This document shows positions 1-64,000 of a DNA stretch of 64,000 bases, piece after piece. The notes beneath the pieces are model-generated. The model was not told where the DNA came from. It searched no databases and worked only from the letters and a program-made list of their open reading frames with translations. This DNA comes from Antedon mediterranea (taxonomy: Eukaryota; Animalia; Echinodermata), in NCBI RefSeq assembly GCF_964355755.1, contig NC_092671.1, positions 23,634,070 to 23,698,069 of the forward strand, in the 5' to 3' direction. The translations under genes were made by a program, and so were the position numbers. How positions within the stretch are numbered: position 1 is the first letter of the stretch; every line of letters begins with the position of its first letter.

Positions 1-271
1 CTCAATGAATTCACTTGTATGTAGCGCGTTTAACACCAGTGCACAGTATAACAATGTGCAGTCAGCCGTATATTGGGGCGGGGCCATAGTCGAACATGCA
101 TATTGGCGTCTAGACGCAGCCAAATCAAATCAAATCAAATCGGGTTTTGAGACGCGTTTTTGGGTAAACAATAGAAAACGCGTCTGGACGCTGATTTGTG
201 GTCTGAAATAATTTGTAGATGACGCCTAATATAAATGTTCAAATAATTTCATTTGGCTTCGTATGATTATT

Positions 272-386
272 TTTGATGAAATTTCTTTTTTTCTAAGCCA
301 AAAAAGTATTTTTACATACCAATGTATTAGTATGTAACAATACTTTTTTGGCTTAGAAAAAAAGAAAAAGAGAAATTTCATAAAAA
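272..386. repeat. AT-rich inverted repeat (hairpin), ~50-bp arms
   Basis: tttctaagccaaaaaagtatt...aatacttttttggcttagaaa, symmetric about ~325. Confidence 0.7.
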
Positions 387-601
387 AAAAGAAAAAAGAA
401 ACTGCTAATATATATATTATTTTAAATATATGTTTATATGTTAAGATATAGTATTTTTATATTTTGGTCTATGTTTGATGTTTATTCATATTTTGATATT
501 TTGACTTTTTATATATTTATATTTAATTATTTGAGAGCTTGTCAACGAAACAAATTTCTTTTTGGACCAATACATTTCTGTATTCTGTATTCTGTATATA
601 G

Positions 602-35105
<34,504 letters not shown>

Positions 35106-35295
35106 AACAACAAGCTGCATAATTATAATCGTTCAGGCTTACTCTAAAAGCCTCAATGTACTTTCAATATTATTAAGAAAAATATAAGTTAAAAGGTTGA
35201 GTACAGAACAGATTCTATGTGTATTTTATGGGGTTTTTTTTGCTTTGCTTTGAATTTTTTGTACACCATGTACAAAAAATTCAAATTGTTATTTT

Positions 35296-36450
35296 ATTAA
35301 TAATAATAATAATATTTATTCGGCAAAAGTTCATAAAGTACATTTTACAATTCATCTTGCCAGGAGCAAGTAATAGGCATGAGCCCAAACAGAAAACTGC
35401 TCTTACTCCATCATTACTTATAAAATACAAAAATAACAAAACTAAGTAGCACAAATTAAGTCAAAATAAAACAAAACAAAGTTATAATGAGACACACCAA
35501 TTAAAAATAAGCTGCATTGAATAAACAATATAAACAATTACAACTTAATATTTTGAGATCAAATGTTTGATGAGTTGGACTTTAAAGTCTGAAATTGTAG
35601 CACATTGTTTAATTTCATTGGGAAGTTGCTCCCATAATCTAGGGAAAATAACAAACCGCCCTTCACACCTCTCACTTGATCTCACAAACTCATTAAAGGA
35701 TGATGGACAGAGGCCATGCATTATTTTAAAACCTAATGTGAGTCTATACACTTTAAATATATCTTCAATACTTAAAATATTTAGGGTCTTTAACCTATAT
35801 AAATATGAAGTGTCCCAATTTCCTTCTTTTCTGTACATAATTATTCTAGTGGCCTTTCTCTGAACCCTTTCAAGTCTATACATATGAGATATTTCAGTAG
35901 GTGCCCACATACAACAACAGTAAGTCACAACAGGTAGTATTAGTGCTTTGTAAAGATTTAGCATTGCCATCCAAGACATTGCTTTACTACATCTTGAAAC
36001 AAAACCAAGAAGTTTGCTTGCCTTACTACAAACATAATATACATGAGAGTGGCATGTTAATTTACTGTTGATATACACACCAAGTAGTTTGAATTCATGG
36101 ACTCTTTCCGTTGAATCGGAATTGATATCGTAAGCAAATATGATGGGATCTTTACACCTGGATAAACTCATTGCTGCACATTTTGATGCATTTAATGGTA
36201 GTTTATTTAAAACTGACCATTCATAAATCTTATTTAAATCACTCTGTAACTTTATACAGTCTTCTAATTCATGAATAGGTCTTGAAATGGTATTGTCATC
36301 TGCAAATTGAAAAATTGAAGATTCTATACCATATTCAAGATCACTCACATACAATAGAAACAAAAGAGGGCCAAGAACTGACCCCTGGGGTACCCCTGAT
36401 ATTACATTCTTCCAATGCGATATTTCACCTCTATAGATAACTCTTTGTTA
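35296..36450 (-). mobile_element. 5'-truncated CR1-group LINE
   Basis: GVPQGSVLGPLLFLLYVSDL, FADDNTI, LQSDL, LERVQRKATR (ORF 35545-36363); (TTA)n tail at ~35300. Confidence 0.88.
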
Positions 36451-37522
36451 AGTTAACAATAAAAAATTACTTGCACCTATATTCAAGTATTTTAATTTCT
36501 TATATGCTACTACATGATTATTATGAAAAACATTAAAAAGGGCCATCTGTGGGGATAGCTATAATTAAAAACCTTTTTCCCTATTCATTTGTTTTAAAAA
36601 ATATATTTAAGTTCCAAAAATATTATACAAATATGTTTTCAGAGCCTTCGTAAACCAAATATTTGATTTTGGATGTGATTTTTAGCGTACTTACATTTTT
36701 GTGTAATAAAAAACCTACTTAGGCCAAGTGGGTAATATTTAGTTTCTAGAGAGTAAAACAATCTGCGCATGCGCCAGCCTTTTTGGTTTCCTCCTCTTGC
36801 TGCTCTTTGTCTCTAGATCTCTAGCTTCCACAATCTTCACAAATATAAAACACTGTAATATGAATTAAGATTGAGAAAGAAATTGTTTTGCATGGAAAAT
36901 AGAGGGATCAAAACAGGAATGTTTAATCATAGGCCTAGACCAGAAAGACATGGTTATGCGTTTGAACCAGAAGCTATTCCTGCCAAAGATGTAAACTCGG
37001 ACTAGGCCTCACTGCAGCGTAAAATTAACCAGCAGTAAACAATACTAGACTAGGCTATGAATGAGGTAGGTGCCACCCGGAGAGGTAGAAATTCTCATAT
37101 GACTTTTCTAGACCAGTTTTTTCTGGGGAATCCAAATATATTGGGTAAACGGGCTGTAACCTAAGAACTTTCGCGTGAGGGCGCTTTTTCAAAATGGCCA
37201 CCAGTTACAGTAGACTATGATATCTTGGCAACCACTGGTCATAGAGAGTTGATTTTGGTGTCAAATTGTTCGGAATGTACATGTTCCTATTTGATGTAAT
37301 ACCACATTTTGTCCGAAAACCGGAAATACCTCTATTGACCTTTGACCCAATATCCAACAGATATATCTCCGTAACTACTCGACACAGAAAGTTGTAATTG
37401 GTGTCAAACTGTCCAGAATATAGATGTTTATATTCAAACTAATAGAACATTATCTGTAAAAATGACCGGAAATAACGTTACTGACCTTTGACCCAAAATG
37501 CAAGACATTTATATTATATTAA

Positions 37523-38494
37523 TATAAATCCAAAGGCAAATTACTGAAAAAAATGACAATGCTGTGGGTATCAGTGGCTGGATCTTAATGGAGATACAAA
37601 AATAAAAAGCGAAAAGCTAAATCAAAACGATAAAGTAAACAGCCAGAAAAGTTAGCAGAGCTTTCGGGCAACACTAGCCCTTCATCAGTGCAAGTGAAGG
37701 AATTTGGATAACGTCAGAGTATAAAGCTGGCAAGTGCTGCCTGGGTGGACAGGAATAAAAGAAATATAACAAAGGGAGCCAGGGTGGAGTCTGAATAAGA
37801 GTGGAAAACAAAGAAGGTAGCTTGGTAGAGATATAAACAATTTTGGAATGAGACTAAAAAACAGCTTAAATGGTGGTTAATATTGAAACTTAAATTTTGG
37901 TAGTCAATGGAATAATTTTACCGATCTGGGAGTATGTTCCTAATGTTAAGTCCAAAAGGTTTTGTGGTTTTAAGTAGTAATTCCCAGTGGTTTTCTTTGT
38001 CTTTGCGAGTTTTGTCGCTCCATTTGACATCGTGGTGTATTGCAATAACTCTGAAATTTGCAATCGAGTGACCAGCTGAATTAAAATGTTCGGCTACAGG
38101 TTGATCAAGCTTTAATGTTTTGATAGCTGATCTATGTTGTGTCATTCTCATACGGAGAGTGTTTTTTGTTTCTCCGACGTACTGTTTGCCACAAATATTA
38201 CAGTATATGAGATAAATGACGTTTTTGGTTAGACAATTAATTGATTGTCTTATCCGAAAAATGCGGCCAGTTTGGTTACTCTCAAATTTTTCAGTAGAAT
38301 CAACCAATGAACAAGTTTTGCAAGATTTGCCGCAAAGGTGACTGCCCAAATTTTGGCTGTCATGAGAGTTAATTTCACTCTTAAATTTGGATCTGACTAA
38401 TATATCACGAAGGTTGGGAGGTCTACGAAATGCAATAATGGGTGGTTCCGGAAAAACAGTCCTGAGACGTTCTGTGGACTGTAGAATGGGCATA
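37523..38494 (-). mobile_element. 5'-truncated Penelope-like element (GIY-YIG endonuclease with upstream Cys cluster, Neptune-like)
   Basis: ORF 38493-37918: AFRRPPNLRDILV, CGKSCKTC, NVIYLIYCNICGKQYVGET, R..QH, PFGLN. Flanked by TA-rich runs; 3' terminal segment repeated at 63744-63890. Confidence 0.9.
37653..37694 (-). ncRNA. Minimal type-I hammerhead ribozyme of the Penelope element
   Basis: Minus strand reads UUGCA-CUGAUGA-A-GGGC-UAGUGUU-GCCC-GAAA-GC-UC/UGC: catalytic core, stem II and a very short stem III. Confidence 0.75.
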
Positions 38495-38720
38495 TGTTAT
38501 ATATTAATATATAGCATAGTTTTGCATAAATTGATGATGTTTTAGTACAAAGAACAGAATGAAAATACTAACATAATTTTTTAATGGTTCCAAACTAGCA
38601 CTAGCTTTTTTTAAAGAAATAATTCTACCATAGTTTTGCGGGGACGTAATTCAATACTATCAAGAATATTGAAAGCGTTATACTGAGTTTCTCTCTCTAT
38701 TTCTCTTTGTTTTATTTCAG

Positions 38721-40905
38721 TAACAAGAATACCAACACTGAATGTCGAACCGTAAGTAATTTTTATTCTCTTGACATTACAGTGCTCAATACCATGGTTA
38801 GAGCTTAATACAATATTATTATATATATATATATATATATAGTTCGAGTCTCGGTTGGGACGACTTTTTCTCATTCTCACAGATTTCCTCGTCTTTATCG
38901 TTTCAAAAATTAAATAATTTTCAGTGTATCACCGGGCGGTTGGGAATTTATTTCTATACCTGTTGTGTTTATATATATATATATATTTTTTTTTTCATAT
39001 AGTACGCTTGTAAGAGTTCCCTCGGAAGAGTGTCCATCATTCAAACCGAGAAGAGAAGATTCACTAGACAAAGGTAAATTAAAGTAAATGCATTATTGGC
39101 GAACGATACTATTTAACGCTGGTCACATGATTGTTATAATAAATATTTTTTCATATAGAATCAACGCAGCAACAATGATACTATTTAACGCTGCTCACAT
39201 GATTGTTATAATGTATATTGTTTTCATATAGAATCAACACAGCAACAATGATACTATTTAACGCTGCTCACATGATTGTTATAATATATATTTTTTCATA
39301 TAGAATCAACACAGCAACAATGATACTATTAAACGCTGGTCACATGATTGTTATACGGTAATATATATTTTTTCATATAGAATCAACACAGCAACAATGA
39401 TACTATTTAACGCTGCTCACATGATTGTTATAATATATATTTTTTCATATAGAATCAACACAGCAACAATGACACTATTTAACGCTGCTCACATGATTGT
39501 TATAATAAATATTTGTTCATATAGAATCAACGCAGCAACAATGATACTATTTAACGCTGGTCACATGATTGTTATAATATATATTGTTTTCATATAGAAT
39601 CAACACAGCAACAACGATACTATTTAACGCTGGTCACATGATTGTTATAATATATATTTTTTCATATAGAATCAACACAGCAACAATGATACTATTTAAC
39701 GCTGCTCACATGATTGTTATAATATATATTGTTTTCATATAGAATCAACACAGCAACAACGATACTATTTAACGCTGGTCACATGATTGTTATAATATAT
39801 ATTTTTTCATATAGAATCAACACAGCAACAACGATACTATTTAACGCTGGTCACATGATTGTTATAATATATATTTTTTCATATAGAATCAACACAGCAA
39901 CAATGATACTATTTAACGCTGGTCACATGATTGTTATAATATATATTTTTTCATATAGAATCAACACAGCAACAATGATACTATTTAACGCTGGTCACAT
40001 GATTGTTATACGGTAATATATATTTTTTCATATAGAATCAACACAGCAACAATGATACTATTTAACGCTGGTCACATGATTGTTATAATATATATTTTTT
40101 CATATAGAATCAACACAGCAACAACCGTTTTATTCGGCGGGTCGTCGTCGTCAACGACCTCAGCAAACAGCTATTCAGTATGAAATGGCAGAAACATGGT
40201 GGATGACTCCGTGGTGGACTGACGATGCTGATGGTAATTTGTATTGTTTGTTTTAGCAACGTAATCTTATATCTATAGTGTATTATTATTAATTATACCA
40301 TAGTTTTGTTCACATGAATGTTATGATGTATATATATATTTTTTTTTTTTTCATATAGAATCAACTCAGCAACAACCAACACAGCAACAACCATCACAAT
40401 CGGTTCGTCAACGAACTAGAGGCATGTTTTCGTGGTAAGTTTACAAACTATTGTTATTGTTTATGCAGGAAAATGCTCCCAAAAACATCGAAAATATCAT
40501 TTTTTATTTACGTTATGTAACAAACTTCTGCCTTTTAGGAAAGAATACGCCTTTAATTCAGAAGAAGACGACAAAAACAATGTTGGTTTTCTTATAGTTT
40601 CGTCGTGCTCTTCTAAACATAACAGCGACACGTTAAAAGTAGCAGACTTATTACAACGGAATGGCTTAACCTATGTTAGAATGAAGCCAACGAAAGACAA
40701 GCAAACAATAATGAAGCATGTCAAAAGATGTAAACGCGTTATTGTATTTCTAAATTTATTTTTTGAAGATTACGTCAATGACGTATTTAATATCTGCACC
40801 GAAAATCTGGGGATGGTGGAGACAATTCTACCATTCAAAAACAACATTTTGGATGTAGCGATTTTTTCAAGCGGTATTGTCATGAACGTATTGAAAAGAA
40901 AATAG
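38721..40905 (+). CDS. Uncharacterised spliced gene (5'-partial) with Gln-rich linker and C-terminal TIR/SEFIR-like domain
   Basis: GT-AG exons 38721-38751, 39003-39073, 40108-40233, 40359-40434 and 40539-40905 join with matching phases and no stops. The last exon has GFLIVSS..SKHNSDTLKVADLLQRNG and IMKHVKRCKRVIVFLN. Domain call is by eye. Confidence 0.6.
38840..38975 (+). mobile_element. Truncated copy of tRNA-containing (TA)n-associated element
   Basis: Matches 63588-63720; (TA)n on both sides. Confidence 0.75.
39104..40125 (+). repeat. Minisatellite, 14 units of 72-77 bp, each containing a 3' splice-site sequence
   Basis: Unit GATACTATTTAACGCTGSTCACATGATTGTTATAATATATATTTTTTCATATAGAATCAACACAGCAACAAT. 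Confidence 0.95.
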
Positions 40906-40916
40906 TTTTATTGTCA

Positions 40917-41259
40917 ATGATTTGTCAAGTGTTTTACCCGTTCATGTTGGCATGATCAATATTTGCTCAAACTCCATTTTATCGTTATGTGTGTAGTATT
41001 TTAGAGATTCCCGATCATCGTAATAATGATATAACTAGAATTCATAACCGTGTGTTAGATTCCACGCGTATTATATACTTATTGTCTCACTTTAAATCCT
41101 TCTCTCGTTATTCACCCGATGTATTTAGATCAAAAAATTGTACCTGAGCATGAAAGGTTAGTTGTTATGGTACAAGGAATCGGCCCAGAAAATAATTTGT
41201 TTTCTTTTCTGTTAAATTATTATTATGTTTGTGAAGTGTATTGCAATAGATTTGTTTAA
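40917..41259 (+). pseudogene. Degraded ORF with a TIR-like segment
   Basis: ATG at 40917, in-frame TGA at codon 13, then ...IHNRVLDSTRIIYLLSHFKSFS...; probable frameshift near 41125. Confidence 0.35.
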
Positions 41260-41444
41260 TGAAATGAAATTAATTATGTTTTGACTTAATTTAATGTTGG
41301 TGTAAATTTGTAAAAGTAGTTTTCCTATTTTAATCGACTTAATTTAATTTGTTTTCTTTTCTGATGAAGTATTATTATTATTATGTTTTGTAAAGTGTAT
41401 TGCAATAGAATGTATAATAAATAAATAATGAATAAATAAATAAA

Positions 41445-42640
41445 GATGCATCTATTCCAGTACCCAAAATTCCAAACCCTAAGATTTTGAATGACTACCG
41501 CCCAATAGCCTTAACCTCGATAGTGATGAAATGTTTTGAAAAATTTATGTGTAACTCAATTATTACTCCCTTATCCCTCCCTTATCCCATTTAATTGATC
41601 CATATCAGTTTGCATACCAATCATGCAGATCTGTCGATGATGCGATACTAACTCTTACCGAACTGCTGAACCAGCATACAAATAACTCAAGTTGATAAGT
41701 TGATTAAATTAACAGAAGGTAACCATAAGTCGAATGTGATCAACACAAATATAGGATCACCCCAAGGATGTGTGTTAAGCCCCCTCTTATTTATTTTATA
41801 TACCAACTTCTAGTAGCATACATTATTTAAAATACGCGGATGACACCGCCATTGTTGGCCTATTAAAAAACAGAGCTAGTGAAACTGAATATCATGATGA
41901 AATTGTTGCTTTTTCGAATTGGTGCAAGACAAATTGCCTCTTACTAAACGAAAAGAAAACCAAAGAAGTAATAATTGATTTTCGAAAAAAATGTACTGCT
42001 CTGGTTCCCCTAAACATTAATAATTAATTGAATCTGTTGATAACAAATTTAGCTGGGAGAAACACTGTAAAAATACTATACTACTGTTCTTTCTCAGAAA
42101 ACTGAGAAATTATGGGGTAGATAGAACTGTATTAAATTTATTTTACTCTTCGATTATGTGCTCACTTTCTGTTGTGTTGCCTGGTTCTGTGGATGTAGAA
42201 CAGAAGAAAAAACCAGATTACAACGAATATTAAATAAAGTAGGTAGGATCACAGGATCTAGACATAATTTGGATGACCTTTGCAACAAAATCATAAGAAA
42301 TAAGGTTATGAAAATATGCGACGACTCAAACCACCCTTTAAATAAACATTATGTTAAAATGAGATCAAAAAGACTAAATGTGCAGAGATCATGCAATAGT
42401 AGGGTTATGCGATATTTTAATTCTTTTGTTCCGTATTCCATTAAATGATATTGCATAATTTTTGAAATTTTTGATGTATTGCAGCTTTTTATTATTTATA
42501 TAGTCAATTGTAGTTTTATGTTCATACTTGTACATTGCTAAATAATATATAGTGTTTTTAAATATTGCAATTAATTATTTTTATATGAAACGTTTTATAT
42601 ATTTTTGTACTATATGTGGACGAAATAAAGTTATCAATCA
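41445..42640 (+). mobile_element. Rex1/Babar-like LINE RT fragment (degraded)
   Basis: PVPK.P.PKILNDYRPIALTSIVMKCFEK, DPYQFAY, GSPQGCVLSPLLFILYTN, KYADDTAIVGL; AATAAA near the 3' end. Confidence 0.85.
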
Positions 42641-43049
42641 GTTAAATTTTGTTTTTAACAACAACAAAAATGAAATTTGATTTTTGCGTGTTATTTAACT
42701 CCGTATGATGTTTTTCTATTTTAATTATACAAAAAGAAAACAAGTTTTTGAATTTTTGTTAAATGTAATTGCAAACACACATGATTGTGATTAGAAATAT
42801 TCTGTTTTCTTTTTTTTTTATTTTAAACAGTACAGTAGGTCTATAATGTAAAGTTATATTTTATATATAATAAGTATTACAAATATAAACATACAAAATG
42901 TATAGCATAGATTTATTAAATTTAAATACAATTTCTTTATTTCAAAATGAATTTCATTTTCTACGTGTTTTCAATTTTAATCTTTTTCCTTCCTACACAG
43001 AAACAAATTCTGAACGAAAAAAAAAAAATTAGTAAACGAAACACGCGCA

Positions 43050-43487
43050 TTATAAATAAAATAAATAATTTAAGAATCTTTGTAAACTACCCACGAAAAA
43101 AAAAAGAAACATACTAACCGATTCATCGTTATTACGAAGTTCAAATAACGAAAACTTTTCCTTGAAAAATCCACAGGAGACACGTTTTACATTTTCTAAC
43201 TGCAATTCAGTGTCACATTGTGTCGCAACACATGTACATACAACGAGTCCTGTCACAAGTGTGCCGACATTTATTTTTCTATCGCTCATCATTTGTTCTA
43301 ATACATAATACAGCGCTTCCGAAGAAATATCTTTACACAATTCTAACACATTAAAATTGTTTTCCAACTCTTTACAAGCACGAATTGATTGATTGATAGT
43401 ACTCTGGAGGATAGGTGAATCCAAAACAACTAACCCCGTCAATTTATATTCAATGTATGCTAAAACTACTTCCTCTAAATCAACCAT
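43050..43487 (-). CDS. Intronless divergent Bcl-2-fold protein (145 aa), probably virus/Polinton-borne
   Basis: ATG at 43487. BH4-like EEVVLAYIEYKL, BH3-like SIRACKELENNF, BH1-like YYVLEQMMSDRKINVGTLVTGLVV and a hydrophobic C-terminal tail. Confidence 0.7.
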   Translation of the reverse strand: MVDLEEVVLAYIEYKLTGLVVLDSPILQSTINQSIRACKELENNFNVLELCKDISSEALYYVLEQMMSDRKINVGTLVTGLVVCTCVATQCDTELQLENVKRVSCGFFKEKFSLFELRNNDESVSMFLFFFVGSLQRFLNYLFYL

Positions 43488-44149
43488 AACGCTCGACAAA
43501 ACAAATGATAATGAATGTAATTACCAAGAAAGTTACAACTTAAAACATTTATTTTTGTTTTTAAAAAGGAGTTGTAACATAGAAACTAATTTTGTCAGGA
43601 AATGTGTTTTTATTATTTATGTGATTTATTTGTGTTTAGAAAGTTACAACATTAACATTTAATTTTGTCAAAAAATGTGAATATACGGAGCCGAATGTAA
43701 TTTTTGATCCTTAGTATAGTGTGAGATTTTATAAACAAAAAAAAAGAGCGAACGGAAATTAAGGATTGCAGATTAGACATATAGAAATGGATTGAAATTG
43801 GAAATCCACATGATCAAAGAAAAGAAACCATCGTTCCGACAGAAGCTAATGACAATTACAAAGGATGACACAGTTTGAATAGAGTAAATACCGTATAACA
43901 TAATTAAATTTTGTCAAGATAGTTGTAAAAAATAAATAAAATATATTATACCGAATTTACTTTGTACATTATTTAATTTAGGCCGTAATTAGGTTTGTTG
44001 TTCATTTATGATTGTGAAAAAAAATACATACGAATAAAACAGCTATATATAAAAAAAAAATGATTCAGTGTTATAATTTTATTTACCTGTCATTATGTTA
44101 ATAAAAAATATTCTAAATTTAATTTATATCACGTTAGATATATTTTCAA

Positions 44150-44880
44150 GGACATTTCTTACATGAAAATAAATTTGTAAAGAAATTTGTTAAATAAGAT
44201 AAATTTGTTAAGAAGTTTGTTTCATAAACATATTTGTGTAGATAAATTTGTTACATAAAAATAATTTTGTAAAGAAATTCGTTACATAAATTTATTTTTA
44301 CAAGAAGTTTGTAACAGAAAATATTTTGCAAAGAATTAGTGGCATCAATTGATTTTATCAAACGTATGTAACATAAAAAAATTATGTTGTTAAAAAAAAA
44401 AATATTTTGTAATTCAGTCCATTGGCTCAGTAGTTTGTTTAAGTTTTTAAGTATTATTTGTGTAATATTCTTGTAAATAAAAGAATTTATTTTTAACCTT
44501 TGTAATTATTTTGTAAATATCATTTATGCAATTTTATTTTATTTTTTTATTTTTATTTTTTTTTGTGTAAATAATTGAATTTATTTATACTTTTTGTATG
44601 GAAATAATTATACTAATATTAAATATCATTATTTGTTTATAAATTTAATTGTGATTATAGATTCTTATTTATTTAGTATGTCGATTAAATTTCAGATTCA
44701 GAAACATGTTACACAAGAAACAAAAATTGTCATGAAATTCGTTACATAAAAAATAATCTATCAAGAATCTTTTTTTACATAAATTTAATTTTATCATTAA
44801 ATTTGTTATAAAATTTATTTTGTCATTAAATTTGTTACATAAAAAATAAATGTTTCATGATTCTTGTTACAATTTTTCCT
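44150..44880 (+). repeat. Degenerate short tandem repeats (AAATTTGTTACATAAA), two blocks
   Basis: Motif recurs at roughly 30-bp spacing at 44150-44400 and 44700-44880. Confidence 0.6.
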
Positions 44881-44924
44881 TTTGTTCAACTACTTATATA
44901 AAAATTCAAGTTAAGAACGCAATG

Positions 44925-45160
44925 ACAATGACTGGGCGTTTAGTGTGATTAGCGGACCGCCTTCCTCCGGTAAATCGGTATTTGTTAACATTCTTTTAGA
45001 GAATAATTACTTTGACAAGTCGTTTGATGATATGACATAGTGTTATGGCGAATATCAAACTTAGTTTACGGAACTAATTACTGCAACATCTGACATAAGT
45101 TTTACGAACATTGGATGTTTTCGATGTTAGTAAATAACACAATGGTGAATAACTAGATGT
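44925..45160 (+). pseudogene. Polinton/Maverick-type packaging ATPase N-terminal remnant
   Basis: Translates FSVISGPPSSGKSVFVNILLENNYFDKSFDDMT*CYGEYQT*F: Walker A followed by the (W)CYG.(W/Y)Q motif of Polinton ATPases; contains stops. Confidence 0.7.
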
Positions 45161-45666
45161 TTGTTTACACCTTCACTGCTATGATTACAGTTAGAATGTC
45201 ATAACGGGTAAATAGGTATTCTTTAAAGAATTAGGTCTATAAAACAATTAAATTGTCGAGTTGCTTGACGTTAAAGAAGTAAATGTTGTTTGTGTTTACA
45301 TGTGTGTCATAGTAGAGAATGAATTATAAAACCATTACATTGTCGAGTTTCTTGACGTTAGAAAAGTAAATGCTGTTTGTGTTTACATGCGTGTCATAGT
45401 AGAGTTTGTAATTACGGTTTTTTTTTTCAATATAAATGTATTATATGTTGTTGATAGTTGTGTAAAAAAAAAAGTGTTTACATGCGTGTCATAGTAGAGT
45501 TTGTAATTACGTTTTTTTATTCATTTTCTTCCAAATTCTATTTAATTTTTGAGAAAATGGGCAACAACTTTTCATATGAATACAGTATATTTTATTAAAC
45601 TACTTTCTAAAAATAAAATCACTTCTAATGGGTGTATGGCCACCCAGCAGATCACACAGGTTGAAC

Positions 45667-46721
45667 CTAGAACAAATTGTAACAGAATTTCTTTTTTGTT
45701 TTGTCTGGTTGATATGTTCCAAATGAACATCATATCCAAAGTTTACCAAAATCTGATCGAGAAGTTGGTTAATTAGCATAAATTCAAAATGGCCGCTATT
45801 TACATTAATAATTTCAATTAGCATATTTAAATTACCATATGACGTACCTACAACGTCATATATTATGTTATATTATCCTATTCTAAAAAATGTATAAACT
45901 GCAGGAAAACAAGTTTCTTAACATTATCCAATGGATAATCGGACATCAAAAAGGGGTCAATTAGCATAAATTCAAAATGGCCAATATTTACTATATCATT
46001 TAGAAGTTATGTATCTTCATAACGTTGGTTTTAGACCACCCAAGTGCATACTAGGTGATACAAAGGTGATAATTAATCTTTCAAGTTAGCATATTTAATT
46101 ACCTTGTTATAAAATCATATTAAATCATATATGATGTTTCTGAACATTTTTCTGTTGAAATGAACATATCATTGGAAGGTTGTGTTGGAAATTATGCGTA
46201 CTATATGAAGTACCATAAGATAGTTATCATCATCATATCACATCATATTATATCACAGTAATGCTCATAATCATAAAGGAAAATGTAAAAACTGCATAAA
46301 ACCAACTTTCTTTAAAATTTTCCTGTTGAAATTGATCATTTACAAAAATCTCATTCTACAGAACATTTAACACACTTCTTATGTCCAATTTTGGATATGA
46401 TGTTCATTTCAACAGGAAGCTTATTTTCCTACAATTTCTACATAGGATAACATTTAAGTACTACCTTATGACGTCATAGGTACGTCATATGGTAATTTTA
46501 ATATTCTCATTGGAAAGATTAATACCACATTTATATCAACTCGTAATACACGTAAGGTGGTCTATAACCAAACGTTCAGGAGATACAAGGCTTCAAAATA
46601 GTAAAGGGTGGCCATTTTGAATTTATGTAATTAACTTCCTTTCCGATGTCCGATTTTGGTAAACTTTGGATAATATTATGTTTATTTGGACCATATCAAC
46701 CAGACAAAAATTCTGTTCTAG
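45667..46721. mobile_element. Foldback-like element with long imperfect inverted repeats
   Basis: TTTGTCTGGTTGATATG...CAAAGTTTACCAAAATC (45700-45755) is inverted at 46650-46710; further arms at 45830-46100 vs 46460-46630. Confidence 0.65.
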
Positions 46722-46722
46722 A

Positions 46723-46821
46723 TTATTAAAATGTTCAAGTTTAAAGGGAATATTATCATTATTATAATTATATTTTTTTTAATAATAATAATATTCGCTT
46801 TAAACTTGAACATTTTAATAA
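46723..46821. repeat. Hairpin with ~40-bp arms
   Basis: TTATTAAAATGTTCAAGTTTAAAG...CTTTAAACTTGAACATTTTAATAA. Confidence 0.8.
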
Positions 46822-47412
46822 AACTGACTACAAAAATAATGATAATATAGGTTAAGTATTGTTCGATCTGTAAGATTACCTTGTTTTTACTATTTCATTT
46901 TACTTATATAATTCGCTTCTTATTTAAGAATTAAATGTTATTTTTGATACTTTTTTGTTGTTTTTACATTGCCTTTGTAAATGAACGTGTGCCGCTGATA
47001 CAAAAGCGTTTGTTCAATAAATTTATCTTTATCTAACTCTAATTTTAACTTATTTTTACTGGACTAATCTCCTTATCCCCAGACCGTACTTGGAAATGTT
47101 CAGTCTTTTAGCTTTAATGCTCCTCCTTTAGATATCGGACAGTATTCATCTTACTCTTCCTTTACATTTTTTTCTTAAGAACCATCTCTTTTTAATTTAT
47201 TGTTTTCATTGATTTCCCTTTTGATTCTAATTTTCCATTATTTAATTTAACTTTGTTAATTTTTATAAATTCTATTTATTTATTTTAATTAAATTTTGAT
47301 TTGTATGTTATTGTATTTTTGCGAGGATCCACAATGATCAGCTTCGGCTGGATGGACCACCATTGTAAAATATTCAAATAAATAAAATCTTTACATTGCT
47401 TGAACATGTCCA

Positions 47413-47469
47413 TCATCTTAGTTGATTGCCCATCTGCCTAAGCACACTTACAACTAATTCTTTGAGTGT
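47413..47469 (-). CDS. MLX: MLX last coding exon (TLKELVVSVLRQMGNQLR*)
   Basis: AG acceptor at 47471-47470; TGA at 47415-47413. Confidence 0.88.
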   Translation of the reverse strand, partial: TLKELVVSVLRQMGNQLR

Positions 47470-50400
47470 CTGTCAATAAGAAAACATTACAATAATAATT
47501 ATTATTTTGATCCTTTTTGGGTAGTTTAAACTCATTTATGAAAACCAACATTGAATGAAAGTTTCTATTAGTGTAGTACTGTAATATTCTGTAAGTAATT
47601 AATTGGCATTTCTTGCATTTATATATCTTCACACATAATTAACTGGTACTGTACAATAGGTGACTGTATAAATCATACCTGTGGTTTACAATACTCTTCC
47701 AACCAACTAAAAACACAAGCAGAAAGTTCAGCAAAACTGGCAACAGAAATTGACTGATTAAAAGTTTCAAACTGTGCATCCATTATTGCTTTGAACTGTA
47801 TAAAACAACAAGTTTTTAATTTTGAATTAAAACACTAGATCTGTATTCATCATTCTTAAATGCTAGGTGTTTGTATGCGACGCACATAATGTAATGTCGC
47901 ACATACAATAAGTGAAAATTATCATTGGAAAAGTTTGATAAGCAAGCAATTTCTTTCAGCAGAAACAGGACATCTCATCTAAAACAAACCTGAGTTGCAT
48001 ATGGACATTTACTTTGGTATAAATTAGTGAATTTACAGTTTGAATCATAAAAAATGGTAAGCAAGTAAAAGTAAATAATTACATTAGTCCGTACACATAC
48101 CATTGAAAAGTGTGTTTTAATTGTCAATAACTAATTAGTAAACAGGGTTACATTAGGTGGTTAAAATCAGTACTAAAAGTATATAACAACTTTCTATAAC
48201 ATGCTATAGCATGCTAATGATATTCTTAACAAAATTCTTTGTAAGTTCAGCAAATGCTCTGTTAGTGTTAAATGCTTGCTGTTCAAATCTTATTGCATGA
48301 GTATGTATTGCACCTCTCTGTGGTCTAAGCACACCCAAAGTGCACTTAATGCCCTAAAGGTATGTTACAACAATGCTCTTCGATTATTGAAGATTGCCTA
48401 GACACTGCAGTGCTAGTGACATGTTTGTTAATAATGGCATCCCATCTTTTGGTGAGTACTGTAGCTAAAAAAATCTGTCTTTTCACTGTTACAGAGAATG
48501 TCTGCTAGCAAAAATGAAAGAATGTATTATGGTATCATCATTTGAATCATCCAGGCTCCAATACAAAATGATGGCAAGCCTGAAATGATCTAATACCGAT
48601 GTCTTTTCATTTTTTTGTTTGTGTTTGCCTTTTTTATCTAAACTTGTATTTTTTAAATTTTTATTTGACTTCTAATGTGATGCAATTGATCTTGTACCTA
48701 TGGACAGGCATATCCAAAAAAATGTTTTCACTATCCGTTGTAAATAATTGGAACAGTTTACCACACTATATTTGTTATGCTTCTTAAATATACAATTTTG
48801 AACGCATCTTGAAAATCATTGGAAAACTTTTTTAAACGCATCTTGACCATGGAGATACATGTCCTAAATTTGTTTTGCATGTATTTTTTTTTGTACATAC
48901 ATTAGCATGTTGAACATTTGCATATATATCGAAATCTTATTATATTTAAATATTTAAGATATTGAATTTTAAGGAATCTGGAAATTTTATCACAATTTTT
49001 ATATTTATAGTAGTTTATTATAATTTCTTTTTTTTTATGAAAATGTATTTTTGTACTGTTTGTATTGTATTGTCAATGCCCTCGTGATGCATGGTTAAAG
49101 CCCCCTTCCCTACGTTTTTTAGATCTAATTTAAGATCACAAACTATATTTAATGTAAAAATAATACTATATGGTCCTATTGCGATAACTTTTTTCGTCTT
49201 TAAACGGTTAAAAAGGTGAAAAATAAGTCGATTCTAATAATTATAGCGGCCCGCTATAAATCCCAAAATGCATTGCGCGCGGATTGATATTTTTGTTTTT
49301 CACCTGTAATTCGCCCACTTTTCGATCGATCGTGAGGCCAAAACAAATGGAAGACTCCTAACTTTTCAGCGAAAATACCGGGTTTTCCCCAATTTGTATC
49401 AACGGAGTCTGGCAAAAATAGAAAGACAATTAATGCAGCAACTATACAACGTCAGGCTAGGTATATAGCTAGCGTACGATGTTCGTACGTTACCGATGTT
49501 TACCAGCTAGGCCTACAAAACTAAGCCTAGCTAGGCTAGGCCTAAGACCGTCTACGAGAGGTCGATCGCCGCGAGCTACTTAGGTAGTGCATTGTTTCTC
49601 ACTTTTTATCATAATTTACCATAAAACGTACATTTAAGACAAGGGATGACATGGTTTAATGTTTTTAAAGTGATATATATGTATTATTTTCCAAAAAACG
49701 TCCAAAATTGCAGGGAAGGGGTCTTTAAATTTAAAAAATATAATAATAAAATTAGAAATTTAAATCATTTAAAAATTTGTAGCATAGAAAACCAAGAATG
49801 ATATTATACAAAACCGTAACTGGTTTATAGTCTAACAGTGAAGGTAAATCAAAGTAAATATGCCAGCATCTTTGATTTTTGCCAGGTAAAAACGCTGACC
49901 AATGATAAGACATTACTGCAATTATCAGTTTAAAGAAAAGCATTTTTTTGGTGTAATAGTCTTGTATAGTCAGTCTTTAGTTAGCAATGTAACTAGCTTT
50001 TTAAGTCTTTTATTTAGTTCATTTCGATGTGAAGCATGTTGTCACTTAAGTTTAAAGTGCTATATAAATCAATAATATTATTTTTATCTAGGCTTATGAC
50101 AGTGAATCTTTAGAGTTTGTGCATGTCCAGTCCGAGTTTTCAAATACCCATTTTTTTTCAGCCGTAGTAAGTAATAAGCTTCCATGTCATGAATATAGCT
50201 GCCTAAAAGGCATGGCGCAAAAACATAAAGAGGTTCTATGAACAAGATACTTACAACATTAAACTTGACATGGTCCGATACTTGGTTTTGCCCTTGACCA
50301 GGTTGACTCTGATGGGCCTTCACTATCTGTTCATAGTTACTAAATAGAAAACAATAAAAAATAAAACTAAAACAATTTAATATTCATTTTTTTTTACTAA

Positions 50401-53400
50401 GGTGCCTTCGGTAAATTATTGAAAATGACAATAACAATCCAAATACAGTACAAATTACAACATCAAATATAAAATAGAATCATTAAAATTTATAAAATGT
50501 TTAAGTAAAGATAATACAAAACATTAACATGTTTATACAATTTAAAATAAAATTTGTTAATTTTAAAATTTAGAAAATCGCCTTAATACACATATTTATG
50601 TTATGATTGCCATAACAACAAAACATATTTGCAAAAAAGTTTTTCATCAAACTCCAGTTTATTTCGATTTTAATATGCAGACGGAAATTTGACAACTTAT
50701 TCATGACATCACCTTAAACATTTGGGTGTCGATCAAGGCTCACATAAAAAAATCTGTAAATGCTGCAGTTGATACAATAAATACACTAGTATTATTTCAA
50801 AACGCAGCCATGAAGAAAAACGCACAGTAAGTCATGTGCACTGCCAGCACAGTTACAGTCCTATTTCCTACGTTTTTTAGATCTAAATTAAGAAGGTCAC
50901 AAACTACATTTATTGTAAAAATGAATACTATTATGGTCCTACTACGATAACTTTTTTCATCTTTAAACGATTAAAAATGTGAAAAATAAGTTGATTCTAA
51001 TAATTTAAGCATGCATTGCGTGCAAACTCTTAACTTTTCAAAAAAATACTGGGTTTCCCACAATTTGTATTCTGGCAAAAAAAGAAAGACAATTAATGCA
51101 GCAACTTATGCAGTTACTGCTGGACCTACAAAACTAAGCCTAGCTAGGCTAGGCCTAAAGACTGTCCCCGAGCGGAATTCACCACAAGTTATTTAGTAGT
51201 GCATTGTTTCTTTCTTTTTATCATAATTTACCATAAAACGTACATTTAAAACAAGGAATGACCTGGTTTAATGTTTTTAAAGTAATACTTATGCATTATT
51301 TTACAAAATGTCAACAATTGTAGGAAATGGGTCTTTCACAGTGCACGGTTAACCCAGAAAGCTTTATAACAGCACCCATTCAATCTAATAAATTTCTGAT
51401 TTGTCAAAATGGTCAGTCACATGATATCAGATTACGAGGAAGATAACCAATACATTCGATTTTTATCATACTAACATTTCCCAATCTTCAAGAATTTCTA
51501 TATTATTTTATGATAATGCACAAATAAAGCATTTAAATATTCAGTATTTTTTTAACCAAACAGTTCAATTAATTAGATTAATTAAAATAATGACACCCCC
51601 GTAATTAATTCGTATATAAACTGAAAAACGTATTCGTTTCTACCTGTATCAGGTCATCAGTAAAACATTACAAATAAACATAATTATGTCAACGAACCTG
51701 TTTACAATTATTTTGTTTCTGTATCTACAATATTGTTTCATTAATCAACTGTAAGAAAGCTGTATCACAGGTCATCAGTTAAAAAACATAGAATTATGTC
51801 AATGAATCTTCACCGATCCCACCAGGGTTCTTGGGTTCAAATCCATGATGTCAGGGATTTTATCCCAGTACAAAATATAATTTATATATCGATAAAGATT
51901 CGGCTGATCATGTCCCATACAACGTATACAAAATACTATTCCCGACAGACAATCAGATGTTGAATGTTTTTTTTCTTGTGTTAAAGAAAGATAAGCAATT
52001 ACAATAGTTTGTTTGCCATTTTGTTACAAATTCAAAATATAATTATATTTAGGATATTTTAAATCCGATTGTACTGTTGTATTTAGGATTCGATTGTATT
52101 ATAGTGTTTTGATTCTGAACGTACTGTAGTACTGTATATAGGATGTCCCAGTAGGCCTAATATTTAATATATAATAAATATATGTTTAAATCCGGATTGT
52201 ACAGTAAATATAGTATGGTAGGCATATAATATTTAAGATAAATGTCATTGTAACATTGTGTTTATTGTAGTATTTAAGATGTGTAAATCCTGATTGTAAT
52301 ATAGGTACAGTATATAGTATTGCTTGTTTTATTATTTTATAGTAATATTGTTTTAAAATCTTGGCATTCCCTAAAAGTGACCTAATAATCAATAACATGT
52401 CTTCATTAAATGTACATGCTTTTTTCTGTATTTTTCCTTGTACTGTAGGTTACATAACAAGACATCTGTTGTCTTCCCTTTCAATAGACACCCTTCTCTA
52501 CATAAAACAATACACACACACCCGTATTATAACAATTGTATACAGTAGTCCATACAGGTCGAAGGTGGCCAAAAACAGCACCTGATCCTCTTGGGTATTA
52601 AATTCACCTATGAATATGCAATAATAACAACTACCAAATTGACAGTATTGCAAATACTAGGCCCAGTAGCTAGGAGGGTGGTAATGTAGGCCTACTTCAA
52701 TTGTTGTGCACACGATGGTCACATCCACATAGGTCGTAGTCGACTTTTATCGATAGGTAGGTAGATATACATTAAGTGGACATTTACATTGACATGCCAG
52801 TGGACAAATGACGTAATGAACTTGGGATATGACCTTATTGTTGTAATCTATATCGTACTGTAGCGCTTTTTTCGTGGTACAGGCTTAAGTCAGGCTAAGT
52901 GTGTAGCTTAGGCCTAGTCGAGATCCTAAATTTCTGAACGAAGGCTGGTGCCCCAGTGATAAAATAACCTGTATTATTAAAAGCTTTATTTCAAATAACC
53001 AATACAATTAAATAATTCACAGTTTGCAAAGATAATTTGACTGAAATTCAATTTACAACATTCTCAAAAATGCTCAAATTTGCCTTAATTGTACATGAAT
53101 AAAATGCCTGTACAAACTATCAATTTCATTGTGAAATGCTAAAAAAATGAATATGAACTTACGCTTTCATAATCTTAAGAGCCATGACTTCTTTGCGTAA
53201 TGCTTCAATGTTATCATCTTGTTCTTTTCTCTTTTTTACAAGATGCTGGATGTAGTCAATAGCTTAATAATAACAAAAAAACATTTCACTATATTAATAA
53301 TCCGATAAAAACATGACTACAGCCAAATAAGTAGATTAATTATTCGTTCATAAACTGGAAATTTGGCTTGCCTTTGGCAATTAAATAAAACTAGATGTAT

Positions 53401-54525
53401 GCTCGCTTCGCTTGCGTACCATTTAGGTCGGGCCAACGATGTTTCTGAAATACACAGTAATTTCAGCGTAAAAAAACTGGCGATTTCAAATGTAGATACC
53501 GTACAGAAACAAATAAATAGACACAATGATTTATTTAGTCAACTAAAATTAGCACCCTGGGAATTACTTCCGAAAGAGGAACTTCAAACAAAATGAGTTT
53601 TTGATTTAGACTCATTTAAACAAACCCAATTTGTGTTTTGTATGTAACATTAGGGTTGGAGATGGGGAAGAGGACAAAGTTACAAACGCAAAGAGGAACA
53701 AATTTTAAATATATTCTTTATCCACTCAGTAACTAAATATTTTTCCATGTTTTATAGGCCTATATATAATATACCACTAAATACAGTAAAACATTTGCAA
53801 TTTAAAAATTTGTTAAAACTGTCACTGTCATAGTTAATTGAAATAGTATTAAAAGTACATGTAACGATACACTACTATGACGTTTATATTTTTTGTAATT
53901 ATTAATTAATGCAAACGTTGAGAAGCAACTTTCAGAAATAAAGTTCATTTGTATATGTTTTTTATATAATATAATAAAATAAAAACTATGAAGTTGGTTA
54001 CTTCATGGTGCTTTATTACTACAAATTTGTTTCATATGACCAGCAAAGCTGGCCACACTCATCAGGTAATGTACATTCATTCATGCTTTGCCCATAAATT
54101 AAACCAAATACTTATACTGGGAGACTGAGAGATTGGAATGTTCCATTCATCGCAAATCAATACATTTGTATAAACGTATATTAAATCTATCAAAATAGTA
54201 TTTTTTAAAGATAATCTTCCAACATTTTGTACTCGGTTTTCAGCTATTAAAAACAATTATCGTACAGGGAGATAGGTATCCGAGATTGCATCTAGTTTTG
54301 TTTGTACAATAATGAATACATAAATATGTATTTTAAATAGTAATACTGCAATACAGTACACAAATTTACACATTATATTATGGTCTTTAATAACTTGGAG
54401 TGGATGCCTTCAAATAGTACATGCTTACATCGTTGTAAAACAGTGGCTTTAGACAGTTTTCCAGAACCAAGAGGATCTGACTGATGACATGTTGGAACAA
54501 TACATTGCAAATCTTCATAACCTTT
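47413..54525 (-). CDS. MLX: Max-like protein X (bHLH-Zip transcription factor MLX); 5'-partial, 5 coding exons in window
   Basis: Minus-strand GT-AG exons 54525-54429, 53262-53163, 50339-50255, 47795-47679 and 47469-47413 join in frame. They give KGYEDLQCIVPTC...KLSKATVLQRSIDYIQHL...ALKIMKANYEQIVKAHQ...VSDHVKFNVFKAIMD...ISVASFAELSACVFSWLEEYCKPQTLKELVVSVLRQMGNQLR*, matching the MLX HLH, zipper and C-terminal domain. The basic-region exon was not found and is presumed beyond 64000. Confidence 0.93.
47679..47795 (-). CDS. MLX: MLX exon (FKAIMD...SWLEEYCKPQ)
   Basis: canonical splice sites. Confidence 0.92.
49095..49728 (+). mobile_element. Kolobok-like MITE, full length, in an MLX intron
   Basis: TTAA on both sides; TIRs AGCCCCCTTCCCTAC / GCAGGGAAGGGGTCT. 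Confidence 0.8.
50255..50339 (-). CDS. MLX: MLX exon (NYEQIVKAHQ...VKFNV)
   Basis: canonical splice sites. Confidence 0.92.
50858..51336 (+). mobile_element. Older diverged copy of the same Kolobok-like MITE
   Basis: Colinear similarity to 49099-49724 with deletions. Confidence 0.7.
53163..53262 (-). CDS. MLX: MLX exon (IDYIQHL...ALKIMK)
   Basis: canonical splice sites; helix 2 and zipper. Confidence 0.92.
54429..54525 (-). CDS. MLX: MLX exon (KGYEDLQCIVPTC...KLSKATVLQR)
   Basis: canonical splice sites on minus strand. Confidence 0.9.
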
Positions 54526-55489
54526 CTGAAATTACAATAAAAAAGTATTTCAGCATTATTAAAGTTAAGTTAAACTACCATAACTTTCCTAATTTATTTT
54601 TTTTCAAGGTTTGTATTGCGAATAAATTAAGATTTGAGGTACACCCTGTGCTTTAAAAAAAGGAAGTTCAGAATGTCTCAACACCTTTGTTATGTCTTCT
54701 GGGGTAATGAAACTAAGTCAAGTTGAAGAGCATAGTCTAAAAAATGTATTTGCACAAATTTAATATATATTTTAACACTTTATTTTATGACGGTGACATC
54801 TCAATGGTGTAAGGGCCGTAAGGAACTTCATTACAACGGAATACAAATAGTAGAATAGGAAAAAAAAGAATATTTTTCAATTATAAATGCAATACCAAAT
54901 CAATGGAAAAAAATAGTAACATCACCAATTGTCGAAAATGTAAACAATAAATATGTAGATATATTAATTATTAATATAATAATATACTAAAAAACAAATC
55001 TTTGATATTTTATAGAAACATTGTTAATAAAAAAGCCTCCGTTCCAATATCTCAAGCAAAGTGGGAATTTTAATTAGGCATCGAGTTAAATTGACATAAA
55101 ATATTTGTTAACAGAAGTTGTTATCTATAAACATATAGTTAAAGTTTGCCAATTTAATTATGGAAGTTGGTCAAAACTGATATATTTCTTTGTAAAACAA
55201 TCCAACCATTCTGGAGAAACGAAACACGGCATCAAATTTTTAGTTGTAGAAACATTGTTATAGGGAATACTAACAGCAAACTCATAAATGAATTCCTTTC
55301 TATTTTCTGTTTTTGTATATGTCATGTATAACCTATAATAATTCAATAAATTAAGAAAACATTTCACAAACATTAGAACATATACAAAACGGTACTTTCC
55401 AATTTAATTAATATATGAACATCTAACTTTACAAAAAATGAGCTAACGTAATGTAAACTGTTAGACTTTTTTAGTACGTTAGATATTTA

Positions 55490-55700
55490 TGAATATATAT
55501 CTATGCTCGGCCGTATCATGACGAGGATGTAAAAGATTCACCATCCAATTGAATTTGAACAATACCATAAAAACCCCAGTGTTCTAAGGTTAAGAAAATC
55601 TGCATATCAAGCAAATTGTTCCGGGGTCAAATCTTGGTTGTGGGGACTTTTCCATCCATATCGTTTTTTTCTGTGCCTGTGATGAGTATATGTATATATT
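55490..55700 (+). mobile_element. Diverged copy of the tRNA-containing (TA)n-associated element
   Basis: ATCCAAT..A.TT.GAACAATACCAT and TCTGCATATCAAGCA shared with 63500-63610. Confidence 0.6.
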
Positions 55701-55763
55701 GAATAGCTATACAAATCTCTTAATATTGATGTATAAATTTATTCCTTTTTACTATATATATAT

Positions 55764-55887
55764 ACAGTACAGCTAAAAATTACTGCAAAGTAACCCACGT
55801 TCCAGCTTTGTGGCTATGAGGTATTGTTTTGAGGCTACAAAAGGTTACGCGTGGGAAAAAAGCAGTAATTCATAGCTGTACTGTGTA
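55764..55887. mobile_element. Short MITE
   Basis: TIR-like ACAGTACAGCTA..AATTACTGC / GCAGTAATT..TAGCTGTACTGT; related sequence at ~16247-16440. Confidence 0.55.
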
Positions 55888-57293
55888 CATATAGTGAGAA
55901 GTCGTTAAATGTATTTCATAGATCTACTATATTATTACACTCTTTTAATTTCATTAAAGACATCATTCCATTCTAAATATCTTATTTTCAAACTTTGCAT
56001 TCTACTTTACTCATCTCATCTATTTTTGTCTTGGTGAAAATGAAGGGTATTTTATATTCCTCCCCTGAGTTTATATCCTCCGTACCCGAACATGAACATT
56101 ATAGAATAATGACCACTGTCAAAAGTTTTAATCAATTGTTATCATCTTTTTATTGCCATTTTGTTATTATTTATTTTATTATTTTATATATTTCAATTAA
56201 TTAAAAAGTAAAATAATGAATGCAAATGTGGTTTTAAAAACATCAACATGAATCATTTTATTTATATACAGTAAAAGCAAATGGTATTTATTGCAACTAC
56301 TTTTAACAGGAAAATATGTTTACAAAATATAAATGTACACATACATATAAATATTTATAACAGAGTATGATAATAAAAGTGGGACGAACCCAGACAAGAC
56401 ACAAAAAAAAAAACTTGATGCAATACTTAAACACAGTGATAACAGTAGCTGGATGAGACTTGAGAGTGATTTTGTTTTTGACTTATGGCTTTGTAAAATG
56501 TGAATAACACTGTTAAAATTCTTGATGAGTTTGGTTAGATGTTCCAAACAAATTATTATGGTGAGATGAAGGAAATTCTATGACTACAACCAGCCATCTT
56601 TTCGACTAAATAGTAAATCCACTGGTAAAGCTAGAAAATGATAATAAACACAGCATGGGGCGTCCAAAATTGTAGGTCACAAATACACCTATGAGATTAA
56701 TTAAAGCAAATTTCACCTTTGACATGAACAATCACAAATTAGCACTTTACTTATTTCTAAACCAATGTACCAAGAGCAATGATCTGTCACATTAATATTA
56801 TTCCTACTCATCTATCTACCAGTGGCGTAACAGGCGGCGGGGGGGGGGGGGGGGAGGGGCAGGGGGCGGAATACCCCCTTGGCGGAATACCGGGTTGAGA
56901 AGCGTTCGATCGGGCTGGGTAACAAGTAAAAAAAAATAAAATAAAATAAAATACAAAGAAGGGATAGAAGAAAGAAAAAGAAAGAAAATATAAGATAATA
57001 AAATATACGATATATGATATGGCTTCAAATGAGTCAAATGAGTCCCAGTACAGTACAATATTCAAGATGATATGAAATACACAAAATCCTGACTGACAAA
57101 CTCGTGGGAAGACGCACTGCTTATCAGCACATTAACATGCGGTCAGTTGACTGTGGTTTTTGGCGTCTTTTATCTAAGCCGCCATGCATTTGCCGAGTTG
57201 CCTACCTGTAAGGGCATTACAGCATTTCATTCACTCCCGGACAGGCATTCACTTTCTTTTCGCATAGAATAAAATTATTAAATTCATTCCGCG

Positions 57294-60200
57294 ATGTTTT
57301 CAAAAGAACGAACAAAGTGTTTTTATTGCAAAAAAACATTAAGAAGAGATAGGCTGCGAAGCCACATTTTGACTGTCCACGGTGCAAAGTTTAGGTACAG
57401 AGAGTCAGTACCACCAGGAGGAGGGTTGCACAGATTTACAACAAGATCAGACAACAGGCCTACGACTAATCTTAGAGAGGAAGACCAATCTGTGACTCAT
57501 TTGCAGCCCCAAACTATTGTGCCAATGGAAATTGAGGTAGGACTGTATAATAAAGCAAATTGTATGATAATATTAAATAGGCCTACATCATTAAAAAAAA
57601 ATTAAATAATAAATTATTGTAGGTAAAAATGGTTAATGTTTTGTAGTCAGTTGATAGTGAAAGTATGTAGATAAATGACGTGTATAATCTATGGGACGTA
57701 AGATCCGCTTATCAGAACGATTCTAAAAAATGTTAACATTAATATTATACATATTTTTATACAGGTCCAACCAGAGACGCATGCGCATGACTTCGGGACA
57801 GTTGGGGTATCGTATATTTCAATTTCTAAACACTAGTGCCAATAATAACAATACTACAGTACAGTATTTAATTGGTTATCCGCTCTTTTGATAGTATAGT
57901 TATTAAGTTAAGATAAATGTATAACTCTACTCGATTCATCATTCGTCACATCACATATCACTATATTGTAAGATAAATATCTGAGCATCGTAATGATTAA
58001 ATTCAATAAGTATACACCTTATTACTTTCAACAGGACCTGGACCAGTGGAATGATAGCAGTGATGTAGAAACCGACACTTTAAAAACAGCAATCGGAAAC
58101 GTTTCCAAACTACAAGACGACAAAGACGCACAATTAAGTGAGCCAACAATCGAGCCTAAAGACATGAACATACTTCAAATAGAAGAAATCCAGAAAGAAT
58201 CGATTTCGCTATTGCTCGATCCACAAATTCGTTTCCAACAGATCCAGCACTGTTTGTGAACAAAATAAGAACACCAGCGTTTGTTCGGGCAGTTATGGAA
58301 AAAGGTCCATGTCAACCAGGACTACATGAACCCTTTAAATTTCCACAAAATAAATTATTGAGATCATTCCGACCGTCCTGGTATTACAGGGATATGAAAA
58401 ATGGCCTTAAATCTGTTAGAGATTGGCTAGTATATTCAGTAAAGAAAGATTGTGCATACTGTTTTCCGTGTTGGCTGTTTGCAGATAGATTAGATAATCA
58501 TTTCAATTCATCATTTATAGAACCTGCGCATGGATTCGTCAAGTGGAAGAAAGCTACAGAGAAGTTTCGCGCTCACGAACAGTCATCTATTCATCACGAT
58601 TCTGTAAGACAATTTGTAGCGACCACCAAACGTCTTAACATTGGCATGACTGTAGACAAACAGCAACTCAGAGTGTATGAGCAGCAAATTGCGCAAAATA
58701 GAGCGGTGTTGCACCGTCTGCTTGATATAACATTCTTTTTGGCCAAACAGAACCTTGCATTTCGGGGACACAGAGAACTTCGATTTAGTTGTACAAGCAA
58801 AGTAAAAAGTGAAAATGAAGGCAACTTTTTAGAATTAGTTAAGCTTCTGTCCAAATACGATGGGGTATTGGCAAAGCACATAGCCACAAGTCCTCGACAT
58901 GCCATGTACATGAGTCCTAAGATTCAGAATGACTTTATAAACGCACTTTCTGAGGAAGTTACACGAATGATACTGTCGCATGTCACAAGTGCTCACTTCT
59001 ATGGTGTTATACTTGATAGCACAATTGATGTTTCACACAAAGACCAGTTATCGTTCTGTTTGCGATACGTAGATGATACCTTTGTTATTCAAGAACGCTT
59101 TTTGCAGTTTGCAGATTTAAAGTCTAGCAACTCAGAAAATTTGTTCAAACAATTAAAAGTGCTTTTGGAAAAACATGGATTAGATATAAAGCGGATTCGT
59201 TGTCAGTCATATGATGGAGCCAACAACATGTCTGGTCATTTAACTGGTTTGCAGGCTTGCGTAAAAAAAGAAAACTCGTCTGCTACATGTGTACACTGCT
59301 GTGCACATAATTTAAACTTGGTACTGGTACACGCGTGTAATGGATGTGTTGATGCTGTAACTTTTTTTGGGACAGTGCAAAAGCTCTATACATTTATCAC
59401 CGGGAGCCACCCACGACTGGATATCTTTCAAGATGCTCAAGACGAGCTTAAAATGAAGAGAACAACTTTGCAAAGGTTATGCGAAACTCGAAGGTACTGT
59501 AAGTACAAAGCAGTAAAGGCTGTTAAAGATACTTACCCAGCAATGTTATTAGCTTTAGAGAAGATTGTAGGAAGGGAGAAAACTCCTGAAAATGTAGGGG
59601 AAGCACAGGGCCTATTAGATGCCATCAGCAAGTTTGAGTTTTTAGTTCTATTGGAAATGTGGATAAACATTTTAGCAGACATCAACATTCTTTCTGAATA
59701 CCTTCAGAAAATAAAGATAGACGTGGTTACTGCGTCAGCTATGATTACAAGCACAACTGAAATAGTAACTAAAAGACGATCAGAAGAGCATTTTAGGGAA
59801 TGCATAAATACAGCAACGTCCATTGCTGCAGAAGAGGAACTCACTGCGACATTCACAAGGCGAAGACTTCGTAGACGAAAAAGAATGCCAGGAGAACAAG
59901 CTACTGATGAACCCCCATGAAGATCCAAAAGACAGATTCAGAAGAGACGTATTTTATTTTATATACGATAAGATTATTAATGAACTTTAAAACAGATTTG
60001 CTGATTTCCATAACCGGGTTAGACCTTTCGGCTGCTTAATGCCTGCTAATTTGGGAAAAATGGACATGTTCAGTGATTTAGCTAGGTCATACTCGGAAGA
60101 TATTGATATTGGACTAGCTGAAAAAGAATATGAACAGTTTTGCTTGCTGTATAAAGAACTTAAACCTGAGAAAGGAACTATTGAAACTTTGCAAGATATG

Positions 60201-60485
60201 CTGCATTGGGTTTTCAAAAATAGTTTACACACTGCATATCCAAACATGGGAATCCTTTTTCGCATATTTGCAACAATATCGGTGGCTTCTGCCACAGCAG
60301 AAAGATCATTCAGTAAGTTGAAACTCGTTAAAAACTACTTGCGGTCAACCATGGGAGAAGAACGGCTATCATCATTAACCCTAATATCAGTTGAAAGAGA
60401 CCTTTCTGAAAATGCAAACTTTGACAGCGTTATCAACACATTTAGTCGCATGACAGTTACAGGAAGACGAAATATTCAACTTTGA
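57294..60485 (+). pseudogene. hAT transposase (ZMYM1/DUF4371-type with hATC dimerisation domain), spliced, frameshifted
   Basis: Exons 57294-57536 (C2H2-like CFYC...H...H), 57766-57807 and 58035-60485. Motifs WLVYS...AYCFPC, LAFRGH, GNFLEL, Y.SPKIQN, ILDST.DVSH.DQL, SYDGA.NM.G, HC.AH.LNL, A.AERSFSKLK..K.YLRSTM...RL. Frameshifts near 58200 and 59918-59990. Confidence 0.88.
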
Positions 60486-60528
60486 ATGCTTATAAAATTC
60501 AAATGATCACAGACAAAGTGGACAATTA

Positions 60529-61208
60529 CCGTACTGACGCGGGTATAAGCCCACCCCCCTCGAACATGAAATCACGTCAAGTTTGGGGGGTGGGCTTATA
60601 CCCGAGGATCCAAAAATGCAGATCGTCAAAAACAGCACATGTACACTGTGTACGTATTCCACCATGCGAGCAAGCGCCCTCACGTGTACGACGTTGCCTC
60701 TAACTAAATACACGAGGTGTAGAGTGTCGGAAAATTAAGCTTATAATTCGTGTAATTTATCGTAGAATATCTTATTTTAAACATCAATTTAACAAGAATT
60801 TATCAAGCAGAAAAGCAAGTATACAATGTTCGTTAAATAGAAATGTACCAAAAAAATTTAATAAGCTTGTTTATGGCAGCCGATACCAAATAGTGGTTTT
60901 CCGTTTTGGCGACTTGTATTGTAGCGTCGTGTGTGAAGCGATCTTCGACCGCGATGGAGTGTAAACAAAACAGGACCGCTAGGCCTCATATGGCCTAGCG
61001 TATATTAGCCTAGCTTGGTTATGATCAAAGGTAGGTGTATTCGGTGTATGGACGTCGCCAAATACAAAATAATGTATTACGACATACACTGTAGATCTTC
61101 GAATTAATGGGTGGGCTTATACCCGAGTGCCTCATTTTTCATGAAAATTTGTCAAAAGTTGGGGGTGGGCTTATACCCGAGTATGGGCTTATACCCGCGT
61201 CAGTACGG
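60529..61208. mobile_element. Tc1/mariner MITE nested in the hAT element
   Basis: Perfect TIRs CCGTACTGACGCGGGTATAAGCCCA; TA on both sides. Confidence 0.88.
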
Positions 61209-62579
61209 TACTAGTACATGTAACACTTAATGTTTATAGACTACTGTATAGTTTATTATTTAGTTCAAACACACGAGTATATGGCTAATCTTAATATACA
61301 TTGCGTTAATATGTCGTATTTGTTTGTGTTTTTTTTATATACAGTACGTTGAAGCATAGTCAATAGAAAGTATTGACTATGGTTGAAGAAGAGACAGGTT
61401 TACCAAGCGCGGTTCCGGTTCATAGAACACGCACGGGCATCTCATACACAATTGTGACGCTGTGCTGTGCGTGTGAGGCCGGCCACCTTAAAAAAATACA
61501 CTCCTACTAATCGTATGTAACGCGCTAGCGATCAGCAAAACGAACGTACTTCCGTGGCTGGCTGTCGCTCTAATACTCAATCTTTCAGTCTTCTAACCGG
61601 AAAAATTACTACCTTTGCCAAGCGCGGATCCAATGTTAGATTGGGTTTTCAAATGTTATGTCACCTGTTTTTTTAACGGTGGAAAATGTACGATCCTTTT
61701 GCTGATTGCTGTGCAATAAATGGGAGTGTTATTTCCAGGCCAACTACTACTAGGCCTAGGCTAGCCTAGTTGGAGGCGCCATTTTATCATGAATTTTATG
61801 TGCGAGAGTACCATTTCCGACGATCTAGGGGTGTCATTTACCAAAATTCGCTTCGCCACAGCCCCCACCATGGGGGGGCTGTGGCTCAAGTACTTGGTGT
61901 CTGGAAGGATCAGCCCCTGTTTGCCCCCCCTGACAAGACCCCCTTGTTACGCGGCTGATCTATTGCATTGACTATGTCTGAAAAACTAAAGGCTAAGCCA
62001 AAAAAAAGAGGTTCTGTTAGACGTACGCCCAACAGTTGGACCTCATTGATATTTGAAGAGAACCAGATTTCAATGAAAAAAACAGCTGTTTTGAAAGAAG
62101 GCAGCAGTCCATGAAAAAATGGCCAGGATGCAACGGATGCAGGACTTGGGCCATGCTTCGGCAATAGAACTAGGATCAGAGGAAGGGTTCGGCTCAGCAG
62201 TGACATACAAGAAGTGTTTCGAAAAAGCTAAAAGTAAGTTTTTTTTAAAAGAAATATACAGTATTACAAATGCAATTTTTTAGAAAGTTGAATGATGGCG
62301 TAGGCCTAAGTAAGTCTTGCCCTATGTGCTTCAATGAATTACAAAATGGAATATAATACATGACAAAAAAATTTTAATATATTAAGTATTCATAATAATA
62401 ATTAGTTAATGTTATTGTTGTTTATATTAAATAATGTAGATGACGATGATTCATCAAAATCAAGATGCAAAAAAAGATTAGTACAATTTGGTGTAGGAAA
62501 GCTTTGCTATTGTAAATAAAGTTCACTCCATATAATAACTTGATTTTTGCATTACTTGTACTCTCCGATTACAATTTTT

Positions 62580-62960
62580 TTGTCAAGACTTGAGCAGATG
62601 CTAGACACAAACACATTTCCTGAGATTCTTGAAACTATGCGAGATGTAAGATTTTGGAAGTAAGCTTTGCAGCAATCGTTGGTTCCTACATGAATTATAA
62701 CATTATCTACATCACTGTCTTTCATTAAATTAAGCAGTTGCGATATAGTGGCTCCTCAATGAGTATTATGTAATTCCCTTATTTTGATATGTTTCACCGT
62801 TAAATCACCAATAACCAAGTTTCGTATCATTGGTTTTGTAGATGAGCATAGTTTGTTTTTTTGGCATAAATATGTTGTATTCAGATTCACATCAGCATTG
62901 TCGTGCAAAGCTTCATATTGGTTTTTAGTAGGCAAAGACAAGATACAAATCAAATGTATG
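62580..62960 (-). mobile_element. LINE ORF1 SGNH-esterase remnant
   Basis: NLVIGDL.VKHI ... GATISQL ... NVIIHVGTNDC. Confidence 0.6.
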
Positions 62961-63391
62961 TTGTTAATTTAGTCGTTTCAATAGCAGGTATTGACAAACT
63001 GCAAGCCAACGATTCATGCGATTAGTTGGAGTCAATGGCCCACATGACCATGTTAATTGCAATCCATGCGAGTCAGTAGAAATGTAACTGCAGTATTGTA
63101 CCAAGAATGCAAGTCGTCATATTAAAACACAAACATAAAGTGACAATGACAATAATTTGATATAAATTAGTGTAAATTGACTGGTTTCAAATCACAATGG
63201 GCCTGTTGGGTCTCGCTATCAAATGTCAAATGGACAAATTGTATCCACCTGCATAGATAATAAATAGTTTAATTAGTGTATACAAATAATGAATGTTATG
63301 AGTTGGATGGTGGAGAATATTTTAAGTAGACTGATTGACTGCTATATTTAATGTGGTGGCAGACGAGTTAAATTAATAGGTGTGTTATAAC

Positions 63392-63722
63392 ATTATATAT
63401 AAAATACTGAAAGATGAGGGCGTATCAATTTGATCTCTGTTGCGCGTGCGTACAACAACGACTAGTGCTGTTCCGCCGTACCACGCCGAGAATGTTAAAG
63501 AGTCGCTATCCAATCGAGTTCGAACAATACCATGAAAGCGCCAGTGGTCTAATGGTTAGGACATCTGCATATCAAGCAGGCGGTCCGAGTTTGAGTCTCG
63601 GTTGGGGCGACTTTTTCTCATTCTCACAGATTTCCTCATCTTTATCGTTTCAAATTAATTAATTAAATTTCAGTATATCACCGGGCGGTTAAGAATTACT
63701 GTTCTTTGCCTGATTTGTTTAT
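63392..63722 (+). mobile_element. (TA)n-associated non-autonomous element with an internal tRNA-like sequence (63537-63609)
   Basis: A-box TGGTCTAATGG, anticodon arm TCTGC-ATATCAA-GCAGG, T-arm CCGAG-TTTGAGT-CTCGG; three copies in window. Confidence 0.7.
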
Positions 63723-63743
63723 ATATATATATATATATATATA

Positions 63744-63890
63744 TGCCCGAAAGCTCTGCTAACTTTTCTGGCTGTTTACTTTATCGTTTTGATTTAGCTT
63801 TTCGCTTTTTATTTTTGTATCTCCATTGAGATCCAGCCACTGATACCCACAGCATTGTCATTTTTTTCAGTAATTTGCCTTTGGATTTAT
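63744..63890 (+). mobile_element. Penelope 3'-terminal fragment inserted in (TA)n
   Basis: Near-identical reverse complement of 37523-37669; begins inside hammerhead stem II. Confidence 0.85.
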
Positions 63891-63932
63891 ATATATATAT
63901 ATAAACAAATCAGGCAAAGAACATTAATTCTA

Positions 63933-64000
63933 ATTAGGTGATCATTTAGAATAAAATGATCACCTATTGTTATTGTATCAAATCTTTATTGTTATTATTG
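63933..64000 (-). mobile_element. 3' end of the HINE-like element family seen at 10367-11967
   Basis: Reverse complement of ~11905-11967 including the TAGGTGATC hairpin. Confidence 0.75.

What the first reader, a model, noticed from the sequence alone, without database searches (positions are those of the whole stretch)
38721..45160. Probable endogenous Polinton/adintovirus-like remnant with a Bcl-2 + TIR/SEFIR immune-modulation cassette between ATIC and MLX
Seen: ignoring the Rex1 LINE and minisatellite, a compact cluster remains of a spliced TIR/SEFIR-like gene, a second TIR-like ORF starting 11 nt after its stop, a convergent intronless Bcl-2-fold ORF, an AT-rich repeat block and a decayed P-loop ATPase with the Polinton signature. 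Established: Polintons encode an A32/FtsK-like packaging ATPase, and DNA viruses use Bcl-2-fold proteins to block apoptosis or TLR/NF-kB signalling. Inference: these ORFs are cargo of one virus-like element acting on invertebrate apoptosis and TIR-adaptor signalling. No polymerase, integrase, capsid gene or Polinton TIR is visible, so the linkage is unproven.
Basis: partly seen in the sequence, partly recalled or inferred. Interest (0 to 1): 0.82.

Follow-up and report, generated by a model that had tools for sequence, protein, structure and literature searches.

The report
Decayed Polinton with surviving spliced cargo
Between two ordinary feather-star genes lies a broken scrap of a Polinton (virus-like jumping element) packaging gene next to two open genes, one spliced, transcribed and repeated in the genome and one predicted to be Bcl-2-like, which are likely the element's leftover cargo, a kind already reported for Polintons except for a possible, unproven TIR immune-signalling domain.

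Summary
Partly confirmed. At 44942-45103 there is a real, stop-broken N-terminal third of a Polinton/Maverick packaging ATPase (profile E 3e-10). No other Polinton core gene, terminal repeat or target duplication was found. The plus-strand gene is real: RefSeq protein XP_071941486.1 of Antedon mediterranea. An identical contig skips its 104-nt GT-AG intron, and diverged copies exist. Its TIR identity is inconclusive (Pfam E 0.2; structural Z about 4, tied with Rossmann folds). The 'second TIR ORF' is not supported: it has an internal stop, no family hit, and lies in the gene's high-copy 3' region. The convergent ORF is probably Bcl-2-fold (Pfam E 0.002, Atlas 0.92) and may carry a 109-nt intron. 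Best reading (0.5): one decayed Polinton whose accessory genes survive. Linkage rests on adjacency, repetition and a shared CpG signature; no copy beside core genes was seen. Bcl-2 and intron-bearing cargo in Polintons are published (PMC8502044; 10.1101/2022.07.12.499685), and this scan already noted spliced Bcl-2 in planarian Polintons. Only TIR cargo would be new.

The parts
37515..38511 (-). Penelope-like retroelement fragment (GIY-YIG) with a 12-nt direct repeat at both ends; left neighbour of the block
   Evidence: Pfam GIY-YIG E 8.5e-5; same 12-mer at 37515 and 38500; end 97.5% identical to 63744-63905
38721..38751 (+). Candidate upstream exon 1 of the spliced gene (no in-frame ATG)
39003..39073 (+). 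Candidate upstream exon 2
39105..40124 (.). 72-bp minisatellite, 14 copies, made of the intron end plus first codons of exon 3
   Evidence: TRF; 13 repeated acceptors upstream of exon 3, 10 of them followed by an in-frame stop
40108..40233 (+). Exon 3, holds the start codon of the 163-aa protein XP_071941486.1
   Evidence: covered in X1, with the following intron uncovered
40359..40434 (+). Exon 4 (Gln-rich linker)
   Evidence: 73 letters on the short side of the spliced joint in X1
40539..40905 (+). Exon 5: 121-aa alpha/beta domain, possibly TIR-fold; present in several diverged copies
   Evidence: Pfam TIR_2 E 0.21; 8 of 50 VIA rows are TIR domains at Z 3.7-4.2; copies 83-86% identical
40906..41440 (+).
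   Evidence: identical X1 contigs 40762-41078 and 41151-41412; 10 (X2) and 18 (X7) contigs carry a variant at 41044; no Pfam, PADLOC or Rfam hit
41445..42640 (+). 5'-truncated, frameshifted LINE fragment inserted into the block (Rex1 label is recalled)
   Evidence: Pfam RVT_1 E 0.005; CpG o/e 0.69, unlike the block
43050..43487 (-). Bcl-2-like ORF, 145 aa unspliced, or 133 aa if the 109-nt candidate intron 43118-43010 is used
   Evidence: Pfam Bcl-2 E 0.0018, below cut-off; Atlas 0.92, 21 of 30 hits in the Bcl-2 set; Foldseek ranks 1, 2, 4, 5 are viral Bcl-2-type proteins at E 0.12-0.54
44154..44868 (.). AT-rich (17% GC) degenerate 30-31-nt repeat block between the divergent Bcl-2-like and ATPase genes
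44942..45103 (+). Decayed N-terminal third of a Polinton/Maverick packaging ATPase (Walker A plus CYGE motif), two in-frame stops, truncated
   Evidence: profile E 2.7e-10, positions 13-66 of 168; reference loci are Polintons
45238..45523 (.). 87-bp degenerate tandem repeat, right end of the CpG-rich block
45699..46709 (.). MITE-like inverted repeat, right neighbour of the block
   Evidence: inverted arms I2, I3, I6

Best explanation
The stretch 38.5-45.5 kb holds a broken Polinton/Maverick packaging-ATPase scrap and is likely the remnant of one such element, whose core genes would have been deleted while two accessory genes kept open frames. The Bcl-2-like gene is predicted to encode a small helical protein that would bind pro-death BH3 proteins and damp apoptosis, as viral Bcl-2 homologues do. 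The spliced, transcribed, repeated plus-strand gene encodes a Gln-rich linker and a small alpha/beta domain that most likely is a degenerate TIR fold acting as a decoy for Toll-receptor adaptors. A Penelope, a LINE and a 72-bp splice-site expansion came later. Shown: ATPase identity and decay, splicing, transcription, multiple copies, absence of other core genes here. Inferred: one element, Bcl-2 and TIR folds, all functions.
For: ATPase scrap: 27 of 119 fetched loci match P0001 at E<=0.01. A profile from 25 such ATPases hits only 44942-45103 (E 2.7e-10; next unrelated 0.11). A profile of only the part before the motif used to fetch the loci still hits (E 2.8e-6; next unrelated 0.05). Three of those loci, checked by Pfam, carry rve+chromo integrase, adenain, jelly-roll, PC4 or pPolB. 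The plus-strand gene is repeated: X1 holds two further transcribed copies at 83% and 86% identity; X2 and X7 hold many variant contigs. Every segment from 38512 to 45545 except the LINE and the very AT-rich block has CpG o/e 1.1-2.6, against 0.2-0.7 for the neighbouring repeats and host genes; odds 1.48 against 0.57, p 6e-10. Bcl-2 and IAP homologues occur in adintoviruses (PMC8502044, section 3.2 and Fig. S2 text). Intron-bearing cargo occurs in nematode Mavericks (10.1101/2022.07.12.499685, passages). 96% of vertebrate Maverick loci are degraded and most lack visible TIRs (PMC8097293, passages).
Against: No pPolB, integrase, capsid, protease or other core remnant in 35.3-47.3 kb: 12 profile or seed searches, best E 0.087, while the ATPase control scores 3e-11. 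No inverted termini in a self-comparison. Neither cargo protein matches any of 1,166 ORFs from 65 Polinton-ATPase loci (best E 0.04 and 0.1). Copy signal is uneven: near-single level over exons 3-4 in X7, rising 10- to 100-fold towards the 3' region, which one intact unit would not predict. The CpG signature is not specific: window 10-18 kb has odds 1.38 and the short gap before MLX o/e 1.09, and the block boundaries were chosen after seeing the data. The ATPase is dead while the two neighbours are open, which fits different ages. TIR fold: the Atlas best hit is a chelatase at 0.80 and Foldseek shows no TIR in its top 50 rows.
Confidence: 0.5

Rival explanations
1. Only the right half (Bcl-2-like gene, AT-rich block, ATPase scrap) is Polinton-derived. 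The spliced plus-strand gene is a separate feather-star gene family, spread by another carrier (Helitron-type capture, 3' transduction or segmental duplication), which landed tail-to-tail with it.
For: The copy gradient towards the 3' end of the plus-strand gene, and loose ends at 40827 showing copies with other upstream sequence. A genomic copy with introns about 95% identical in organism B (X7 records 25, 26). An unchecked note on this genome reports exon capture by a rolling-circle element (e1-10650439). TIR cargo was not found in print for Polintons.
Against: Both halves share the CpG-rich, AT-rich composition and short host-like introns. No Helitron-like ends were identified, and no retrocopy joint was seen in X2 or X7.
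Confidence: 0.27
2. A patchwork. An old Polinton ATPase scrap, a divergent host or otherwise mobile Bcl-2 paralogue and a lineage-specific repeated gene piled up independently in a repeat-rich intergenic gap.
For: The 12-kb ATIC-MLX gap also holds two RT fragments, a Penelope and a MITE-like repeat. The ATPase is 1.4 kb from the Bcl-2-like start and much more decayed.
Against: The Bcl-2-like ORF is short and has no sequence relative among 1.84 billion representatives or in the 5.8-billion set, unlike a conserved host Bcl-2. Bcl-2 is a published adintovirus accessory gene. The CpG signature runs continuously from the ORF to the ATPase.
Confidence: 0.15
3. A Polinton-derived block that the host has kept: the 163-aa gene has been domesticated as a feather-star immune or regulatory gene, and its conservation reflects host selection.
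For: This exact copy is spliced and transcribed and annotated in RefSeq. Among the 13 exon-5 variants displayed, 8 are at third codon positions (p 0.035), 5 are synonymous and none is a stop. A similar copy is in organism B.
Against: Only 40 of 184 variant rows were displayed, so the codon test is small and selected. Transcription of element cargo is common. The 5' end is hit by a Penelope and a splice-site minisatellite.
Confidence: 0.08

Closest known systems
Adintoviruses (animal Polintons/Mavericks) with Bcl2 or IAP homologues, Starrett et al. 2021, PMC8502044 (passages, section 3.2 and text of Fig. S2 read; Fig. S1 slides could not be read)
   Same: FtsK/A32-type packaging ATPase; a small Bcl-2-like accessory ORF; echinoderm hosts appear in their maps (Eucidaris, Strongylocentrotus).
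   Different: Here the ATPase is a 54-codon broken scrap, and there is no PolB, integrase, capsid or adenain. A spliced alpha/beta gene is present; 'TIR domain', 'Toll', 'SEFIR' and 'MyD88' have 0 hits in the stored supplement, which is cut.
Nematode Mavericks with intron-bearing cargo (WASP proteases, KRMA kinases), Widen et al., bioRxiv 10.1101/2022.07.12.499685 (passages read; supplements not seen)
   Same: Spliced, host-like cargo genes in an accessory region of a Maverick, often left beside partial elements.
   Different: Their cargo is proteases and kinases tied to complete elements and shown to transfer horizontally; nothing of that is shown here.
Degraded vertebrate Mavericks, Barreat and Katzourakis 2021, PMC8097293 (passages read)
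   Same: Most loci are eroded fossils without discernible TIRs; accessory regions flank the core modules.
   Different: There the ATPase follows pPolB in one module and intact elements have no introns; here an AT-rich repeat block precedes the ATPase.
Viral Bcl-2 homologues (adenovirus E1B-19K, gammaherpesvirus and poxvirus Bcl-2-fold proteins)
   Same: Small all-helical protein; these are the top Foldseek rows and among the longest VIA alignments, 91-102 residues.
   Different: No significant sequence or structure score (model pLDDT 43). The BH1-like stretch lacks the usual Trp-Gly-Arg (motif recalled). Possible intron.

Membership tests
Polinton/Maverick (adintovirus) | A32/FtsK-like packaging ATPase | tested here: met
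   Broken N-terminal fragment only; profile E 2.7e-10, and E 2.8e-6 without the selection motif; reference loci are Polintons
Polinton/Maverick (adintovirus) | Protein-primed DNA polymerase B | tested here: not met
   Profile from 24 ORFs of 9 loci, best E 0.41 in 35.3-47.3 kb; none in the whole window by tblastn
Polinton/Maverick (adintovirus) | rve integrase | tested here: not met
   Profile from 15 ORFs of 10 loci, no hit at E<=0.5
Polinton/Maverick (adintovirus) | Major and minor capsid proteins, adenain protease | tested here: not met
   MCP no hit at E<=0.5, protease best E 0.38, putative minor capsid best E 0.087. One single-sequence hit at E 0.0013 among 417 queries falls in a dispersed repeat outside the block and is treated as chance.
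Polinton/Maverick (adintovirus) | Terminal inverted repeats with (AGT)2/(ACT)2 or (AG)3/(CT)3 ends and 6-bp target duplication | tested here: not met
   End motifs occur scattered, but no inverted pair brackets the block; motifs from PMC8097293
Polinton/Maverick (adintovirus) | Cargo co-occurs with core genes in other copies | not testable with these tools
   No whole genome is held; laid contigs are too short to show flanks
Bcl-2 family | Pfam PF00452 above the curated cut-off | tested here: not met
   19.3 bits against 31.4; E 0.0018
Bcl-2 family | Helical Bcl-2 fold | tested here: inconclusive
   Atlas 0.92, 21 of 30 hits, but recognition 2018 is below the tool's 2300 mark; seven-helix model at pLDDT 43; Foldseek E>=0.12; VIA Z 5.7-5.8, below unrelated bundles
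TIR domain | Flavodoxin-like TIR fold or Pfam TIR match | tested here: inconclusive
   TIR_2 12.5 bits against 28, E 0.21; model pLDDT 53; 8 of 50 VIA rows are TIR at Z 3.7-4.2, tied with Rossmann folds; Atlas points to chelatases at 0.80
SEFIR domain | Pfam SEFIR match or SEFIR structure among the neighbours | tested here: inconclusive
   No SEFIR row in Pfam at E<=1 or E<=5 or in the fold lists; the model is of low confidence

The most novel reading that the evidence does not exclude
A feather-star Polinton family carries, tail-to-tail, a viral-type Bcl-2 and a multi-exon, transcribed TIR-fold decoy, and so would attack both apoptosis and Toll signalling of an echinoderm. This would be the first TIR-domain cargo reported in Polintons/adintoviruses (not found), and its cargo would still be expressed after the element's core was lost.
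Probability: 0.2. Interest if true: 0.65.

Novelty: new member of a known kind. Interest (0 to 1): 0.35.

Why it matters
If the linkage holds, it adds a crinoid case of Polinton cargo outliving its element and still being spliced and transcribed. If the small domain is a true TIR, it would point to Toll signalling as a target of adintoviruses, whose biology in animals is almost untested. As it stands, the secure part (a fossil Polinton ATPase next to a Bcl-2-like ORF) repeats published observations.

Tried and rejected
No whole genome is held, so copies could not be mapped. Sequence searches for the Bcl-2-like ORF found nothing: 0 of 8 candidates, 0 among 1.84 billion representatives, 0 PDB sequences, 0 of 13 viral stretches. 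The exon-5 domain found only its own RefSeq protein (1 of 2 candidates), two chance-level PDB rows and 0 of 142 metagenome stretches. The ATPase scrap found nothing by word search (0 of 11) or in viral contigs (0 of 84). A motif scan of viral contigs gave 2 unrelated phage loci. Pfam and PHROGs gave it only generic P-loop hits, and NCBIfam none. No RNA holder was listed on record by the look-up of sequencing runs; X1 is treated as RNA-like only because it lacks intron cover and holds the spliced contig. Reads were laid on 40130-42700 only, so splicing, expression and copy number of the Bcl-2-like gene and ATPase scrap remain open. No TIR in the top 50 Foldseek rows, which does not exclude it. 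Rfam: 0 matches at E<=1 in 38500-42700, so no support for a SINE. Rejected: the second TIR-like ORF as an intact gene; the weak THF_DHG_CYH/FolD, JetA, WxxxE, MMTV SAg and HTH_70 hits (all far below cut-off or at chance level). Eight of the 33 Walker-A-bearing ORFs were dropped from the ATPase profile for being under 120 aa. No complex prediction was run, as no specific partner is claimed.
Full report
Setting. The window is animal DNA of about 32% GC. No whole genome is held. A protein encoded here is 100% identical to RefSeq XP_071941486.1 of the feather star Antedon mediterranea. ATIC ends at 35105 on the plus strand. A convergent bHLH gene ends near 47.3 kb (HLH E 0.02; the name MLX is recalled from its exons). 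The 12-kb gap holds an RT fragment at 35548-36447, a Penelope GIY-YIG fragment bracketed by a 12-nt direct repeat (37515 and 38500), the block in question, and a MITE-like inverted repeat at 45.7-46.7 kb.

The plus-strand gene is real. Five candidate exons keep one frame open for 222 codons, with the first Met at codon 60; the remaining 163 aa are the RefSeq protein. Four public runs were laid on 40130-42700 (4 runs, at most 3 samples; X1 and X2 are one sample and may be the source of the assembly). In X1 a 487-nt contig with 0 differences skips the 104-nt GT-AG intron before exon 5, and the introns have no cover. X2 holds the same stretch unspliced (660 nt, 0 differences), and X2, X5 and X7 lack the joint. 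No run is on record as RNA, so X1 is RNA-like by behaviour. Exons 1-2 were not tested. The 72-bp minisatellite is an expansion of the exon-3 acceptor.

The gene is repeated. X1 holds two more copies of exon 5 (45 differences in 268 nt; 26 in 192). X7 (organism B) holds a copy of exons 3-4 with introns at about 95% identity and an exon-5 variant with 38 differences in 278 nt. Summed depth rises from 330 for this copy to 2,473-3,695 over most of exon 5 and 7,045-18,405 over 40818-41419 in X2. In X7 it rises from 165-194 to 2,127-2,381 and then 6,391-44,420. The tool warns that these sums are not copy numbers; the distinct variant contigs (10 in X2 and 18 in X7 at one site) are the firmer evidence. 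Of the 13 exon-5 variants displayed, 8 are at third positions (p 0.035) and 5 are synonymous. Only 40 of 184 variant rows were shown, so this is a hint.

Is it a TIR? Inconclusive. Pfam TIR_2 scores 12.5 bits (cut-off 28, E 0.21), and there is no SEFIR row. The Atlas gives chelatases at 0.80. A single-sequence model (pLDDT 53, alternating strands and helices) has no Foldseek match at E<=0.001. With VIA-align, 8 of 50 rows are TIR domains at Z 3.7-4.2, tied with Rossmann folds and below designed proteins at Z 5.9-6.3. An identical X1 contig runs across the first gene's stop into it (40762-41078), which fits a 3' UTR but does not prove one transcript.

The Bcl-2-like ORF (43487-43050) has Pfam Bcl-2 E 0.0018, below the cut-off, and an Atlas score of 0.92 with 21 of 30 hits in the Bcl-2 set and viral clusters among the rest, though recognition is under the tool's mark. 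The model is poor (pLDDT 43, seven helices). Foldseek ranks adenovirus E1B small T, alcelaphine herpesvirus A9, a callitrichine herpesvirus ORF and a named Bcl-2-like protein at 1, 2, 4 and 5, all at E>0.1 (that the first three are Bcl-2 homologues is recalled). VIA places four Bcl-2-fold structures at Z 5.7-5.8, below unrelated helical bundles. I put the fold at about 85%. No sequence relative was found. A 109-nt GT-AG candidate intron near the 3' end would swap a hydrophobic tail for 10 polar residues, so 'intronless' is unproven.

The ATPase scrap is secure. Read with X at its three stops, it gave only generic P-loop hits. 27 of 119 loci match the scrap at E<=0.01. A profile of 25 ATPases hits only 44942-45103 (E 2.7e-10, positions 13-66 of 168). 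To remove the circularity, a profile of only the part before the motif was used; it still hits at E 2.8e-6 (next unrelated 0.05). The part after the motif finds nothing, so the gene is truncated. Three reference loci were checked and are Polintons. No other core gene is in the gap: 12 profile or seed searches, best E 0.087; 1,166 ORFs of 65 loci gave only ATPase, RT and hAT-region hits across the window. No inverted termini bracket the block.

Linkage is the open point. For it: adjacency, repetition of the spliced gene, and a shared CpG-undepleted composition from 38512 to 45545 that the LINE and the flanking repeats lack (odds 1.48 against 0.57, p 6e-10; minisatellite and a short stretch after the LINE left out, LINE counted with the flanks). 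Against it: the same signature at 10-18 kb, boundaries chosen after the fact, an uneven copy gradient, a dead ATPase beside open ORFs, and no match of either cargo protein to the reference Polintons.

Mechanism. Most likely (0.5) a Polinton inserted between ATIC and MLX and lost its core and ends, leaving an accessory arm. Its Bcl-2-like protein would bind pro-apoptotic BH3 proteins, and its spliced gene would supply a decoy TIR-like domain. Both functions are inferred from fold resemblance only. The rivals are a Polinton right half plus an unrelated repeated gene (0.27), a full patchwork (0.15) and host domestication (0.08).

What is known. Starrett et al. 2021 (PMC8502044; passages, section 3.2 and the text of Fig. 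S2 read, Fig. S1 slides unreadable, supplement cut) report Bcl2 and IAP homologues in adintoviruses. Widen et al. (10.1101/2022.07.12.499685; passages, supplements not seen) report intron-bearing Maverick cargo. Barreat and Katzourakis (PMC8097293; passages) report that 96% of vertebrate loci are degraded. Arkhipova and Yushenova (PMC6431247; passages; authors' names recalled) mention Bcl-2 only for planarian Burro retrotransposons. Two unchecked notes of this scan describe spliced Bcl-2 genes in planarian Polintons; one gave me the Starrett lead. TIR cargo in Polintons was not found: 0 papers, 0 hits in the passages and supplement searched, and 2 papers seen only as listings, neither about Polinton cargo by title. 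No paper held both 'crinoid' and 'Maverick'. The library lacks most subscription papers.

Verdict. A new member of a known kind: a fossil Polinton fragment with probable accessory genes. It is not filed as a complete Polinton, because the core genes and termini were tested and not met. Interest 0.35. The TIR-decoy reading has probability about 0.2 and would merit 0.65.

Noticed in passing
window 39105-40124: The 72-bp minisatellite is a tandem expansion of a splice acceptor plus the first codons of exon 3: 13 decoy acceptors, 10 followed by an in-frame stop. Exons 3 and 4 begin with the same codons, so the gene grew by duplicating intron-exon units.
   Followed up: partly
window 40826-41440: This 3' region is far more repeated than the coding exons in two organisms (summed contig depth up to 18,405 in X2 and 44,420 in X7, against about 330 and 170 for the least repeated contigs; depth is not a copy number). 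High-depth copies carry about 32 extra letters near 40931-40936. It may be a non-autonomous repeat of its own; no Rfam match.
   Followed up: partly
window 58160-60482 (+): hAT-type transposase with long open frames (586 and 164 codons; DUF4371 E 9e-30, hAT dimerisation E 2e-11) and 20-nt subterminal repeats at 60588-61200; possibly recent.
   Followed up: no
window 8741-9472 (-): Harbinger-type DDE transposase fragment (DDE_Tnp_4 E 1e-25).
   Followed up: no
window 4352-6195 (+): Three overlapping long frames (254, 266 and 116 codons), protein-like and ending in a Cys-rich stretch. No Pfam hit for the first two; the third was not scanned. Probably a frameshifted transposon-associated gene.
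   Followed up: no
window 37508-37670 and 63744-63905; 38841-38986 and 63588-63736: A Penelope end (97.5% identical) and a 149-nt intronic repeat (89%) both recur side by side near the right end of the window.
   Followed up: no
window 10001-18000: An 8-kb CpG-undepleted zone (o/e 1.07-1.36) near the 5' part of ATIC, which weakens CpG as a marker of foreign DNA.
   Followed up: partly
L053 1-10663; L046 1-6766; L042 1-8092: Metagenome contigs with Polinton core modules: ATPase, PC4-like, rve+chromo integrase, jelly-roll capsid and adenain in L053; ATPase, integrase and adenain in L046; a pPolB ORF of 1,515 aa beside the ATPase in L042. Used as references only.
   Followed up: partly
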